IMG/VR virus record: IMGVR_UViG_3300018420_000021
Span: 1 to 58,797 of that record
From: a virus
Taxonomy: Duplodnaviria > Caudoviricetes
Reading direction: 5' to 3' (one strand)
DNA length: 58,797 nt
Shown here: piece by piece, positions 1-58,797 of the stretch
Numbering within the stretch: the first letter of the stretch is position 1
Layout: each line of letters starts with the position of its first letter
Program-made: the position numbers and the translations under genes
The notes under the pieces: generated by a model
What the model saw: the letters and a program-made list of their open reading frames with translations, nothing else
Database searches by the model: none
Told to the model about the DNA's origin: nothing

Positions 1-1
1 A

Positions 2-505
2 GAAGAATTTAGACAAGATGTAAAATATGCAATTAAACAAGATCATCCAGAACTATATAGCAAAATTTTTATGTATGATATCGGTGAAGGCACTGGAAGT
101 AAAGTATGTGATCAATGCGAAGATGGCAAAGACGAAGACGGTAAAGAATGTTCTGAGTGCGGCGGAACTGGATATTCAGATCTTGCTGAAGAATCAGTGA
201 GTCTACAAGAAAAAGATGATGTATTGTTTAAAGTCAAAGATGAAGACGGTGATGTATACCAGATTGTAAAATACATGGGTAGATTACAAGCATTTGATGA
301 TGATCCAGACTCAGAAATGGGCGGAGGCATGGGTCCTTATGATTACGATGAAAAGACAAGTACTATTGAACATCCTAAAGATGCGGACCTTAAAGTAACA
401 AAAATTACTAACCAGGCAGAACAGGCAGAACAGGCAGAACAGGCAGAACCACGTCTTGGTGAATCTTGGTTACAAAACTACCAATCAATTCTAGTTCAGA
501 GGTAA
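2..505 (+). CDS. Hypothetical acidic protein (5' truncated by window) with a DnaJ-like CxxC...CxxCxGxG zinc motif
   Basis: Frame is open from base 2 through the ATG at 71; CDQC...CSECGGTG; QAE repeat near C-terminus. Confidence 0.7.
   Translation, partial: EEFRQDVKYAIKQDHPELYSKIFMYDIGEGTGSKVCDQCEDGKDEDGKECSECGGTGYSDLAEESVSLQEKDDVLFKVKDEDGDVYQIVKYMGRLQAFDDDPDSEMGGGMGPYDYDEKTSTIEHPKDADLKVTKITNQAEQAEQAEQAEPRLGESWLQNYQSILVQR
413..448 (+). repeat. 9-bp tandem repeat (CAGGCAGAA)x4 encoding QAE
   Basis: Read directly: caggcagaa repeated four times, in frame. Confidence 0.9.
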
Positions 506-510
506 GCAAT

Positions 511-1443
511 ATGAAAAGTTTCGTAACATATCTAAGAGAAACAGAACTTCCAACTCAAGGTGATAACATTGATTTTGAGATGGACGAAACTTGTGTATCT
601 ACATATGTATTAGAAAGTGAAGAAGATTACATTGTTGTAGCAGGTGATCCTAAATCTTTTAAAATGCTAGAAGGCTTATTTGAAAGCAGTTTTGGCGACA
701 ACTCATTGGCTGACTTACAAATTAAAAGAGATATGGCTGGCAAGAAATCCAAAAAAGAAGAACTTAAAGCCTGGCAAGAAAAATACAACAAATACTTAGG
801 CGGCAATGGTGATAAACTAGCAGATGGTTTTTTCGAAGCATACCTTGATACAGGTATTTTAACTGATGCGACAGAAGAAGATGAATTTAACAAAGCAGTA
901 GATGATGTTTTTGGTGGCGACAGTGCAAGAGCAGAATACGAACTGTTTGGTAATGAAGATTTAAAGAGAAAACATTTGCCAATCACTTATGCAATGCATA
1001 AAGAATTTGAAGATATTATGGGCGGACCGGTCGGATCAAGCACAGGACCCGATGACGAAGACAATGTTATGCAAGCGGCAAACATATTAAGTCTATCCGA
1101 AGAACAACATGGATATAATAATACTGAAACATCAGTTGACGATGATGTTGAAGATGTCAATGAAGAGTTAAATAGTTTACGTCGCACACTTGGTTTAGAT
1201 GAAGCTGAGTATCAAGGACGTAAAGTTAAACTAAACAAGCCTATGCAAGGCGATGTTAAAAAGTTTAAGGTATATGTAAAAGATCCAAAAACAGGCAATG
1301 TTAAGAAAGTCAACTTTGGTGATCCTAACATGCGTATTAAAAAGTCTAACCCAAAAAGACGCAAGAGTTTTCGTGCTAGACACAACTGCGATAATCCAGG
1401 ACCAAAAACAAAGGCACGTTATTGGTCTTGTAGAAAGTGGTAA
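511..1443 (+). CDS. Hypothetical phage protein, acidic N-terminus plus basic C-terminal domain (FG..RRKSFRARH.C..ARYWSC..W); probable head-associated protein
   Basis: Start refined to MKSFVTYLRE (GAGG RBS upstream); C-terminal motif resembles a conserved viral DUF. Confidence 0.75.
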   Translation: MKSFVTYLRETELPTQGDNIDFEMDETCVSTYVLESEEDYIVVAGDPKSFKMLEGLFESSFGDNSLADLQIKRDMAGKKSKKEELKAWQEKYNKYLGGNGDKLADGFFEAYLDTGILTDATEEDEFNKAVDDVFGGDSARAEYELFGNEDLKRKHLPITYAMHKEFEDIMGGPVGSSTGPDDEDNVMQAANILSLSEEQHGYNNTETSVDDDVEDVNEELNSLRRTLGLDEAEYQGRKVKLNKPMQGDVKKFKVYVKDPKTGNVKKVNFGDPNMRIKKSNPKRRKSFRARHNCDNPGPKTKARYWSCRKW

Positions 1444-1444
1444 T

Positions 1445-1804
1445 ATGCGGGCTAAAGATTTCTTAACCGAACGCAAGCGCCGCCTGCTTCGTAAAAGTAC
1501 ACAACACGCATTACCAGGTGCTCAAACAATGAACACTGACTTTTACGGTGCGTATCGTTTTGCTCTAAGTCTAGCTGGATCTCCAGACGGTGTTGATATG
1601 CCTGAAGATGGTCCTACACAAGGACGTATGGTAACACTAGCATATACACAAGGTGAACAAGAGATTATTGATACCGCCAAAAAGCGTATGGGTGTTACTA
1701 CACAGCATACGTTAACCAAAGGCAAAGGCAGTAACGAACTTCCAGATGTAAACACACAAAGCATCACCGTTGCACAAGGTCCTGTCAAACGTAAAAATCG
1801 ATGA
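1445..1804 (+). CDS. Hypothetical phage protein (MRAKDFLTE N-terminus)
   Basis: ATG directly after the upstream stop; ATGA coupling to next gene. Confidence 0.7.
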   Translation: MRAKDFLTERKRRLLRKSTQHALPGAQTMNTDFYGAYRFALSLAGSPDGVDMPEDGPTQGRMVTLAYTQGEQEIIDTAKKRMGVTTQHTLTKGKGSNELPDVNTQSITVAQGPVKRKNR

Positions 1805-2001
1805 ACGATTTAGAACGTTTAAAAAAACTTGCCGGTATAACTGGACACGCTAACGAAAGCACACTGTTAGACAACATTAGCCATACCGGCACAGAAAAAG
1901 CTCAACTACAACGCAAGCACAACATTAAACCAGGAACTGAAGAATGGTTTAAACTCTGGTTTGCCAGACCATATCTAACTGGCGAAAAACCTATTGATTA
2001 A
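1801..2001 (+). CDS. Small hypothetical protein with LKKLAGI motif
   Basis: 66-aa ORF translationally coupled to previous gene. Confidence 0.7.
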   Translation: MNDLERLKKLAGITGHANESTLLDNISHTGTEKAQLQRKHNIKPGTEEWFKLWFARPYLTGEKPID

Positions 2002-2012
2002 CCAATCGTAAA

Positions 2013-2031
2013 ATGTAACATAACTGTAATA
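2013..2031 (+). promoter_or_regulatory. Putative Pho box (PhoB site)
   Basis: aTGTAACataacTGTAATa: two TGTAAY half-sites 11 bp apart, resembling the CTGTCAT-N4-CTGTCAT consensus, upstream of a PiT-like gene. Confidence 0.6.
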
Positions 2032-2121
2032 TTTTTCTTCTTGCTCTTTGTTAAATATTCATGTAATATAAAAATTACATTGTGAGTGACGGGGTAAAGC
2101 CGTCAAGCAAAGGAGAAAATT

Positions 2122-3081
2122 ATGGATCAACTCACCTTATGGATGGCTGTTGGTTTCTTGTTCGCAGGATACGCAGTTATCGCAAATGATTCCGTACAAA
2201 CATTAGGTACATGGATCGCAAGTAATAACGAAAAATTTAATTGGAAAGTTATGTGGGGAGCGGCTTCAGCCGTACTCTTATATACGCTTTGGTATGGCTG
2301 GTATGTGAATGGTGGAGACATCAGTTACGGCAGACTTAACAAAATTCCATTCCAAGAAATACAATGGTATCACGCAATGGCTCCGGCCTTGCTATTAATA
2401 CTTACAAGAATAGGCGTGCCGGTTAGCACGTCTTTTTTAGTATTAAGTGCCTTTGCTTCTACATTTGTATTAGAAAAAATGCTTATGAAATCTATGATGG
2501 GATATGCAGTCGCGGCTGTGGCGGCGTATGCTATTTGGATAGTAGTAAGCAAGATACTTGACGAAGCAAAACCTGTCAAAGAAGAACACAAGAATTTGTG
2601 GCGAATAGGACAGTGGGTAACCACAGGCTTCCTATGGTTTACATGGCTGTCACACGATATGGCTAACATCGCTGTGTTCCTACCTAGAGAGATACCTTGG
2701 GATCTAATGATTTTAGTCAGTACTGTATTTGTAATTGGCTTAGGATTTATGTTCCGTGAAGGTGGAGGTAAGATACAAAAGATTGTATTAGAAAAACACA
2801 ACACAAGATACGTAAGGTCAGCAACTATTATTGATGCTGTGTATTGGGTTATCCTTTGGTTCTTCAAAGAACTAAATGACATACCAATGTCGACTACTTG
2901 GGTGTTTGTGGGTCTACTGTGTGGACGTGAACTTGCTATGGCAACTATGACAGGCAAGGAAAAGTTCAAATCAGTGTTTCCACTTGTAACACGAGACTTC
3001 TTTAAGATGATGATTGGATTAGGCGCAAGCGTAGGTATTGTGCTGTTTATACATTATCTTGTTGTACCCAATGGTTGGTAA
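2122..3081 (+). CDS. Multi-pass membrane transporter, distant PiT/PHO4 phosphate transporter-like
   Basis: Many TM segments; duplicated signature-like motifs IANDSVQTLG and SHDMANIA (cf. GANDVAN) and PVSTS/PMSTT; AAGGAG RBS. Confidence 0.65.
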   Translation: MDQLTLWMAVGFLFAGYAVIANDSVQTLGTWIASNNEKFNWKVMWGAASAVLLYTLWYGWYVNGGDISYGRLNKIPFQEIQWYHAMAPALLLILTRIGVPVSTSFLVLSAFASTFVLEKMLMKSMMGYAVAAVAAYAIWIVVSKILDEAKPVKEEHKNLWRIGQWVTTGFLWFTWLSHDMANIAVFLPREIPWDLMILVSTVFVIGLGFMFREGGGKIQKIVLEKHNTRYVRSATIIDAVYWVILWFFKELNDIPMSTTWVFVGLLCGRELAMATMTGKEKFKSVFPLVTRDFFKMMIGLGASVGIVLFIHYLVVPNGW

Positions 3082-3099
3082 TAACAGATAAGTAGTTTT

Positions 3100-3240
3100 A
3101 TGAGTAAAGATAAAAATACAAACAAATATACTCAAAGGGAATGGGACCGCACTGTAGGGTGGGGTCCTGTGCCCGATGAATATAAGAATGAAATTGAACA
3201 GGAACAAAAAAAGACTTCTAACGAGAAGTCTGAACGTTAA
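3100..3240 (+). CDS. Small hypothetical protein (MSKDKNTNKYTQREWDRTVGWGPVP..., 46 aa)
   Basis: Hand-translated ORF filling the gap; ATAAGTA late-promoter-like sequence upstream. Confidence 0.5.
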   Translation: MSKDKNTNKYTQREWDRTVGWGPVPDEYKNEIEQEQKKTSNEKSER

Positions 3241-3766
3241 CTTTTTGTTCGTCTACGTGTAAAAACTTTAGCCATTCGGCCCGAACACTAATATTGCCAG
3301 GCCTCCGACGCCACTTAGCTACCAAGTGATAATATTCAGGATTAACAGGTTCTTTAAGAGGCTTCATAATCTTACTGCCTTTGCGGAAGTTGCATTCCTT
3401 ACATGCAGTTACACAATTTTCCCAACTGATAATACCACCTTTGCTTTTAGGTATAACATGATCGATAGTTAGGTCTCTAGGACTAAAAACATCAGCACAG
3501 TATTGACACTGATACATATCACGCAGATATAGATTATTGCGTGTGAATTTAACATGCTTCATTGGGTTGAAATATTCTTTAGTAACACAAATACTAGGTA
3601 ATCTAATCTCTGTGCTTGGGCTACGGATCACACGATTTTCGTAATTTTCAACAACTTTTACACGATCCAAAAAGATTAATTTAATAGCCTGTTGCCAGCC
3701 AATCACACTTAATGGCAAAATACTGATGGGTTCATAGTTAGCGTTCAGTAGTAGTGTGTCGCTCAT
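3218..3766 (-). CDS. HNH endonuclease
   Basis: RD.YQCQYC...TIDHVIPKSKGG...WENCVTACKECN motif. Confidence 0.93.
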   Translation of the reverse strand: MSDTLLLNANYEPISILPLSVIGWQQAIKLIFLDRVKVVENYENRVIRSPSTEIRLPSICVTKEYFNPMKHVKFTRNNLYLRDMYQCQYCADVFSPRDLTIDHVIPKSKGGIISWENCVTACKECNFRKGSKIMKPLKEPVNPEYYHLVAKWRRRPGNISVRAEWLKFLHVDEQKVNVQTSR

Positions 3767-3844
3767 AACAATACTTATAGCCCTGTTTGTGAATGATAAG
3801 TAACAGTATTATATAGTATTCAGAGGAATAGTAACCGAAATAAC

Positions 3845-5410
3845 ATGGCTAAGAGTTTAGAAGGCGTATTGGTTAAACCTGCACACAAGCAGGAAACATA
3901 TACACAGAATCAGTTGCTGGAATTTGCTAGTTGTGCTGATTCAAAAACAGGCGCTAAATATTTTTTATCAAAGTTTTTTTACATTCAGCATCCTACTCGA
4001 GGACGTTTGTTGTATGATCCTTTTGACTATCAAGACGAACTAATCGATATCTATCACGGGTATCGTTTTAGTATTAACTTGCTTGGACGTCAGATGGGTA
4101 AAACTACTACAGCCGCAGGATATTTGCTATGGTATGCTATGTTTGTTCCAGATTCGACCATTCTTATCGCCGCACACAAATACACTGGCGCACAAGAAAT
4201 CATGCAACGTATTCGCTATGCATATGAACTATGTCCTAATCACATACGTGCAGGTGTTACCAGTTACAATAAAGGTAGTATTGACTTTGAAAACGGTTCA
4301 CGTATTGTAAGCACAACAACTACTGAAACTACTGGTCGTGGTATGAGTATTACATTGCTATACTGTGACGAGTTTGCTTTTGTGCGTAACACTATTGCTC
4401 GTGAATTTTGGACTAGTATTAGTCCTACACTAGCAACTGGTGGTAAAGCTATTATTACTTCAACACCAAACAGTGACGAAGATCAGTTTTGGCTATTGTG
4501 GACCGGTGCTACTAAAACTGAAGATGAGTTTGGAAACAAAACAGAACTAGGACAAAATGGCTTCAAAGGCTACATGGCTCGATGGAATAGACATCCAGAA
4601 AGAGACGATGCTTGGGCTACTCAAGAACGTGCAAGTATTGGTGATGAGCGATTCAAACGTGAGCATGAATGTGAACCAATTATCTATGATGAAACACTTA
4701 TTAGTGCAGTTAAGTTACTTGAGATGGAAGGTAAAGAACCAGCAGAAAAGCAAGGTGAAGTGCGTTGGTACAAACGTCCAAACTCAAACTGTCAATATGT
4801 AGTTGCATTAGATCCAAGTCTTGGTACAGGCGGCGACTATAGTGCTATACAGGTATTTGAAGTTCCTACTATGCTACAAGTTGCTGAATGGAAGCATAAT
4901 AAAACTCCTATTCAACGACAAATAGTTATAATGAAAGAGATTATTGACTATATTGCAGACATTGTTGGACATAATGAACGCATATATTATAGTATAGAAA
5001 ACAATACATTAGGCGAAGCAGGACTTGTAACTATTGCTGAGATTGGTGAAGAAAACATACGTGGTATATTTTTAAGCGAGCCAGCTAAAGTGGGCAATGC
5101 AAGACGATTTCGCAAAGGATTCACTACAACTGCTAAATCAAAATTGGCGGCGTGTAGTAAATTTAAGATGCTGTTGGAAACAGACAGGATCACAATTAAC
5201 AGCAAGGCACTGATGAGCGAGCTTAAAAGTTTTGTTGCCCATGGTATGAGCTTTTCGGCGAAGCCAGGTGAACATGACGATCTAGTTATGGCAACATTGT
5301 TGATTGTACGCATGGTGCAATACATGCAAAACTTTGACAGTGAACTAGATACTGTACTCAAAGACAGCATGGACGACTTTATCGAACCAATGCCTTTTAT
5401 AGTGGTGTAA
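3845..5410 (+). CDS. terL: Terminase large subunit (T4 gp17-like)
   Basis: Walker A GRQMGKTT, Walker B LLYCDEFAF, ITSTPN coupling motif, RNase H-like DPSLGTGGDYS and HDDLVMA. Confidence 0.96.
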   Translation: MAKSLEGVLVKPAHKQETYTQNQLLEFASCADSKTGAKYFLSKFFYIQHPTRGRLLYDPFDYQDELIDIYHGYRFSINLLGRQMGKTTTAAGYLLWYAMFVPDSTILIAAHKYTGAQEIMQRIRYAYELCPNHIRAGVTSYNKGSIDFENGSRIVSTTTTETTGRGMSITLLYCDEFAFVRNTIAREFWTSISPTLATGGKAIITSTPNSDEDQFWLLWTGATKTEDEFGNKTELGQNGFKGYMARWNRHPERDDAWATQERASIGDERFKREHECEPIIYDETLISAVKLLEMEGKEPAEKQGEVRWYKRPNSNCQYVVALDPSLGTGGDYSAIQVFEVPTMLQVAEWKHNKTPIQRQIVIMKEIIDYIADIVGHNERIYYSIENNTLGEAGLVTIAEIGEENIRGIFLSEPAKVGNARRFRKGFTTTAKSKLAACSKFKMLLETDRITINSKALMSELKSFVAHGMSFSAKPGEHDDLVMATLLIVRMVQYMQNFDSELDTVLKDSMDDFIEPMPFIVV

Positions 5411-5413
5411 AAT

Positions 5414-5959
5414 ATGATTATCGAAAACATACCTCCAACACAGGATTTATTCAGAATTACTGATGTTGTTTCTGCAGGACTTTCCAAACGTATAGTAGAA
5501 CACGATTGGCTAAGTGAACCTCTCAAAAAACAAGAAGCACAAGAAGAATGGACACGATGGATGGTAGACGATCACAGTCTACTACGTGAAATAGATGCTC
5601 AATTGACCCTTAATATTAATCAAATAAATGAAGCATGTAATACGAACTTCTTTGTAGCAGAAGGAACTCGTATGTGGATCGATCCACCGGGATTTACAGT
5701 GCCTATTCATTTAGATGGAGTAGTTGACGAATTTACAGGAGATATTAAAGGGGTAGAACAAGCAATGCAGGCATTTTGGCTAGGTCCTGAAGAAACAGGA
5801 ACCTGCTTTTATTCTACTGCTAGCAAAGATGCAGTTAGATATCGGTTTCCTTTTGAAACAAACACCGCATATTTTATGATTATTACGCCTGATTTATGGC
5901 ATGGCATGATTGTACCTGGTAAAGATTACAGATTCACTACTTACACATATTTTCGTTAA
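5414..5959 (+). CDS. Putative 2OG-Fe(II) oxygenase
   Basis: HxD (IHLD) ... WHG ... RxT motif order. Confidence 0.65.
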   Translation: MIIENIPPTQDLFRITDVVSAGLSKRIVEHDWLSEPLKKQEAQEEWTRWMVDDHSLLREIDAQLTLNINQINEACNTNFFVAEGTRMWIDPPGFTVPIHLDGVVDEFTGDIKGVEQAMQAFWLGPEETGTCFYSTASKDAVRYRFPFETNTAYFMIITPDLWHGMIVPGKDYRFTTYTYFR

Positions 5960-5973
5960 AGGTAAATAGTATT

Positions 5974-7464
5974 ATGAAAGAACTTGACAGCATAGCAGAA
6001 GCACTTTTTGATAAACTACGAAGCCGTTTTGATCGTATAAGTCTTGGTGACAAAGATGCGAAAGCTACAGATGACCCAACACAAGCACGTTTTTATAATT
6101 TCGATTACACTGTAAACGACAATAACTTTGGTAATGTTACTGTTAGCATTATCGACGATCAATCACTGAAGATTTACTTTAGCAAAGAATTATCTAATAA
6201 ACTTACTAAAGAGGAACAAGATGATTGGTTTGCGTTTTTAAAAGAAATGCGTAGATTCTCAAGAAGAAATATGCTAACGTTTGATACTAGAGATATCAAT
6301 CGCAGTTCATTGAATCTAAGGGACATTAAACAACAAACAACCAATGGCAATTGGAAGTCAAAAGAAGTAGATATTCAGGAAAGTAAAATGTACGGTACTA
6401 GAAAGAAAAGCTACGATCACGTTGGAGAAACACGTTTAATCATTAGACATCGAACAGAAGTTGATGAAGATAAGCGTGGCGCACGTAGTCGTAATATTGA
6501 TGTTATTTTTGTTGAAAATAGTTTAGGTGAGCGTTTTAGGCTACCATTTACAAATCTGCGAGCCGCTCGTGCAGTTGGACAACATGTTGCACACGGCGGA
6601 ATGATCTCAGATGATCGTACACAAGAGATCTACGCAATGGTAGAAGAAATGCAACAACTAAGCAAGTTTCTACGTGCTACACGTAATGTTGAAGCATTTG
6701 AAGACAAAGAAGTTCCTGATCTAGTTGAATGTGCTAGAGAACGCTATTACGAATGTCGCAAAGGTTTAGATAGAATGAGTACACCAAAAGGCTATCAAGC
6801 ATTTTGGGAAGACTATATGGCACCAGAAATGGTTGAAATGGAAGATGAAGATGCACTCAGAGAGCGTTTTACAAAACGTTTTATTGACCAGCGCATTGAA
6901 GAAGCTCTACCATATGTTTACAAAGCATTTGCAAATCGTCCAGTTATAGAAGCCAACGCAACTGAATTTGAAAGCTGGGCCGACAAGCTAACCGAAGGTA
7001 CTTGGGCATTGCCTGAGAGCGATGAAGATGTTGAGAAGTTTAAGCGTATCTTTGCTAAACCAATTCAGTTTGGTCCAGAAGGTAATGATGCTACATCTGC
7101 AATGTATGATATATTTGGTGATGACGATCTTTTTGATGATCTTGGCACACTGGCTGACATTAAAGGTCCAGAAGCCGACGCTCGTCCAACCATTGTAAGA
7201 TGGTTTACTAATATACACAAAGATATAGTTACTGGTAATGCATCAGTAAGTAGAGACATTCAAGAATCAATGGCTAAGATATTTGAATATCTTAAAACTT
7301 GGCAACCAGAAGCAGAAGCTCCAGCAGAAGAACCAACTGACACAGAAGAGCAACCTGCTGAAGAGCCTGCTGACGCCGAAGCGCCAGCTGACGCCGAAGC
7401 GCCAGCTGAAGAACCAAAAGAAGAATCAGTAGACAATCTTAAAAAACTAGCTGGCATTTCATAA
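5974..7464 (+). CDS. Conserved hypothetical phage protein with acidic low-complexity tail ending NLKKLAGIS
   Basis: 496-aa ORF preceded by GTAAATA late promoter; contains an 18-bp tandem repeat GCTGACGCCGAAGCGCCA. Confidence 0.8.
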   Translation: MKELDSIAEALFDKLRSRFDRISLGDKDAKATDDPTQARFYNFDYTVNDNNFGNVTVSIIDDQSLKIYFSKELSNKLTKEEQDDWFAFLKEMRRFSRRNMLTFDTRDINRSSLNLRDIKQQTTNGNWKSKEVDIQESKMYGTRKKSYDHVGETRLIIRHRTEVDEDKRGARSRNIDVIFVENSLGERFRLPFTNLRAARAVGQHVAHGGMISDDRTQEIYAMVEEMQQLSKFLRATRNVEAFEDKEVPDLVECARERYYECRKGLDRMSTPKGYQAFWEDYMAPEMVEMEDEDALRERFTKRFIDQRIEEALPYVYKAFANRPVIEANATEFESWADKLTEGTWALPESDEDVEKFKRIFAKPIQFGPEGNDATSAMYDIFGDDDLFDDLGTLADIKGPEADARPTIVRWFTNIHKDIVTGNASVSRDIQESMAKIFEYLKTWQPEAEAPAEEPTDTEEQPAEEPADAEAPADAEAPAEEPKEESVDNLKKLAGIS

Positions 7465-7569
7465 AATCTATTTTGGTAAAATTTTCCTTTGACTGCTAAA
7501 TAAAACTAGCATATACTGTGTGTATGTGCTCAGGCAAAAACATTATGGCACATTAAAGGAGAAAACATT

Positions 7570-8565
7570 ATGGCTACATTGGCTGAAATCCGAGCAAAAC
7601 TACAAGCTCAAGAAACCCGCACAGGCGGTAACACTACAGGTGGCGACAACGCCATTTTCCCTCATTGGAATATTCCAGAGGGCTCAACTTCCCGAATCCG
7701 TTTCCTTCCAGACTCTGACACAAAGAATGATTTCTTTTGGGTAGAGCGCAACATGATCCGACTTCCATTCAATGGGATCAAAGGAGACGTTAATAGCAAA
7801 CCTCAGATTGTACAGGTACCCTGCGTAGAGATGTGGGGCGATAGTTGTCCTATTCTTGCAGAAGTACGTACATGGTTCAAAGACTCAAGTCTTGAGGAAA
7901 TGGGTCGTAAGTATTGGAAGAAGCGTTCTTACTTGTTCCAAGGCTTTGTACGTGAAAGTTCACTTGCAGACGACTCAACGCCTGAGAATCCAATCCGTAG
8001 GTTTATTATTAGTCCTCAGATCTTTAACATTGTTAAAGCGGCTCTGATGGATCCAGAGATGGAAGAACTTCCAACTGATTACGAGCGTGGTCTAGACTTC
8101 AGTGTTGTTAAGACCAGCAAAGGTGGATATGCTGACTACAGCACTTCTAAGTATTCTCGTAAGGAATCTGCACTTACTGAAGTAGAACGTGCGGCAGTTG
8201 ACCAATACGGTTTGCATAACCTTGCTGACTTCCTACCTAAAAAGCCTAACGAAACTGAACTAAAGGTTCTAACAGAAATGTTTGAAGCATCAGTTGACGG
8301 TCAGGCTTATGATCCTGACAAATTTGCATCTTACTACAAGCCCAGTGGGTTTCAAGGTGGCGGATCAAATAGTACTTCGAAAGATAGTACTCCAGCACCA
8401 GCACCTCAAGCGACACCAGCACCAGCACCAGCACCTCAGCCAGTAGCTGAAGAGCCTGCTGTTGCAACTGCTCCAGTTGCAGAACCTGCAACTGAAGAAA
8501 GCGGATCGACTAAGAGGACTGAAGATATTCTTGCTATGATTCGTAGCAGACAAGCTTCTAGCTAA
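7570..8565 (+). CDS. gp32: Single-stranded DNA-binding protein (T4 gp32-like)
   Basis: RIRFLP, CP motif, KYWKKRSY, GYADYSTS; Pro/Ala-rich linker; AAAGGAG RBS; next to uvsX. Confidence 0.88.
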   Translation: MATLAEIRAKLQAQETRTGGNTTGGDNAIFPHWNIPEGSTSRIRFLPDSDTKNDFFWVERNMIRLPFNGIKGDVNSKPQIVQVPCVEMWGDSCPILAEVRTWFKDSSLEEMGRKYWKKRSYLFQGFVRESSLADDSTPENPIRRFIISPQIFNIVKAALMDPEMEELPTDYERGLDFSVVKTSKGGYADYSTSKYSRKESALTEVERAAVDQYGLHNLADFLPKKPNETELKVLTEMFEASVDGQAYDPDKFASYYKPSGFQGGGSNSTSKDSTPAPAPQATPAPAPAPQPVAEEPAVATAPVAEPATEESGSTKRTEDILAMIRSRQASS

Positions 8566-8662
8566 GTAGAAACAAAGAATATTATACTGCGAGTTCCGGC
8601 AAAAATCTCCATTCGGTAACCAGCGAGATCTCGCAGATTCTTTTAATAAGGTAGGAAAAAAT

Positions 8663-9733
8663 ATGGCTAAACCATTTGACGTAAGTAAATTTCGTAAAGA
8701 TATTACAAAGTCAATCAACGGATTGACAATTGGTTTCCATGATCCAACAGATTGGATTTCAACAGGAAACTATGCACTAAATTATCTTGTCAGCGGAGAG
8801 TTTGACAAGGGAGTTCCAATGGGTAAGGTAACTGTATTTGCTGGCGAGAGCGGCGCAGGCAAAAGTTACTTTGTCTCCGGCAACATTGTTAAAAACGCAC
8901 AAGAGCAAGGTATCTTTGTTGTGCTAATTGACAGTGAGAACGCACTAGACGAAGCATGGCTACATGCACTAGGTGTTGACACAGACGAGAGCAAACTGCT
9001 AAAACTAAGCATGAGCATGATTGACGACGTTGCTAAAACTATTAGCACGTTCATGGCAGACTACAAGAGTATGACCGAAGAAGAACGACCTAAGGTATTG
9101 TTTGTTATTGATAGTTTAGGTATGTTGCTCACACCCACTGACGTAGATCAATTTGACAAAGGCGATCTAAAAGGTGATATGGGTCGTAAGCCTAAAGCAC
9201 TAACAGCATTGGTACGTAACTGTGTTAATATGTTTGGATCGCATAACGTTGGTATGGTATGTACTAACCATACATACGCATCACAAGATATGTTTGATCC
9301 AGATGATAAGATCTCAGGCGGACAAGGTTTCGTGTATGCATCAAGTATTGTTGTTGCTATGCGTAAGCTCAAACTCAAAGAAGATGAGGACGGCAACAAA
9401 GTAAGCGATGTGAATGGCATTCGTGCCGCTTGTAAAGTAATGAAAACTCGTTATGCAAAACCTTTTGAAGGTGTGCAGGTTAAAATTCCTTATGAAACAG
9501 GTATGAATCCTTACAGCGGTCTTGTAGACTTATTCGAGAAAAAAGGAATTCTTCAGAAAGACGGTAATAGGTTAAAATACATCTCGTCAACAGGTGAAGA
9601 AACCAAAGAGTATCGTAAAGCGTGGGAACGTAACGAAAACAGTTGTTTAGATTCCATAATGCAAAATTATCGAGAGCCTACCGTTCCGGAGGTAGATACT
9701 GAGCTAGAAGAGGCGTTTGAACAAGAGGTTTAA
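8663..9733 (+). CDS. uvsX: RecA-like recombinase UvsX
   Basis: Walker A GESGAGKS, IDSENA, VIDSLGML, NHTY, SGGQG. Confidence 0.94.
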   Translation: MAKPFDVSKFRKDITKSINGLTIGFHDPTDWISTGNYALNYLVSGEFDKGVPMGKVTVFAGESGAGKSYFVSGNIVKNAQEQGIFVVLIDSENALDEAWLHALGVDTDESKLLKLSMSMIDDVAKTISTFMADYKSMTEEERPKVLFVIDSLGMLLTPTDVDQFDKGDLKGDMGRKPKALTALVRNCVNMFGSHNVGMVCTNHTYASQDMFDPDDKISGGQGFVYASSIVVAMRKLKLKEDEDGNKVSDVNGIRAACKVMKTRYAKPFEGVQVKIPYETGMNPYSGLVDLFEKKGILQKDGNRLKYISSTGEETKEYRKAWERNENSCLDSIMQNYREPTVPEVDTELEEAFEQEV

Positions 9734-9734
9734 T

Positions 9735-9989
9735 ATGAGCGAAGTCGTAGACACGGAAAGTCTGGTAACAACATACACTATCTTAATCGATTATGTTCCA
9801 TCTGGTAATCGGCAAGGAGCCGCAGATCATTTAATGGGATTACTAGTTGATAGCATGGATGAGATTGAACTACAGGAACTAGTGAAAGCTATTAACTGTG
9901 ATTATCTAACCAATGCTTATAACGAGTATGATTTTGATGATTATGTAGATGACGAAGACGAAGACGAATGGAAATATGACGAAGAATGA
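9735..9989 (+). CDS. Hypothetical acidic protein
   Basis: ORF tightly packed between uvsX and uvsY. Confidence 0.7.
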   Translation: MSEVVDTESLVTTYTILIDYVPSGNRQGAADHLMGLLVDSMDEIELQELVKAINCDYLTNAYNEYDFDDYVDDEDEDEWKYDEE

Positions 9990-9992
9990 TTT

Positions 9993-10448
9993 ATGTGGTA
10001 TAATCGTGTAGTTAAAGACCTTGGTGAACTGCCTGCATTCATTGCATACTACGAAGCTGAACTTGAAAAAGCACGTAAAGATGCAAAGATATCAGGCATC
10101 ATTGAAATTAACTTAAAAGAGATGCCAGGAATAACCGAGCACCGTTTTAATCAACTACAAGAGATTGAAGCGGTGCTCGAGTTTCTCAACATACAACTTA
10201 GAAAAATTCGACGTAAACATTTCCAAAAATATCTAGAAGGATATGCTCGAGCGTTGAGTAGTAGAGACGCTGAAAAATATGTTGACGGCGAAGACGATGT
10301 TATTGATTTTGAAACCCTTATCAACGAAGTGAGCTTGTTGCGAAACAAGTGGTTAGGTATACACAAAGGATTGGATAACAAGCAATGGATGCTCGGACAT
10401 ATTGTAAAACTACGTACGGCGGGCATGGAAGATGTTACACTCCAATAG
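9993..10448 (+). CDS. uvsY: Recombination mediator UvsY-like
   Basis: 151-aa helical protein, AEKYVDGEDD and KQW..G.IVKLRTAG C-terminus; located after uvsX. Confidence 0.8.
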   Translation: MWYNRVVKDLGELPAFIAYYEAELEKARKDAKISGIIEINLKEMPGITEHRFNQLQEIEAVLEFLNIQLRKIRRKHFQKYLEGYARALSSRDAEKYVDGEDDVIDFETLINEVSLLRNKWLGIHKGLDNKQWMLGHIVKLRTAGMEDVTLQ

Positions 10449-10728
10449 TATTAGAAAAAATTTAAATCGATGGGAAGCATTACGTGATGCTAAACCTAAA
10501 GCAGAATGGCAGGACATGTTTAAGCTACAACGTTGGCAAGCAGAACTAGACATGTATGCACTACAACTTAGACAACTCACGTTATTTGCAGATAACTTAA
10601 CTGAATACGATATCAAGCAATTAAATCAAGAGTTCAGTTCTAAATTAGATAATTATAGTAAACAAGTAACATTGGATATTCTCAAACATGGATCATTTTG
10701 TAAGCCCTCATCAAAGTCATCTGCATAG
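10432..10728 (+). CDS. Hypothetical coiled-coil protein
   Basis: ORF overlapping both neighbours in the operon. Confidence 0.55.
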   Translation: MLHSNSIRKNLNRWEALRDAKPKAEWQDMFKLQRWQAELDMYALQLRQLTLFADNLTEYDIKQLNQEFSSKLDNYSKQVTLDILKHGSFCKPSSKSSA

Positions 10729-11443
10729 TCTTAAAACACTTAATCAAATATATCAGTACGATAGTTTTCTTGACAGTATTAAAAACATTGCAGACTTTGG
10801 ATGCGGATCAGGATTAGACACTAATTGGTGGGCTACGCTTTCTACTAGAGATGATCCTCCTCAGCCTAGAAACTATAATGTAGCTTCTGTTGATATAGTA
10901 GACAAAGTAGACCCAAAAGTTAAAGAACTAAAAAATGTTAAACTAATAACCAACGACTTCGAAAAAGAAGGTGTTGTTGGCAATTCAATTGATTTGTTAT
11001 GGTGCCATGATGCGTTTCAATATGTAGTGAATCCATTACAAACTCTTTGTAACTGGAACAAGATGATGGTCAAAGATGGAATGTTAATCATCATTATGCC
11101 TCAGTATGCAGGATATGTCAACAACAAAGTTCATTTCCGCATATACAACGGAACACTATATCCACATAACATTGTTAATTTGATGTACATGCTAGCAGTA
11201 TGTGGCTTTGATTGTAATGATGCATTTTTTAAAGTAGAGGTACATGATTATGTTCCTTGGATTCATGCGGCAGTTTACAAAGCAGGAGACCCAATTGATC
11301 CTAAAACAAGTTTGTATCAACTAGCAGACATGCAGTTGTTAAATCCAAGTGCAACAAAAAGTTTGGATGCTAATGGATATATTAGACAAGAAGACTTAAT
11401 AACAAGTTGGTTTGACAAGGATTGGCACAGACACGTATTATGA
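10688..11443 (+). CDS. Class I SAM-dependent methyltransferase
   Basis: ADFGCGSG motif I; DLLWCHDAFQY; DGMLII. Confidence 0.85.
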   Translation: MDHFVSPHQSHLHSLKTLNQIYQYDSFLDSIKNIADFGCGSGLDTNWWATLSTRDDPPQPRNYNVASVDIVDKVDPKVKELKNVKLITNDFEKEGVVGNSIDLLWCHDAFQYVVNPLQTLCNWNKMMVKDGMLIIIMPQYAGYVNNKVHFRIYNGTLYPHNIVNLMYMLAVCGFDCNDAFFKVEVHDYVPWIHAAVYKAGDPIDPKTSLYQLADMQLLNPSATKSLDANGYIRQEDLITSWFDKDWHRHVL

Positions 11444-12204
11444 AAGTATCACTAGTAACAGGTGGGTTTGATCCTATACATAGCGGTCATATCGAAATGA
11501 TACGTGCCGCTAGAGAATATGGCGAACAAGTTTGGGTTGGCGTAAACAGTGACGAATGGCTTGTTCGCAAAAAAGGTTTTGTGTTTATGCCCTTTCAAGA
11601 ACGGGTGTCTATTATAAAAGCACTGGCTGATGTAGATAAAGTTATTAGCTGGGACGATTCAGATGGAACAGCAAGTGGTGCAATCTTTAAAGCACTGAGT
11701 TTGGGTGCTAGTGAAGTAGCATTTTGTAACGGCGGCGATCGGTCTGACGTACAAGCTCTTCCTAAAGAAGAGCGGTTATGGGCATCGCATCCTAAGTGTG
11801 AACTTGTTTTTGGTGTTGGCGGCACTGACAAACGCAATAGTAGTAGCACACTAGTAGAAAACATACAAGCACCTAAAACCATGCGTCCGTGGGGTTATTA
11901 TAAGGTAGTTTTTGAATCAGAAGGTGTTAAAGTTAAAGAATTAGTAGTCGATCCGGGACAGAAATTATCTATGCAACGTCATACCAAGCGCAGTGAGTTT
12001 TGGATGGTATATAAAGGACATTGTGTAGTCAATACTCCAGATGAAAAGCAAGAGCCCACAGTTATGGGTCCTATGCAGAGTACGTTTATTCCCAACACAA
12101 TGTGGCATCAGTTAATGAATCCATTTCCTGAACCTTGTCATGTTGTTGAAATTCAATATGGGAAAGAATGTGTTGAAGAAGATATAGAAAGATGGGAAGA
12201 GTAA
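11440..12204 (+). CDS. Cytidylyltransferase-family nucleotidyltransferase (RfaE/TagD-like) fused to a mannose-6-phosphate isomerase type II-like cupin
   Basis: TGGFDPIHSGH (HxGH), GVNSD; C-terminal RPWG..LSMQRH..RSEFW..H..EIQYG..EEDIER. Confidence 0.88.
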   Translation: MKVSLVTGGFDPIHSGHIEMIRAAREYGEQVWVGVNSDEWLVRKKGFVFMPFQERVSIIKALADVDKVISWDDSDGTASGAIFKALSLGASEVAFCNGGDRSDVQALPKEERLWASHPKCELVFGVGGTDKRNSSSTLVENIQAPKTMRPWGYYKVVFESEGVKVKELVVDPGQKLSMQRHTKRSEFWMVYKGHCVVNTPDEKQEPTVMGPMQSTFIPNTMWHQLMNPFPEPCHVVEIQYGKECVEEDIERWEE

Positions 12205-12226
12205 TTACTACTCTTCCCAATAATTC

Positions 12227-12415
12227 TTAGTTAGATATATTCCAACGCTTAAGAAATTCTTTTTGTGTGTCTGGATCAAGTTGATGCCAATGCTGACGAA
12301 TAACATTCTGAGCATGCACTTCGCCCCAGGCTTCCATCTTAGCCCAAAACTTCTTACCAAAGCCTTTAAAAGGGTTGTCTAATGTGATTGTTTTGTCAAG
12401 TACTGTTACGGTCAT
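12227..12415 (-). CDS. Small hypothetical protein
   Basis: 62 aa, ATGA-coupled to upstream gene, GAGG RBS. Confidence 0.65.
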   Translation of the reverse strand: MTVTVLDKTITLDNPFKGFGKKFWAKMEAWGEVHAQNVIRQHWHQLDPDTQKEFLKRWNISN

Positions 12416-12606
12416 AGGTTTAATCCTCTTAATTTATTATTACCAAAATGGTTACCATAGCGAAGATTGTGAAGTCTGCGCTCTAGATCTGCATGATCTG
12501 TAGATTGTCCGAGATATTCTTCAATATCTCGAGCATTGTTAATACTTTCGAAGAAATTCGCCACTGCTCGTAACGGTAATGTCATCCAATATAGGATTGT
12601 ATTCAT
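12412..12606 (-). CDS. Small DUF3563-like protein
   Basis: Start refined to MNTILYW with AGGAG RBS; EEYLGQSTDHADLERR motif. Confidence 0.65.
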   Translation of the reverse strand: MNTILYWMTLPLRAVANFFESINNARDIEEYLGQSTDHADLERRLHNLRYGNHFGNNKLRGLNL

Positions 12607-12642
12607 TCTTTTTACTCCTGTATGTGTATGTGTGCTTGAGGA

Positions 12643-12764
12643 GAGCAATACCCCGGTCTCTTCCGGCGTCACCACGATACCTGTCTTTCAGTACCACTTG
12701 TAAGGCATGGGATATGCCCTAGTCTTTCCTAGTGCCACTCATTTTTTATGAGCTGAGGTCGCTC
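12643..12764 (-). ncRNA. Unassigned multibranched structured RNA / 5' leader with three repeated hairpin units
   Basis: Closing stem GAGCGA..TTGCTC and five internal hairpins; GC-rich island; AATAAATA late promoter at 12770-12777 (-). Confidence 0.7.
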
Positions 12765-12941
12765 AATGTTATTTATTGTAGTAATGCCCAATTTACAACA
12801 GTTGTTTGGGAAAAACACTATTGCTATTTTAGCATTAATACACTAATCTGATAACAAATTGTTAACAGATATGCAATAATACGTGGTATTTACCTGTTGC
12901 ACTGCAAAATAATTTAAAGTTATAAAATGGCAAACTAACGG

Positions 12942-12970
12942 TTGACATCACTAAGTAAGTCTGCTATATT
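12942..12970 (+). promoter_or_regulatory. sigma70-type promoter for tRNA cluster
   Basis: TTGACA-17-TATATT with extended -10 TG. Confidence 0.75.
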
Positions 12971-12986
12971 ATACAAACTAAACAAA

Positions 12987-13078
12987 GGTGAGGTGACTGA
13001 GAGGCCGAAAGTGGCAGATTGCTAATCTGTTGTACCTAGCAATGGGTACCCAGGGTTCGAATCCCTGTCTCACCGCCA
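12987..13078 (+). tRNA. tRNA-Ser(GCT)
   Basis: Cloverleaf, long variable arm, anticodon loop TTGCTAA, GGTTCGAATCC, CCA end. Confidence 0.93.
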
Positions 13079-13091
13079 CTCTAAAAAGGAT

Positions 13092-13289
13092 ATGTTAATG
13101 AAGTTAATAGATAAGTTATCAAAGGTCGATGAAGATATCACCATCAGACAACTAGACAACGGTTTTGTATTTGAAGTCGGTGGTCGTGACGATGACGATG
13201 AATGGGCAACGGCAAAGATTGTGTGTAACGATCTTGCAACTGTTCAAAGTTTAGTTGAAGAAGCAACAAAGTTACCTCGCAATACCTAA
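13092..13289 (+). CDS. Small hypothetical protein
   Basis: 65 aa with AAGGA RBS, between tRNAs. Confidence 0.7.
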   Translation: MLMKLIDKLSKVDEDITIRQLDNGFVFEVGGRDDDDEWATAKIVCNDLATVQSLVEEATKLPRNT

Positions 13290-13316
13290 TAACATTTAAG
13301 TTGGTACACAATATGT

Positions 13317-13393
13317 CTGCCCTTAGCTCAGCTGGATAGAGCAACAGCCTTCTAAGCTGTGGGTCAGAGGTTCGAATCCTCTAGGGCAGGCCA
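13317..13393 (+). tRNA. tRNA-Arg(TCT)
   Basis: Cloverleaf, loop CTTCTAA, CCA end. Confidence 0.95.
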
Positions 13394-13395
13394 CC

Positions 13396-13480
13396 GCCCA
13401 CGTGGTGAAATCGGTAAACACAAGGGACTTAAAATCCCTCGGCATCTGCCTTGTCAGTTCGAGTCTGACCGTGGGCACCA
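13396..13480 (+). tRNA. tRNA-Leu(TAA)
   Basis: Cloverleaf with variable arm, loop CTTAAAA, CCA end. Confidence 0.93.
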
Positions 13481-13497
13481 ACTTAAAGGAGAATGGT

Positions 13498-13728
13498 ATG
13501 TGGATTGATGTAAATGAAAGATTGCCTAAAGTAGGCGAAAATGTTTGGTACTATTTCGAAATAGTAGGCATTCATAGAGGATGGTATGAAGGTATATACG
13601 TAGATGACTATGGTACTGAATATCCTGACATGCATGTATTTGCATGTGACTATGGATGGTTAACTGGTGATGTAACTCATTGGCATCCAGATCAAGATGA
13701 GGAGCCGGTATATCCGACTGTTCATTAA
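13498..13728 (+). CDS. Small phage protein, DUF551-like
   Basis: MWIDVNERLP...VTHW.P motif; AAGGAG RBS. Confidence 0.7.
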   Translation: MWIDVNERLPKVGENVWYYFEIVGIHRGWYEGIYVDDYGTEYPDMHVFACDYGWLTGDVTHWHPDQDEEPVYPTVH

Positions 13729-13737
13729 GTTGTAGAC

Positions 13738-13813
13738 GACCCCTTCGTCTAGTGGTTTAGGACACCGCCCTTTCACGGCGGTAACACGGGTTCGAATCCC
13801 GTAGGGGTCACCA
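13738..13813 (+). tRNA. tRNA-Glu(TTC)
   Basis: Cloverleaf, loop CTTTCAC, CCA end. Confidence 0.95.
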
Positions 13814-13814
13814 A

Positions 13815-13910
13815 GGTCCTGTAGTTTAATGGTAAAACACCCGCCTTATACGCGGTTAGATGTCTCCAGATTAGAGAGCGATCCCGGTTCGAATCCGGGC
13901 AGGACTACCA
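13815..13910 (+). tRNA. tRNA-Ile(TAT)-like with long variable arm
   Basis: Acceptor GGTCCTG/CAGGACT, D arm GTTT..AAAC, loop CTTATAC, ~26-nt variable region, T arm CCGG-TTCGAAT-CCGG, ACCA end. Confidence 0.8.
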
Positions 13911-13925
13911 ACTTTTTGTATAACA

Positions 13926-14378
13926 ATGTTATCTAAACAAGATTATTCACATATCAATACAGCGTTTGAAATCGCTAAGAGCACCGAGCGTGTTCGCGGT
14001 AGTCGTATGGCAGCGGTTCTTGTACGCAAAAACAAGGTAGTAGGTGTGGGCTTCAATCATATGAAGTCGCATCCGTTTCAGACCAAGTATGCTCGGAATG
14101 AACACGCAATATTCTTTCATGCTGAAACGCATGCTATTAAGAATGCACTACAGTCACTTAACGTTGATGATTTAGAAAAGTGTACCTTATATATCGCACG
14201 AGCTCGTAAAGGTGATGGCAAAGATAAGCGCCATTGGGAATATGGTTCCAGCAAGCCTTGTACAGGTTGTGCTCGTTGTATCAATGAGTTTGGCATTCGT
14301 CGTGTAGTCTATACTGAAAACGGAAACGAAGTGGTCATGCTCGATAATTATGATCTAGATATTAAAGGTTATAAATGA
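13926..14378 (+). CDS. Zinc-dependent cytidine/dCMP deaminase-fold protein
   Basis: HAE and PCxxC motifs. Confidence 0.85.
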   Translation: MLSKQDYSHINTAFEIAKSTERVRGSRMAAVLVRKNKVVGVGFNHMKSHPFQTKYARNEHAIFFHAETHAIKNALQSLNVDDLEKCTLYIARARKGDGKDKRHWEYGSSKPCTGCARCINEFGIRRVVYTENGNEVVMLDNYDLDIKGYK

Positions 14379-14397
14379 CTTTGATAAATATGTTATC

Positions 14398-15954
14398 ATG
14401 AGATACTTAGATTTTAAATTACTACCAGAAACTAGAATGTATGTAGAAGCAAATTCTGAAGCCGAGACTGCTAAGAAGGATTTAACTACATTAGAAAAAG
14501 TACTCACCGATCTGCCAGCAGAACAGAGTCAAACCAAAGAAAATGTTATCGGCAAATTACAACAGATGTCATCAGCTGTACAGAATTTTATTTCTAAAAT
14601 AGTTGGACATCCTGTAAAAGAAGATAAACTTGATGATTCTATTGCAGGTCTAATAGACACTTTAAAACAACAAATACAACAAGTAGAAGATTCTGATATA
14701 GATGAATCTGCAAAATCAAAGTTTATTGCTCCTATTAGGCAAAATCTTGAAGCACTTACAGGTCAAGTAGAAAAACTTACTAAAGTAAAAGACCAAGCAG
14801 TTGCTACCGCTGAAGAAGCAAAAGCATTTGTTCAGCAAGTAAGTGGATACTTAGTTACTCTAGGAAATAAAGTACAAGGTTATACTGAATCTGACCTAGA
14901 ATCTTTATCAGGCAAAGAAAGAGCTTTAGCTAAATCTGCCGCAGTAAATGCTCAAAAATTTAGCAACACACTTAAACAGGCTTTGTTTGGTAAGATTGTT
15001 GATATTCAAGAACAAGGTATTAAACCAGACGATATCAAAACATTCTTGCAAGCATGCGTTGACGGTGAAGTTATTGATATGAAGCAATTAATTAATAACA
15101 GCACAGGAAACGTCAGAGACTTTGTAAAAGAACAGCACCTACGAATGTTTGATATATTCGTTAATCAGAATATATTCAGCTATAGTCCTGGGTCAACTTC
15201 TGGCAACATTGGCCCTGGAGAGATGGCACTTTCAATGATGGGTAACCCTGCAGAAAAAGGAAAAACTGGAGATCTACTAATTGATGGAAAAGAACTTGAA
15301 ATCAAAGCAGGCGGCGTTAAAGGATCTGGTGGCAGATTGAATAGTAAAGCGTTGACTAAACCTACTACAGGATGGAAAGTTTTTAGCAAACATATCTCAG
15401 AGATATTACAAAATGCACCTGACGAACCTCTAACCCGTGTGCCTAATGTAAAGACTGGCAAAGTAGTAACTATTACTAAAAGTCTAAAAGGATGGGATGG
15501 AAACTTCAAATCAGCTTCAGGTAAAACAGGTAGTGCTTATAACTTCTTACCAACGATTATTCCTTTGCTAAATTCAGAAGTACTAGGACCTTACAGTGAT
15601 AAACAAAAAACAACTGAGTTGTTTGTAGAATCGTTTAAGGCAATGACAGGCAACTGGGACCAACTAAAGATAGAAGGTACTACACCAGAAGCATTAATCG
15701 CTGATGCTGTTAAATCTGATGGTACTACAGAATTTGTTGACATGGCAAAAGCATGGGCTAGAATTGCATACGAAAGTTATCATTTAGCAGACGGTATAGA
15801 ATCGATTATGTTCTTACGTACAGATACTCTTAACTTTGTTATTGTGGATGACGGCACTGACTTTATAAGAAACTTTGGTAATCTTAAAGTCTCAGGTTTT
15901 GTTTGGAATGATGATCAGCAAAATCCAACACCTGGATTCCTGCCAGCTACATAG
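14398..15954 (+). CDS. Hypothetical protein: coiled-coil N-terminus and probable PD-(D/E)xK nuclease domain
   Basis: GPGE..L...GDL.IDGK..EIK pattern; GATAAATA late promoter directly upstream. Confidence 0.6.
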   Translation: MRYLDFKLLPETRMYVEANSEAETAKKDLTTLEKVLTDLPAEQSQTKENVIGKLQQMSSAVQNFISKIVGHPVKEDKLDDSIAGLIDTLKQQIQQVEDSDIDESAKSKFIAPIRQNLEALTGQVEKLTKVKDQAVATAEEAKAFVQQVSGYLVTLGNKVQGYTESDLESLSGKERALAKSAAVNAQKFSNTLKQALFGKIVDIQEQGIKPDDIKTFLQACVDGEVIDMKQLINNSTGNVRDFVKEQHLRMFDIFVNQNIFSYSPGSTSGNIGPGEMALSMMGNPAEKGKTGDLLIDGKELEIKAGGVKGSGGRLNSKALTKPTTGWKVFSKHISEILQNAPDEPLTRVPNVKTGKVVTITKSLKGWDGNFKSASGKTGSAYNFLPTIIPLLNSEVLGPYSDKQKTTELFVESFKAMTGNWDQLKIEGTTPEALIADAVKSDGTTEFVDMAKAWARIAYESYHLADGIESIMFLRTDTLNFVIVDDGTDFIRNFGNLKVSGFVWNDDQQNPTPGFLPAT

Positions 15955-16105
15955 AATCTTTAATAATCACTTCCCACACAAGTAATACCCAAACAGGTAA
16001 CATCCATGCGAGTGCTAACAGTAAAACTCCGTTTGGATTTGACATGATTATACTATAGATGATTAGGGTCAATAGACCCAATGCTAATTTAGAATTCATA
16101 ATTAC

Positions 16106-16702
16106 TTAACCTTTAAACCAACTTTTAACTTTAGCCCAGAGACCTTTGCGAGGTTTTTCAACTTCGACAATTTTGTCAACTTCCACAAGTTTCTCAACTT
16201 CGACAACTCGTTCGACAACCTTTTCAACTTCGACGATCTTTTCAACTTCGATTGGTTTTTCAATTTCTACCACACGTTCCACTTCACGCTCTATAACAAC
16301 AACTTCAGGAACTTTGGTGTTATCAATTTCTTCTTGGGTAGGTAATTTGATTTCTTCTTGACGTTTTAATTGCTGAACTCTTTGAAATGCAATATCAAAT
16401 GCTGTTTTACGTTGCACATTGATTTCATGTATCATGCCTTGAGATATTTCGTCAGCAGTTCCAACTCTTTTTAGTATGCGATTCCCAGCTTCTAAGATAC
16501 GTGTCTTATCCCATGGGATATCTTGATTAGTGAGTGTGATGTGTATAATGCTCTGCCCTCCAGAATTTAGCATCAGCACATTGTTGTTCAATGTGCATTG
16601 TCCACCTTGCTTGGCAATGAGATCTACCGGACCTACTGTTTGTGCAGTATAGTGCGGTGCGCTCATTTTGAGCAGTTCATTTTCAGCTTCTTGTAAGTTC
16701 AT
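16106..16702 (-). CDS. Hypothetical protein with VE(K/R)(I/V)VE repeats
   Basis: About eight hexapeptide repeats; amphipathic C-terminal GLWAKVKSWFKG; TTAAATA upstream. Confidence 0.75.
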   Translation of the reverse strand: MNLQEAENELLKMSAPHYTAQTVGPVDLIAKQGGQCTLNNNVLMLNSGGQSIIHITLTNQDIPWDKTRILEAGNRILKRVGTADEISQGMIHEINVQRKTAFDIAFQRVQQLKRQEEIKLPTQEEIDNTKVPEVVVIEREVERVVEIEKPIEVEKIVEVEKVVERVVEVEKLVEVDKIVEVEKPRKGLWAKVKSWFKG

Positions 16703-16866
16703 AACTTAATATTTAACCGTTTTATATAGAAAATAATATGAAATCTTTCGGTTATGTTAAATAGAACTACCACAGCCTAGCGTAATTTGCTGTGGTTTTC
16801 ATTGAGTATGTGTTATATACTCATATAACATACACACATTCAAAATAAAACTAAGGAAGGTAAAAG

Positions 16867-17754
16867 ATGAATAAATTTAGTATTATTGCTGTCTCTATGC
16901 TAGCAATTTTCGCTACCAATGGTGTTGTAGCTGACGAAGCTAAGACACCAGTAACTGCAAAAGTTTTTGGAGAAGTTCGTGCATTTGTTAACGTAACTAG
17001 CCAAGACAATGTAGATGCTAGTGTTGAAAGCTCCAGCTCAAAAATTGGAGTGGTAGCAAACGCCGATGCTTCTGATAATATCAGTGTGTTCGGTGAACTA
17101 AGTGCTGACGTTGATGTTAATAGCAGTAGTGCATTAACAACTCGTTTTGGATATGCAGGTGTCAAGCACGATACACTTGGTGCAATTAGTCTTGGTAAGC
17201 ATATGAGCATTATGGAAATCTTTGTTGATAAAGGCGATCAGTTTTTCGAAGGCGGAAACGCAGGCGTACAGAAGCAAGACTTCTATCAATCAAACAGTGT
17301 ACGTTACATGAACAAGATTGGCGATATTGAAATCGGCGGACTTGCTGTGATGACAGACGATGCACAAAATGAAGCAATCGACAGTTTTCAGATTGGTGCA
17401 GGTTACGCTGGTATTGGTATTGCATATGCATATAACAATTTAACAGATATCGGACACTATGGTATTGGTGCTGAACGTAAGTATGGTCCAATTCTATTAG
17501 CTGGTAGCTTGAGTATGCAAGATGCGACGACAGACGTAATCGGGTATGAAGCAGTTGTTGGTTATGATGTAACTGACGCAGTAACTATCAAAGGTGGTTA
17601 CAGTGACACAGATGCGGCAAATGATGACGGTGTTATTACTGGCGGAACAGAATACAAGTTTGGCGACAGTGGTGCAGTGGCATTTGCAACAGTTGACTAC
17701 GACAATGATTCAGAAGACTGGACAGCTCGTAGTGGTATTAGTCTTACCTTCTAA
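16867..17754 (+). CDS. Gram-negative trimeric porin-like outer-membrane protein
   Basis: Signal peptide, VFGEV, SKIGV, R.GYAG....G.ISLGK, NSVRY, alternating beta strands, C-terminal Phe. Confidence 0.85.
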   Translation: MNKFSIIAVSMLAIFATNGVVADEAKTPVTAKVFGEVRAFVNVTSQDNVDASVESSSSKIGVVANADASDNISVFGELSADVDVNSSSALTTRFGYAGVKHDTLGAISLGKHMSIMEIFVDKGDQFFEGGNAGVQKQDFYQSNSVRYMNKIGDIEIGGLAVMTDDAQNEAIDSFQIGAGYAGIGIAYAYNNLTDIGHYGIGAERKYGPILLAGSLSMQDATTDVIGYEAVVGYDVTDAVTIKGGYSDTDAANDDGVITGGTEYKFGDSGAVAFATVDYDNDSEDWTARSGISLTF

Positions 17755-17778
17755 GAAAGTAAATATAATATCAAACTC

Positions 17779-17810
17779 AAATAAGCAGGGTTCATCCCTG
17801 CTTATTTTTT
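17779..17810 (+). terminator. Intrinsic terminator
   Basis: AAATAAGCAGGG-TTCAT-CCCTGCTTATTT followed by T run. Confidence 0.85.
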
Positions 17811-17850
17811 GACTACTAAATACGTGAAAAGCAAATCAAAAGGTTTTTCA

Positions 17851-18054
17851 ATGACACCCAACGAGCTCGAACATGCAAACAGATTATTCTGGATTGTAAA
17901 GGGACGACTAGTTCCAAAAGGTTGGAGCGATAAAACTATCCAAGATATGGTTAGAGACTATACCAAACGTGTATGGTATAATGAAGAATCATATATCTAC
18001 GAAGAAGGTTTTGAAAAAGCCTGGCAAAAACACTTGACAAATCCTCTTAACTAG
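17851..18054 (+). CDS. Small hypothetical protein
   Basis: ATG with AAGG upstream. Confidence 0.6.
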   Translation: MTPNELEHANRLFWIVKGRLVPKGWSDKTIQDMVRDYTKRVWYNEESYIYEEGFEKAWQKHLTNPLN

Positions 18055-18064
18055 CGTATAAATA
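18034..18064 (+). promoter_or_regulatory. Overlapping sigma70 and T4-late promoters for ssrA
   Basis: TTGACA(18034)-17-TATAAA, with TATAAATA at 18057-18064. Confidence 0.75.
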
Positions 18065-18069
18065 ATACT

Positions 18070-18450
18070 GCGATGTTGAAGCAATTCAAACGCTATACAG
18101 GACTCGGGGGCAGTACCCGACGCCTCCACCATAAACACATGAGGATATCATGAATTGGGATTGGCACTGGATTAGTTGGTTTAAAGGAACTCCTTTTCAA
18201 TGGGGCGATTTTAAATTAAATAGTGGAAATCCTTATAAAAGTTATAGATTTGGACCATTACTTATTCGTGTGTTTATGAGGGGGGCGAAATAGGATCGAC
18301 TGGTAGTTAATAGGAGAGTGGAGTCGTCCCGATGTAAGCTGGGTTAACGCGAACAATACTATAATTGCAAACGATAATTTTGCATCTGAGGATTTTGCCC
18401 TAGCGGCATAATTGCTCTGGGCGGGACCTGCCTGGAAACAGAAGTGCCAC
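18070..18450 (+). ncRNA. ssrA: Circularly permuted (two-piece) tmRNA, alphaproteobacterial type
   Basis: Acceptor piece with GGCAGTA T-loop ending CGCCTCCACCA (18131); coding piece starts GGGGGCGAAATAGGATCGAC (18281) giving G3:U70; tag ANDNFASEDFALAA* at 18367-18411; outer ends approximate. Confidence 0.93.
18150..18293 (+). CDS. 47-aa Trp/aromatic-rich ORF inside the tmRNA intervening sequence
   Basis: GAGGA RBS; MNWDWHWISWFKGTPFQWGDFKLNSGNPYKSYRFGPLLIRVFMRGAK*; stop lies in the tmRNA coding piece. Confidence 0.55.
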   Translation: MNWDWHWISWFKGTPFQWGDFKLNSGNPYKSYRFGPLLIRVFMRGAK

Positions 18451-18466
18451 TTTGATTTGGGGTAAA

Positions 18467-18616
18467 ATGAAAGTAGTTAAAGTTGACAACCGTTATCAAT
18501 ATATTGTTTATAGAGACGATGGTACAGTAGCTTTGGTTACATCTAATAGTAAAATTGCTCAAGACTATATTAAAAATAATACAATACGATCAGGTTATCA
18601 AGAAGACAACAAATGA
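18467..18616 (+). CDS. Small hypothetical protein (MKVVKVDNRYQYIVYRDDG..., 49 aa)
   Basis: Hand-translated; ATGA-coupled to next gene. Confidence 0.6.
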   Translation: MKVVKVDNRYQYIVYRDDGTVALVTSNSKIAQDYIKNNTIRSGYQEDNK

Positions 18617-19275
18617 GATATATTTGGATTAGTGGTGATAGTTTTTGTTGGCAACGAAAAAATCCAGAAACAGATTGGCCTCTTATACTAGCTAATCAAT
18701 TAGAACTAAAACTCGAAGGTGAAGGGTTTCCAGGACAACACTGGTGGCCCGTTATGAAAACTTTACTAGACTACGCTCAAACTGAAAAGTTCTCACGAAC
18801 CGAATATTTTATAATCTGCCACACAGACTGTGACAGACTTATTACACCACCTGATATTAAAATAGTTAGACAAGAGCAGTTTACACTTAAACAACGTGAA
18901 CACATCAGTGAAATATATTTCAAATATATCTACAGTAGAGAAATGATACAGTGGATGTCTGAGATGTATTTCAAAGATCTAAACCGAATACTAGCAGATA
19001 AAAAACCTATCTATCTAAACGTATTTGGTGAGCTTGGCGAAGGTTTTGAAACAGATAAGCATCTGTTTAATAGCATTTTAAACGGAATGAAAACGTCTCC
19101 AGATCAAAATCTCAGAGATTTTTGTATGCATGACTATGATGCATACGGGCCTGACACACACCCAAATCATTTTACACCTGATCAAAATCAAAAATTTGCT
19201 GACATACTGTTCAACAATATACAAAACTACACGCCTAATTCGTTTGTGCAAGATTTGGATTCGTTGCATAAATAA
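18613..19275 (+). CDS. SGNH/GDSL hydrolase-like protein
   Basis: N-terminal GDSF, C-terminal NH..P..N..FA. Confidence 0.65.
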   Translation: MRYIWISGDSFCWQRKNPETDWPLILANQLELKLEGEGFPGQHWWPVMKTLLDYAQTEKFSRTEYFIICHTDCDRLITPPDIKIVRQEQFTLKQREHISEIYFKYIYSREMIQWMSEMYFKDLNRILADKKPIYLNVFGELGEGFETDKHLFNSILNGMKTSPDQNLRDFCMHDYDAYGPDTHPNHFTPDQNQKFADILFNNIQNYTPNSFVQDLDSLHK

Positions 19276-19373
19276 TTCTACCAAATACATACAATTGGTA
19301 ACTTAGTAGTTGACATCGCTAAGTATTAACGTTATATTACAGTTATAACACAGACACACACAAGGAGAATATT

Positions 19374-19613
19374 ATGTCTACAAATAAAAACCCATTCGAA
19401 ATCCGTTTAGAACTACTAAAAATGGCTAAAGAGATGATGGATCGTCAGTATGAAGATCAGATCAACTTAGCACATCATGCTATGGAGCAGTTTAAAGAAC
19501 AAGGTCAGTCAGTAACTGAATTTTTTGAAACTTATACTCCAAAGATGTATCAGCCAAAAGAAGTCATGGAAAAAGCCAATGAGCTTTATACTTTTGTTAC
19601 TAAAAAGGACTAA
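19374..19613 (+). CDS. Conserved small phage protein (KNPFEIRLELLKMAK)
   Basis: Own TTGACA..TATATT promoter, AC-rich leader, AAGGAG RBS, downstream terminator. Confidence 0.8.
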   Translation: MSTNKNPFEIRLELLKMAKEMMDRQYEDQINLAHHAMEQFKEQGQSVTEFFETYTPKMYQPKEVMEKANELYTFVTKKD

Positions 19614-19635
19614 TACTTTTAATAACACCTAAGCG

Positions 19636-19664
19636 GTAATGGGCCCATTGGGCCCATTACTTTT
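19636..19664 (+). terminator. Intrinsic terminator
   Basis: GTAATGGGCCC-ATT-GGGCCCATTAC-TTTT. Confidence 0.8.
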
Positions 19665-19677
19665 ATAAGGAACTGGC

Positions 19678-20388
19678 ATGCAACACATATTGTTATTTGA
19701 TGTAGACGGAACACTTACTCCCAGTCGTCAACGAATCGATGAAGAATTTAGACTTTGGTTTTACGATTTCGTATGGAAACGTAATTATCATATAGGATTG
19801 GTTACAGGAAGTGACTATCCTAAAACAGTTGAACAACTTGGTAGAGAAATTTGTGAACGTGTTGGACGATCATTCAATTGTTTGGGCAATGATGTTTGGG
19901 CACAAGGTAAGAATGTCTATACTAATCCTTGGCACTTGCCAGCTGAAGCAGAATTCTTTCTATTAGAAAAACTTTTTCAAAGCAAATATCCTATTCGCAC
20001 AGGAACACACATTGAGCATAGACCCGGTCTATGCAACTTTAGTGTAGTTGGACGTGAAGCAACACAAGAACAGCGTCAAGAGTATCATGCGTTTGATAAC
20101 CAGGATGGCGAACGCATTCGTATTGCTACAGAACTAGGCGTTCACTTTCCAGACTTAGAAGCTCGTGTAGGCGGGGAAATATCAATTGATATCTATCCCA
20201 AAGGTGCCGACAAGCAACAGGTAATCGATACACTAGAAGGCGATTACACTATAAAGTATTTTGGTGATAGAACTGATCCAACAGGAAATGATCACACAAT
20301 CGCCCAGCGCATCATAAACGACAGGCTGGGCGATGTATATACAGTAACAGACTGGAAAGAAACTTGGGAGTTACTCCGTAGTCTTTAG
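19678..20388 (+). CDS. HAD-IIB phosphomannomutase (eukaryote PMM-like)
   Basis: FDVDGTLT, VTGSD, IEHR..LCNFSVVGR, GGEISIDI.PKG.DK, FGDRT..GND. Confidence 0.88.
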   Translation: MQHILLFDVDGTLTPSRQRIDEEFRLWFYDFVWKRNYHIGLVTGSDYPKTVEQLGREICERVGRSFNCLGNDVWAQGKNVYTNPWHLPAEAEFFLLEKLFQSKYPIRTGTHIEHRPGLCNFSVVGREATQEQRQEYHAFDNQDGERIRIATELGVHFPDLEARVGGEISIDIYPKGADKQQVIDTLEGDYTIKYFGDRTDPTGNDHTIAQRIINDRLGDVYTVTDWKETWELLRSL

Positions 20389-20855
20389 TTCCACCATGGA
20401 TGGTTATGGCTGTAACGTCTTTCGTTGTTATATCCATAATTATATGCATGTTGCATTTCATGTCGATTCTGACCTGCTCTACAAGCCTGTCTATTACGTG
20501 CTTTGTGATAACGTAAGCATGGATCAAAGTTTTGAGGCTGTTGGTATATCACACGTTGCTTTGGACGGTGTGGTCTATGAATATCATGATATTCAACAGT
20601 TTCTCTGTATACTCGACGAGTATGATGGTTGTGTCTGTGGTTGGCAATGTTATCACCAACTACGGCACCTAAGAGTGTACCGCCAATAATAGCAACGTTA
20701 CGATTCTTATGCCCTTTGGTAATAGTACTTCCTAGTATACCACCAACAATACCACCTAGCAACAGACCTGATTGGTCGTCTGCTTTGGCTGTACTAACAT
20801 TAGCAGTTGCTAAAGCTAGTGCGGAAGTAGCTATAATAAGAGATTTTTTAAACAT
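20385..20855 (-). CDS. Secreted/membrane glycine-zipper 2TM protein
   Basis: Signal peptide, GGIVGGILGS and GGTLLGAVVG; AGGAG RBS. Confidence 0.75.
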   Translation of the reverse strand: MFKKSLIIATSALALATANVSTAKADDQSGLLLGGIVGGILGSTITKGHKNRNVAIIGGTLLGAVVGDNIANHRHNHHTRRVYRETVEYHDIHRPHRPKQRVIYQQPQNFDPCLRYHKARNRQACRAGQNRHEMQHAYNYGYNNERRYSHNHPWWN

Positions 20856-21031
20856 GTGCTCTCCTTCTGATATTTAACTTTATTACTTAGCTTATATATT
20901 AATATACTATAATATAATAGGTTTGTCAACCAAAAAAAAACCGTTTAGAAAAACTAAACGGACATGTTGGCGCCTTATCCCAACTTGCGAATCTTTTTGT
21001 TAAAAATATTTATCTTTTTTGCATTTTTTGG

Positions 21032-21078
21032 TTGACTTTCGGCTATTTGGTGCTATACTGTATATAACAGTTAGGAAA
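21032..21078 (+). promoter_or_regulatory. Early sigma70-type promoter with conserved 28-bp -10/leader block
   Basis: TTGACT-16-TATACT; TGCTATACTGTATATAACAGTTAGGAAA identical to 55768-55795. Confidence 0.8.
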
Positions 21079-21092
21079 TAGGAGAACAACAG

Positions 21093-21425
21093 ATGACAAA
21101 GACTTTCGAACAAGAAATGGATTACTTTAACAACTACAAAGATGCTAATGGTTTTGAAGCTATTTTTAGCATGTACGATGAAGGAATTGAATTCGATAAG
21201 CCTCATAACATCAAAACTCCAATGGTCATTCGTAATAAGTGTGATGTTTGGGGTTATGATACTTCTGCTGTTTGTACTGGTAAAACATGGGGTGATGTCT
21301 ACCAAGCATGTGATGCGGCAATTCGAAATGCCGTTGATAGTGAAGGTAACAGAGACCACCACGTTTTTATTGAAGATCTTGAAGTTCAAGATGATGGTTC
21401 ATGGAAGCTAGTAACTGGTTCTTAA
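21093..21425 (+). CDS. Hypothetical early protein
   Basis: 110 aa, AGGAG RBS. Confidence 0.75.
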   Translation: MTKTFEQEMDYFNNYKDANGFEAIFSMYDEGIEFDKPHNIKTPMVIRNKCDVWGYDTSAVCTGKTWGDVYQACDAAIRNAVDSEGNRDHHVFIEDLEVQDDGSWKLVTGS

Positions 21426-21531
21426 CTAACTGATATGGGCCCGATGCGAGGGCCCGTGTCAAACACTGCATCGAAGTGATTAACGCCCATGGAGATGTAG
21501 ACGAAACGTATATACTATACAAAGGAGATGT

Positions 21532-21607
21532 TCCTGGATAGCTCAGTTGGTAGAGCAAGCGGCTGTTAACCGCTCGGTCGTAGGTTCGAGTCCTACTCCA
21601 GGAGCCA
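21532..21607 (+). tRNA. tRNA-Asn(GTT)
   Basis: Cloverleaf, loop CTGTTAA, CCA end. Confidence 0.95.
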
Positions 21608-21612
21608 ACAAA

Positions 21613-21647
21613 GTTAGACGGAGCTACGGCTTCGTCTAACAGTTTTT
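21613..21647 (+). terminator. Hairpin/terminator with UACG tetraloop
   Basis: GTTAGACGGAGC-TACG-GCTTCGTCTAAC-AGTTTTT. Confidence 0.7.
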
Positions 21648-21659
21648 AAGGATGGAATT

Positions 21660-22031
21660 ATGAATACAGTTGTAATGGTCACTATGCTCGCAGGAGCAAT
21701 TATTGGAAGAGCAGAATTTGCTGATATGGATACGTGCTTGAAACAAGCAGAGCATGTTCGCACTCAGAGCGTTGCCGCACAAATGGCTAAAAATTTTCCT
21801 GATAGTCACGGAGAATGGATGGATGTTGCTTGTACCTATCATGTCAAAGAGCCTAACTTTAGCAAGTATACTAAGAACCTAGTAGAAATTTTAGACTTGT
21901 TAATGATGGATCAGATTACTGCTGAAGAAGCTTCAGATCGCATTGGCGTAGATTCTTTGAAGATTTTAGAAGAACTTGAAGAATATAATCGTATTCAAGG
22001 AATGGTTAATCAACAAAATCTAAGGAAATAG
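21660..22031 (+). CDS. Hypothetical protein
   Basis: 123-aa ORF, hydrophobic N-terminus. Confidence 0.7.
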   Translation: MNTVVMVTMLAGAIIGRAEFADMDTCLKQAEHVRTQSVAAQMAKNFPDSHGEWMDVACTYHVKEPNFSKYTKNLVEILDLLMMDQITAEEASDRIGVDSLKILEELEEYNRIQGMVNQQNLRK

Positions 22032-22033
22032 AT

Positions 22034-22393
22034 ATGAGCATGCATCTTGTTGGTCCATACATGACCACTACAAACTATAAAAAGCGCAAGGCTAAGAAAA
22101 AGACCAAATCGCAACTTGAAGCTGAAGCACGTCATGCAAAGTTTCTCAAGAGTGTTGGTTATACTGGCAACAACAACGACTATCGTTCTGCGATGCCCAA
22201 CTACAAATCAGATCGCAACATTGCTCCAACGTCAGATGTGATTGCCACACACAACTCTGCGACGGCAAAGAAACAGCCCAAGGTATATACAGGTACACTT
22301 ATCAAAGGTATTGCAACCATGCACAAAAGTAATGCCGTTCCTGTAACCAGCAGAGAAGATGCTATTGCAGTTTCGAATATGAGGAGAGGTTAA
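22034..22393 (+). CDS. Conserved basic phage protein (YTG..IKGIATMHKSNAVPV)
   Basis: Motif typical of a T4-like conserved hypothetical protein. Confidence 0.75.
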   Translation: MSMHLVGPYMTTTNYKKRKAKKKTKSQLEAEARHAKFLKSVGYTGNNNDYRSAMPNYKSDRNIAPTSDVIATHNSATAKKQPKVYTGTLIKGIATMHKSNAVPVTSREDAIAVSNMRRG

Positions 22394-22755
22394 TGAGAAA
22401 ATTTGTTTATGATTCGTGGAATGGGGTTATGAATGCTGACATGAATCCTTTAAAGCACATTCCAGATTTACATGTTAGGCACATGGTATTACAGGTTCTA
22501 GCATGGATGTGGTGTCTAATTTTTGCAATGATCGTAGGTAGCTGGACAGTATGGGGAATTAGTGTAATTTCACATCTACTCTTTATTGCAGGCATCGTAG
22601 TAACTGTAGGAACATTTGCAACAGCGAAACAAGCACCAAATAGTTTTAATTTTATTAAAGGCTATCATAGTTTAGGAAGAAGCCGCGGAACTATCTGGGT
22701 AGACGGCAAACGTGTAACATTACCTAAAGGAGATCCTGGTGGCGAACACGAATAA
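22393..22755 (+). CDS. Hypothetical membrane protein
   Basis: Two TM segments; translationally coupled. Confidence 0.75.
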   Translation: MRKFVYDSWNGVMNADMNPLKHIPDLHVRHMVLQVLAWMWCLIFAMIVGSWTVWGISVISHLLFIAGIVVTVGTFATAKQAPNSFNFIKGYHSLGRSRGTIWVDGKRVTLPKGDPGGEHE

Positions 22756-23003
22756 TGAAAACAATAATACACATAAACAAAAATCTAAAACAGTCAAACG
22801 ACAAACACGGTAGAACTCTGCCTGTGTGTCGTGTTGAAGTAGAAGGCCAGACTTGGTATGGAAGTAGTGTAGATATACTTGGACCAAGTTCTATGATATA
22901 CTCACCAGACAAACCTAGAAAGTGTGGTGCAAAACTTTGGATCGAAACTGATGCTAAAGTTGTTATACATGATAAAACAACATTTAAAGAAATGAAGTCA
23001 TGA
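22755..23003 (+). CDS. Conserved small phage protein (IHIN...CGAKLWIET)
   Basis: 82 aa, coupled. Confidence 0.7.
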   Translation: MKTIIHINKNLKQSNDKHGRTLPVCRVEVEGQTWYGSSVDILGPSSMIYSPDKPRKCGAKLWIETDAKVVIHDKTTFKEMKS

Positions 23004-23106
23004 AGATAAAAAGGTGTGGTGTAATCTTTAAAAATCGCCGATCCTACTAAATATTGTATACAGAATAGTTTTAGAAGCTAGGACAGGAATGTATACTACA
23101 AAAGTT

Positions 23107-23138
23107 AAACCGCTACTTTTTAAGTAGCGGTTTTTTTT
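23107..23138 (+). terminator. Intrinsic terminator
   Basis: AAACCGCTACTT-TTT-AAGTAGCGGTTT followed by T run. Confidence 0.85.
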
Positions 23139-23145
23139 ATAAATA
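23138..23145 (+). promoter_or_regulatory. T4-type late promoter for curli-like operon
   Basis: Exact TATAAATA about 20 bp before csgF. Confidence 0.75.
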
Positions 23146-23166
23146 CGACTGGGGAGTGAAGGATTT

Positions 23167-23613
23167 ATGAAAACTGTATTAACTACAGCGATTTTCTGCT
23201 TGATAGTCTTTGGGCAAGCATTTGCTAGTGAACTAACACATTCATGGTCAAGTCCTACGTTTAGTGGACAAGGATACAGTAGTCATGTATTGACTATTGA
23301 AAACCTAACACATCAACGAAAAAAGGATCTTAAGTCTGCTGAAGAATCTGCCAAGCGTGAAGCAGAACGTGATGCTGAAAATACAAACATAAACAAATTC
23401 CTTAGAAACTTTGAAAGTCGCGTTTATGCTGAATTGAGTAAACAACTTAGTGAGAAACTATTTGGCGAATCAGCTGAAGACAGCGGCACTATCGAAATAA
23501 TGGGAAATACCATTGAGTATAGCAGTGATGGATCAGTTGTAACTATGATTGTAACTGATGCTGATGGAACTACTACTACTCTTACAGTACCACTAAGTGG
23601 ATTTGGGTTTTAA
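23167..23613 (+). CDS. csgF: Curli assembly protein CsgF-like
   Basis: Signal peptide; mature N-terminus SEL...SPTFSG (cf. M.F.F.NP.FGG); F...ESR..A.LS..L; TDADGTTT.LTVP. Confidence 0.8.
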   Translation: MKTVLTTAIFCLIVFGQAFASELTHSWSSPTFSGQGYSSHVLTIENLTHQRKKDLKSAEESAKREAERDAENTNINKFLRNFESRVYAELSKQLSEKLFGESAEDSGTIEIMGNTIEYSSDGSVVTMIVTDADGTTTTLTVPLSGFGF

Positions 23614-24452
23614 TGTTAAAGATTTTAGCAACTATATTATTTGCATTTAGTTTGACTGGGTGTGCAGGTACACTTAGCAAAGTTTCGCCTCCTAGTACTG
23701 CAATTACACCTGTAACCAAAGGACTCAAAGACTTTCCTAAAATTGGCAATGGCAAACCAGTAGTTGTAGCAGTATACAGTTTTACAGATAAAACAGGGCA
23801 ACGCAAGCCTTCAGATTCATTTAGCAATATCAGTACTGCGGTAACTCAAGGTGCAGAAATATATTTAATAAAAGCACTAGATGACCTAGCCGACGGAGGT
23901 TTCTTTGATGTAGTTGAACGTGGAGGAATGGAGAGTCTGGTTAAAGAACGACAGATTATTAGACAAGCAAGAGAAAAGTTTAATCCCGAAAAAGGATTAG
24001 GACCACTTAAATTTGCTGGTGTTATTATAGAAGGTGGTGTTGTAGGATACGACACAAACAAATACACAGGCGGAGTAGGCGCTCGTGTAATGGGAATAGG
24101 CCCACGAACAGAATGGCGTGTAGATGTTGTTACTGTAGGTATTAGAGCAGTAAGTGTTCTAACAGGCGAAGTTTTACTAGCAGTAAGTGCAGAAAAAACA
24201 ATTATAAGCACTGCTACTGCTATTAATGTTTTCAAGTTCTATGATCTTGGAACAAAGGTACTTGAGATTGAGGCAGGTACTTCTACGAATGAACCTGTAA
24301 ACTATGCTGTAAGACAAGCAATAGAATACGGAGTAATTCAAATGGTCAAGGAAGGAAAAAGAAAAGGATACTGGAATTTCGATAGTACAAAGATTCCAGA
24401 AAAATTTATTGAAAAAGAGGACCGTTTAAACATAACAAAAGTTAAAAAATAA
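23613..24452 (+). CDS. csgG: Curli secretion channel CsgG-like lipoprotein
   Basis: Lipobox LTGC; VAVYSFTDKTGQRKP, STAVTQGA, FDVVER, L.KERQIIR, EGGVVGYD, NEPV. Confidence 0.92.
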   Translation: MLKILATILFAFSLTGCAGTLSKVSPPSTAITPVTKGLKDFPKIGNGKPVVVAVYSFTDKTGQRKPSDSFSNISTAVTQGAEIYLIKALDDLADGGFFDVVERGGMESLVKERQIIRQAREKFNPEKGLGPLKFAGVIIEGGVVGYDTNKYTGGVGARVMGIGPRTEWRVDVVTVGIRAVSVLTGEVLLAVSAEKTIISTATAINVFKFYDLGTKVLEIEAGTSTNEPVNYAVRQAIEYGVIQMVKEGKRKGYWNFDSTKIPEKFIEKEDRLNITKVKK

Positions 24453-24478
24453 ACGTCACTCTGGGAGGAGCAACTACG

Positions 24479-25183
24479 ATGAGAAGCGTAGTATTAGGAG
24501 GAGCAGTTATTATACTTTCAGCAATGTTAAGTCCAGCATTTGCTGATAACTTGATCTATATGGATCAGTCAGGTAGTAATGCCTCTATTAACATTAATCA
24601 GGACGGTTCAAGTAACCGTGTTGGTGCAAGTGGTGATGACAGCGTCAGTGACGGTGCTACAACCACTATGGACATCGATCAAGTTGGTACAAGCAACGAA
24701 TTAGATTATGATATCTATGGCGATAACGCCAACATTACTTCTAACATAACCGGTAATTCATCAGACGTTGATGTACAGGTTGGTACTACAGGTGGTAGCA
24801 ACGGTGGATCAGACGATGTTAACATTACTATTAACGCAAGTGGCGGTAACTCAAACACAGTTAGTACTAATGTAGGATCAGTTGATAGTGGCGTTGATGA
24901 TGTTGACATTGATGTTGATATTACTGGCGGAAGTAACAGTGTAACAATTACAGAAAATTCAACAGCAACGAGTATTACAGACAAGCTCACAGATGTTGAT
25001 ATTATTGGTAGCACTAACACTGTAACAATTACTAAAAGTGGTGCATCACAGCATGATACCACAATCAATCAAACAGGTTCGAGCAGTACATTTAGCGTGA
25101 ACCAATCAGGAGCGGAAGCGAGTACTGTAGATGTTACAACGTCAGGGTCTAGTTCTAGCGTTACTATTACTGTTACAGATTAA
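24479..25183 (+). CDS. Secreted curlin-repeat (CsgA/CsgB-like) beta-solenoid protein
   Basis: Signal peptide; repeats of I-x-Q/x-x-G-x-x-N; S/T/N/D/G-rich. Confidence 0.7.
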   Translation: MRSVVLGGAVIILSAMLSPAFADNLIYMDQSGSNASININQDGSSNRVGASGDDSVSDGATTTMDIDQVGTSNELDYDIYGDNANITSNITGNSSDVDVQVGTTGGSNGGSDDVNITINASGGNSNTVSTNVGSVDSGVDDVDIDVDITGGSNSVTITENSTATSITDKLTDVDIIGSTNTVTITKSGASQHDTTINQTGSSSTFSVNQSGAEASTVDVTTSGSSSSVTITVTD

Positions 25184-26219
25184 TTCTGTAACCGTGGCGC
25201 ATGCCGCAGTAGGAAAAGTTGAACAGCAGATAGGAACTGCTGAAGTGTTTCGTGGTGGCGGCAAGAACACCAGCGAAATAGGCTTTGGCATCGAAATGCA
25301 AGATGATGTCAGAACAGGCAACGGTGTTGTAGGTATAGGATTTGAAGATAAAACAAAAGTTCGTGTTGACAAACACTCAAAGTTAGTTATAGATGATTTC
25401 ATCTATGACCCCAAGAAACCTAATGCAAGCAAACTAGGATTAAAAATTGCGCTAGGTACAGTCCGATACGCCAGTGGACTTATTGCTAAACAGAACCAAC
25501 AGTCTGTTAGTATCCGCACTCCCACTGCTTCTATTGGTGTCAGAGGAACAGCATTTAGTATGACCGTGGATGAAATTGGTCGTTCATTGGTCATACTATT
25601 GCCAAATCCAGACGGCTCAGTAGGTGAGATTTCTGTCACCAGTGATATTGGAACTGTAATTATGAATCAAGCATTTCAAGCAACACTAGTAACTGCCACC
25701 GAACGAGCCCCTGTAAAACCAGTAATCTTAGATCTAACAGAAGCACAAATTAATAATCTTTTAATAATCAATCGTCCACGTAAAATTGAAAAAGAATACG
25801 AGACTGATGATCAATCAACCAACATATTAGATTTCAACGAGTTGGATATAGACTTACTGGCTAACAATGAGCTTGAAGAAGAACAGCTAGTATTTACAAG
25901 ACTAGATTTTAACTTATTAGATGTTGATCTACTGGCTAATATACTAGACATTCTGAATCAGAGACTTTACGAAACCGTAGATCGTTTTCCTAAGGATCCA
26001 ATTGTGGCAGGTGCTTATGAACAAGGTAGCACACAGATATTTGGTGGCGATGGAGAAGAATGGGAAATATATAGACAAGTTGATGGGCGTGTTGTAAGCA
26101 TTGTCACTCCTAGTTCACAAGGCACTAGAATAACATTAAATCAGGCAGGAGTACCTGAACTGGTTCTTCATACTACAGAAGGCGGAAATGATTCTCAAAT
26201 TTTTATTACTCAAAATTAG
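25131..26219 (+). CDS. Secreted FecR-domain protein
   Basis: Signal peptide; D.VRTG, I.FEDKT.VRV..HSKLVID.F.YDP, IRTPTASIGVRGTAF. Confidence 0.85.
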   Translation: MLQRQGLVLALLLLLQINSVTVAHAAVGKVEQQIGTAEVFRGGGKNTSEIGFGIEMQDDVRTGNGVVGIGFEDKTKVRVDKHSKLVIDDFIYDPKKPNASKLGLKIALGTVRYASGLIAKQNQQSVSIRTPTASIGVRGTAFSMTVDEIGRSLVILLPNPDGSVGEISVTSDIGTVIMNQAFQATLVTATERAPVKPVILDLTEAQINNLLIINRPRKIEKEYETDDQSTNILDFNELDIDLLANNELEEEQLVFTRLDFNLLDVDLLANILDILNQRLYETVDRFPKDPIVAGAYEQGSTQIFGGDGEEWEIYRQVDGRVVSIVTPSSQGTRITLNQAGVPELVLHTTEGGNDSQIFITQN

Positions 26220-27021
26220 TATCGTGATCTTCGTGGGAGCGGCCCATGCTGATAATATAATTAGTATTGGACAGATCGGCGATAACGTTACGTTAGAATT
26301 AGTTCAAGATGGTAGTAGAAACACTATTACGGGTTTAACCACTACAAGCAAGTTGGATGGCGACAATATGGATGTGTCAATCAAACAATATGGTAACGAT
26401 CACGTCGCGAAGGGTAACGTAGACGGATATGATAATACTCTAAATTCTTATCAGGGCAATGGTCAAGATAATAACACAACCCATGCTGAAGTTATAGGTG
26501 ATTATAATAGTTTAGACGTGCGTCAAGGTAAACACATGGACGGTACAACTGATGATGATGAAACTGGCGACCATGAGGCTTATTGGACTGTAACAGGAGA
26601 TAGTAACACTCTTGTAAGCGCACAAACTGATGTAAACAGAGGTGGAGGCGGCGGCGCCGGTCATTACCTAAATAACACAATTACAGGCGACAGTAATATA
26701 TTAAACCATACTCAAATGGGCAAAGCAGGACATACAGGTTATGTTGATATATCAGGCAGTTCAAATACTGTTGACTTATATCAGAGAGGAAACGGCGGTC
26801 AAAAGACAGCTGATATAGATTTAAGTGGTGACGGTCATTCAGTTGATATAAGTCAACGAGGGAGTAACAGTGCTAGTGCTACTGTTGATCTTACAAATGG
26901 CGGAGGTGGGTATGATTTTACCCTTTCACAAGATGTTACTACAAGTCCTGCAAGTTATAGCTTGACAGGTACATGTGTAACAATATCTGGATGTACAGTA
27001 TCAGTAAATCAAAGCAATTGA
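26188..27021 (+). CDS. Second curlin-repeat protein
   Basis: Signal peptide; Q.G..N / GDSN repeats; C-terminal C...GC.VSVNQ. Confidence 0.7.
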   Translation: MILKFLLLKISIVIFVGAAHADNIISIGQIGDNVTLELVQDGSRNTITGLTTTSKLDGDNMDVSIKQYGNDHVAKGNVDGYDNTLNSYQGNGQDNNTTHAEVIGDYNSLDVRQGKHMDGTTDDDETGDHEAYWTVTGDSNTLVSAQTDVNRGGGGGAGHYLNNTITGDSNILNHTQMGKAGHTGYVDISGSSNTVDLYQRGNGGQKTADIDLSGDGHSVDISQRGSNSASATVDLTNGGGGYDFTLSQDVTTSPASYSLTGTCVTISGCTVSVNQSN

Positions 27022-27035
27022 TTGAGGAGGAATCA

Positions 27036-27251
27036 ATGAGTGGAGAATTTAATCAAGACAACTATTATACAGAGAATTATAAAAAAATAATGTTATGCCT
27101 AGGACTTTTTGTGGTATTGGCATGTGCTTATGTAACATTTCTCTATTTTGAATATAGAGTAGAAAATGCTCTCTGGGAAACAGTTTTTATTAGCCCAACA
27201 CATTTTTGGAATCAGGTTCCGGTTTGGGAATGGAAATCTGTATTCAACTAA
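27036..27251 (+). CDS. Small single-TM protein
   Basis: GAGGAGG RBS; one hydrophobic helix. Confidence 0.65.
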   Translation: MSGEFNQDNYYTENYKKIMLCLGLFVVLACAYVTFLYFEYRVENALWETVFISPTHFWNQVPVWEWKSVFN

Positions 27252-27260
27252 ATATGTGTG

Positions 27261-29333
27261 ATGGGAAAACTTCTAACTAGCACATGGGTTGCATTGTTAA
27301 CTCTATTAATCTTAGTAACACTTCGTGTCTGGGATCCTACACCTGTTGAAACACTGAGATTAAAAGGCTTTGATTATCTTCAAAGCACAGAACAAAAATC
27401 ACAAAGCAAAGATATTGTACTACTAGACATTGGTGAACCCAGTCTAGAGGCATTTGGTCAGTGGCCCTGGCCCAGAGATTATTTTGCAAACATAATGATG
27501 AAGTTGCGTGAGAACGGCGCACAACTTATTACGTTTGTAGTATTTTTTCCAGAACAAGATCGCATGGGCCAAGATCAGGTATTTGCAGATATACTAGCAC
27601 AAGATCCATACACCATGCTAGCACAAACAGCAACGGATCGTGCGCTCAAAACTCATGGTAAACACATTGCCGCAAATTGGATAGGCGACGATCCCAAACC
27701 TTGGTTATACAACTGGCCCGGTCTAGTAAAGAACATTGACTTATTAGAAAATGCTGCCAAAGGTGTTGGTATGGTTGCAGTAGCACCTGAAGTAGATAAT
27801 CTTGTTAGACGTTTGCCATTGGTGGTAAGAATTGCAGATCAAATATATCCTAACCTTGCTATTGAGTTTATACGTGTAGCTACAGGTGATCCTGGTTACC
27901 AGATTAAAACAGGCCCTAGTGGTGTTCAGGCGGTTAGAGTGCCTGGATTTAATATTGTTAAAACTGATCCTCATAGTAGAATGTGGATTGACTACAACAA
28001 AACATTTGATAGAGTTGAAGTATCCGACGAAGACTGGAGCAGAGTTAATGGCAAGCATGTGTTCATTGGAACTACAGCCGCTGGACTTGCTAACTTTATT
28101 AGTACTCCAAATGGTCTTGTATATCCACATGAAATACAAGCGAGCTTAGTTCAAACAATCCTAGATGGAACCTTTATACAACGACAAGACTTTATGAACA
28201 CACTGGAAGCAATAGTGTTTGCGGTGTTTGGTGTTATACTCTTGTTGGTTGTACCTCGTACAAGTGTCTTACTCACAGTACCGGTATTAGTATTATATCT
28301 AGGTGGTGTAGCAGGATATACTTGGTACGAATGGACAGGCAGTAAAAATCTAGTAGATGCTACATTCCCAATGGCGGCAGGCTTTTTACTATTTGCTCAT
28401 CTCATATACAATAACTTTGCAAGAGAATTCCGTCAGAAGATGGAGATTAAAAAGCAGTTTGCAGGATACTGTTCACCCGAAGTTGTTAAAATATTACAGA
28501 CAAATCCAGACCTAATCAAGAAAGGCGTAAAGAAAGATGTAAGTGTTATGTTTAGTGACTTGCGTGGCTTTACTCCTATTGGTGAACACTATGGCAATGA
28601 TGTCAAAGGACTAGGCGATTATATGAATGGGTACATGGATTCAATTACTAAACCTATTCTTGATAAAAACGGTATGGTTATCAAATATGTTGGTGACGCT
28701 AGTATGCACATTCATGGTGCTCCTATAGACGATCCTAATCATGCTCATACTTGTGTGGGCGTAGGACTACAAATGATCGATGCTGTTGAAAAATATAGTG
28801 CAGAAATGCAAGCAAAAGGATTACCCAAAGCAGAGATGGGTTTTGGTATTAACACTGGTGAAGGCTTTATTGGTGAAATGGGATCTAGTGCCAGACACAG
28901 TTATGACATACTAGGCGATATGGTTAGCACAGCCGCACGTTTAGAAGCACGTTGTAAAGCATATGGTGTATTGTGTATTATTGGTGCAGAAACATACAAG
29001 CGTACAAGTAACGACTTTTTCTACTTGTTTTTAGATAATCTACAACCCAAAGGCAAAAGCACTCCGGACTTTATCTATACAGCGTTAAGCACATCAGAGT
29101 ATATGCTGAAAAACACAAACTGGTGTGTTGCAGAAAATCAACACAACAAGATGCATGAATACTATAAAAACCAACAGTTTGATCATGCTATTAGATTGTG
29201 TAATGCTTTACGTGGTGAGTTCAATGGTAAGATGGACAAGTATTATGACATCTGGATTGAACGCTGTGAACTAATGAAGACTCAGGACCTGCCTAAAGAC
29301 TGGAATGGCGCATTTGTTGCGACCGAGAAATAA
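27261..29333 (+). CDS. CHASE2-domain class III adenylate/guanylate cyclase
   Basis: GQWPWPR CHASE2 motif, three TMs, FSDLRGFT, KYVGDA, GINTG, LGDMVSTAARLE, TPR-like tail. Confidence 0.93.
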   Translation: MGKLLTSTWVALLTLLILVTLRVWDPTPVETLRLKGFDYLQSTEQKSQSKDIVLLDIGEPSLEAFGQWPWPRDYFANIMMKLRENGAQLITFVVFFPEQDRMGQDQVFADILAQDPYTMLAQTATDRALKTHGKHIAANWIGDDPKPWLYNWPGLVKNIDLLENAAKGVGMVAVAPEVDNLVRRLPLVVRIADQIYPNLAIEFIRVATGDPGYQIKTGPSGVQAVRVPGFNIVKTDPHSRMWIDYNKTFDRVEVSDEDWSRVNGKHVFIGTTAAGLANFISTPNGLVYPHEIQASLVQTILDGTFIQRQDFMNTLEAIVFAVFGVILLLVVPRTSVLLTVPVLVLYLGGVAGYTWYEWTGSKNLVDATFPMAAGFLLFAHLIYNNFAREFRQKMEIKKQFAGYCSPEVVKILQTNPDLIKKGVKKDVSVMFSDLRGFTPIGEHYGNDVKGLGDYMNGYMDSITKPILDKNGMVIKYVGDASMHIHGAPIDDPNHAHTCVGVGLQMIDAVEKYSAEMQAKGLPKAEMGFGINTGEGFIGEMGSSARHSYDILGDMVSTAARLEARCKAYGVLCIIGAETYKRTSNDFFYLFLDNLQPKGKSTPDFIYTALSTSEYMLKNTNWCVAENQHNKMHEYYKNQQFDHAIRLCNALRGEFNGKMDKYYDIWIERCELMKTQDLPKDWNGAFVATEK

Positions 29334-29336
29334 TAA

Positions 29337-29489
29337 CTATATAGCTAGTCCAAAAAACATTCCAAACCATAACCCTACAACTAATCCTCCACAAAGTGCA
29401 ACAATTATATCCACACCTTTGTATTGATAAGGAAATTGTTTTTTAATCTGATCCCATTGTCTTTTTTCTGCTTCGTTTAGATACCTCAT
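29337..29489 (-). CDS. Small membrane protein (MRYLNEAEKRQW..., 50 aa)
   Basis: Hand-translated; C-terminal TM; AAGG RBS. Confidence 0.5.
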   Translation of the reverse strand: MRYLNEAEKRQWDQIKKQFPYQYKGVDIIVALCGGLVVGLWFGMFFGLAI

Positions 29490-29757
29490 CCTTTTCCTCC
29501 TTAAGGTAATCGATTTTGTGTAATTTTTGTTTTTCTTGATATTCTAATATCATATTCAATTTTTGGTTTAGACGTATTAGATCATTGTCTAACATTCTTA
29601 CTCTGTCAATCAATCCAATAAGAGTTTTGTTTGCATCGCCAATAATAGGCTTGACCACAGAGGTGCTCCATTGCCAGACATAATACACAAAATATCCTAG
29701 ACCAACGGCAGCAATAATAGGAAAACCGAAGTCTTTAATCAGTTGTGCTACGTCCAT
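29443..29757 (-). CDS. Small membrane/coiled-coil protein (GFPI motif), paralogue of 29967-30245
   Basis: GFPIIAAVGLGYFVY ... LIDRVRMLDNDLIRL. Confidence 0.75.
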   Translation of the reverse strand: MDVAQLIKDFGFPIIAAVGLGYFVYYVWQWSTSVVKPIIGDANKTLIGLIDRVRMLDNDLIRLNQKLNMILEYQEKQKLHKIDYLKEEKDEVSKRSRKKTMGSD

Positions 29758-29963
29758 GACACTTCATCGACTAGTTTTTTAAGACCGTCTGTCTTTCTTA
29801 ACACTCCGTTTTTGTCAACTACAAATACGTCACCGGGTCTATAAAGACAAGTTTCTTTTTGTGTTCCATCTTTTTTGATGCCCATTACTTCTCCGGGCCA
29901 GTCTCCACTCACTGTGAAACTTCCATCTGGAAAACTTTCGATATTATAATCCATCCACAACAT
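29748..29963 (-). CDS. Small hypothetical protein
   Basis: 71 aa between the GFPI paralogues; GGAGAG RBS. Confidence 0.65.
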   Translation of the reverse strand: MLWMDYNIESFPDGSFTVSGDWPGEVMGIKKDGTQKETCLYRPGDVFVVDKNGVLRKTDGLKKLVDEVSWT

Positions 29964-29966
29964 AAA

Positions 29967-30245
29967 TTAATCTCTCCTTGCGTCGTTTTTGCCATCTGCT
30001 CGTGCAATGCGATCTATATCAGGTCGCACTCCGAAAGCATTACTCATTTGAGTGTCAATACGAATCACGTCGTGATTCATAGTTTGAACACGATTGTCTA
30101 AGGAACCAATGATATTTTTCATACCATTGATACTACCTTCAACAGAACTTAAAATAAATTTTACTGATAAAAATACAAAATAGCCTGCGCCACATGCCGA
30201 GGCGATGGGAAAACCCACTTCGGCTATTAACCCGAAGATTTCCAT
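29967..30245 (-). CDS. Small membrane/coiled-coil protein (GFPI motif)
   Basis: GFPIASACGAGYFVF ... LDNRVQTMNHDVIRI; AGGAGG RBS; CTAAATA late promoter. Confidence 0.75.
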   Translation of the reverse strand: MEIFGLIAEVGFPIASACGAGYFVFLSVKFILSSVEGSINGMKNIIGSLDNRVQTMNHDVIRIDTQMSNAFGVRPDIDRIARADGKNDARRD

Positions 30246-30283
30246 ATCTTCGCCCTCCTAACTCTTGCTCCAACAGTATTTAG

Positions 30284-30637
30284 TTAAACAAGTAGTATAA
30301 TTAAGTAGTAGGTGAGATAGTGTAGAATCTGATCAACAGTGGTCAGCCACCACCATTGTTTGCTCTGAGGTACGATTTTTAGATGCTTTACTGCACTGCT
30401 CTTTATAAAATCTATCTGCCAATGAGCTAGCCAATCTAATATACCTGCAATGATTGCAGTAATTGGACCTGTAAAAAAAATAAACGCAACAAAGGTGCCA
30501 ATACCGTGTGGAATATAATGGTATTGGGCTCGTTTACTGCGATAATTGGCTTTAAATAACTGTCCTTGATGCCTCTGCAAGCCTATGTCTACAACTGCAT
30601 GTTTGAGGAGAAGAAACAGTAATAATGTCAGTTCCAT
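30284..30637 (-). CDS. DUF3307-like membrane protein
   Basis: KH..VD..LQ, H..H, HWQIDFIK, DQILH motifs. Confidence 0.75.
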   Translation of the reverse strand: MELTLLLFLLLKHAVVDIGLQRHQGQLFKANYRSKRAQYHYIPHGIGTFVAFIFFTGPITAIIAGILDWLAHWQIDFIKSSAVKHLKIVPQSKQWWWLTTVDQILHYLTYYLIILLV

Positions 30638-30711
30638 ACTGATATTTAGCGGCATAAGTATTATTACACACAAATACCACACTGATTCGTTTGTTACAAA
30701 TGAGAGGGATC

Positions 30712-31137
30712 ATGAAGTATTGGGTAGAATACATCAAAGCTGGATATGAGCTAGTTATGGAAGCTGAACATATCACAGATATAATGCTAGAACAAGAAGT
30801 TGAACGGCATTTAGTAGAAATGTTTGCTCGCAGTATTGATCGTACAGATATAGGCGATACTCCTGTAGGTGTTGAACTTAAAAGAGCTGTTGCATATCGT
30901 GATCGCAATGGCATACTTAAAATAGCAGACGAATGTTTGCTAATACACAGTTATCCACTACGTAAAAAACGTTGGCCCACTGAGACCTACTATTTGGATC
31001 TAGGTCTAATAGGATACAACTATGCTGAACACGAGCATATGCGTGAACGTGATAACTTTGTAAGTGCCAGTGACATACTCAAGTTTATGTTTACAAGATC
31101 ACTGAGACCGAATCCAAAAAATATTCTTGTTGTGTAA
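30712..31137 (+). CDS. Hypothetical protein
   Basis: GAGGG RBS; 141 aa. Confidence 0.7.
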   Translation: MKYWVEYIKAGYELVMEAEHITDIMLEQEVERHLVEMFARSIDRTDIGDTPVGVELKRAVAYRDRNGILKIADECLLIHSYPLRKKRWPTETYYLDLGLIGYNYAEHEHMRERDNFVSASDILKFMFTRSLRPNPKNILVV

Positions 31138-31164
31138 TATTCACGTATAAGTATTCTTGTGAAT

Positions 31165-31240
<76 letters not shown>

Positions 31241-31259
31241 TTTACTGAAAGGGAATAGA

Positions 31260-31448
31260 ATGGAAGTTATTTGGCAAATTCTATTAACAGTGTGTTTAGG
31301 ATCTACCTGTCTTGATCAGGATATCCAACATTTTGATACAAAATTAGAATGTGATAAAACACTTGAACTGTATTTAGAATTACCATCTGACGGAGATTGG
31401 GATACTGTAGAGTATCAATGCAAACCAATTAATTCTGTTTCAATATAA
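31260..31448 (+). CDS. Small Cys-containing secreted-type protein
   Basis: 62 aa; hydrophobic N-terminus, four Cys. Confidence 0.65.
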   Translation: MEVIWQILLTVCLGSTCLDQDIQHFDTKLECDKTLELYLELPSDGDWDTVEYQCKPINSVSI

Positions 31449-31451
31449 ATG

Positions 31452-31536
31452 GCCCATGTGGTGGAATTGGTAGACACGCAGGTTTTAGGTACCTGTGCTT
31501 CACAGCGTGGGGGTTCGAGTCCCTCCATGGGCACCA
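31452..31536 (+). tRNA. tRNA-Leu(TAG)
   Basis: Cloverleaf with variable arm, loop TTTAGGT, CCA end. Confidence 0.93.
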
Positions 31537-31548
31537 ACCAACAATCAA

Positions 31549-31624
31549 GGGGAATTAGCTCAGCTGGGAGAGCGCCTGATTTGCATTCAGGAGGTCAGCG
31601 GTTCGATCCCGCTATTCTCCACCA
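31549..31624 (+). tRNA. tRNA-Ala(TGC)
   Basis: Cloverleaf, G3:U70, loop TTTGCAT, CCA end. Confidence 0.95.
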
Positions 31625-31645
31625 TTTTTATATACGGAGCGTTTT

Positions 31646-32284
31646 ATGAGATTGCTGGTGTCGGGTTGTAGTGTAACTCACGGTGCTGAACTTGACAACG
31701 GCTTTATAAGCAAACGCAATATAGAACTATCCTATAGTCAACACCTGGCTGATTGCTTAGGTTTTGAAAATACCAATGTTGCTATGTCTGCTGGTAACAA
31801 TGCATATATCTTCAACTCTCTATTAGAAAACATATACAAGTATAACGATATACATTCAGTCATAGCTATGTGGACTACTCCTTATCGTTTTTATCATCGC
31901 CATAATTCGAGACATTTTTTAATACGTGGAAATTTTGTTGCCAGTTTCGAAAACCTAGAAGATGCTGATAAAATAAAATTTACCAAACGTGGTTGCCGTT
32001 ACACAGGTGACAATCAAGAAGTACTAGATAAACTATCCAAGCACCATGAGTTTTTTGTTGACTATGGGTTTGATGAACACAATCATAGCAAAACACTACA
32101 AGTATACAAAAAAGCATTGCAGGATATTTGCAATCAGCGTGATCTAAGGTTCATAGATTTATCTTGGCATATCGAACCATTAAAGGCTGCTTTGACAGGA
32201 AAAGAAATACGTCATCCAACTGCACAAGAACACAAAGAAGTAGCTGATTGGATTTACAACAAATACTATAAAGATTTTGCTTGA
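31646..32284 (+). CDS. SGNH hydrolase-like protein
   Basis: GCSVT.G, N.A....N, WT...R, HP....H. Confidence 0.65.
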   Translation: MRLLVSGCSVTHGAELDNGFISKRNIELSYSQHLADCLGFENTNVAMSAGNNAYIFNSLLENIYKYNDIHSVIAMWTTPYRFYHRHNSRHFLIRGNFVASFENLEDADKIKFTKRGCRYTGDNQEVLDKLSKHHEFFVDYGFDEHNHSKTLQVYKKALQDICNQRDLRFIDLSWHIEPLKAALTGKEIRHPTAQEHKEVADWIYNKYYKDFA

Positions 32285-32319
32285 CAAACTTCTTTTTTAT
32301 GTTATATTAAGTATATTGA

Positions 32320-32393
32320 ATCGGTAAAGTGTTACGGTAGCACGACAGTCTCCAAAACTGTAAGCCGGGGTTCGACTCCCTGTACCGATGCCA
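32320..32393 (+). tRNA. tRNA-Trp(CCA)
   Basis: Acceptor ATCGGTA/TACCGAT, loop CTCCAAA, CCA end; TTGACA promoter at 32281. Confidence 0.9.
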
Positions 32394-32400
32394 ACCTAAT

Positions 32401-32477
32401 GCACCAGTAGCTCAGCTGGATAGAGCATCGGTCTACGAAACCGAGGGTCGGAGGTTCGAATCCTTCCTGGTGCACCA
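32401..32477 (+). tRNA. tRNA-Arg(ACG)
   Basis: Cloverleaf, loop CTACGAA, CCA end. Confidence 0.95.
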
Positions 32478-32523
32478 AAAATTTATTTGAACTCTTGACA
32501 AAACAAAGCCTATATACTATACT

Positions 32524-33357
32524 ATGAATATGAAAGCACTTGTAATAGGTTTAGGAATGGGACGACAGTATTGTAGCTGGTTTTATCAGCTGGGCTACGA
32601 TGTAACAACTGTTGATGCTGATCCTAATAAGCAGGCAAAATATCTATCAGTACAAGATGCACTTGTACAGATGTATGATATAGTGTATATCGGCACACCA
32701 AACTATACACACGAACCTATTGCACATGTGGTTGCGGACCATGCACATATTGTACTAGTAGAAAAGCCTGGGTTAGCAGATGCTGACAGTTGGCAAAAAC
32801 TAGTAGACAAGTTTCCAAAAACACGTTTCGTAATGGTCAAGAACAATCAGCACAGATCAGAAATGCCTGGCTTTGCTAAACTAGCGGCAATGGCAGAAGG
32901 TGGCAAAATTGTTTGGAGCAGACGAGACGGAATCCCACAAGGTGCATGGTTCCTAAATCCAAAACAAGCATTTGGTGGTGTGAGTAGAGATCTAATGCCA
33001 CACCTACTTAGTATATACTATAACCTAAATATAATTAAAGAGTCACGTAGTTATAAAACATTGGAAGATAATAGCAATGTAGGTATTGACACATTCTGTG
33101 AAATACAATATGGTACATGGAGATTGATTGCGTGTTGGCAAAATCACAGTAAAGATGAATTTTATATTGAATTTATAATAAATGGCAAAGCGATTCGCTT
33201 TGATATAGGCGATGCATTTACAGCATTTGGTGGTTGTCCCAGTGGACCATATATGAGTATGATTAACACCCTACAAGAAAATATCAATAACAATGAGTAT
33301 TGGTTACACGAAAACGGAGTAGACTTATGGATACATCAGCAACTAGAATCCTTGTAA
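32524..33357 (+). CDS. Gfo/Idh/MocA-family oxidoreductase
   Basis: IGLGMG Rossmann motif, TPN..H, LVEKP, GG...DL.PH. Confidence 0.85.
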   Translation: MNMKALVIGLGMGRQYCSWFYQLGYDVTTVDADPNKQAKYLSVQDALVQMYDIVYIGTPNYTHEPIAHVVADHAHIVLVEKPGLADADSWQKLVDKFPKTRFVMVKNNQHRSEMPGFAKLAAMAEGGKIVWSRRDGIPQGAWFLNPKQAFGGVSRDLMPHLLSIYYNLNIIKESRSYKTLEDNSNVGIDTFCEIQYGTWRLIACWQNHSKDEFYIEFIINGKAIRFDIGDAFTAFGGCPSGPYMSMINTLQENINNNEYWLHENGVDLWIHQQLESL

Positions 33358-34247
33358 CAGAAGGCACTGGTAACTTTAAAGAAAGTACCTATTATCCTAG
33401 TACTCTAAAGGCTAAAGAGGTGCGTGTGCGTAGTAGAATGACTGGCGTGTGTCGCAGTGACATCGATATGATGACAGGAGATTTTCCGTTACTAGCAAAA
33501 GAAATGATGGGTCACGAAGGTTTAGGAGAAGTTGTTGAAGTAGGTAGTGCTGTCGACGATGTTGTGATAGGCGACTATGTTGCTACTCGTGGTGAGCCTG
33601 CATACGCAGATGAATACAATGCTCAACATTATGTAAAAGTACCTGAACTTAATCCACGCTATATTATAGAACCTGTTGCTTGTGCAATTAACGTTGGCAA
33701 TTCAATTGGCTTAGGTAGTACAGTTATTATTGGTACAGGTTTTTTAGCTACAGTTCTAGCCCAATGGCTAATTCAGCCACAAGGATCAATTATTGACAAT
33801 ACACTAAATGAACGTCATTTTCCAGATATGGTGGGCAACAGTAACATTGATATATTATCAGATTGGGACATCCATCCGTTTGAAACTATTGACGAACTTG
33901 TAGATACTTACGACAACGTAGTAGTACTAAAGCCTATCAATTGGCTGACTGCTATCAACCTCGTGAATGAAAATGGACGTTTGATTATTGGCTCACCTTT
34001 AATACGTTCTTCTATTGATTTCAGTGAAGCACTTTGGAAAAACATCAGTATACATTGCCCAAGTCCGCGTGATACTAAATTCGATGTCTGTATGCATCAA
34101 GCAGTTGATATGATTGAACACGGAGAATTAGAGGTTGACACGTTTTGGACTAGAGGCTATAATAGAGAAACAGAATGGAAACAGGCGTTTGCTGATGGAG
34201 CAAACCGTCCGGAACATTATTCAAGAGGATATATCGAATGGGACTAA
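33327..34247 (+). CDS. Zinc-binding (MDR) alcohol/sugar dehydrogenase-like protein
   Basis: GVCRSD, GHEGLGEVVEVG, EPVACA, IGTGFL. Confidence 0.85.
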   Translation: MDTSATRILVTEGTGNFKESTYYPSTLKAKEVRVRSRMTGVCRSDIDMMTGDFPLLAKEMMGHEGLGEVVEVGSAVDDVVIGDYVATRGEPAYADEYNAQHYVKVPELNPRYIIEPVACAINVGNSIGLGSTVIIGTGFLATVLAQWLIQPQGSIIDNTLNERHFPDMVGNSNIDILSDWDIHPFETIDELVDTYDNVVVLKPINWLTAINLVNENGRLIIGSPLIRSSIDFSEALWKNISIHCPSPRDTKFDVCMHQAVDMIEHGELEVDTFWTRGYNRETEWKQAFADGANRPEHYSRGYIEWD

Positions 34248-34744
34248 ACACTGAAGAACGTCAAGACGTTGTTTATTTTACGGGGTATGAAGTGGAACAC
34301 ACAATCTGTCACGGCAAGCTAACACTGTTTGTAGTTGGTACTCCTCCACTGGATGAGATCCTTGCCAAAGTAGAAGAAACAGGTGCAGACCATGTATATT
34401 TTGGGACCAGTCAAAGTTATCATCCCTCAGACGACAACTATGATCTATGGGATAGGATTATCCTAGGCTGTTTGGATGAAGACCTTTGGGTTACACTAGA
34501 CTTTGATGTGCGCTACACAGACATAGTACACGAGTCAGGATACAATGAACACAATCGCTTTGTACCAATGATTAGTGTTAAACTTCCTTACATTGGGTTG
34601 TTTAACTATAACGCAACGCTAAAGTTAGATGACACAACTTGGGGAAAGACCAATCCAGGTGTGTGGACACATTCGTTGTATAACCTAATGAAGAAAGAAA
34701 ACTTTACTCATTGGGATCAATATGTTCAAGACGACCCTGTTTAA
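34238..34744 (+). CDS. Conserved hypothetical phage protein
   Basis: 168-aa ORF overlapping the previous stop. Confidence 0.75.
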   Translation: MGLNTEERQDVVYFTGYEVEHTICHGKLTLFVVGTPPLDEILAKVEETGADHVYFGTSQSYHPSDDNYDLWDRIILGCLDEDLWVTLDFDVRYTDIVHESGYNEHNRFVPMISVKLPYIGLFNYNATLKLDDTTWGKTNPGVWTHSLYNLMKKENFTHWDQYVQDDPV

Positions 34745-34761
34745 GACTATATATTATTAAT

Positions 34762-34836
34762 GCGGGTGTAGCTCAGTGGTAGAGCATCTCGTTGCCAACG
34801 AGAATGTCGAGAGTTCGAATCTCTTCACCCGCTCCA
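34762..34836 (+). tRNA. tRNA-Gly(GCC)
   Basis: Cloverleaf, loop TTGCCAA, TCCA end. Confidence 0.95.
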
Positions 34837-35421
34837 TTTCAACCAAAACTTAATACCATATCTTTTGTGTTCGCTATAATTGGTAATACAATGTAGCGAA
34901 CGTTCGTTGTTCATGGTCATCCAACCTACTTGATATCCTGTGGGTATAACAATGTTATAGGTTTGGTCCCAATTTTTGAACACAGTGCTTCTGTTAGGTT
35001 GATCACCATCCATAAAATAAAACAGTCCATGACAGATCATTTTATCCAATGGACCGTCATAGTGCATGCCTCCTATACCAAAATGTTCGCTTACTAGATA
35101 ATAGTTTGAGTTGATTGAAGTTTTTTCGTCCAGCTCTTGCTTGGTATAAGCAGGCTCGCCAGCAAAAAGTTGATTTCTTAATACAATGTCGAGCAATTGA
35201 CTTTTTAGACTTAAAATTTTGTCTAGGTATGCACATAGTATTTCGTCACTAGGATGAGGATTGTAGTCTCCTATATAAGCGGTTTCACTGTCGTGACTTA
35301 GTTTCCAAAGTGGTAAACTAATTGATTCTAACAGTGGTAAAACGTCTCCGCTAAATGATGGAGTATCGTGTAGTTTCAGTATATAGAGATGTTTATCAAT
35401 TTCGTTGTGTATCAACTTCAT
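34825..35421 (-). CDS. Putative 2OG-Fe(II) oxygenase
   Basis: HYD ... LH ... R motif order; TATAAATA at 35427-35434 (-). Confidence 0.6.
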   Translation of the reverse strand: MKLIHNEIDKHLYILKLHDTPSFSGDVLPLLESISLPLWKLSHDSETAYIGDYNPHPSDEILCAYLDKILSLKSQLLDIVLRNQLFAGEPAYTKQELDEKTSINSNYYLVSEHFGIGGMHYDGPLDKMICHGLFYFMDGDQPNRSTVFKNWDQTYNIVIPTGYQVGWMTMNNERSLHCITNYSEHKRYGIKFWLKWSG

Positions 35422-35456
35422 AATAATATTTATAAGTATAGCTTAGTGAGGAATCG

Positions 35457-36287
35457 ATGATATATTTAGAAAGACTTTTATTTGTAGGACCTGGCAAAGC
35501 CGTTGAAAGCGTACTCACGCTCAAAACAGATCACCATATTCAGCCATTGCCATTTAAAACAACTGTATATTCTCCTACTGTAAATCTATTAGATATATAC
35601 CAGCAGTTTGGAATTAATATTGAAAACTTTAAACTAATACTAGACCATCGAGTACCCAATTATGATAAAGTAAAGCATTTAGATCCGTGGTTAAGACAAC
35701 AGTTTATTAAACTACTTGCGATTGACTCAACTGATACAGCATATAATATAATACAAGATGCAGATATGATGTTGACTGCTCCTTATAGACCATTTAACAT
35801 AGGCTATCCTAATCCGTTTATTCTAGAGAATCAAACACCGGAGCCGGAATACTCTGAACTTGCTGAATTGTTTACAGGTATCCCAAGACAAACTGCTCAC
35901 AGCTTTGTTAATGATCTGATGCCGTTAATGAAAGGCGATTGGTTGTTTATGCGTAAACAAATTGAAGAACGCTCACAGCGTCCGTGGTTAGACACACTGT
36001 TAGATGAAGTTAATCGTCGTGTAGAACAAAAAGGATACGCAAACTTTAGCGAATATGAAATGATTGGCAACTGGCTTGCTAAAAACTACAAACTCATGCC
36101 AACTACAGTTCAAATTGGTGAACAAATTACAAATGAAATAGCTCGCGCAATCAAAAAACAAGAGCTAGATATAGCGCCTTGGCAAAACAACTTGCACAAT
36201 GTAATTCCTATTAAAATATATGATGAGGATGCACGTTTAGATTTTGAAGATATTGAATACATACTAGATAGTTTTAGGTTGACATAA
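35457..36287 (+). CDS. Glycosyltransferase-like protein (DUF6492-like)
   Basis: W..QQ.IKL, DAD (DxD), FSEYE motifs. Confidence 0.6.
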   Translation: MIYLERLLFVGPGKAVESVLTLKTDHHIQPLPFKTTVYSPTVNLLDIYQQFGINIENFKLILDHRVPNYDKVKHLDPWLRQQFIKLLAIDSTDTAYNIIQDADMMLTAPYRPFNIGYPNPFILENQTPEPEYSELAELFTGIPRQTAHSFVNDLMPLMKGDWLFMRKQIEERSQRPWLDTLLDEVNRRVEQKGYANFSEYEMIGNWLAKNYKLMPTTVQIGEQITNEIARAIKKQELDIAPWQNNLHNVIPIKIYDEDARLDFEDIEYILDSFRLT

Positions 36288-36338
36288 AAAAATATTAATG
36301 TTATATTATTAAAATAACTCAGATTATAAGGAGATCCA

Positions 36339-36551
36339 ATGGGATTAATAGCAGTATTAGCAATATTATTTTCAGTAGATAATGCAGAATTTCATAAAAC
36401 AGTTGCAGAACAAAAAGCCGCAGGATTTAAATGGTACAACTTACCTGAATGTAGACAAGTTACATCAGACCTTCCTGCTATTACTGTCGACAGTGTAAAA
36501 GGCAAAAGAGTTTGCTACAAACTAGCTCTAACAAGAGATGGTGCAAAATAA
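36339..36551 (+). CDS. Small hypothetical protein
   Basis: TTGACA..TATATT promoter and AAGGAG RBS. Confidence 0.7.
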   Translation: MGLIAVLAILFSVDNAEFHKTVAEQKAAGFKWYNLPECRQVTSDLPAITVDSVKGKRVCYKLALTRDGAK

Positions 36552-37487
36552 TTGATTAAAGTTTTTACAAAGGATGAACGATATGCTCCGATGGTATTTG
36601 TACCCATCGGAAATCCTTTTGTTGAAAAATTTCTAGTCAAACTTGCAGATTCAGCCAGCAAGTATCGTATACGTGACTGGAACGAACGTATACCTTATAT
36701 TCGGAATATTGATTACACCACATGGCGTCGAACACAACGTGATGTTCGCAAAAGTTTTATAGCCACTATTGATCGAATCAATGAGCTTGGTTATAGGTTT
36801 CCAATTGGCACAGATGATATTAGACTAGAGCAGGATCTCGAAACACAACTGTTTTTAAATATGATGCATAGGTGTTTTACCACCGCACACCGTAGCAGTA
36901 CTGAAGCACAACAGACCTATGACGATGTTAATTTTTTTGAAGTTGAGCGCGAACACATAGAAGAATTTAGAACCTTAGTGCATGCAATCAATGACGGTGT
37001 ACATGCTATTGAGAACTTTATTACCACAGACAGAATGCGGGAGTTTCCAGCACAACACGAATATCAAATTGAGTTTGATGCATTTGATCCTTATGATGCT
37101 AATAATGTAGCAAAGGAATACTTTGTAGATCTAACAGAAGAAGATTACAACTACTTTAGTGATAATCTCGATTACGACTTATGGTTACCTTGGCATCAAA
37201 TACAAGGCAAGTGCTATTGGGACGCATATTTTGCTTATGATGATCCTACACAATGGGATATCAGCGAGCATAAACAATACAGCGGAAGTATTGCTATTGG
37301 TAGTAGACAACAAGCAAGAGATCCCAAACTGGAAACATGGTTACAAGAACATGGTGTAACGCCCGGACCAATGACTTGTGGATTACCTATTGCTAAATTA
37401 GTAGAAGGACGTGAAACTTTGGATTGGTTGTATACACAACCAGGCGGCCCAATAAACTTAATCAAGGAAGTCACATGCTCTATGTAA
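36552..37487 (+). CDS. Hypothetical protein (LN..HR.F ...IN..VH..E motif)
   Basis: 311-aa ORF, TTG start. Confidence 0.7.
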   Translation: MIKVFTKDERYAPMVFVPIGNPFVEKFLVKLADSASKYRIRDWNERIPYIRNIDYTTWRRTQRDVRKSFIATIDRINELGYRFPIGTDDIRLEQDLETQLFLNMMHRCFTTAHRSSTEAQQTYDDVNFFEVEREHIEEFRTLVHAINDGVHAIENFITTDRMREFPAQHEYQIEFDAFDPYDANNVAKEYFVDLTEEDYNYFSDNLDYDLWLPWHQIQGKCYWDAYFAYDDPTQWDISEHKQYSGSIAIGSRQQARDPKLETWLQEHGVTPGPMTCGLPIAKLVEGRETLDWLYTQPGGPINLIKEVTCSM

Positions 37488-37807
37488 CTGAACGTTGGAA
37501 TACAACGCACACTGACGAAGACCGTATTAAAATATGGGATTTCTTGCACAACATGAGAATGGTTGGCAAACATAAGATGGCAAGCAACGGCACTTACTCT
37601 ACATACTTGGAAGATGGTTCACCTTGTAAACGTTTCGACGTACAGGAAAGTGTAGACGAGTATGTGAATTTTTTAAATGAAACGTTCGGTGCCGACACAT
37701 TCTCTGTAGAAGTCACAGACTACGAACCCGACGGACAACTGCCGGGCAGACATCCTAATAGCCCTTATGTGCAGGGCCGTGTTGTAGACTATAAACCTCC
37801 TTCATAA
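37475..37807 (+). CDS. Hypothetical protein
   Basis: AAGGA RBS, overlaps previous stop. Confidence 0.55.
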   Translation: MLYVTERWNTTHTDEDRIKIWDFLHNMRMVGKHKMASNGTYSTYLEDGSPCKRFDVQESVDEYVNFLNETFGADTFSVEVTDYEPDGQLPGRHPNSPYVQGRVVDYKPPS

Positions 37808-38906
37808 CAGCATCTGTCATTTGTTCACAGATCCTACGGCGTAGATGCAGTAGATGATTTCTATTGCTTTCTAGTATGTGTTGTGCTTGCTCTTGAATCT
37901 TTGCAGGATCTTGACGTGCTAGCCACAGCACTTGATCGAATGCAGTTTCAAACCGTTGTATATAGTCTCTTATATCGTCATAGCTTTCGTCAATGATTGA
38001 TCCAAATGTTTGAAATCCGTACAGTTCACGAAGTTGACGTAGGTATTGATAGCAACCAAACATAACAAACAATCGTCGAGCTAGTATAGGCTTTGCGGTT
38101 TTTTCACTCATTAAAAATGTACGATGCGAATAACTTTCAGTTACAATACTATAACGTGCATGAGCAAGTATATCCCAAGGGATAGTCCATGTTTTTATTG
38201 GCGAAGGGCAACTATCAAACTCCATACTGTGTGCGTCATTTTCTATTTCCCATGCAGGATCTAAATTAGGACTCACGTACGGATAAGGAATATGTTGCCC
38301 ATGTAGATAGTTTCGAAATTTTTCTGATACAAACTCACCGTGACTAAAGTTTTCTCGATATGTGACAATACTCTGATCTAATAGTTTGGTTTGAAATAAT
38401 CTACTCATCACGAAGTCTCTGTGATCTTTTCGTGTTCCCAACAAACTTTCAAACATAAACACAGGTTCTTGAAGAGGGCAATCGCGTACTTCGCTATTAC
38501 GCATTATTTCCCACACATACCATGGTCTAATAAAGCAACGGTCCGGAACATCGTAACCTTCAACTGCACCTAATGCAATCAGATAGCGTTTGATGTTCAT
38601 GTTTTCGATCCACTCAATAAGTGATTCGTAGTGTGTATGATCGGTAACTGTGATGAGAATTAAATCAAACGGTGTGTGATCAAAGTCTGGTGCAATGCGA
38701 TCAAAGTATTCAGGAACACAAGCGATCTTTATGTCCTGTGCTAGCACTTCTTCAAGATTGTTTGATGGTGTGAACTCTTTGCTGTAGGCAAACCAATCAG
38801 TATAACAGTCAACAAAGCCTGGTAGTCCTGGCTTCATTGGTTCAAATGAACCTACAAAAATATTATCCAGTGTATTTGCATAAAAGGTAAAAACCTTAAT
38901 CATCAA
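37755..38906 (-). CDS. Putative glycosyltransferase-like protein, paralogue 3
   Basis: SIVTES..SEKTAKPI..F...G...L.....GFQTF..IIDESYD. Confidence 0.7.
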   Translation of the reverse strand: MMIKVFTFYANTLDNIFVGSFEPMKPGLPGFVDCYTDWFAYSKEFTPSNNLEEVLAQDIKIACVPEYFDRIAPDFDHTPFDLILITVTDHTHYESLIEWIENMNIKRYLIALGAVEGYDVPDRCFIRPWYVWEIMRNSEVRDCPLQEPVFMFESLLGTRKDHRDFVMSRLFQTKLLDQSIVTYRENFSHGEFVSEKFRNYLHGQHIPYPYVSPNLDPAWEIENDAHSMEFDSCPSPIKTWTIPWDILAHARYSIVTESYSHRTFLMSEKTAKPILARRLFVMFGCYQYLRQLRELYGFQTFGSIIDESYDDIRDYIQRFETAFDQVLWLARQDPAKIQEQAQHILESNRNHLLHLRRRICEQMTDAVMKEVYSLQHGPAHKGY

Positions 38907-39936
38907 CTAATCCTCGATCTCGCAGTTCACGAGTTAAACGCTGTCTAAAACTATCGCTAACAGCATACTCTTGATTGTACGCAAGTTCACGAGTTTTACT
39001 AAAGTATATTTCTTCAATGTTGTCATATAGAATGTCCAAAGTGCGTACCAGACCCTCCATTCGTGGTGCTATTTGTACAAACCATTCGTATAGATGATCG
39101 TCAAATACATCATCAAAAGTTTCAAAGCCCAACTGTTTTAAGAATCTTGTTTGTTTATATCCGCCTGCCATCATAAACAGTTGCCCTGCTACCAGAGGTT
39201 TAAATGTTTTTTCACTGAAGAAAACTGATCCCCAGTGTGTTTCTGTAACAATATTTAGATAACTATCAGTGAATGCTGGATGAAGCCATGAATGATCTCC
39301 GGGATTACCTTCAACATTACTGGTATCTACGTCATTTTCAATAGGTATCATAGGAGGTTTAGTTTTAACCCATTCGAATACTTCAACAGGCAGATCTTCC
39401 AATCTATCATTATTCAATTCTATAGTTTCGTTATTGTAGTTGTCTAATAGCCCGCCAAAACTAAACAGCATGTCATTAAAATACGCACGTTGACTGAGTA
39501 GATAGTACAAATAAATCCTATGTGTTACAGGTTGTCTGTTTAAACTGCTCACACGATACTGACGTTTGCTTATTGTGGGCAATGGTTGCCCTTGGTATCT
39601 TGTGTTACATCGATACAACCAGCTAGGAAAGAATATGTCGTCGTGGTGATTGGGTTCGCAGGTTAGTACATTAACCTGTCCTGTGTAGTTTACCACAGTC
39701 TGTCTAAACTTATCAAACAACAAACGCATTTCAGTTGTTGAAAAACCATCATGACTACCATCAAGTACTAGTTGAGCATGCTCTGGAAGCAATCGTTTAT
39801 AATATTCTATTTGTTTTTGCAAATTGTGTTTTGCAATAGCAGTTATAAACCCAGGTTCAGCAATGGATAGATAGGTTTTGCTGATATAAGGCACACAGAA
39901 CTTGGGAAGTTCTGGATGTAAATCATAGTTGATCAT
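38896..39936 (-). CDS. Putative glycosyltransferase-like protein, paralogue 2
   Basis: NIVTET..FSEKTFKPL..GQ.F......LKQLGFETF. Confidence 0.7.
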   Translation of the reverse strand: MINYDLHPELPKFCVPYISKTYLSIAEPGFITAIAKHNLQKQIEYYKRLLPEHAQLVLDGSHDGFSTTEMRLLFDKFRQTVVNYTGQVNVLTCEPNHHDDIFFPSWLYRCNTRYQGQPLPTISKRQYRVSSLNRQPVTHRIYLYYLLSQRAYFNDMLFSFGGLLDNYNNETIELNNDRLEDLPVEVFEWVKTKPPMIPIENDVDTSNVEGNPGDHSWLHPAFTDSYLNIVTETHWGSVFFSEKTFKPLVAGQLFMMAGGYKQTRFLKQLGFETFDDVFDDHLYEWFVQIAPRMEGLVRTLDILYDNIEEIYFSKTRELAYNQEYAVSDSFRQRLTRELRDRGLVDD

Positions 39937-39940
39937 CGAG

Positions 39941-41029
39941 TTATCCTAAGATATTATTGAGCTCGTCTGACACATGCTGATGCCAGTTGGTATTCAAGAA
40001 ATGCTTGTAATTATGTATTCTTATTTTTTCAGTCTTGTGATATATTTGTTCAGGATCTTCAAAACTCAATGCTGTTAGTGCATCCACTGCACACTGCCAG
40101 CGATCTTCGTAAACTTCAATTTCGTCATAGCTTTCATCAATAATTCCGTTAAAGGTTTTAAATCCTAGTCTACGTAAATTTCTTAGATATCGATATCCAC
40201 CAAACACAACAAAAGGTCGACGCCCAATGATTGGCTTTGCAACTTTTTCAGTAAATTGAGAATATGTGCTATGGTCACTGGTTTCAGCAACAATGGAATA
40301 ATAACTTTGATTGTACAAGTCCCAAGGAACTACACTATATCGAGACACTGCTCTAAAACCTAGACTAGGTCCTGGAACTTTGCTACTGGAATGTGTAATC
40401 CAGAAATTATCCCCGTCAGGCCAGGCATGGTATTGTGGCATGTTTAGAGCTTTCCACGTACCCTTTTCTAATTCTCCGTCTTTTTCTCTGAAGTAACTTA
40501 GAAATGTTAGGTCTTTTAATCTAGTATTGTTATTGATAGCATCGTAAACAAAAGTTCTATTGTGTTTTTGCATACCCAGCAGTGCATCAAATAGCTTAGG
40601 ACGGTTGGGACTATAATCATTGATCAAATTCTTTCTAAGATCTATGGCCCATTGATGAGAATTCTTTTTCCAGCCATTGCTGTTTGATGAATAATAGTTG
40701 GTTGGCTCAACAAACCAACTAATAGAAGGTCGGTGGTTTGTTAAATCAGTCATTGTTGGGAGAAAGTCTCCAAAAAACATTAGTCTAGGTTCGTCTTGAT
40801 ATTCTTTAATAACATCTACTAGCTCTGGATGATTGGATTCGTTTATCATAACAAAGATGTGAGGGATATTTGTGTTTAGCAGTTTATTAACTTTGTCCTT
40901 AATGATGTTAATGTTGCCAGTCCATATCCATTCTCCCCAAACTTTGGTGTTGTCTGGTATTGTGTGGTCATTGACCCATGTAAATCTTTTATCTACTATA
41001 TTAAATACTAGGTCATTACAAAAAATCAT
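39941..41029 (-). CDS. Putative glycosyltransferase-like protein, paralogue 1
   Basis: SIVAET..FTEKVAKPI...PFVVFG...L..LGFKTF..IIDESYD; start refined. Confidence 0.7.
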   Translation of the reverse strand: MIFCNDLVFNIVDKRFTWVNDHTIPDNTKVWGEWIWTGNINIIKDKVNKLLNTNIPHIFVMINESNHPELVDVIKEYQDEPRLMFFGDFLPTMTDLTNHRPSISWFVEPTNYYSSNSNGWKKNSHQWAIDLRKNLINDYSPNRPKLFDALLGMQKHNRTFVYDAINNNTRLKDLTFLSYFREKDGELEKGTWKALNMPQYHAWPDGDNFWITHSSSKVPGPSLGFRAVSRYSVVPWDLYNQSYYSIVAETSDHSTYSQFTEKVAKPIIGRRPFVVFGGYRYLRNLRRLGFKTFNGIIDESYDEIEVYEDRWQCAVDALTALSFEDPEQIYHKTEKIRIHNYKHFLNTNWHQHVSDELNNILG

Positions 41030-41086
41030 CAGTATCTCGCTAAATATTCCATTAATAATGTACTTATATAACAAGGAGTAAGTGCT

Positions 41087-41248
41087 ATGGCAAAACGTCC
41101 GGGCGGCAGCGCAAACACAAAAATGACACTAAACAGAATGGGAACCAAAAAGCGTACCAGTATTGGTTCTAGCAATCTATCAAGACCTAAAAATAAACAC
41201 ACCCGAGCAAATCATAAACTATATCGAGGCCAAGGCAAGTCTAGATAA
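41087..41248 (+). CDS. Small basic protein ending YRGQGK (53 aa)
   Basis: Hand-translated; AAGGAG RBS; K/R-rich. Confidence 0.7.
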   Translation: MAKRPGGSANTKMTLNRMGTKKRTSIGSSNLSRPKNKHTRANHKLYRGQGKSR

Positions 41249-41256
41249 TTAATAGT

Positions 41257-42072
41257 ATGAAACTATATGAGAATAAAAAACTATACACATTCGGTTGTAG
41301 TTTTACTCATTACGATTGGATTACTTGGGCTGACATTTTAGCTAAGGAATTTGCGAACTTCCAGAATTGGGCACAATCTGGAGGATGTAATTCATTTATA
41401 TACAATAGTGTCGTTGAATGTATACATCGTAATCCTCCTGAGGGCAATGACGTTTATTGTATAATGTGGACAGGAGTTACAAGAATGTCTTGGTATCAAG
41501 ATGGATTCTGGGTTACTCCTGGAAACATATTTTCACAACCTAAAATACCAAAAGATCTTGTTAAAAAATATTGGTCTGATTTTAAATGGCATCAGATGCG
41601 AGATTATGCGTTAATATACGGTATAAAAACAATATTAGAAAGTCTGGGTATAGAATATTATTTTATGTCGATGGCAGATTTTTTGCAGTTAGAGCAATAT
41701 CGAAGTGCTAAATCAACTGAGCCAAGAGTACAACAATTATATAAACCTCAATCCTATGTTAGACCTAGTGTAATTGATGTAGTATATGATGGTGATTTTG
41801 ACAAGTATCTTAAAACTAATCCACCTGCGAGACAAACAGATCTGTATTGTAGTCAGGTTCATAGACCCGACCAACACTGGGCAATCCGTAAGCCCTTGCG
41901 AAGAGATATGCATCCATTCCCGCAAGAGCACTTAGACTACATAACAAAAGTTATTCCTGAGTATACTGTTAGTGATTCTACACGAATGTGGGTTGAGCAA
42001 CAAAATCAGTTACTACTACAGGGCGAGTACATAGTTCATAGCCACCATCATTCTGCCCCACGTAGATTTTAA
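41257..42072 (+). CDS. SGNH hydrolase-like protein
   Basis: FGCSFT, NWA.SGG.N, MWT...R, D.HP...H. Confidence 0.65.
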   Translation: MKLYENKKLYTFGCSFTHYDWITWADILAKEFANFQNWAQSGGCNSFIYNSVVECIHRNPPEGNDVYCIMWTGVTRMSWYQDGFWVTPGNIFSQPKIPKDLVKKYWSDFKWHQMRDYALIYGIKTILESLGIEYYFMSMADFLQLEQYRSAKSTEPRVQQLYKPQSYVRPSVIDVVYDGDFDKYLKTNPPARQTDLYCSQVHRPDQHWAIRKPLRRDMHPFPQEHLDYITKVIPEYTVSDSTRMWVEQQNQLLLQGEYIVHSHHHSAPRRF

Positions 42073-42073
42073 T

Positions 42074-42526
42074 TTATTTTTGTTTTCCGTTTTTGATATT
42101 TTCGATCTCAGCCGCATTTTTTTGAATGCCTTCATTCTGAACACTGTCGATTAATGCTTGTAGTTTACGACCTTTTTCTTCTCGGCTATCCAGATGTAGG
42201 TTAGGATTAATAACCTTTTCTAGCTTTAGGAAAGCAATGCGTTCGTTGGGAACATAACGCCAGGTATAGCCTCGTTCTCCATAAACACCAAACACAGTTT
42301 CTGTTACACCAATTTTTACAATAACAGAATCATTGCCATCTAGTATTACTTTGTCGCCTTCGTTGAACGCACCGTTCATTTTAAACTTTAAACCTTTTGC
42401 CAGACTGGTAGCAAAGTCTTTAAACATCATTGTAACAACTAATGCAATTAATACAACTGCAAATGGTGTTAGCATTTCAGCTATTTCAAAGCCAACGGCA
42501 TTGGCTGAAAGAACATTTGGATCCAT
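42074..42526 (-). CDS. Minimal MscS-like membrane protein
   Basis: TM helix then F.EGD.V.LDG....VKIG..ET.F...VPN beta domain; TATAAATA at 42550-42557 (-); AGGAGG RBS. Confidence 0.6.
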   Translation of the reverse strand: MDPNVLSANAVGFEIAEMLTPFAVVLIALVVTMMFKDFATSLAKGLKFKMNGAFNEGDKVILDGNDSVIVKIGVTETVFGVYGERGYTWRYVPNERIAFLKLEKVINPNLHLDSREEKGRKLQALIDSVQNEGIQKNAAEIENIKNGKQK

Positions 42527-42604
42527 TACAACCTCCTAGGTTATTTTAGTATTTATAAGAAATACTATACTAAATATCAATGAAACAATCTGAGGAAATT
42601 AATA

Positions 42605-42778
42605 ATGACACCAAGTTGTCAAAATTGTGGACATGAAAGTCACTGTGGTATTGCTTTAGAAAAAGCACTTGATGTTCGCGAACCTGAAGAGATGACTCGA
42701 GTTTGTAATCAGTGTCGTTGTGCTCGTTGTTCTAAAGCGACCGACGAAGATTTCAAAGAATTTTGGAAAATTCTATAA
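42605..42778 (+). CDS. Small Cys/His-rich zinc-binding protein (57 aa)
   Basis: CQNCGHESHC...C..CRC..C; GAGG RBS; hand-translated. Confidence 0.7.
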   Translation: MTPSCQNCGHESHCGIALEKALDVREPEEMTRVCNQCRCARCSKATDEDFKEFWKIL

Positions 42779-42784
42779 TTTATA

Positions 42785-44083
42785 ATGTTTGATTTAGTTT
42801 TTGTGTCCTTCGCGGGCATCTTGGTAGGCATGCTTGCTGGATTATTACCAGCACTACCTGTATTTACAGGCCCATTGATCTTGTACTATTTCGTACAGGA
42901 CTATTATCCTGTTGAATATCTTTTGGTGTTTTGGTTAGCTAGTTACAGCGGCACACAGTTCTTTGGTAGCATTGCTACTATTACCACACGTATACCGGGT
43001 GAAGAAAGTGCGGCAATTTACTTAAATGATATCGACAATTTAACCACAGAACAAAAGCGCAATTTATTATATGATACCGCCATGGGTAGTTATATTGCGG
43101 CAACACTAAGTCTTGTGTTTGTATGGATTGTAGTAACCTACTTTGGCATAGGCATGTTTCCAGAACTTATGAGTATGCCTGTACAAATTGCAGTTTACTC
43201 AGTTGCAATACTGTTGTTCTTTTTAATACAGCCCAGCAAATGGCTTGTAACTCTTGTGCTTATTTCAGTAGGATTATTAATAGGTCCTCGACAAAATTAC
43301 GCATTACCTAATCTATGGTATGACATCCAACAGCTTTATAATGGTTATACTTTGTACATGGTTGTATTAGGTACTATTATATTTCCTGCACTAATAGATC
43401 CCGTCAAACGAATTACAGAAGTAGAACATTTTGGGCGAGTACGTAATAGAGGATATAGCATACTAGCTGGATTGCGTAGTACATTAATTGGTGCAGTGGC
43501 AGGATTAATTCCTGGACCTAGTGCAAGTGTAGCTACAGCTTTTGCATATCGCACTGGCGGATCTAGTAGTTATCGCAGAATTCTAAATGCAGAAACAGCT
43601 AACAACTCAGCAGTAGTAACCTGTGCATTGCCATTCTTTTTGTTAGGGATACCTATTAATCAAAATACATTGCTGATGAGCAACATTATGGATGTACAAA
43701 GTTTGGACATTGTTTCTGTAATACAAGAAACTGGTATGTTTGGATGGACAATATTTGATCTAGTTATTGCAATATCATTATGTGTTATGGTCATCTATTT
43801 TTGGTTAAGTACACATCTAATAGACTTCTATGCAGGTCTAGTTCAACGTTTACACCATCATATGAGATGGGTTGTAGCATTAATATTATTAGCACTGATA
43901 GCAGTAGATTTACAGTACGCTGAAATTGGACTAGGACGATATCTAATGTTATTAGCCAGTTTTACTGTTTTAGGATTTTGGTTACGCAAAATCAAAGTAA
44001 GTGCGATCCCATTCTTGTTTGCTATTATATTAGCTGATAAAATTATTTGGTTAGGCGTTCAAGCCTCGACTATATATTTCTAA
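42785..44083 (+). CDS. tctA: Tripartite tricarboxylate transporter permease TctA-like
   Basis: G.LAGLLP, FFGSI....RIPGE, GLIPG, AETANNSA, LGIP; about 12 TMs. Confidence 0.8.
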   Translation: MFDLVFVSFAGILVGMLAGLLPALPVFTGPLILYYFVQDYYPVEYLLVFWLASYSGTQFFGSIATITTRIPGEESAAIYLNDIDNLTTEQKRNLLYDTAMGSYIAATLSLVFVWIVVTYFGIGMFPELMSMPVQIAVYSVAILLFFLIQPSKWLVTLVLISVGLLIGPRQNYALPNLWYDIQQLYNGYTLYMVVLGTIIFPALIDPVKRITEVEHFGRVRNRGYSILAGLRSTLIGAVAGLIPGPSASVATAFAYRTGGSSSYRRILNAETANNSAVVTCALPFFLLGIPINQNTLLMSNIMDVQSLDIVSVIQETGMFGWTIFDLVIAISLCVMVIYFWLSTHLIDFYAGLVQRLHHHMRWVVALILLALIAVDLQYAEIGLGRYLMLLASFTVLGFWLRKIKVSAIPFLFAIILADKIIWLGVQASTIYF

Positions 44084-44100
44084 CATATCGGAGATTAAAA

Positions 44101-44985
44101 ATGAAAAAATTATTAATTGCCCTGGTGGCGATTGGCGCTGTTTCAGTCGTCGCATACAACTTTAAACAAGATGCTTCAATTGACACTGTTAAACAAGACT
44201 CTTCACCAGTAGAGTATACAGTTATTAACCAGAGTTCAAAAGCATCTCCTGCAGGCGTATTTGCTCAGGCAGTACGTAAAGCGGTAGACGGAAAATGGCA
44301 TCAGAGTAGCAACTGTACAGATGCTACAGACAAATTTAGAAGTACCAAAGACGCTGTTATGGTTTACAACTCAAGTGTAGCCTTTGCGGCACTAAACAAG
44401 AAACTTGCAAACTGTCAACTTGACGAAATTGCCAAAAGCAATGCAAAGGTTGCGTTGATCTCAAGTAGTCGTATGTTGATTTGTCAACGTGCAGATGCCA
44501 ACACAGACTTGTTTGGCGATCCTAGTCGTGCAGAAGAAAATCTAACACTGGGTATGGCAAGCATGTATGCTGTTCCAAAGCATGAAGCACAATGGAATGC
44601 CAGTGGTTCTGCTGTAAAGATTGTTCCTTATTCAGGATCAAAGACAGTATTACAAGCACTGATGGCTGGCGATATCAACTGGGGTTGGATGGGACAAAGC
44701 CTAGCACTCAAGCAAGGCGACAAACTCAAGTGCGAATACAGCACAGATCCATTAAGTACACGCTTTTTAGGTAAAACAGCTCCAAATTTAGTAATTCCTG
44801 ACTTTAGAATCAATGTCGTGGTATATAGTAATACTGCAAATATTGAGCGTTTAAGAGAAACACTTCAGAATAGTTCTACATTTCAGAAGTATATCTCTAG
44901 CAGTAAAAACAAAGTTGAAAGCGTATTGGATGCTAACTCAGTTGACCAATACGTTCAACGCATGTATAATACATGGGCAGACTAA
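44101..44985 (+). CDS. tctC: TctC/Bug-like periplasmic binding protein
   Basis: Signal peptide; IVPYSGS..VLQALMAGDI; follows tctA. Confidence 0.7.
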   Translation: MKKLLIALVAIGAVSVVAYNFKQDASIDTVKQDSSPVEYTVINQSSKASPAGVFAQAVRKAVDGKWHQSSNCTDATDKFRSTKDAVMVYNSSVAFAALNKKLANCQLDEIAKSNAKVALISSSRMLICQRADANTDLFGDPSRAEENLTLGMASMYAVPKHEAQWNASGSAVKIVPYSGSKTVLQALMAGDINWGWMGQSLALKQGDKLKCEYSTDPLSTRFLGKTAPNLVIPDFRINVVVYSNTANIERLRETLQNSSTFQKYISSSKNKVESVLDANSVDQYVQRMYNTWAD

Positions 44986-45011
44986 ACCATAGTTAACAAG
45001 GGAGGTTTTTA

Positions 45012-45665
45012 ATGTTTGCGAAATTAGATAGTGTAGATAGAGGACTAGTATATAAACTAGTAATTCTACACACATTGGTAATTGCAGTCAGTAACTACTT
45101 GGTGCAATTCAAGTTTAACCTGTTCCCAGGTGCTAATTTACCATTCTTTGGTGAGTTTCCACTGGCGGCGGCAGCGTTTACTTTTCCACTAGTAGTTGTT
45201 GCTACTGATTTAACTGTTCGTATGCTTGGAAAAGAATCTGGACGAGCAGTTGTAGCAATGGCTGTTATTCCTGCTATTATTGCAAGTATCCTAGTCATTG
45301 GTCTAGGTGGTGCACCATGGGAAAAGGCACTACGCATTGGCGCCGCATCCGGTGTAGCATATGGCGTTGGCACAATGCTTGACGTTTATGTCTTCCAACA
45401 CATTCGTGACCGTTGGAGTGAAGCATGGTGGGCGGCACCAGCAATTAGTACAGTTGCCGCTAATGTTATAGACACCTATGTTTTCTTTGCTACTGCATTC
45501 GCAGGACAAATGGGACCAGACGGTAAACTAACATGGATTGGTGAGAACTGGCACATTGTTGCACAGAACAATACACTTACCAAGATCGTTGTTGGTCTTA
45601 TTGTGTTCCTACCAGCTTATGGAGTACTATTACGTGAGCTACGCAAGCGTATGGAGACAAAGTAA
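45012..45665 (+). CDS. yhhQ: Queuosine precursor (preQ0/preQ1) transporter, YhhQ/VUT family
   Basis: IA.SNYLVQ, FTFP....ATDLTVR..G, LDVYVF, WW.AP..ST...N.IDT..FF..AF, FLPAYGVLL. Confidence 0.88.
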   Translation: MFAKLDSVDRGLVYKLVILHTLVIAVSNYLVQFKFNLFPGANLPFFGEFPLAAAAFTFPLVVVATDLTVRMLGKESGRAVVAMAVIPAIIASILVIGLGGAPWEKALRIGAASGVAYGVGTMLDVYVFQHIRDRWSEAWWAAPAISTVAANVIDTYVFFATAFAGQMGPDGKLTWIGENWHIVAQNNTLTKIVVGLIVFLPAYGVLLRELRKRMETK

Positions 45666-45701
45666 AACTTAGGACGAAACATATTTTATATAGTATGTAC
45701 T

Positions 45702-45735
45702 AAGAAAAGCGAGTTTCAAGACTCGCTTTTCTTTT
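45702..45735 (+). terminator. Bidirectional intrinsic terminator
   Basis: AAGAAAAGCGAGT-TTCAAG-ACTCGCTTTTCTTTT. Confidence 0.85.
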
Positions 45736-45752
45736 ATGCAAAGGAACGCACA

Positions 45753-46199
45753 ATGAAAGAAAAGTTTATTCAACTTTATATGAACTGGGCATGTGAAGCC
45801 GCAAAACTTAGCCATGCAAGACGGTTGCAGGTAGGTGCAGTTGTAGTCAAAGACGACACAGTTATCAGCTATGGTTATAATGGCATGCCTGCTGGTTGGG
45901 ATAACGATTGTGAAGATGAGGTCTATTCTAAAGTATCTGAGATTGAGGTAACAAAGGAGTTAATTACTAGACCAGAAGTGTTACACGCAGAGTCTAATGC
46001 TATTGCTAAACTAGCACGTTCGAATAATAGTGGGTTAAATGCCGATATTTTTATTACACATAGTCCTTGCATGGAATGTGCAAAGTTGATATTTCAAAGT
46101 GGAATAAAAAGAGTTTTTTATGCTGAAGACTATCGCAATAGTGTTGGGTTAGATTTTTTGAGAAAATCTAACATTGAAGTGACCCAAGTTGATAAATAG
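45753..46199 (+). CDS. dCMP deaminase (ComEB-like)
   Basis: QVGAVVVKD..IS.GYNG.P.G, LHAESNAI, THSPC.ECAKLI.QSGI. Confidence 0.92.
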   Translation: MKEKFIQLYMNWACEAAKLSHARRLQVGAVVVKDDTVISYGYNGMPAGWDNDCEDEVYSKVSEIEVTKELITRPEVLHAESNAIAKLARSNNSGLNADIFITHSPCMECAKLIFQSGIKRVFYAEDYRNSVGLDFLRKSNIEVTQVDK

Positions 46200-46282
46200 T
46201 TTTATAACCCTCAACAAACTTTAAATATGTTTACGAGCTCATCGAGAGCTTAGTAACAAAGATAGCCGGGAAGTTCTCACCA

Positions 46283-47110
46283 ATGACATTTTTAAATATA
46301 AATCTAAACAGTTTCCATCATAGACTTCTAATACTAGTCTATAGCTTGCATTTATTAGCTATAGCTGGATTAATCTACTATTGGGATCCTATCTACCTAT
46401 TATGGACGTTACTAGGAAAAATACTATTCTATAGTATTGGAGTAGAAATTGGTCTACATCGTTATCTAGCACATAGAAGTTTTAATATGGCAAAATGGAA
46501 AGAACGTATTTTATTATGGCTCAGCATCTATGGTTGCTACGGCAGTAGTCTAGGTTGGTGTGCTAATCATCGTGTGCATCATAAAAATGCAGACAAGCAC
46601 AATGATCCACATCCAAGTAAGAACTGGTTTACTACATGGTTTTGGGTTGACACAGAAAAAAATGTTGTGATTAGTCCAACAGTAGTTAAAGATTTAGTTA
46701 AAGATCCTTTCCATAAATGGATGCGTGACTATTATTTCCATATTTGGGCAGTTACATTAATAGTATCAGCAGTATTGGTTTCACCTAAGTTCACACTTTA
46801 CATGTTTATTGTTCCTGGAGCACTAGCACAACTTAGTGGCGGACTAGTAAACGTTGTTTGTCACAAATGGGGTTACAAAACTTATGACATTGACGATTAT
46901 AGTAGAAACAATTTTTGGGTGAACTTATATAGTCAATTCTCTGGAGTAGGGCTACACAATAATCATCATGCCAAACCTTGGAGTTATACCACATTGCCTG
47001 AAAATCCAAAATGGTATGAAATTGATTTAGGTGGCTGGCTAATTAGAAATTTTCTAATGGATAAAGAAGGCGAAGATTGGGACAACAAGAAAGAAAAAGC
47101 AAAAGCATGA
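46283..47110 (+). CDS. Delta-9-type fatty acid desaturase 1
   Basis: His boxes HRYLAH, HRVHH, HNNHH; DPH, TM segments. Confidence 0.9.
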   Translation: MTFLNINLNSFHHRLLILVYSLHLLAIAGLIYYWDPIYLLWTLLGKILFYSIGVEIGLHRYLAHRSFNMAKWKERILLWLSIYGCYGSSLGWCANHRVHHKNADKHNDPHPSKNWFTTWFWVDTEKNVVISPTVVKDLVKDPFHKWMRDYYFHIWAVTLIVSAVLVSPKFTLYMFIVPGALAQLSGGLVNVVCHKWGYKTYDIDDYSRNNFWVNLYSQFSGVGLHNNHHAKPWSYTTLPENPKWYEIDLGGWLIRNFLMDKEGEDWDNKKEKAKA

Positions 47111-47889
47111 ACATGAATCCATACTATCAAACACTATGGGCAGTATGGGGCAACCACATATTAACCGTAGTATTTTTAACACTAAATTTTGAATGGTGGC
47201 TGTTAGCATTTATGTTTGTTAACCTGCACATATTTGCATTCTTTAGTGAAGCAAGTATACACAGGTACTTCACACATCGAGCTTACACAGTAGGGTCACG
47301 TTTTAAGGAACATGTGTTAAAGTTATTTGCATTCCTAACAGGACAAGGTGCAATACTAAGTTGGGTTACAGTACATCGACATCATCATGCTCACGAAGAC
47401 AAACCGGGTGATCCACATAGTCCATACTTTTTTCCTTGGTGGAAAATCTATCTAGGACTATTCCCCAAAGAAGGTTACCAAAAAAATCTAATCATGGATT
47501 TGATTAGACATCGTGACAGAAAATATTTTATATTTGAAAACAAATATTACTGGTTGTTATGGACAGCAACATGGATTGTGAGCTATGCAATTCATCCATT
47601 GTTCTTTTTCTTTATTGTTAGCGGCAGTGCTATGTGGTACTTTGCTACCAGTGTAGTAAACATTCTTGCACACAAGCATCTAGTAGGATATAAAAAGTAT
47701 CCCGAAGCAGTTGCTAACAACAGTTTATTTTTACAATTACTAACTAGTATTGGAAATCACAATAACCATCACAAACGTCCTAGGAGTTATACCTATGCAC
47801 TTGACGAGTCTGAAAAAGACTGGATTGGTTTACTAATAGAAAAAGTATTTGCTAATACACTTGCAGTACCTAGAGGAGCAAAAAAATGA
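47107..47889 (+). CDS. Delta-9-type fatty acid desaturase 2
   Basis: HRYFTH, HRHHH, HNNHH; DPHSP. Confidence 0.9.
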   Translation: MNMNPYYQTLWAVWGNHILTVVFLTLNFEWWLLAFMFVNLHIFAFFSEASIHRYFTHRAYTVGSRFKEHVLKLFAFLTGQGAILSWVTVHRHHHAHEDKPGDPHSPYFFPWWKIYLGLFPKEGYQKNLIMDLIRHRDRKYFIFENKYYWLLWTATWIVSYAIHPLFFFFIVSGSAMWYFATSVVNILAHKHLVGYKKYPEAVANNSLFLQLLTSIGNHNNHHKRPRSYTYALDESEKDWIGLLIEKVFANTLAVPRGAKK

Positions 47890-48770
47890 GTAAATCATTA
47901 TTACACACAATAGACCCAGATAGATGGCGTCCCACAGCGACAGGCAATAAAATTAAAGTAGGCATGTTCTTAGCACATGTTGTATTTTTTGCATGGTGTT
48001 TCTCAGATGAATTCAGCTGGACATTCTTGTTGATTGCTACACCGTTTCTTTGGTTCTTTGTTGGTAAGATGGGTATGGAAGTAGGCTATCATAGACTATG
48101 GTGCCACAGAAGTTTTACTACATACAAATGGGTAGAGTGGTTGCTTATGATCTTAGGTGTAGTAAGTAATGCTGGTAGCTGTATTACTTGGGTTGCAATG
48201 CATCGTGTTCATCATCAGAAGGCAGACAGACCCGGTGATCCACAAAATCCGCACACTCACAAACGTTGGCAATTATGGCTAACAGACTTTGGTGATGATT
48301 GGAGCTCCGGCCCAAGGCATATCAAAGACCTGTTGCATGACCCAATGCAAAGATTTTTCCATAGAAACTATTTCAAACTTGAAATTGCTTATGTGTTGTT
48401 CTGGGGAGCATTGAGCTTGTACTTTCAATCTTGGTATCCTATTTTGGCAGCCTGGAGTATTCCGGTTATAAGTAACTTCAACTTAGCTGGATTCTTAAAT
48501 GCTCATTTTCACAGAGCCAAGAAAAAGAACTGGAAGCCTATAGGTAGTTATCGTAACTTCGATACTCAAGACGACAGTTTGAACTCAGCTATTTTAAATA
48601 TTTTTATGTGTGGTGGAGCATTGCATAATAATCATCATGCACATGATAAGAGCTACACATACAATGTGTACAGACGTTGGTATGAACCAGATCTGACTGG
48701 TTGGTTTGTTAAAAACTTTATGGCAACCAGCGTAGTTGATGTACATTTACCGGACCCTAAAAAGGCTTAG
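47886..48770 (+). CDS. Delta-9-type fatty acid desaturase 3
   Basis: HRLWCH, HRVHH, HNNHH. Confidence 0.9.
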   Translation: MSKSLLHTIDPDRWRPTATGNKIKVGMFLAHVVFFAWCFSDEFSWTFLLIATPFLWFFVGKMGMEVGYHRLWCHRSFTTYKWVEWLLMILGVVSNAGSCITWVAMHRVHHQKADRPGDPQNPHTHKRWQLWLTDFGDDWSSGPRHIKDLLHDPMQRFFHRNYFKLEIAYVLFWGALSLYFQSWYPILAAWSIPVISNFNLAGFLNAHFHRAKKKNWKPIGSYRNFDTQDDSLNSAILNIFMCGGALHNNHHAHDKSYTYNVYRRWYEPDLTGWFVKNFMATSVVDVHLPDPKKA

Positions 48771-48771
48771 A

Positions 48772-49437
48772 ATGTTTACTACTCGAATATACACTGCTGA
48801 AGATCTACAACAAGACAAAAACTTACAAAAACAATTCTTAGATGTTATGCTTTCTAAAAGTAAAGACATGGGAATAGTTCATGACAAACTAGCAACATTT
48901 ACGGAATTTAAAAGTTTATTAGCCAATGCACCTGCCTTTGTTAAATGTTACATTGCTGTATATGATCAAGATAAGTTTCTTGGTTTTATGTTATTAAAAG
49001 TATTAAACACCGGAGAGACCAACGTCGTTTGTTTTACTAGTATTAACTTTGTTTATCAAAACCTATTAGATTGGTCTAAACCACATCCGTGGAAATCTGC
49101 ATTAGATACTGCCGCCGAGTATATGATAGAAAATAACATTTATGATGCATATTCGATGCAACCCAACCGTCCAGCTATACAAAAACATTGGAAATCTGGT
49201 AAAGATGCTATGCGTTACTGCCGTGAATGGTATGATGACGAAAAACAGACATATAAATGGCACAAGTTTGTAGAATCTGTATTAGAACCTGATGAAACGC
49301 CTGCTAATTCTTTTTTGTATTCGTTGGTGATGGGAAGAAAACTGCAAAAGGTTCCTGTTGTTATTAGACGCTTTACCCTTAAAAACGAATACCGTCCAGA
49401 CTGGAAAAAAGTCAAACATTGGTGGCCCGAAGACTAA
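48772..49437 (+). CDS. Hypothetical protein (possibly GNAT-like fold)
   Basis: ORF continuing the desaturase operon; YIAVYDQDKFLGFM strand pattern. Confidence 0.6.
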   Translation: MFTTRIYTAEDLQQDKNLQKQFLDVMLSKSKDMGIVHDKLATFTEFKSLLANAPAFVKCYIAVYDQDKFLGFMLLKVLNTGETNVVCFTSINFVYQNLLDWSKPHPWKSALDTAAEYMIENNIYDAYSMQPNRPAIQKHWKSGKDAMRYCREWYDDEKQTYKWHKFVESVLEPDETPANSFLYSLVMGRKLQKVPVVIRRFTLKNEYRPDWKKVKHWWPED

Positions 49438-49594
49438 ATATTTTTGCAACGCCGGTGCAACGCCGACGTCGGAATTATTTGGACGCTTTGGTTGAATTAA
49501 CCATTTATCAATGTTGACATTGTAACGCCCTTCCGTGTATAGTGTGTAGATACATCTATTAGCAAAATAATAAGTTAAGGAACAATCTACACAA

Positions 49595-50866
49595 ATGCTT
49601 GAAATAGCGACAGCAGGATTTGTTGGTATAATTTCTGGGGTGCTAACTGGACTCGCTCCTGGTATCCCTATCTTACTAGGATATTTTCTGTTCTTACCAA
49701 TTATTGATCCTACCCCTTTGCCTTTGTTGTGTTATGCAATGGTAGCACTGATGGGTACTCAGTTCTTTGGTAGTCAAGCCGCTTTGTATTATCGTATTCC
49801 TGGCGAATCAAGTTCCTTTCCGATTCTATTTGAACTAAAAAACTTTAAAACACCTGGTGAGATTTATCAAGCGGTGCAAACAACTACCTATGGCAGTTTA
49901 GTAGCTAGTTTGTTTGCCAGTGGTATACTGACATTAACTTTGATGGCTGGATTACTACAAGGTCTCACTCTTCCAATACTGGCAAAATTTGCAATATTTG
50001 TATTTTTGATAGTAGTGTCTATCACTAGCGATAGACGCTGGATAATCAACACATTAACAATAGTATTTTGCTCTTTTATTTCGTTCTATGAAGATCTAGC
50101 TCCTTATGTTGGTACACCAACATATTATTTCAACAGTTTATTAGCATTGATTATTATAGTATCAATGCAGATGACTTTTAAAGATCCTGAAGAAATCAAT
50201 TACGACTTGGTCGATAAAACAGATAAGCAACCTTTTCCTGTAAGAAAATGGATTGGACCATTTTCCATATACAGCCTACTAGGATCGCTCTTTGGGTTTG
50301 TACCACAGTTAGGAGCTTCACTTTCAAGTTATTGTTGTTACCTCTATCAAAAATTCAGAGGGCATTCGCCACTGGCACGTGTAGCCGCTAGCGAAACTGC
50401 TAATAACTCTGCTATCATAACAGCATGGTTACCTTTGTTAGTATTTGGAATTCCTATTACTGCAACTGAAGTGTTTTTTGTACAGTATTTTAATCAATTG
50501 GGGTTTGGGTTTGAGTTTATGAAAGAAACATCAAACCAACTTACTCTACTAGGTGTGTTAGTCTTTGCCACTTTTACGTTTTCGGCGCTGGCATTGACTA
50601 CAAATAAGTATTTTTATAATTGGATTGCGCTAATTTTAACTACACGCTGGTTTGGTGTAATCATAGCAACAATTAGTATTTCGATGTTCTTTTATGCTAA
50701 CAGCTATACGTTTCAGTATATACTAGTTCATCTTGCTGTGTTTTTACCAATCAGTTATATTGTAGCAAAATTAAAAGTAAACCTTTTACCGATAGTAATT
50801 GGATTCTTGTTAACAGGACAGATCTTACAAACAGGTTATCGAGTGTTCCAAATTTACATATTCTAA
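49595..50866 (+). CDS. tctA: Second TctA-like permease
   Basis: GVLTGLAPG, FFGS.....RIPGESSS, SETANNSA, FGIPIT. Confidence 0.8.
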   Translation: MLEIATAGFVGIISGVLTGLAPGIPILLGYFLFLPIIDPTPLPLLCYAMVALMGTQFFGSQAALYYRIPGESSSFPILFELKNFKTPGEIYQAVQTTTYGSLVASLFASGILTLTLMAGLLQGLTLPILAKFAIFVFLIVVSITSDRRWIINTLTIVFCSFISFYEDLAPYVGTPTYYFNSLLALIIIVSMQMTFKDPEEINYDLVDKTDKQPFPVRKWIGPFSIYSLLGSLFGFVPQLGASLSSYCCYLYQKFRGHSPLARVAASETANNSAIITAWLPLLVFGIPITATEVFFVQYFNQLGFGFEFMKETSNQLTLLGVLVFATFTFSALALTTNKYFYNWIALILTTRWFGVIIATISISMFFYANSYTFQYILVHLAVFLPISYIVAKLKVNLLPIVIGFLLTGQILQTGYRVFQIYIF

Positions 50867-50885
50867 ACCATAAGGAGAAAACAGA

Positions 50886-51740
50886 ATGTTAAATAAAATC
50901 TTAAAGACTTCCGTACTGGGTGCGGTTCTGTCTATTGCAGTTGCTACTTCTGCAAGTGCGTTCGAAGTAGTTGCTACTTCAACTCTCAAAGGCCCACAAG
51001 GCGTGTTAATTAATAACATTGCTGAACTTGGTAAAAAGTCAGACTTTAATATTTCCGCTAAACAGACTGGCGGTTGTGGTGAGTCAGTTAGTTACTTTGA
51101 ATCTGCTACGGATCCAGTAGGTATTATTTGGTCAAATAGCATGTATCGTAACAGCAAAAAGAAAAATCAAAACTGCGTAATAGATTTTGCAAAAGCAAAG
51201 CCAATTGCTGTTACATATGCACCATACGACATCTGCGTTAGAAAAGGCGTTACACTTAAACCAGGTAGCAACCTTTTGTTTGGTAACAATAAGTTTAACC
51301 CACAGGCTAGTCAAATTGAGCATATTAATGCCAATAACATGAACATTACTTTTAAGAATGTTACATACGGCGGCAGTGGTCCAGCTCTAACAGGTTTGGT
51401 CAATGGCGAAGTTGATGTTGCAATGATTGCTACTTCAGTTGCTAGTAGCGGAATTAAAGCAGGCACAATCGATTGTCTGTACTCAACTGGTTCAACACGT
51501 TATGGTCAAAGCCCAATGAGCGACTTAACTGGTGACAATCCACTTAGTGAATACAGCCTTGGTATGATGCTCTTTGTTCGCAACATGTCAGACAAAGATC
51601 TAGCTACACTAGAAAAGTCATTAAGTGACTTAGGTCTAAGACTTGAGCCGCAAAACATGGTTAACACTAAAGTAGGTGTTGACTCTGCAACACTCGATGA
51701 ATACATCGAAGGTGCTAAAATCCAACTTAACTGGAAATAA
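50886..51740 (+). CDS. tctC: Second TctC/Bug-like binding protein
   Basis: Signal peptide; VTYGGSGPALTGLVNGEVD (cf. VPY.G..PAL..LLGG.VD). Confidence 0.72.
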   Translation: MLNKILKTSVLGAVLSIAVATSASAFEVVATSTLKGPQGVLINNIAELGKKSDFNISAKQTGGCGESVSYFESATDPVGIIWSNSMYRNSKKKNQNCVIDFAKAKPIAVTYAPYDICVRKGVTLKPGSNLLFGNNKFNPQASQIEHINANNMNITFKNVTYGGSGPALTGLVNGEVDVAMIATSVASSGIKAGTIDCLYSTGSTRYGQSPMSDLTGDNPLSEYSLGMMLFVRNMSDKDLATLEKSLSDLGLRLEPQNMVNTKVGVDSATLDEYIEGAKIQLNWK

Positions 51741-51744
51741 TATT

Positions 51745-52971
51745 ATGAAGGTAGTCAGTCCATCTAGTATCGGTGACCGTAACGGCTTTTATCAGATCGG
51801 TAATCGTAAGACTTATCTTAAAACCGAACTGATGGACTGGCACCATCATATGCCACAAGAATGGAAATGGAATTATAACGATGACTTCTTTGGGCAATTT
51901 GATTGGAGTCAAGAGCCCAAAGAAGACATTCGAGAAATATACAAACAACGTGCGTTAGAACTTCGACGCAGTTACGATTATCTAATATTATATTACAGCG
52001 GTGGACACGATAGTGCCAATATGCTATATGCCTTCTTAGACAACAATATTCCAATTGACGAAGTGTGTGTTTACTATAGCAAATATGACAAAGTCAGTAA
52101 TCAATACAAAGAGTTAACTGCACTAACTTGGAACAAAATCAAATGGCTAAAAACTAAATATCCTTCATTGAATGTGCGTATAATCGACTATGGTGATATG
52201 TTCAAGAACTGGAAAGATATTATTTGCAAGTACGGTTTCGGAGATAATCTGTTTGATGTATTTGGTAGCATGCTTAGTATTAACCGAATTATTGCCGACG
52301 AGTTTTACTTAACTATCCCAGACTGGAATAAGTTACTGGAAAAGGGTAAGAATTTAGCATGGGTTTTTGGATCAGACAAACCTATGATCCGTTACCTAGA
52401 CAACAATTGGATATTTAATTTTCATGATGCATTTGTGCAAGCTCGCATGACTCCATTGCGTCAGTTATACGATGATGGCACAAAAGGCAGTTACGAATAT
52501 TTTTACTGGAGTCCCACTGATATTTGCCAAAAGATTATACGTAAACAATGTCACTTATTAGTTAATAATTATCACGAACGTGCTAAACAAGACTTTAGTA
52601 AAATTCCTGGTGCTAAACCACACAACCCGAGTTATGGTTGGGAAGTAGATAGTATGAGTCCTGAGTTCGTACAAACTATCTATCCGCGATTGTTTGACTT
52701 TGGCGAAACATACTTTATCGAAAAAAATCAAAAGTATATCTTTGGTAACCGAGATCAATGGTACTTTGACAGTAACCACGAAGGTGCTCTTGATCACTAT
52801 GACATGTATTCAAGCCTTAACAGCAGTTTATACAGTCATTACCATATGTGGATGAACAACGGCAAGCAGATCGAAAACGGATTGAAGAATGCTATAAGCC
52901 AAAACTATGTTATATATAGTAGTCCAAAAGAAGATGTTGTTGATACTACATTGGTTACTGGAAAAATCTAA
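51745..52971 (+). CDS. PP-loop (N-type ATP pyrophosphatase superfamily) protein
   Basis: LYYSGGHDS motif; start refined. Confidence 0.7.
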   Translation: MKVVSPSSIGDRNGFYQIGNRKTYLKTELMDWHHHMPQEWKWNYNDDFFGQFDWSQEPKEDIREIYKQRALELRRSYDYLILYYSGGHDSANMLYAFLDNNIPIDEVCVYYSKYDKVSNQYKELTALTWNKIKWLKTKYPSLNVRIIDYGDMFKNWKDIICKYGFGDNLFDVFGSMLSINRIIADEFYLTIPDWNKLLEKGKNLAWVFGSDKPMIRYLDNNWIFNFHDAFVQARMTPLRQLYDDGTKGSYEYFYWSPTDICQKIIRKQCHLLVNNYHERAKQDFSKIPGAKPHNPSYGWEVDSMSPEFVQTIYPRLFDFGETYFIEKNQKYIFGNRDQWYFDSNHEGALDHYDMYSSLNSSLYSHYHMWMNNGKQIENGLKNAISQNYVIYSSPKEDVVDTTLVTGKI

Positions 52972-53047
52972 TCAAAATGGCTTGACTTTCTATACTATAG
53001 ACGTTATATTAACATAATACAACAATCTGTAAGTAGAGGATATTATA

Positions 53048-53224
53048 ATGCCAGATACATTTGAAAACATCGAAATTCGTAAAGCCGCGAACGGGTTTAT
53101 TTTAATCGTTAGCGACGAAGATGACGATGCACGTGAGTATGTCTATGACACCAGTCGTAAACTAATGCGTATGCTCAAGCCTATACTTGAAGGGCGCAAG
53201 AACTCAAAACTGGAGCCAGTGTAA
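53048..53224 (+). CDS. Small hypothetical protein (58 aa)
   Basis: TTGACT..TATATT promoter, GAGGA RBS; IEIRKAANGFIL; hand-translated. Confidence 0.7.
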   Translation: MPDTFENIEIRKAANGFILIVSDEDDDAREYVYDTSRKLMRMLKPILEGRKNSKLEPV

Positions 53225-53904
53225 TGGCTTCGTTGGAAGAGCAAGAACGCACCGTTGAAACTCTTAAACACGGACCCAGAACCTATTTCATCTCCCTCGG
53301 AGGCTATGGTGGAGAAATGGTCTATGGGCGTTTGACCAAAGAGCAGTTTACATACTGGAAAGAACGTGAAGAAGATTTTGAAGAGTATATGTGTGATTGG
53401 GAAAGGAATTTCCCAGAAATGAAAGAATGGGCTGACGTCCCAGCACATGCTCAAATCGAAGGCGAGTGGCATGACATGAGTGATATACTACACGAAAACG
53501 GTTGTGCTGTATCCGGTGCATGGGTGCAAGTTGAAAGCGAAGATCCTCAAGGCAATAAAGAAGAAGTTTTTGATGGAGCGTGGGAAGATTTTGCTGGAAG
53601 ATATGGCGTTGAAGCCGTAGAAGAAGTTGACAATGAAGAACTGCCCGACGATGCTCCTTATGTTTATTTTGGTATGAGCGTAGAAAAAGGACATTTTCAT
53701 ACATACAGTTTTGAATCTTCAGTGCCTCCACGGTGGAACTTGTTGCGCTATGATACTGCAATATATCCTAACGGCGATACACTCTTTTATGATCTTTACT
53801 TTGTTAACGAAGATGGGTCCGTCAATGAAAGTATTAACGTTGAGGATAACGGCGGAGACGGCACAACAGGCAAAGCTATGTATCACGAACTGTTTGAAAA
53901 TTAG
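53224..53904 (+). CDS. Hypothetical acidic protein
   Basis: 226 aa, coupled. Confidence 0.75.
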   Translation: MASLEEQERTVETLKHGPRTYFISLGGYGGEMVYGRLTKEQFTYWKEREEDFEEYMCDWERNFPEMKEWADVPAHAQIEGEWHDMSDILHENGCAVSGAWVQVESEDPQGNKEEVFDGAWEDFAGRYGVEAVEEVDNEELPDDAPYVYFGMSVEKGHFHTYSFESSVPPRWNLLRYDTAIYPNGDTLFYDLYFVNEDGSVNESINVEDNGGDGTTGKAMYHELFEN

Positions 53905-53969
53905 GTTGACACAACCTAATTTCAGTGCTAGTATAGGACACACTTAAACAACAAGCAGAGTTTTGCCTA

Positions 53970-54296
53970 ATGTACAAAGTTACGGAAAAGCGTCTACGTC
54001 ATGAGTTTGCGAAAATCAGTCGCACAGTGTTTGACGGTGAACTAGAGTTTTCTGCAATTGACGTGTTGGAAATAGAAGACTCTGACAGCGAAGCTGGATG
54101 GTGTGTACCTGAAGATGACGGCAACGTTTATTTTGGTGTTATGGCAGAGTTTCCGTGTGTACATTCATTCACAGATACACTTGCCCACGAGATGATCCAC
54201 TTACATCAGATTGTGAATAACAAGCCTGTAAACCACGGAAAATACTTTAAAAAATGGGTAGAACGTTGTGAGAGTCAAGGTTATTACGCAGATTAA
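53970..54296 (+). CDS. SprT-like zinc metalloprotease
   Basis: TLAHEMIH...NHG..F. Confidence 0.8.
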   Translation: MYKVTEKRLRHEFAKISRTVFDGELEFSAIDVLEIEDSDSEAGWCVPEDDGNVYFGVMAEFPCVHSFTDTLAHEMIHLHQIVNNKPVNHGKYFKKWVERCESQGYYAD

Positions 54297-54370
54297 ACGT
54301 CTTTTTTGGTTGACATTTTGATACCTTGGTGCTATATTATATAGACAATAAGGAATTAGGAGACTCGTCG

Positions 54371-54793
54371 ATGCAAGTAGAACTTAAAGATATTGCCCGT
54401 CAAGACCTTGAGATGTTCATTTACGAAGAGCATAAAACTGCTTTTGGTACCAAAGGTCGTCATTACAACTTTGCTAGCATGAGCATGGAAGAGCTTCGTG
54501 CAGAAGCTGAGTACATTGCAGATGCATGTGATCGGGTGGCTAAGGAAGAAGCCCGACGAGCCCAAGAGGCTGTTACTGAGTGTGAAAACCTCATCAACAA
54601 CACTATAAATTTAGGTGCTGGCGACCGTGCAACGGCTCTACGTTGGTTGACTGAGGATGAACGTTTCTATCACAGCCAAGACGTTGAGCATTGGGTTTGG
54701 AATCAAGGTGTTCTGTTTACCGATTACGGACGTGAGCTTGTTAAAGAGCTCGAGGCTGTTGTTGTTTATGAAGAGTATGAGGATGCGGCATGA
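54371..54793 (+). CDS. Hypothetical early protein
   Basis: Early promoter at 54309 and AGGAG RBS. Confidence 0.75.
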   Translation: MQVELKDIARQDLEMFIYEEHKTAFGTKGRHYNFASMSMEELRAEAEYIADACDRVAKEEARRAQEAVTECENLINNTINLGAGDRATALRWLTEDERFYHSQDVEHWVWNQGVLFTDYGRELVKELEAVVVYEEYEDAA

Positions 54794-55137
54794 GCAAGAC
54801 TATTAGCCTTAGTGAAACCGGAGTTGGCGTTGATATAGTTGGAACCAGCTACAGCGGTTTAATCAAAGCCACATACGATGAGCTGGTAGCTTTGTTTGGT
54901 GAGCCCGAAGCATCATCTGGCGATGGTAAAGTTAATAGCTCTTGGAATATTGAGTTTTTTGTTGAAGACTTGGAAAATGAAACACAAGACTATGTGATCA
55001 CTACCATCTACGATTGGAAAGAAAAAGAAACTCCAATGGGTAGCTACGAATGGCACGTTGGTGGACATGGTCCCGATGCACTCTACACACTAGAAGACTA
55101 TTTACTGGAGCAGAAGCATGCAACCAGCACAAATTGA
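54790..55137 (+). CDS. Hypothetical protein (L..LFGEP..DGKV...W...TIYDWK)
   Basis: Coupled ORF, conserved phage-type motif. Confidence 0.75.
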   Translation: MSKTISLSETGVGVDIVGTSYSGLIKATYDELVALFGEPEASSGDGKVNSSWNIEFFVEDLENETQDYVITTIYDWKEKETPMGSYEWHVGGHGPDALYTLEDYLLEQKHATSTN

Positions 55138-55303
55138 AATAGAATTTACACAACCGTGGATAAACGAACATTTTGATCTATTCATGAAAAAGGTGTTTGA
55201 TTTTCATCAACAGTATTCTGCAGATTATTCGATAACTGTGGATAACGCCTGCAACGGGCGTGTTAAGTACATCGCTAAACAAAAGGAAACAGTTAATGGG
55301 TGA
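55118..55303 (+). CDS. Small hypothetical protein
   Basis: GGAG RBS, overlapping neighbours. Confidence 0.6.
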   Translation: MQPAQIEIEFTQPWINEHFDLFMKKVFDFHQQYSADYSITVDNACNGRVKYIAKQKETVNG

Positions 55304-55472
55304 AGTAGTTGAAGTTCGTGAGTTTTGGGAACGTAAAGTAGACAACGTGTTTATGCGTTTTCAGTATACGGGAGATACCCGTGAGTTTGTTACTGATCTA
55401 ACAAGACTTGGTTACAACGAAGAAAAAGTTGAGGCTATTCTCGATAACTGGATGGAGAGTATTGATGGTTGA
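55296..55472 (+). CDS. Small hypothetical protein
   Basis: AAGGA RBS; start refined. Confidence 0.6.
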   Translation: MGEVVEVREFWERKVDNVFMRFQYTGDTREFVTDLTRLGYNEEKVEAILDNWMESIDG

Positions 55473-55710
55473 AGATCGTGAAGGGGTGCTTTGCACCTAC
55501 AAGTACAAGTTTCCTGTGGACAGGTTTGACCGTCCCGGCGGCTTTTATAGCATGGCTGATTTGCCTATTGCTGGACACAAAGTTCTAGTTCGTGAGGGCT
55601 ATGCTACGGCCCGTGACAGGGATCAAGAGGTCTATGAGATCTACGATGCCGAGAACGATTGGCGTATGGTGGTGCCATTTGCCGATGTAGAATTTCCAGA
55701 AAATTCCTAA
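55465..55710 (+). CDS. Small hypothetical protein
   Basis: GGAG RBS; start refined. Confidence 0.6.
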   Translation: MVEDREGVLCTYKYKFPVDRFDRPGGFYSMADLPIAGHKVLVREGYATARDRDQEVYEIYDAENDWRMVVPFADVEFPENS

Positions 55711-55748
55711 GTCGTTGAAATACAACACTTTTTTCTAGCACAAAATAG

Positions 55749-55795
55749 TTGACATTTTGGACAGTGATGCTATACTGTATATAACAGTTAGGAAA
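55749..55795 (+). promoter_or_regulatory. Early sigma70-type promoter (second copy of 28-bp block)
   Basis: TTGACA-16-TATACT; block identical to 21051-21078. Confidence 0.8.
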
Positions 55796-55807
55796 GAGGA
55801 GTAGGGA

Positions 55808-56005
55808 ATGACAAAGATTTTCAGTTTTTTAGCAGTTGGCGCACTAGGAGCAGGCTTAGTCTATAGCATGAATTCAGCACTGAGCCTTCCTGATGTGCAT
55901 GTTAGTTACAGCACCAATGAGTGTGTTAAGGTGGTGAACTATGCTTCTACTGCATATTCATGCGAAAATCTCCCTACTAAGTTTTATCATGTTTGGACCA
56001 AATAA
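55808..56005 (+). CDS. Small membrane-anchored protein
   Basis: N-terminal TM, two Cys; GAGGAG RBS. Confidence 0.7.
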   Translation: MTKIFSFLAVGALGAGLVYSMNSALSLPDVHVSYSTNECVKVVNYASTAYSCENLPTKFYHVWTK

Positions 56006-56082
56006 GAGGTTGACAAACCCGTAATAGGTGCTATACTAAGTGTATAGTTAGGAACAACGAAAACGACATAGGAGCAATAGGA

Positions 56083-57114
56083 ATGTCAGAATCAAGTTTT
56101 ATCCGTATCGCAGAAGGCACTTACCGTAACGCAGATGTTAGTGGTCAGGTGTTCCGTCTTGCAGAACAATACAAGCACACCGCTAAAGGTGGTCAAGTTA
56201 CAGTTTATAATGACAACAAGTTTCATGGTTGTCCCGACAAACTTCGCATCAAAATTACTAGCATGAAGCATTATGAGTTTGTGAGTGCAGATGCTACCGA
56301 TGCAGAAGTTGTTGAAGTAGAAGACAACGATAGCAAATCCGACGAACAACGTATTGAAGAAATCCGTGAGCGTTTTGATATCCTCACTGATATGACTAAG
56401 GCTTGTGTTAGTGGTGACATTCGTGCAATGATTGTTAGTGGCCCTCCAGGTGTTGGTAAATCTTACGGTGTCGAACAAGAAGTTGAAAAAGCTACACTGT
56501 TTGATCAGATTGCAGGTCGCCCTCTAAAGGCAGATGTTGTTAAAGGTAGCACCAGTGCTATTGGTCTCTACACCACACTCTACAAATATAGCGATGCTAA
56601 TTCTATGTTGGTGTTTGATGACTGTGACAGTGTGCTGATGGACGATGTTTGTCTAAACCTTCTGAAGGGTGCATTAGACTCTGGCAAGAAACGTAAGATT
56701 AGCTGGCTTGCAGACAGTAACCTATTGCGTCGAGAAGGCGTTCCAGACAGTTTTGAGTTCAAAGGTTCCGTGGTGTTTATCACCAACCTTAAGTTTGAGA
56801 ATGTTCGTTCTCAAAAGATGAGGGACCATTTGGATGCACTTCAATCACGTTGTCACTACCTAGACTTGACCTTGGACACGATGCGAGATAAAATGCTTCG
56901 TATCCGACAGATTGCAGGCGATGGTGCGTTGTTTGAAGGATACAATTTTAATCAAGAACAACAGGATTCAATCCTAAACTTCATGGAAAAGAATAAGAAT
57001 AATTTGCGTGAAATGAGTCTGCGTATGGCGCTCAAGATCGCAGACCTAGTAAAGAGTTTTCCTGACCGTTGGGAATCAATGGCTTTGGTTACCTGCGCTA
57101 AAGCAGGTAGCTAG
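56083..57114 (+). CDS. AAA+ ATPase (phage early)
   Basis: Walker A GPPGVGKS, Walker B LVFDDCD, FITN sensor, ALQSR arginine finger; own early promoter. Confidence 0.88.
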   Translation: MSESSFIRIAEGTYRNADVSGQVFRLAEQYKHTAKGGQVTVYNDNKFHGCPDKLRIKITSMKHYEFVSADATDAEVVEVEDNDSKSDEQRIEEIRERFDILTDMTKACVSGDIRAMIVSGPPGVGKSYGVEQEVEKATLFDQIAGRPLKADVVKGSTSAIGLYTTLYKYSDANSMLVFDDCDSVLMDDVCLNLLKGALDSGKKRKISWLADSNLLRREGVPDSFEFKGSVVFITNLKFENVRSQKMRDHLDALQSRCHYLDLTLDTMRDKMLRIRQIAGDGALFEGYNFNQEQQDSILNFMEKNKNNLREMSLRMALKIADLVKSFPDRWESMALVTCAKAGS

Positions 57115-57165
57115 AGAATGCCGGTAGTTACTCCTCCTAGCTCCTAAAAACTAGCGGCATACCTT

Positions 57166-57204
57166 TGGGCTTGTGAGTTTTCGGATTCACAAGCCCATTT
57201 TTTT
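57166..57204 (+). terminator. Intrinsic terminator
   Basis: TGGGCTTGTGAGTT-TTCG-GATTCACAAGCCCA followed by T run. Confidence 0.88.
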
Positions 57205-57240
57205 AATAGACAAAACTTATTCAGGATGCTATAGTGTGAT

Positions 57241-58422
57241 ATGATGAAAACATTCAAACACTTAGAAGATTACATACTAACTATTGCAGGCTACACAGAA
57301 AACGAAAAAGGTCGTTGGGTAGTAGGCAACTGGGCATATACTAATCAAGCTATTGTAAAGCTAGCACGATATGATGTTAGTGTATTGGATAATTTCGCAC
57401 ATCAAATCGTACAAGGTATAGGCTTTACGCCCAAGCAGGTTGATCTAGCCGCTAAGATTGTTACCAAATATCGTCGCCAACTAGCCAAGCATGCTATTAG
57501 TGTTGAACCTGTAGAACAAGGTTCTGTTACTTGTAAACTTCCGTTACGAGATATTGATTACCGACGCAGATTAAAAGTTGAGAACGAAGAACTTAAAGTA
57601 TTCTTTCCTTTTGATCAAAAGATAATTGAACATTTGAGAAGTTTTGCAAGAGACACCAGTCATGGAACAGTAGCTTGGAACCAAACAGACCGTTATTGGA
57701 AAATAGCACTCACTGACTATAACATTATGTGGGCATATAATTCTTTAGTGGCGGACTACAAGTTTGAAACCGATTCAGAGTTTGACGCTCTAATTGAGCT
57801 ATGTAATAGTTCTGAATACAATGTTCCGCATCTAACACTACGAGATAATGAGATGGTGTTTGTTAATGCACCCTCAAGTCTAACCAACTACATTGCAGAG
57901 AATGTTGGTACTGTAGACATGACCAACATCACACGACTGATAGACCTCAGTGGTGTCTGCAAGTACAATGTTGACGAAAGTTTGCTTACGGCTTGTGTTC
58001 CTGACACTGTGTCGCACGAGTTTATGCTCAATAGTTGGACTGAAGTATCCGAGTCTGATAGGCTAGTAGACATTGTGCGATACATTGAACATGTGGATCG
58101 TTTTCCTATTGCTATCTATCAAAATGCTGGCGAAAGATTGGTAGACTGGTTTAAAGATTTTACTGGGCTTGAAGTTTACAGTGAGCCTCAGCCAGACAAA
58201 CGCCGTTACATATTGGAAGTTGGAACTAAACTAAACAAAAAAACACTGGACACTTATCCCGTACTAATTACTAGTAACGGATTGATTCGTGGAGGCAGTA
58301 TACGCCAAGGTATGTTCCAACGAGCAGAAAAAACAATCTTTGTTAGCAACGGTAATGCAAGACCCAATCTTTCACGACTTGGAGTCGTACTTAAACAAGC
58401 ACTAGAGGAGCAAACTATATGA
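57241..58422 (+). CDS. Conserved hypothetical phage protein upstream of helicase
   Basis: 393 aa; T.KQ..LA.KIV.KYRRQL motif. Confidence 0.75.
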   Translation: MMKTFKHLEDYILTIAGYTENEKGRWVVGNWAYTNQAIVKLARYDVSVLDNFAHQIVQGIGFTPKQVDLAAKIVTKYRRQLAKHAISVEPVEQGSVTCKLPLRDIDYRRRLKVENEELKVFFPFDQKIIEHLRSFARDTSHGTVAWNQTDRYWKIALTDYNIMWAYNSLVADYKFETDSEFDALIELCNSSEYNVPHLTLRDNEMVFVNAPSSLTNYIAENVGTVDMTNITRLIDLSGVCKYNVDESLLTACVPDTVSHEFMLNSWTEVSESDRLVDIVRYIEHVDRFPIAIYQNAGERLVDWFKDFTGLEVYSEPQPDKRRYILEVGTKLNKKTLDTYPVLITSNGLIRGGSIRQGMFQRAEKTIFVSNGNARPNLSRLGVVLKQALEEQTI

Positions 58423-58601
58423 AATGTTATGTATGTAATAATGAACTTATATGGGGTGGAGATCACGACATAGAAATAGATGAACATGATTTATCATGGA
58501 ACGAAGGTGGACATACTATCCTAACCAACCTATCATGTAACCACTGCGATGCATACGTGGAAGTATATCACGGCAATGTCATAAAAGATGGATCCGAATG
58601 A
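58419..58601 (+). CDS. Small zinc-ribbon protein
   Basis: CYVC..ELIWGGDHD...NLSC..C. Confidence 0.75.
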   Translation: MKCYVCNNELIWGGDHDIEIDEHDLSWNEGGHTILTNLSCNHCDAYVEVYHGNVIKDGSE

Positions 58602-58797
58602 GTAGATGCATACTACATATTAAAGACGAAGTGAATGTTAAGATTGAAGGTTTAGATCTTAACATGCGTCGTCGACTCATGAACTTGTTTAAGTATGAGA
58701 TACCTGGCGCACGTTATATGCCAGCAGTACGACTAGGACGGTGGGATGGTACGGTTAGCTTCTTCCAATTGGGAGGCTCAACTTATATCAATCTACT
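58598..58797 (+). CDS. uvsW: UvsW-like SF2 helicase, N-terminal fragment (3' truncated by window)
   Basis: MSRCILHIKDEVNVKIEG...FKYEIPGARYMPAVRLGRWDG.VSFF, matching the UvsW F..PGA.FMP.Y..G.WDG motif. Confidence 0.75.
   Translation, partial: MSRCILHIKDEVNVKIEGLDLNMRRRLMNLFKYEIPGARYMPAVRLGRWDGTVSFFQLGGSTYINL

What the first reader, a model, noticed from the sequence alone, without database searches (positions are those of the whole stretch)
12643..12777. Unassigned multibranched RNA made of three repeated GTGG-[GAAAGAC hairpin]-GGYAT units, under a late promoter
Seen on the minus strand: AATAAATA, then GAGCGACC ... GGTATTGCTC as closing stem. Inside are hairpins GCTCAT/ATGAGT, CTAG-GAAAGA-CTAG, GGCAT/ATGCC, CTG-AAAGA-CAG and CCGG-AAGAGA-CCGG. 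Three units align: GTGGCA-CTAGGAAAGACTAG-GGCAT; GTGGTA-CTGAAAGACAG-GTAT; GTGGTGACG-CCGGAAGAGACCGG-GGTAT. The stems differ while loops and flanks are kept, which is internal covariation. An AC-rich single-stranded stretch and the RBS of a DUF3563-like gene follow. I cannot match it to a family I know. Inference: a multi-site protein-binding RNA (sponge or antitoxin mimic), a T-loop-containing riboswitch-like leader, or a standalone sRNA.
Basis: partly seen in the sequence, partly recalled or inferred. Interest (0 to 1): 0.8.

Follow-up and report, generated by a model that had tools for sequence, protein, structure and literature searches.

The report
Folded leader RNA of phage microprotein operon
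The flagged stretch is a real, transcribed, folded leader RNA, absent from RNA catalogues, that sits between a T4-type late promoter and a small operon of tiny proteins in many uncultured marine giant phages; what it binds is still unknown.

Summary
The sequence is there as described, on the minus strand, and it is not chance. Pattern scans of IMG/VR found over 100 distinct homologues. Each lies downstream of a T4-type late box and 20-33 nt upstream of a microprotein operon.

Rfam 15 has no match and GenBank phages have none.

Three other parts need correcting:
- The 5' "hairpin plus closing stem" fits better as an H-type pseudoknot.
- The middle "unit" is a variable hairpin whose conserved stem is GGUAC/GUAUC.
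- The long-range closing stem is no better than shuffled controls.

The family is modular. It has one to four G-NAAAGA-C hairpins and ends in a hairpin with a CU-rich, anti-Shine-Dalgarno-like loop.

Four salt-marsh metatranscriptomes hold contigs covering the leader and both ORFs, but none covering the promoter-side spacer.

Best reading: a cis-acting leader that controls translation or stability, probably by binding a protein several times. The closest analogue is the cuckoo/CcsR-DUF1127 loci, but this RNA is not a member of that family.

This scan has already found the same family on other DNA.

The parts
12770..12777 (-). T4-type late-promoter-like box AATAAATA (one mismatch to TATAAATA)
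   Evidence: Sequence. TATAAATA is present within 200 nt upstream in 67 of 100 homologues and ATAAATA in 90 of 100, against 3.4% and 6.4% of random windows. RNA contigs give no cover upstream of 12771. TATAAATA itself is not enriched in the window (4 found, 6.5 expected).
12735..12764 (-). 5' H-type pseudoknot. S1 is GAGC 12764-12761 with GCUC 12753-12750. S2 is C CUCA 12758-12754 with UGAG(U)G 12741-12736. The A-rich loop AUAAAAAA is at 12749-12742. The predicted transcript start is G12764.
   Evidence: S1 pair GC 25 / AU 16 of 41, none unpaired. S2 97% paired, with CG to UA or AU and UA to CG changes. The rival simple hairpin has no two-sided change. The start position is inferred from the recalled T4 rule (about 6 nt after the box) and from an RNA contig reaching 12763.
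12719..12732 (-). Module 1: hairpin CUAG-GAAAGA-CUAG (the family's repeated G-NAAAGA-C hairpin)
   Evidence: 2 pairs with two-sided changes. Across the family there are 40 different complementary stem pairs with loops AAAAGA, GAAAGA, GAUAGA and CAAAGA. All three flanking pairs form in 165 of 366 occurrences, against 17-38 of 366 in shifted controls.
12704..12718 (-). P2 hairpin GGCAU-AUCCC-AUGCC
   Evidence: Invariant in the close set. Eleven distinct complementary stems were parsed in 59 of 113 elements.
12697..12703 (-). Conserved junction UUACAAG
   Evidence: TTACAAG follows P2 in 40 of the 59 parsed elements.
12676..12695 (-). P3 hairpin: stem GGUAC/GUAUC with a variable loop.
   Evidence: 100% paired, with AU to GC and CG to UA changes and GC/GU 4:4, which fits only the minus-strand RNA. 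The inner CUG/CAG is 75% paired. P3 is absent in L130.
12667..12675 (-). Linker GUGGUGACG (the UGACG flank that precedes modules across the family)
12653..12666 (-). Module 2 (the last module): hairpin CCGG-AAGAGA-CCGG
   Evidence: 100% paired, with CG to GC and GC to AU changes.
12633..12652 (-). Tail: GGUAU followed by hairpin UGCU-CUCCUC(A)-AGCA, which has a CU-rich, anti-Shine-Dalgarno-like loop
   Evidence: Single copy in the window. Of 39 elements retrieved through the pseudoknot alone, 27 carry this tail and 12 carry variants. Some variants have different stems (GGAUG/CAUCC, GGAUUC/GAAUCC, GAUU/AAUC) but the loop is still CU-rich.
12607..12632 (-). CA-rich spacer and Shine-Dalgarno AGGAG (12619-12615)
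   Evidence: The distance from tail end to start codon is 20-33 nt in 105 of 107 elements.
12412..12606 (-). ORF1, 64 aa, DUF3563-like
   Evidence: Pfam PF12086, E 5e-4, 20.4 bits, below the 26.9-bit cut-off. 37 of 42 relatives match, best E 3.4e-10.
12227..12415 (-). ORF2, 62 aa, no family assigned
   Evidence: No Pfam match. 75% identical to the ORF at the same place in L051. The link to the DUF1127-like slot family is weak: one blastp link and a profile score of 8 bits.
12193..12219 (.). Two-way terminator-like hairpin that ends the operon
   Evidence: 12-pair stem, found on both strands. RNA contigs end at 12174, 12184 and 12205.

Best explanation
This is the roughly 158-nt 5' leader (about 12764 to 12607, minus strand) of a late-transcribed mRNA of about 570 nt. 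The mRNA encodes two microproteins in an uncultured T4-like giant phage.

The leader belongs to a large, uncatalogued, modular RNA family with these parts:
- a 5' structure, here an H-type pseudoknot at the very 5' end;
- one to four hairpins with variable stems and a conserved purine loop closed by G-C (G-NAAAGA-C), two of them in this window;
- optional P2 and P3 hairpins joined by conserved junctions;
- an almost invariant tail whose hairpin displays a CU-rich, anti-Shine-Dalgarno-like loop at a fixed 20-33 nt before the start codon.

Most likely mechanism, which is inferred and not shown: the leader acts in cis on translation and/or stability of the operon mRNA. The repeated hairpins would serve as multiple binding sites for an RNA-binding protein. 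That protein could be one of the basic microproteins the operon family encodes, which would make the loop autoregulatory. Occupancy would then decide whether the CU-rich tail loop is free to mask the Shine-Dalgarno sequence. The 5' pseudoknot would protect the 5' end.
For: Shown:
- Homologues are numerous and specific: 22 distinct from one pattern, about 100 from a second and 39 from a third.
- Covariation supports the pseudoknot, module 1, P2, P3, the last module and the tail hairpin. G-U pairs fit the minus strand only.
- Alignment gaps of 1-2 columns are hard to reconcile with a coding region.
- The late box is enriched upstream.
- The spacing to the start codon is fixed (105 of 107 elements).
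- The element is always followed by the same kind of microprotein operon. A no-Pfam family comes first in 96 of 113. DUF3563 matches 37 of 42. A DUF1127-like slot is present in 86 of 92 operons, and 15 of 46 members are Pfam-positive.
- Module copy number varies: 0 in 4, 1 in 45, 2 in 34, 3 in 15 and 4 in 2 of 100 elements.
- In 4 of 4 metatranscriptome runs laid, error-free contigs cover 12174/12184/12205 to 12723 and 12694 to 12763. All four show no cover over 12772-12987.
- A terminator-like hairpin occurs only after ORF2.
- The phage has T4-like gp32-type SSB, UvsX and TerL.

From the literature (passages read): the DUF1127 protein CcaF1 binds RNA and is co-transcribed with hairpin-array sRNAs lying in the 5' or 3' UTR (PMC8034643).
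Against: - No binding partner is shown.
- Thermodynamic folding gives only a modest predicted pairing of the Shine-Dalgarno sequence with the tail loop: mean probability 0.16 over 107 elements and 0.06 in this window.
- No covariation links the tail loop to the Shine-Dalgarno sequence or to the module loops.
- The module is not enriched elsewhere in the window (14 found, 10.9 expected), so there is no sign of a regulon.
- This window's operon lacks the usual first gene, and its ORF2 cannot be assigned to DUF1127.
- The AlphaFold2 model of ORF1 is low-confidence (pLDDT 63.6, two helices).
- The RNA evidence comes from assembled contigs. These show neither strand nor ends nor level, and RNA libraries can contain DNA.
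Confidence: 0.5

Rival explanations
1. A riboswitch. The conserved junctions (UUACAAG, GUGGUGACG, GGUAUU) and the pseudoknot would form a pocket for a small molecule or ion, and the tail hairpin would be the expression platform.
For: The unpaired nucleotides between covarying helices are strongly conserved. There is a 5' pseudoknot. A CU-rich segment sits at a fixed distance from the Shine-Dalgarno sequence.
Against: The architecture is not constant. There are one to four modules. P2 and its junction were parsed in only 59 of 113 elements. Minimal members have only pseudoknot, one module and tail (for example L152, L209 and L212). The pseudoknot is replaced by plain hairpins in many members. 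The downstream genes point to no metabolite.
Confidence: 0.12
2. A source of a trans-acting sRNA. The leader would be cut off and accumulate on its own. Like cuckoo/CcsR RNAs, it would use its CU-rich loop to mask Shine-Dalgarno sequences of host or phage mRNAs, or it would act as a sponge for a host RNA-binding protein.
For: The tail loop CUCCUC is a substring of the cuckoo motif CCUCCUCCC (motif from PMC4615179). The hairpin-array design and the link to DUF1127/DUF3563 genes resemble CIN1 loci, where the sRNAs are processed from UTRs (PMC8034643). Summed contig depth is higher over 12664-12771 than over the ORFs, but that sum includes contigs of related phages and is no measure of level.
Against: Only one CU-rich loop is present. 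No terminator or mapped processing site exists between leader and ORF. RNA contigs join the leader to the ORFs. The tight spacing to the start codon argues for action in cis.
Confidence: 0.2
3. A passive leader. The structured 5' UTR would only stabilise the mRNA or enhance translation, through a 5' end shield and a CA-rich spacer, with no ligand or regulator.
For: The 5' pseudoknot or hairpin lies at or near the transcript start. A CA-rich spacer precedes the Shine-Dalgarno sequence.
Against: Loop sequences and junctions are conserved at the nucleotide level while the stems vary. That pattern points to specific recognition rather than bulk structure.
Confidence: 0.15
4. Chance inverted repeats in an intergenic spacer.
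For: Single-sequence folding is not significant (z -1.89 and -1.72).
Against: There are over 100 homologues with compensatory changes.
Confidence: 0.01

Closest known systems
Cuckoo / CcsR / NfeR RNAs of alphaproteobacterial CIN1 loci (Rfam RF02344-type ar14), co-transcribed with DUF1127 genes such as ccaF1
   Same: Both are modular arrays of adjacent hairpins with highly variable stems and a conserved loop motif, in variable copy number (2-4 hairpins in cuckoo, PMC4615179 passages). Both are co-transcribed with small-protein genes, lying in the 5' or 3' UTR (PMC8034643 passages). This element has one CU-rich, anti-Shine-Dalgarno-like loop, and a DUF1127-like gene is present in 86 of 92 operons of the phage family.
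   Different: The repeated loop here is purine-rich NAAAGA, not CCUCCUCCC. Only the last hairpin is CU-rich. There is no Rfam hit even at E<=10. The setting is a phage late promoter. This element adds a 5' pseudoknot and conserved junctions. This window's own operon has a DUF3563-like gene but no demonstrable DUF1127 gene.
Csr/Rsm-type hairpin arrays (CsrB, RsmY/Z and CsrA-bound leaders); recalled, not tested against models beyond the Rfam scan
   Same: Both have repeated short hairpins with a conserved loop motif in variable number, which is the hallmark of multi-site protein binding.
   Different: The loops here have no conserved GGA, and there is no Rfam match.
Phage T4 gene 32 translational operator (a 5' pseudoknot that nucleates autoregulatory binding); mentioned in PMC10690425 passages, otherwise recalled
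   Same: Both have an H-type pseudoknot at the 5' end of a T4-like phage leader, upstream of the ribosome-binding site. The proposed logic, autoregulation by a protein, is also the same.
   Different: The downstream part here is structured modules rather than an unstructured A/U-rich tract, and the genes differ.
Unnamed candidate structured RNAs (DNAVirus_N) mined from IMG/VR intergenic regions, PMC10690425
   Same: They come from the same source collection and are the same kind of object. An abundant motif like this one may well be among the 8,495 candidates.
   Different: No name or function is given in the passages I read.

Membership tests
Any Rfam 15 family (4227 models) | Covariance-model score at or above the gathering threshold | tested here: not met
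   One search found only tRNA and tmRNA hits elsewhere in the window. One search (E<=10, 12350-13000) gave a best score of 17 bits. The only overlap with the element is Flavi_CRE, 16.4 bits against a threshold of 42.
Cuckoo RNA family (Reinkensmeier and Giegerich 2015) | 2-4 adjacent hairpins, each loop carrying CCUCCUCCC | tested here: not met
   The loops in the window are GAAAGA, AUCCC, AAGAGA and a variable P3 loop. Only the tail loop (CUCCUC) shares 6 nt with the motif. The definition comes from PMC4615179 passages.
Cuckoo RNA family, CIN1 subgroup | Adjacency to a DUF1127 ORF | tested here: inconclusive
   At family level, 86 of 92 operons hold a gene of the slot family, of which 15 of 46 scanned members match PF06568. 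In this window ORF2 has no Pfam match and only an 8-bit profile score.
Phage hairpin-array leader family (defined here and in earlier reports of this scan) | Late-type box upstream | tested here: met
   AATAAATA at 12777-12770; family enrichment.
Phage hairpin-array leader family | At least one G-N(2-4)AGA-C hairpin with a covarying stem | tested here: met
   Two in the window (12732-12719 and 12666-12653).
Phage hairpin-array leader family | GGUAUUGCU tail hairpin with a CU-rich loop, 20-33 nt before the start codon of a microprotein gene | tested here: met
   Exact match at 12652-12633, 26 nt from tail end to AUG.
Riboswitch (generic) | A conserved, architecture-invariant ligand-binding core | tested here: not met
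   Module number runs from 0 to 4, and P2 with its junction is absent in many members.
Riboswitch (generic) | Direct ligand binding | not testable with these tools
   Needs in-line probing or ITC.
Pfam DUF3563 (ORF1) | Score at or above the gathering cut-off of 26.9 bits | tested here: not met
   ORF1 scores 20.4 bits, E 5e-4. 37 of 42 aligned relatives match at E<=0.01, best 3.4e-10. ORF1 is therefore a divergent relative, not a member by Pfam's own threshold.

The most novel reading that the evidence does not exclude
The leader and its microproteins form a phage-borne counterpart of the bacterial cuckoo-RNA/DUF1127 (CcsR-CcaF1) riboregulatory module. Late in infection the hairpin array would be released or would act as a platform. 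Together with the small basic proteins it would reprogramme host or phage mRNA translation and decay, for example by titrating a host RNA-binding protein on its repeated NAAAGA loops and masking Shine-Dalgarno sequences with its CU-rich loop. That would be a new class of phage RNA-protein takeover device, widespread in ocean giant phages.
Probability: 0.15. Interest if true: 0.85.

Novelty: new variant of a known kind. Interest (0 to 1): 0.6.

Why it matters
Structured RNAs this complex and this widespread are rare among uncharacterised elements. This one has a pseudoknot, four to five covarying helices and conserved junctions, and over 100 variants occur in marine viral contigs.

It is tied to an operon of DUF3563- and DUF1127-type microproteins, whose bacterial relatives are only now emerging as RNA-binding or signalling regulators. 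Working out what the repeated loops bind would give a handle on late-gene control in uncultured giant T4-like phages and on the function of two DUF families.

It also supplies a clean new family for Rfam. Its modular build, with hairpins gained and lost as units, makes it a useful case for RNA-family modelling.

Tried and rejected
- Single-sequence folding of either strand was not informative.
- blastn against GenBank phages with three queries found no match, so no cultured carrier was found.
- A long-range closing helix between the tail and upstream AAGCGA-like segments is not above shuffles. RNAalifold's alternative closing, UGAG.GGCA with UGCU..CCUCA, is broken in the sequences where pseudoknot S2 covaries (2 of 9). 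In the alignment listing it also does not follow the UUCA/UGAA variants.
- Kissing between module loops and the tail loop: the complementarity GGAAAG/CUUUCC exists in some members, but by eye I saw no co-change (listing), and I did not test it statistically.
- Pairing of the Shine-Dalgarno sequence with the tail loop has only modest predicted probability.
- A regulon of module hairpins elsewhere in the window is not supported: there is no enrichment.
- TATAAATA is not enriched in the window.
- A TGCA-N-TGCA palindrome as a conserved operator occurs in 9 of 99 elements against 5.3% of random windows, at mixed positions, so I rejected it.
- Alignment A6 was not used for pair counts. MAFFT shifted the register between 4- and 5-pair stems, and my window coordinates for that row were off. 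I parsed P2 with a script instead.
- The AlphaFold2 model of ORF1 was too weak (pLDDT 63.6, pTM 0.38) to search for similar folds. No fold search was run and the second structure job was not used.
- The scan pattern was mis-specified by one base. It returned 7 unrelated coding hits and wasted a scan.
- The genome-contig scan gave 18 stretches. Four are true elements: L231 and L245 (one Neomarinimicrobiota MAG, including a 335-kb contig), L237 (a Flavobacteriales MAG) and L241 (a Legionellales MAG). The inconsistent taxonomy suggests mis-binned phage contigs, so I drew no host inference.
- Rows dropped from counts: the 102 strings include chance hits (L121, L122 and L193, by eye). Later scripts required an AGAC or GGAAG.TCC signature near the tail, and enough flank. 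That is why n is 100, 107 or 113 in different calls.
- Literature: searches for DUF3563 (0 papers), DUF1127 with phage (10 papers, none on this element judging by titles and abstract starts) and candidate structured RNAs in marine phage found no description of this motif. The supplements of PMC10690425, which list 8,495 IMG/VR candidates, could not be opened and may contain it.
Full report
WHAT IS THERE. Read on the minus strand, window 12777-12604 holds, in order:
- AATAAATA, 12777-12770.
- GAGCGACCUCAGCUCAUAAAAAAUGAGUGGCA.
- CUAG-GAAAGA-CUAG, 12732-12719.
- GGCAU-AUCCC-AUGCC, 12718-12704.
- UUACAAG.
- U-GGUAC-UGAAAGACAG-GUAUC, 12696-12676.
- GUGGUGACG.
- CCGG-AAGAGA-CCGG, 12666-12653.
- GGUAUUGCUCUCCUCAAGCA, 12652-12633.
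- A CA-rich spacer, AGGAG at 12619-12615 and AUG at 12606.

Two small ORFs follow, of 64 aa (12606-12412) and 62 aa (12415-12227). A strong two-way terminator-like hairpin lies at 12219-12193.

IS IT MORE THAN CHANCE? Folding one sequence cannot tell. The minus strand gives -40.6 kcal/mol (z -1.89) and the plus strand -43.1 kcal/mol (z -1.72). Rfam 15 has nothing: a gathering-threshold scan of the whole window finds only 12 tRNAs and a permuted tmRNA elsewhere. An E<=10 scan of 12350-13000 gives five junk matches of 17 bits or less.

Homologues settle the question. A search with ORF1 gave three loci whose upstream region shares the hairpins and the tail. Three pattern scans of IMG/VR followed:
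- Pseudoknot only: 56 stretches, 39 distinct.

blastn against GenBank phages found nothing. In GTDB genomes the tail pattern hit 18 places. Four are true elements, on contigs of three marine MAGs of unrelated phyla, which are probably mis-binned phage DNA. The window holds a single copy.

STRUCTURE. I aligned the window with eight close relatives (A1) and tested two models.

Its hairpin GCUCAU/AUGAGU is 83% paired and its CUG/CAG is 75% paired, neither with a compensatory change. Its closing stem is 98% paired but never changes on both sides.

My model gives 98.2% paired and 9 pairs with two-sided changes. It replaces the 5' hairpin and closing stem with an H-type pseudoknot. S1 is GAGC/GCUC, S2 is C-CUCA/UGAG(U)G, and the A-rich loop crosses S1. 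It also uses GGUAC/GUAUC as the stem of the middle hairpin.

On 41 sequences that carry the 5' domain (A5):
- The S1 pair is GC in 25 and AU in 16, never unpaired.
- S2 is 97% paired, with CG to UA or AU (6 sequences) and UA to CG (3 sequences).
- The simple hairpin on the same columns has no two-sided change and 6 broken cells exactly where S2 compensates.

Part of A5 came from a scan that fixed the commonest pseudoknot sequence. This inflates the invariant rows but not the compensations.

RNAalifold, which cannot draw pseudoknots, recovers S1, module 1, P2, P3 and the last module. It proposes a different long-range closure, and that closure breaks where S2 covaries.

A closing helix between the tail and any upstream segment is no longer than in shuffled sequence across 100 elements (7.21 vs 6.98 bp). 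P2 takes 11 different complementary stems in the 59 of 113 elements where a strict parser finds it. G-U pairs, for example P3 with GC 4 and GU 4, fit only the minus-strand transcript. Alignment gaps of one or two columns are hard to reconcile with coding.

THE FAMILY IS MODULAR. The repeated unit is a 4-5 bp stem closed by G-C around a loop N(2-4)AGA. Loop counts are AAAAGA 40, GAAAGA 38, GAUAGA 30, CAAAGA 16 and AAGAGA 9. There are 40 different complementary stem pairs. Copies per element are 0 in 4, 1 in 45, 2 in 34, 3 in 15 and 4 in 2 of 100. All three flanking pairs form in 165 of 366 loop occurrences, against 27, 17 and 38 of 366 when the 3' side is slid by 1-3 nt.

Modules are usually preceded by UGACG, GGCA or GACA. 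Minimal members have only pseudoknot, one module and tail. Others replace the pseudoknot by a plain hairpin, or add P2, the UUACAAG junction and further hairpins.

Unit 2 is the variable loop of P3, and P3 is missing altogether in L130, where the deletion runs exactly between the two GUGG repeats.

The tail is a hairpin that presents a CU-rich loop. Of the 39 elements found through the pseudoknot alone, 27 have GGUAUUGCU-N-YCCUYAAGCA. The other 12 have variants, several with quite different stems (GGAUG/CAUCC, GGAUUC/GAAUCC, GAUU/AAUC) around CUUUCCC or UUCCU. The start codon lies 20-33 nt after the tail in 105 of 107 elements.

CONTEXT. The window is a complete IMG/VR record of 58.8 kb, estimated at 16% of a genome. 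It carries a large terminase, a T4 gp32-type SSB and a UvsX-type recombinase, twelve tRNAs and a permuted alpha-type tmRNA.

ATAAATA lies within 200 nt upstream of 90 of 100 elements and TATAAATA upstream of 67 of 100, against 6.4% and 3.4% of random windows from the same loci. In the window itself TATAAATA is not enriched, and the box here has one mismatch.

Downstream, the family carries a conserved microprotein operon:
- A family without Pfam match, with motif LTWAKTEYGxDWxYAY, comes first in 96 of 113.
- Next comes a DUF3563 gene; 37 of 42 members match.
- Then come one or two genes of a slot family of which 15 of 46 match DUF1127. This slot is filled in 86 of 92 operons.
- Often a tiny hydrophobic peptide follows, and sometimes a protein that looks cupredoxin-like from its sequence motifs. 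That last reading is by eye and not tested.

This window is atypical. The first gene is missing, ORF1 is the DUF3563-like gene (20.4 bits, below Pfam's 26.9 cut-off), and ORF2 has no assignable family. Leader architecture does not track operon composition.

TRANSCRIPTION. Twenty public runs hold the stretch. Six are salt-marsh metatranscriptomes holding about 62-64% of its sampled words. I laid four of them on 11800-13400:
- Contigs identical to the window cover 12174-12723, 12184-12723, 12205-12723 and 11935-12723.
- Short contigs reach 12745 and 12763.
- All four runs have zero cover from 12772 to 12987, while the tRNA side beyond 12988 is covered again.

This is what a transcript from about 12764 to the terminator at about 12200 would give. 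The start is 6 nt after the box by the T4 rule, which I recall from memory.

Caveats: these are assembled contigs, which show no strand, no true ends and no levels. The four studies may be one campaign. Contigs break at 12716-12723, where a loose end continues into a different family member, so relatives are expressed in the same samples.

MECHANISM. Shown: a conserved, covarying, modular leader with fixed geometry relative to the ribosome-binding site, co-transcribed with microprotein genes.

Inferred: repeated hairpins with a conserved loop and variable copy number are the signature of multi-site binding by a protein, as in Csr/Rsm arrays (recalled). A CU-rich loop next to the Shine-Dalgarno sequence suggests control of ribosome access. 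A 5'-terminal pseudoknot suggests end protection, or nucleation as in the T4 gene 32 operator.

The constant genetic partner is a set of small basic proteins. One bacterial relative, CcaF1 (DUF1127), binds RNA and is co-transcribed with hairpin-array 'cuckoo' sRNAs lying in the 5' or 3' UTR (PMC8034643, passages). This makes autoregulatory binding the most economical guess. I give the cis-regulatory, protein-binding reading about 0.5.

Evidence against it:
- Predicted pairing of the Shine-Dalgarno sequence with the tail loop is weak (mean 0.16; 0.06 here).
- No covariation ties the tail loop to the Shine-Dalgarno sequence or to module loops.
- The module is not found elsewhere in the window.
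- The ORF1 model is uninformative.

Rivals are a processed trans-acting sRNA (0.2), a passive stabilising leader (0.15) and a small-molecule riboswitch (0.12). The riboswitch is disfavoured by the inconstant architecture.

COMPARISON AND NOVELTY. The closest known system is the cuckoo/CcsR-DUF1127 (CIN1) locus. They share the modular idea and the link to small-protein genes, and the tail loop CUCCUC is part of the cuckoo motif. But the family definition requires 2-4 hairpins each with CCUCCUCCC (PMC4615179, passages). That is not met, and no Rfam model matches. So this RNA may work like a cuckoo locus but is not a member.

I found no paper describing the element. It may be among the 8,495 unnamed IMG/VR candidates of PMC10690425 (passages), whose supplements I could not open.

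Earlier agents of this scan reported the same family on at least five other genomes, with the same closest-known system. My independent tests agree with them. I do not know whether they had these points:
- the pseudoknot reading of the 5' domain;
- the stem-swapped tail hairpins;
- the metatranscriptome cover;
- the rejection of the closing stem for this window.

VERDICT. A real, expressed, uncatalogued structured leader RNA family. I rate it a new variant of a known kind, with interest about 0.6.

Noticed in passing
window 18030-18453 (+): The phage carries a permuted, alphaproteobacterial-type tmRNA gene (RF01849 111 bits; RF04321 113 bits). This hints at an alphaproteobacterial host and fits the alpha/gamma distribution of DUF1127.
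   Followed up: no
window 12987-13910, 21532-21607, 31165-34836 (+): Twelve tRNA genes lie in three clusters. The first cluster is divergent from the leader operon. ARAGORN reports a 96-nt tRNA-Ile(tat) at 13815-13910 and a 92-nt tRNA-Ser(gct). RNA contigs show very high summed depth over tRNA-Arg(tct) at 13317-13393, but contigs of other organisms may contribute to that.
   Followed up: partly
window 11422-12204 (+): A fused cytidylyltransferase-like plus mannose-6-phosphate isomerase/cupin gene (PF01467 plus PF01050) converges on the leader operon and shares its two-way terminator hairpin at 12193-12219.
   Followed up: no
window 12895-12906 (-): The palindrome TTGCAGTGCAA lies about 130 nt upstream of the late box. 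Similar TGCA-N-TGCA palindromes lie just after the promoter in a few relatives, but only 9 of 99 elements have one, so it is not a family feature.
   Followed up: yes
L018:5480-5911, L125:963-1427 and 7 other loci: A protein of about 145 aa with a signal-peptide-like start follows the microprotein operon in 9 loci. It carries motifs that look like a type-1 copper (cupredoxin) site. That reading is by eye; no family search was run.
   Followed up: no
window 12716-12723, runs X15, X17, X18: RNA contigs branch here into a different member of the same leader family: a loose end reads into a GGC-GGCGCAGAC-type P2 variant. Several related phages carrying this leader are therefore expressed in the same salt-marsh samples.
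   Followed up: partly
window 7570-9733 (+): T4-like gp32-type SSB (phrog_1192, E 1e-68) and UvsX-type recombinase (phrog_97, E 1e-70) lie side by side. This supports a T4-like replication module in a genome estimated at about 360 kb.
   Followed up: partly

What the first reader, a model, noticed from the sequence alone, without database searches (positions are those of the whole stretch)
18070..18450. Phage two-piece tmRNA whose intervening sequence is a stem-closed cassette carrying a protein-coding ORF
Seen: the acceptor piece ends ...CGCCTCCACCA at 18131 and the coding piece starts GGGGGCG at 18281, leaving about 150 nt between them. The ends of this spacer are complementary (CATAAACAC 18130-18138 / GTGTTTATG 18270-18278), extending the acceptor helix. 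The loop holds GAGGA plus ATG (18150) and an uninterrupted 47-codon Trp-rich ORF whose TAG stop (18291-18293) lies inside the mature tmRNA 5' end. Known: alphaproteobacterial permuted ssrA usually has a short intervening sequence removed by RNase P and 3' processing. Inference: the peptide can be finished only from unprocessed precursor. After RNase P cleavage the excised spacer would be a non-stop mRNA, i.e. a substrate for tmRNA itself. This could be a processing-coupled switch, a feedback sensor or a hitch-hiking mini-gene.
Basis: partly seen in the sequence, partly recalled or inferred. Interest (0 to 1): 0.88.

Follow-up and report, generated by a model that had tools for sequence, protein, structure and literature searches.

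The report
Mobile mini-gene inside phage tmRNA spacer
A large uncultured salt-marsh phage carries a two-piece ribosome-rescue RNA (tmRNA) gene whose normally discarded spacer holds a real, selected 47-codon protein gene, and this small gene moves as a cassette between the tmRNA genes of distantly related phages and to other sites.

Summary
Rfam confirms an alpha-type permuted tmRNA (113 and 111 bits). Its 149-150 nt intervening sequence (IVS) is closed by a 14-bp stem and holds a 47-codon ORF.

**The ORF is a real gene.**
- The same peptide sits at the same IVS position in 31 of 35 copies in other viral contigs.
- Variable columns by codon position are 7/6/24, and dN/dS is 0.04-0.14.
- It belongs to an unannotated family of 42-60 aa phage proteins.
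- AlphaFold2 models it as a four-strand beta-meander (pLDDT 83).

**The IVS behaves as an exchangeable slot.**
- The cassette is about 96% identical across phages whose mature tmRNA outside the tRNA-like core is only 45-77% identical.
- Conversely, near-identical tmRNAs carry unrelated IVSs.
- 31 of 35 long IVSs hold a spanning ORF, against 3.5 in shuffles.
- Copies outside tmRNA genes keep tmRNA fragments or 14-27 nt flanking direct repeats.

**The switch idea is not supported.** The stop codon lies inside the mature tmRNA in most copies but not all, so the feedback or non-stop switch gets no support from conservation. A hitch-hiking cassette fits best.

Expression from the precursor is inferred, not shown. 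This scan has noted the same phenomenon before on other DNA. I found no published description.

The parts
18034..18064 (+). Promoter-like site: TTGACA (18034-18039), 17-nt spacer, TATAAA (18057-18062). It overlaps TATAAATA (18057-18064), which matches the T4 late-promoter motif (recalled).
   Evidence: Read by eye. The scanner did not list it, because its rule needs a T at position 6 of the second hexamer. Function is inferred.
18070..18131 (+). Acceptor piece of the permuted tmRNA: 5' pairing strand, T-arm, acceptor 3' strand CGCCTCC, discriminator A and encoded CCA.
   Evidence: Rfam RF04321 and RF01849 alignments; folds.
18132..18280 (+). Intervening sequence (IVS), 149 nt, absent from the mature tmRNA by analogy with other permuted tmRNAs.
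   Evidence: Shown as an insertion in both Rfam alignments. Excision itself was not tested.
18130..18143 (+). 5' strand of the 14-bp closing stem. It includes the first three bases of the Shine-Dalgarno sequence GAGGA (18141-18145).
   Evidence: MFE and centroid folds. Stem covariation across loci: 70 of 78 unique IVS end pairs have a helix of 8 bp or more, with a mean of 10.4 bp against 6.4 when ends are re-paired at random.
18265..18278 (+). 3' strand of the closing stem. It lies inside the last codons of the ORF.
18150..18293 (+). 47-codon gene for a Trp-rich beta-meander mini-protein (MNWDWHWISWFKG...). Its TAG stop at 18291-18293 lies inside the coding piece.
   Evidence: dN/dS 0.04-0.14; 27 relatives at E<=1e-3; pLDDT 83.4.
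18281..18453 (+). Coding piece of the tmRNA: acceptor 5' strand GGGGGCG, tRNA-like core, the tag frame 18367-18411 (ANDNFASEDFALAA*) and the 3' pairing strand.
17851..18054 (+). 67-aa small gene that ends inside the tmRNA promoter. In other phages its homologs sit inside the tmRNA IVS (L005, L070, L102).
   Evidence: tblastn: 40-45% identity, E 2e-17 to 9e-15 in a three-sequence database. IVS positions.
18467..18616 (+). Next small ORF (49 aa). It starts 14 nt after the end of the tmRNA match, with no terminator between them.
   Evidence: One search found 0 terminator-like sites in 17700-19400.

Best explanation
The locus is a functional-looking alpha-type two-piece tmRNA gene of a large aquatic phage. 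The loop of its intervening hairpin has been filled by a small mobile protein-gene cassette.

**How I think it works.**
- The cassette brings its own Shine-Dalgarno sequence and ATG, and encodes a 42-residue beta-meander domain.
- It is most likely transcribed from the tmRNA promoter as part of the tmRNA precursor, and perhaps of a longer polycistronic RNA, since no terminator follows.
- It would be translated from that unprocessed RNA.
- The last codons run through the 3' strand of the closing stem and the 5' strand of the acceptor stem. Translation and RNase P / 3'-end maturation of one molecule should therefore be mutually exclusive in time: messenger first, then tmRNA precursor.

**How the cassette spreads.**
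- The IVS is an exchangeable slot. The conserved tRNA-like core on both sides acts as homology arms for recombination between co-infecting phages, so cassettes are swapped without a dedicated enzyme.
- This particular cassette has also escaped to non-tmRNA sites.
- The stop codon inside the mature tmRNA is a by-product of reading to the first in-frame stop, not a sensor.

**Shown:** the tmRNA, the stem, the gene and its selection, cassette exchange, and the footprints of escape.
**Inferred:** the promoter, translation from the precursor, the order of events, and the recombination mechanism.
**Unknown:** the protein's function.
For: **The tmRNA.**

**A real gene.**
- A degenerate pattern for WDWHWISWFK hit 34 viral contigs.
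- In 31 of 35 copies the pattern's first codon (Trp-3, window 18156) begins 24 nt after CCACCA, as it does in the window.
- There are 17 unique 42-codon CDSs. Variable columns by codon position are 7/6/24, and NG86 dN/dS is 0.04-0.14, including an AGA to CGC Arg change.
- phmmer against 1.84 billion representatives gave 27 hits at E<=1e-3 and 10 at E<=1e-10, mostly 44-60 aa proteins.
- N24, G26 and Y29 are invariant.
- AlphaFold2 with 31 sequences gave pLDDT 83.4 and four strands. The last block (residues 41-47) has the lowest mean pLDDT, 73, and residues 43-47 have no secondary structure.

**A slot.**
- Among 35 dereplicated IVSs of 105 nt or more, 31 hold an ORF covering at least 70% of the IVS. 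In 200 shuffle sets the mean was 3.5 and the maximum 11.
- IVSs of 60-104 nt show no excess: 5 of 24, against 6.5 in shuffles.

**Exchange.**
- In 78 pairs of 13 unique haplotypes the median identity is 0.71 for the acceptor piece, 0.93 for the IVS and 0.67 for the coding piece. The IVS is the highest of the three in 64 of 78 pairs.
- Identity to the window is 0.96 in ORF codons 1-42, 0.99 in the acceptor 3' strand and 0.91 in coding-piece bases 1-20. It falls to 0.45-0.77 beyond these.
- Flanking genes share at most 38-45% amino-acid identity, or nothing at all.
- Conversely, of 108 pairs with mature-tmRNA identity >=0.88, 25 have IVS identity <0.6. Examples: L064/L098 at 1.00; L073/L132 at 0.995 (72 nt against 150 nt); L053/WIN at 0.887 (a 30-nt hairpin against the cassette).

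**Escape.**
- L229 and L248 keep 24 nt of coding piece after the cassette.
- Flanking direct repeats are 27 nt (L228, L247), 22 nt (L222) and 14 nt (L130).

**Phage-only.** The family motif gave 0 hits in one genome each of 185,579 species.

**RNA.** A 220-nt contig identical to the window in a metatranscriptome library covers 17986-18205, across the CCA/IVS junction. Another contig spans 18113-18304 with 10 differences.
Against: - There is no direct evidence of transcription start, of processing sites or of translation.
- The RNA-library records are assembled contigs. DNA carry-over is not excluded, and their depth (2.5-5) is like that of the neighbouring genes.
- The promoter was read by eye, and the scanner did not list it.
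- The loci used for the identity comparison were found with a pattern inside the IVS. This biases IVS identity upward.
- Most tmRNA contexts were classified by simple regular expressions. Only 15 loci were checked with Rfam.
- The family recurs immediately upstream of tmRNA genes (L162, L164, L185, L208, L202/L222). This could point to a functional tie to tmRNA rather than mere hitch-hiking.
- The SD-to-ATG spacing is short (4 nt), and three SD bases are paired in the closing stem.
Confidence: 0.75

Rival explanations
1. Processing-coupled switch or feedback sensor. The stop lies in the mature 5' end, so only unprocessed precursor gives a stable peptide. The excised IVS would be a non-stop mRNA whose product is tagged by tmRNA. 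Peptide level would then report the activity of tmRNA processing or of trans-translation.
For: - In the window the TAG at 18291-18293 lies after the expected RNase P site at 18280/18281.
- 25 of 30 unique IVS-borne copies of this cassette end at that coding-piece TAG.
- About a third of the other cassette families also stop there.
Against: - 3 of 30 unique copies stop at a TAA inside the IVS, and 2 stop elsewhere.
- P0001 reads through to the tag stop.
- In other cassettes the stops are at +12, -2 or -8 to -17. This is what the first in-frame stop would give, since two of the three frames are closed by conserved tmRNA bases.
- The conserved domain ends at residue 42 and the tail is variable.
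- Free-standing homologs work without any tmRNA nearby: 33 of 40 loci have no tmRNA motif at all, 4 have one only 6.8-7.8 kb away and 3 have one adjacent.
Confidence: 0.1
2. Functional partner of tmRNA. The mini-protein acts on trans-translation, for example by binding tmRNA, SmpB or the ribosome. On this reading it is kept in or next to tmRNA genes for co-expression rather than as a passenger.
For: The family is linked to tmRNA in three layouts.
- Inside the IVS: 30 unique copies.
- Directly upstream of the tmRNA or its promoter: L162, L164, L185 and L208.
- Between the promoter and the tmRNA 5' end: L222.
Against: - Most diverged family members have no tmRNA motif nearby. Of 40 loci, 33 have none, 4 have one 6.8-7.8 kb away and 3 have one adjacent.
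- Many unrelated cassette families occupy the same slot.
- Empty slots exist in near-identical tmRNAs.
- No fold or family match hints at RNA or ribosome binding.
Confidence: 0.1
3. A silent passenger. The ORF is carried in the IVS but not translated there, as was suggested for the S23p ORF of the Coxiella 23S rRNA IVS. Selection would then act only on the free-standing copies.
For: - The SD is partly paired in a 14-bp stem.
- There is no expression data.
- In the precedent, PMC4990558, the abstract says that results suggest the protein is not made. I saw only the search listing, which cuts the abstract off at that point.
Against: - The purifying selection was measured mainly on IVS-borne copies.
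- The SD and ATG are conserved in the IVS copies.
- 31 of 35 long IVSs keep intact spanning ORFs.
Confidence: 0.04
4. The IVS is conserved as a structured RNA, and the ORF is incidental.
For: The IVS is more conserved than the mature tmRNA, and it folds well.
Against: - Substitutions concentrate at third codon positions (7/6/24), and synonymous multi-base changes occur.
- Diverged relatives at 38-60% protein identity keep the motif and the length.
- AlphaFold2 gives a confident fold.
Confidence: 0.01

Closest known systems
Circularly permuted two-piece tmRNA genes of Alphaproteobacteria and of aquatic myophages. Sources: Rfam RF01849 and RF04321; OM43 phage Melnitz and pelagimyophages (PMC9004378, passages read); the tmRNA database paper (PMC11915505, passages read).
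   Same: The gene order is acceptor piece, IVS, coding piece. It has a G3:U pair, an encoded CCA, an ANDN...LAA tag and a marine or aquatic phage setting.
   Different: - Described IVSs are treated as discarded spacers.
- The database paper mentions only a tRNA-Ala and a repetitive element inside IVSs.
- The Melnitz paper does not use the word 'intervening' at all (0 occurrences).
- Here the IVS holds a selected protein gene and behaves as an exchangeable slot.
ORF-bearing intervening sequences of 23S rRNA genes. Sources: the S23p ORF in the Coxiella burnetii IVS (PMC4990558, search listing and start of abstract only); Leptospira IVS ORFs (recalled).
   Same: A stem-closed spacer is excised from a stable-RNA precursor. 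It carries an ORF and is regarded as a selfish element.
   Different: - The host RNA is rRNA rather than tmRNA, and excision is by RNase III (recalled).
- A single ORF family is involved, and its expression is doubtful.
- There is no Pfam match between the two proteins.
- Here many unrelated cassettes share one slot, and selection on the protein is clear.
Group I introns with LAGLIDADG homing-endonuclease genes in tmRNA genes (PMC11915505, passages read).
   Same: A protein gene lies inside a tmRNA gene, in a part that is removed from the mature RNA.
   Different: - Those sit in the T-loop, self-splice and encode their own mobility enzyme.
- Here Rfam finds no intron.
- The product is a 47-aa protein with no family match.
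- Mobility seems to rely on flanking homology.
PeSL (promoter-early stem-loop) cassettes, which shuffle small ORFs in T4-type phages (PMC2839356 and PMC4122927; titles and starts of abstracts seen).
   Same: Small genes of unknown function are swapped between related large phages through short conserved flanking sequences, without a dedicated recombinase.
   Different: Here the conserved flanks are the tRNA-like core and closing stem of a tmRNA gene, so the slot lies inside a stable-RNA gene. I did not test for PeSL motifs.
Dual-function RNAs such as SgrS/SgrT and RNAIII/hld (recalled).
   Same: One transcript serves both as a messenger and as a functional RNA or its precursor.
   Different: In those the same mature molecule does both jobs. 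Here the coding part is the piece that is cut away.

Membership tests
Permuted (two-piece) tmRNA, Rfam RF04321 / RF01849 | Covariance-model score above the gathering threshold, with the acceptor piece 5' of the coding piece | tested here: met
   113 bits (gathering score 47) and 111.3 bits (gathering score 50), both full-length model matches.
Permuted (two-piece) tmRNA, Rfam RF04321 / RF01849 | Alanine-type acceptor stem with G3:U70, a discriminator base and a CCA end | tested here: met
   GGGGGCG (18281-18287) pairs with CGCCTCC (18121-18127). The third pair is G:U. A18128 and CCA (18129-18131) follow.
Permuted (two-piece) tmRNA, Rfam RF04321 / RF01849 | A tag reading frame that starts at an Ala resume codon and ends in ...AA plus a stop | tested here: met
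   18367-18411 translates to ANDNFASEDFALAA*. ARAGORN reports the same tag for L053.
Permuted (two-piece) tmRNA, Rfam RF04321 / RF01849 | The precursor is cut into two base-paired pieces, and SmpB-dependent trans-translation follows | not testable with these tools
   Only assembled contigs of RNA libraries were available. No SmpB gene is present in this fragment, which is 16% complete.
Unnamed phage mini-protein family (WFxGxPFxW..FNSGxPYxSYRxGPLLIRV) | Significant sequence similarity over the whole ~42-residue domain, with N24, G26 and Y29 conserved | tested here: met
   27 phmmer hits at E<=1e-3. The invariant columns hold in alignments of 19 and 31 sequences. No Pfam or PHROG family covers it.
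23S rRNA IVS protein (S23p-type) | Protein homology to the IVS-encoded S23p family | tested here: not met
   Pfam scan of the peptide and 6 relatives gave 0 families at E<=1. The resemblance is in layout only.
Homing-endonuclease gene in a group I intron | A group I intron RNA fold plus an endonuclease domain | tested here: not met
   There is no intron family among the 14 Rfam matches at gathering score. The protein has no domain match.
PeSL-flanked mobile cassette of T4-type phages | An early promoter plus a stem-loop terminator motif on both sides of the cassette | not tested
   The TTGACA-17-TATAAA site upstream of the tmRNA was read by eye. No PeSL model was applied.

The most novel reading that the evidence does not exclude
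The intervening hairpin of phage two-piece tmRNA genes is an integrase-free gene-cassette platform.
- The universally conserved tRNA-like core supplies the homology arms.
- The closing stem supplies processing signals, and often the RBS and stop context.
- The strong tmRNA promoter supplies expression.

Small genes such as this Trp-rich mini-protein would home into the slot, be exchanged between distantly related phages, and sometimes escape carrying tmRNA fragments with them. Because the terminating ribosome must melt the acceptor stem, each transcript would be a messenger first and a tmRNA precursor afterwards. That would couple cassette expression to the timing of tmRNA maturation.
Probability: 0.4. 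Interest if true: 0.8.

Novelty: new variant of a known kind. Interest (0 to 1): 0.72.

Why it matters
Spacers excised from stable-RNA precursors are normally regarded as junk. Here a spacer inside a ribosome-rescue RNA gene is a recurrent, selected site for small protein genes in aquatic phages.

- It shows a route of gene exchange between distant phages that uses conserved RNA-gene sequence as recombination arms.
- It explains why standard tools miss or mis-annotate these loci. ARAGORN missed this tmRNA, and gene callers run ORFs into the tmRNA.
- It offers a simple natural system for asking how translation and RNA processing compete on one transcript.
- It defines a new, widespread phage mini-protein family with a confident fold and no known function.

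Tried and rejected
**Searches that found nothing**
- blastn of 17800-18700 and tblastn of the 220-aa downstream protein against the GenBank phage collection gave no match.
- The search for related loci with the 220-aa neighbour found no relative.
- PHROG and Pfam scans of the peptide and 6 relatives found nothing.
- The ESM Atlas gave only unnamed clusters at 0.80-0.81, below the level of a lead.
- Foldseek against PDB and BFVD gave no match at E<=0.001. The protein's function therefore stays unknown.
- SmpB is absent from this record, which is only 16% complete, so this says nothing about the phage.

**Checks that did not confirm a suspicion**
- The promoter scanner did not list the TTGACA-17-TATAAA site, and it found no terminator.
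- I suspected tRNA-like sequences inside the IVSs of L092, L027 and L120. ARAGORN called none there.

**Metatranscriptome contigs**
- Parts of the IVS have no cover in X16 and X17. That proves nothing.
- One X16 contig matches 17866-18134 exactly, then has 61 other letters in place of the cassette, and rejoins at 18274 with 7 differences. It may be a variant slot or an assembly chimera. I did not use it as evidence.

**Literature searches**
- Searches found no paper describing protein genes in permuted-tmRNA intervening sequences.
- The library holds only open-licence PMC papers and bioRxiv preprints.
- Supplements are closed. Table S1 of PMC9004378 and the supplementary files of PMC11915505 might list such IVSs.
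- Keiler et al. 2000 (PMC16621) is not held. Statements on RNase P and 3' processing are therefore recalled.

**Rows dropped before counts**
- One search used 26 of the 36 copies. Left out were L129, L133, L136 and L151 (no coding-piece match to my regular expression), L146 and L147 (too short), and L125, L130 and both L154 copies (no CCACCA).
- One search also left out L123 and L152, which have extra inserts.
- One search used 85 complete copies of 95, which reduce to 48 unique regions.
Full report
**1. The observation**

The sequence read matches every detail of the finding.
- CGCCTCCACCA ends at 18131 and GGGGGCG begins at 18281.
- CATAAACAC (18130-18138) is complementary to GTGTTTATG (18270-18278).
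- GAGGA lies at 18141-18145, the ATG at 18150 and the TAG at 18291-18293.

The ORF listing gives a 47-aa ORF at 18150-18293.

Rfam places tmRNA_permuted (RF04321) at 18070-18411 with 113 bits and alpha_tmRNA (RF01849) at 18030-18453 with 111.3 bits. Both are far above their gathering scores, and both treat the spacer as an insertion. The tag frame 18367-18411 reads ANDNFASEDFALAA*.

Folding 18121-18293 gives the 7-bp acceptor stem with a G3:U pair. After a 2-nt bulge comes a 14-bp closing stem (18130-18143 with 18265-18278). The energy is -54.1 kcal/mol, z = -4.93, and 0 of 200 shuffles fold as well. ARAGORN found 12 tRNAs but not this tmRNA.

**2. The setting**

- The window is an IMG/VR virus record of 58,797 bases, estimated 16% complete, with 37-42% G+C.
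- It encodes a T4-type large terminase, a phosphomannomutase, a CHASE2-cyclase and two TctA transporters.
- 36 of its 39 ORFs of 200 aa or more are on the + strand.
- DNA runs from salt marshes hold the stretch.
- TTGACA (18034-18039), a 17-nt spacer and TATAAA (18057-18062, also readable as TATAAATA) sit just before the tmRNA 5' end. The scanner's stricter rule did not list this site.
- No terminator-like site lies in 17700-19400.
- The next ORF starts at 18467.

**3. Is the ORF a gene?**

A 47-codon open frame in AT-rich DNA is not compelling on its own. The comparative evidence is.

*Conservation of position.* A degenerate pattern for WDWHWISWFK hit 34 viral contigs. In 31 of the 35 copies the pattern's first codon (Trp-3) begins 24 nt after CCACCA. 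This is the same place in a permuted tmRNA as in the window.

*Selection.* Seventeen unique 42-codon sequences have 7, 6 and 24 variable columns at codon positions 1, 2 and 3. Pairwise NG86 dN/dS is 0.04-0.14.

*Family.*
- phmmer against 1.84 billion representatives found 27 relatives at E<=1e-3, mostly proteins of 44-60 aa.
- N24, G26 and Y29 are invariant.
- A second pattern, FNSGxPYxSYRxGP, found 55 viral stretches. About 40 of these hold diverged, free-standing homologs in ordinary operon contexts. Of the 40 loci, 33 have no tmRNA motif at all, 4 have one 6.8-7.8 kb away, and 3 have one directly downstream.
- The same pattern hit nothing in one genome each of 185,579 bacterial and archaeal species.

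*Fold.* AlphaFold2 with 31 sequences gives pLDDT 83.4 and a four-strand meander (E2-7, E16-24, E27-34, E37-42). Residues 43-47 lie outside any secondary structure, and the last block (41-47) has the lowest mean pLDDT, 73.

*No known family.* No Pfam, PHROG, PDB or BFVD match names a function.

**4. The IVS as a slot**

- IVS lengths run from 4 to 500 nt.
- Of 35 dereplicated IVSs of 105 nt or more, 31 hold an ORF covering at least 70% of the IVS. In 200 shuffle sets the mean was 3.5 and the maximum 11.
- IVSs of 60-104 nt show no excess: 5 of 24, against 6.5 in shuffles.
- The ORFs fall into several unrelated families. Examples are small membrane peptides, the family ending '...ICINNYS...', and a 'WxNEExYIYxxGFEE' family.
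- That last family is homologous to the window's own gene just upstream of the tmRNA, at 17851-18054 (40-45% identity). The same genes therefore occur both in and beside the slot.
- The closing stem is a constant of the slot. 70 of 78 unique IVS end pairs form a helix of 8 bp or more. The mean is 10.4 bp, against 6.4 for re-paired ends, with 52 distinct 5' ends. This amounts to covariation.

**5. Exchange**

*Same cassette in different tmRNAs.*
- Among 13 unique haplotypes of the Trp-rich cassette, the median pairwise identity is 0.93 in the IVS, 0.71 in the 62 nt before CCA and 0.67 in the first 160 nt of the coding piece. The IVS is the most conserved part in 64 of 78 pairs.
- Relative to the window, identity is 0.96 in ORF codons 1-42, 0.99 in the acceptor 3' strand and 0.91 in coding-piece bases 1-20. 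It falls to 0.45-0.77 outside these.
- blastn tracts end in the T-arm and soon after GGATCGAC.
- Neighbouring genes share 38-45% amino-acid identity at best.
- These loci were found through a pattern inside the IVS, so the IVS figure is biased upward.

*Same tmRNA with different IVSs.* This reverse test is free of that bias. Of 108 pairs with at least 88% identity in the mature parts, 25 have unrelated IVSs.
- L064/L098: identical mature parts, different ORFs.
- L073/L132: 99.5% identity, with a 72-nt ORF-less IVS against this cassette.
- L053/WIN: 88.7% identity and the same tag, with a 30-nt hairpin against the cassette.
- L102/WIN: 89.2% identity, with the family of the window's upstream gene against this cassette.

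The simplest reading is recombination between co-infecting phages, using the conserved tRNA-like core and stem as arms. That mechanism is inferred.

**6. Escape from the slot**

I pooled the viral and metagenome hits: 95 copies, 85 of them complete, giving 48 unique regions. The two collections overlap.
- 30 regions lie in an IVS.
- 2 follow an acceptor piece only.
- 16 lack my tmRNA motifs.

Reading these contexts gave the following.
- L229 and L248 keep 24 nt of coding piece after the cassette. L199 and L218 keep about 11-12 nt.
- L228 and L247 have a 27-nt flanking direct repeat, L222 a 22-nt one and L130 a 14-nt one. IVS-borne copies have none longer than 7 nt.
- In L222 the cassette sits between a tmRNA promoter and the tmRNA 5' end.
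- In L208, L162, L164 and L185 the gene lies just upstream of a tmRNA.
- L151 has an acceptor piece plus cassette remnant ahead of an intact beta-type tmRNA.

**7. The switch hypothesis**

In the window the stop lies inside the coding piece. An IVS released at the usual RNase P site would therefore be a non-stop message. That site is recalled, because the primary paper is not held.

The feature is not conserved.
- Of 30 unique IVS-borne copies, 25 use the coding-piece TAG, 3 use a TAA inside the IVS and 2 stop elsewhere.
- One relative reads through into the tag frame (P0001).
- Other cassette families stop at +12, at -2, or at -8 to -17. This is what reading to the first in-frame stop would give.
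- The last five residues lie outside the conserved fold.

I therefore rate the switch or feedback idea at about 0.1.

What does follow from the anatomy is this. A ribosome finishing the ORF must open the closing stem and the acceptor stem. Translation and maturation of one molecule therefore cannot coincide. This is an inference.

**8. Expression**

Six metatranscriptome runs hold part of the stretch. I laid four of them.
- One contig identical to the window covers 17986-18205, across the CCA/IVS junction.
- One contig with 10 differences covers 18113-18304, the whole IVS and both junctions.

Depths resemble those of the neighbouring genes. These are contigs, and DNA carry-over is not excluded. 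I count this as a weak hint only.

**9. What is known**

- Two-piece tmRNAs in marine phages are described (PMC9004378, passages read).
- The 2025 tmRNA database paper mentions a tRNA and a repeat inside IVSs, and homing-endonuclease genes in tmRNA introns. It does not mention IVS protein genes (PMC11915505, passages read).
- Five full-text searches found no description. Supplements were closed.
- The nearest analogues are the ORF-bearing IVS of 23S rRNA (PMC4990558, listing only) and PeSL-mediated shuffling of small genes in T4-type phages (PMC2839356 and PMC4122927, listings).
- Earlier notes of this scan report the same phenomenon on other genomes, including a 43-codon relative of this cassette. 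They are unchecked AI notes. I reached the slot and exchange conclusions from my own calls.

**10. Verdict**

- The locus is a new variant of a known kind: a permuted tmRNA whose spacer is a gene slot.
- For this window the added points are the cassette's horizontal spread, its escape footprints and its membership of a wide, unnamed mini-protein family.
- Confidence is 0.75 for the gene-in-slot and hitch-hiker reading.
- The function of the protein and the route of its expression remain open.

Noticed in passing
window 17851-18054 (+): The 67-aa gene that ends inside the tmRNA promoter is homologous (40-45% identity) to ORFs inside the tmRNA IVS of L005, L070 and L102. The L102 copy has no canonical start codon.
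   Followed up: partly
window 18030-18453: ARAGORN did not call this tmRNA, nor the one in L102. It did call those of L053, L123, L132, L092 and L027. Standard annotation will therefore miss some of these loci.
   Followed up: partly
window 2433-2592 (+): A weak second alpha_tmRNA match of 18.2 bits, below the cut-off of 50. It lies within the 319-aa ORF 2122-3081 and is probably chance.
   Followed up: no
window 13815-13910 (+); L027 1928-2021 (-): An unusually long tRNA-Ile(TAT), 96 nt here and 94 nt in L027. It may carry an insertion or intron. The window's 12 tRNAs form clusters at about 13 kb and 31-32 kb.
   Followed up: no
window 27258-29330, 42785-44080, 49595-50863, 19678-20385, 16867-17754: Auxiliary-looking genes in a phage fragment: a CHASE2 plus adenylate/guanylate cyclase protein, two TctA transporter genes and a phosphomannomutase. 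A 295-aa ORF with a signal-peptide-like start and a C-terminal Phe has no Pfam match and may be a porin-like protein (read by eye).
   Followed up: no
L151 1019-1239 and 1777-2111: An acceptor piece plus the Trp-rich cassette, with no coding piece after it, lies about 540 nt upstream of an intact tmRNA that scores best as beta-type (RF01850, 104 bits). This looks like a footprint of tmRNA replacement.
   Followed up: partly
L154 5041-5187 and 5855-5998: Two free-standing copies of the mini-gene lie about 800 nt apart in one contig. A shared sequence of about 22 nt follows copy 1 and precedes copy 2.
   Followed up: partly
P0001 (85 aa): In one relative the called ORF runs from the mini-protein through the whole coding piece and ends with the tmRNA tag (...ANDNFAPEMRLAA). 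The coding-piece stop is missing there and the frames happen to coincide.
   Followed up: no
window 17866-18134 / 18274-18329, run X16 record 7: An RNA-library contig is identical to the window up to 18134. It then has 61 other letters in place of the cassette and rejoins at 18274 with 7 differences. It is either a variant of this phage with another IVS or an assembly chimera.
   Followed up: no
L123, L131, L141, L142, L153 (IVS 167 nt); L152 (IVS 256 nt): These IVSs carry the cassette plus an extra copy of the 3' stem strand (L123 group) or a further insert of about 100 nt (L152). The ORF then stops inside the IVS. These look like traces of successive insertions.
   Followed up: partly
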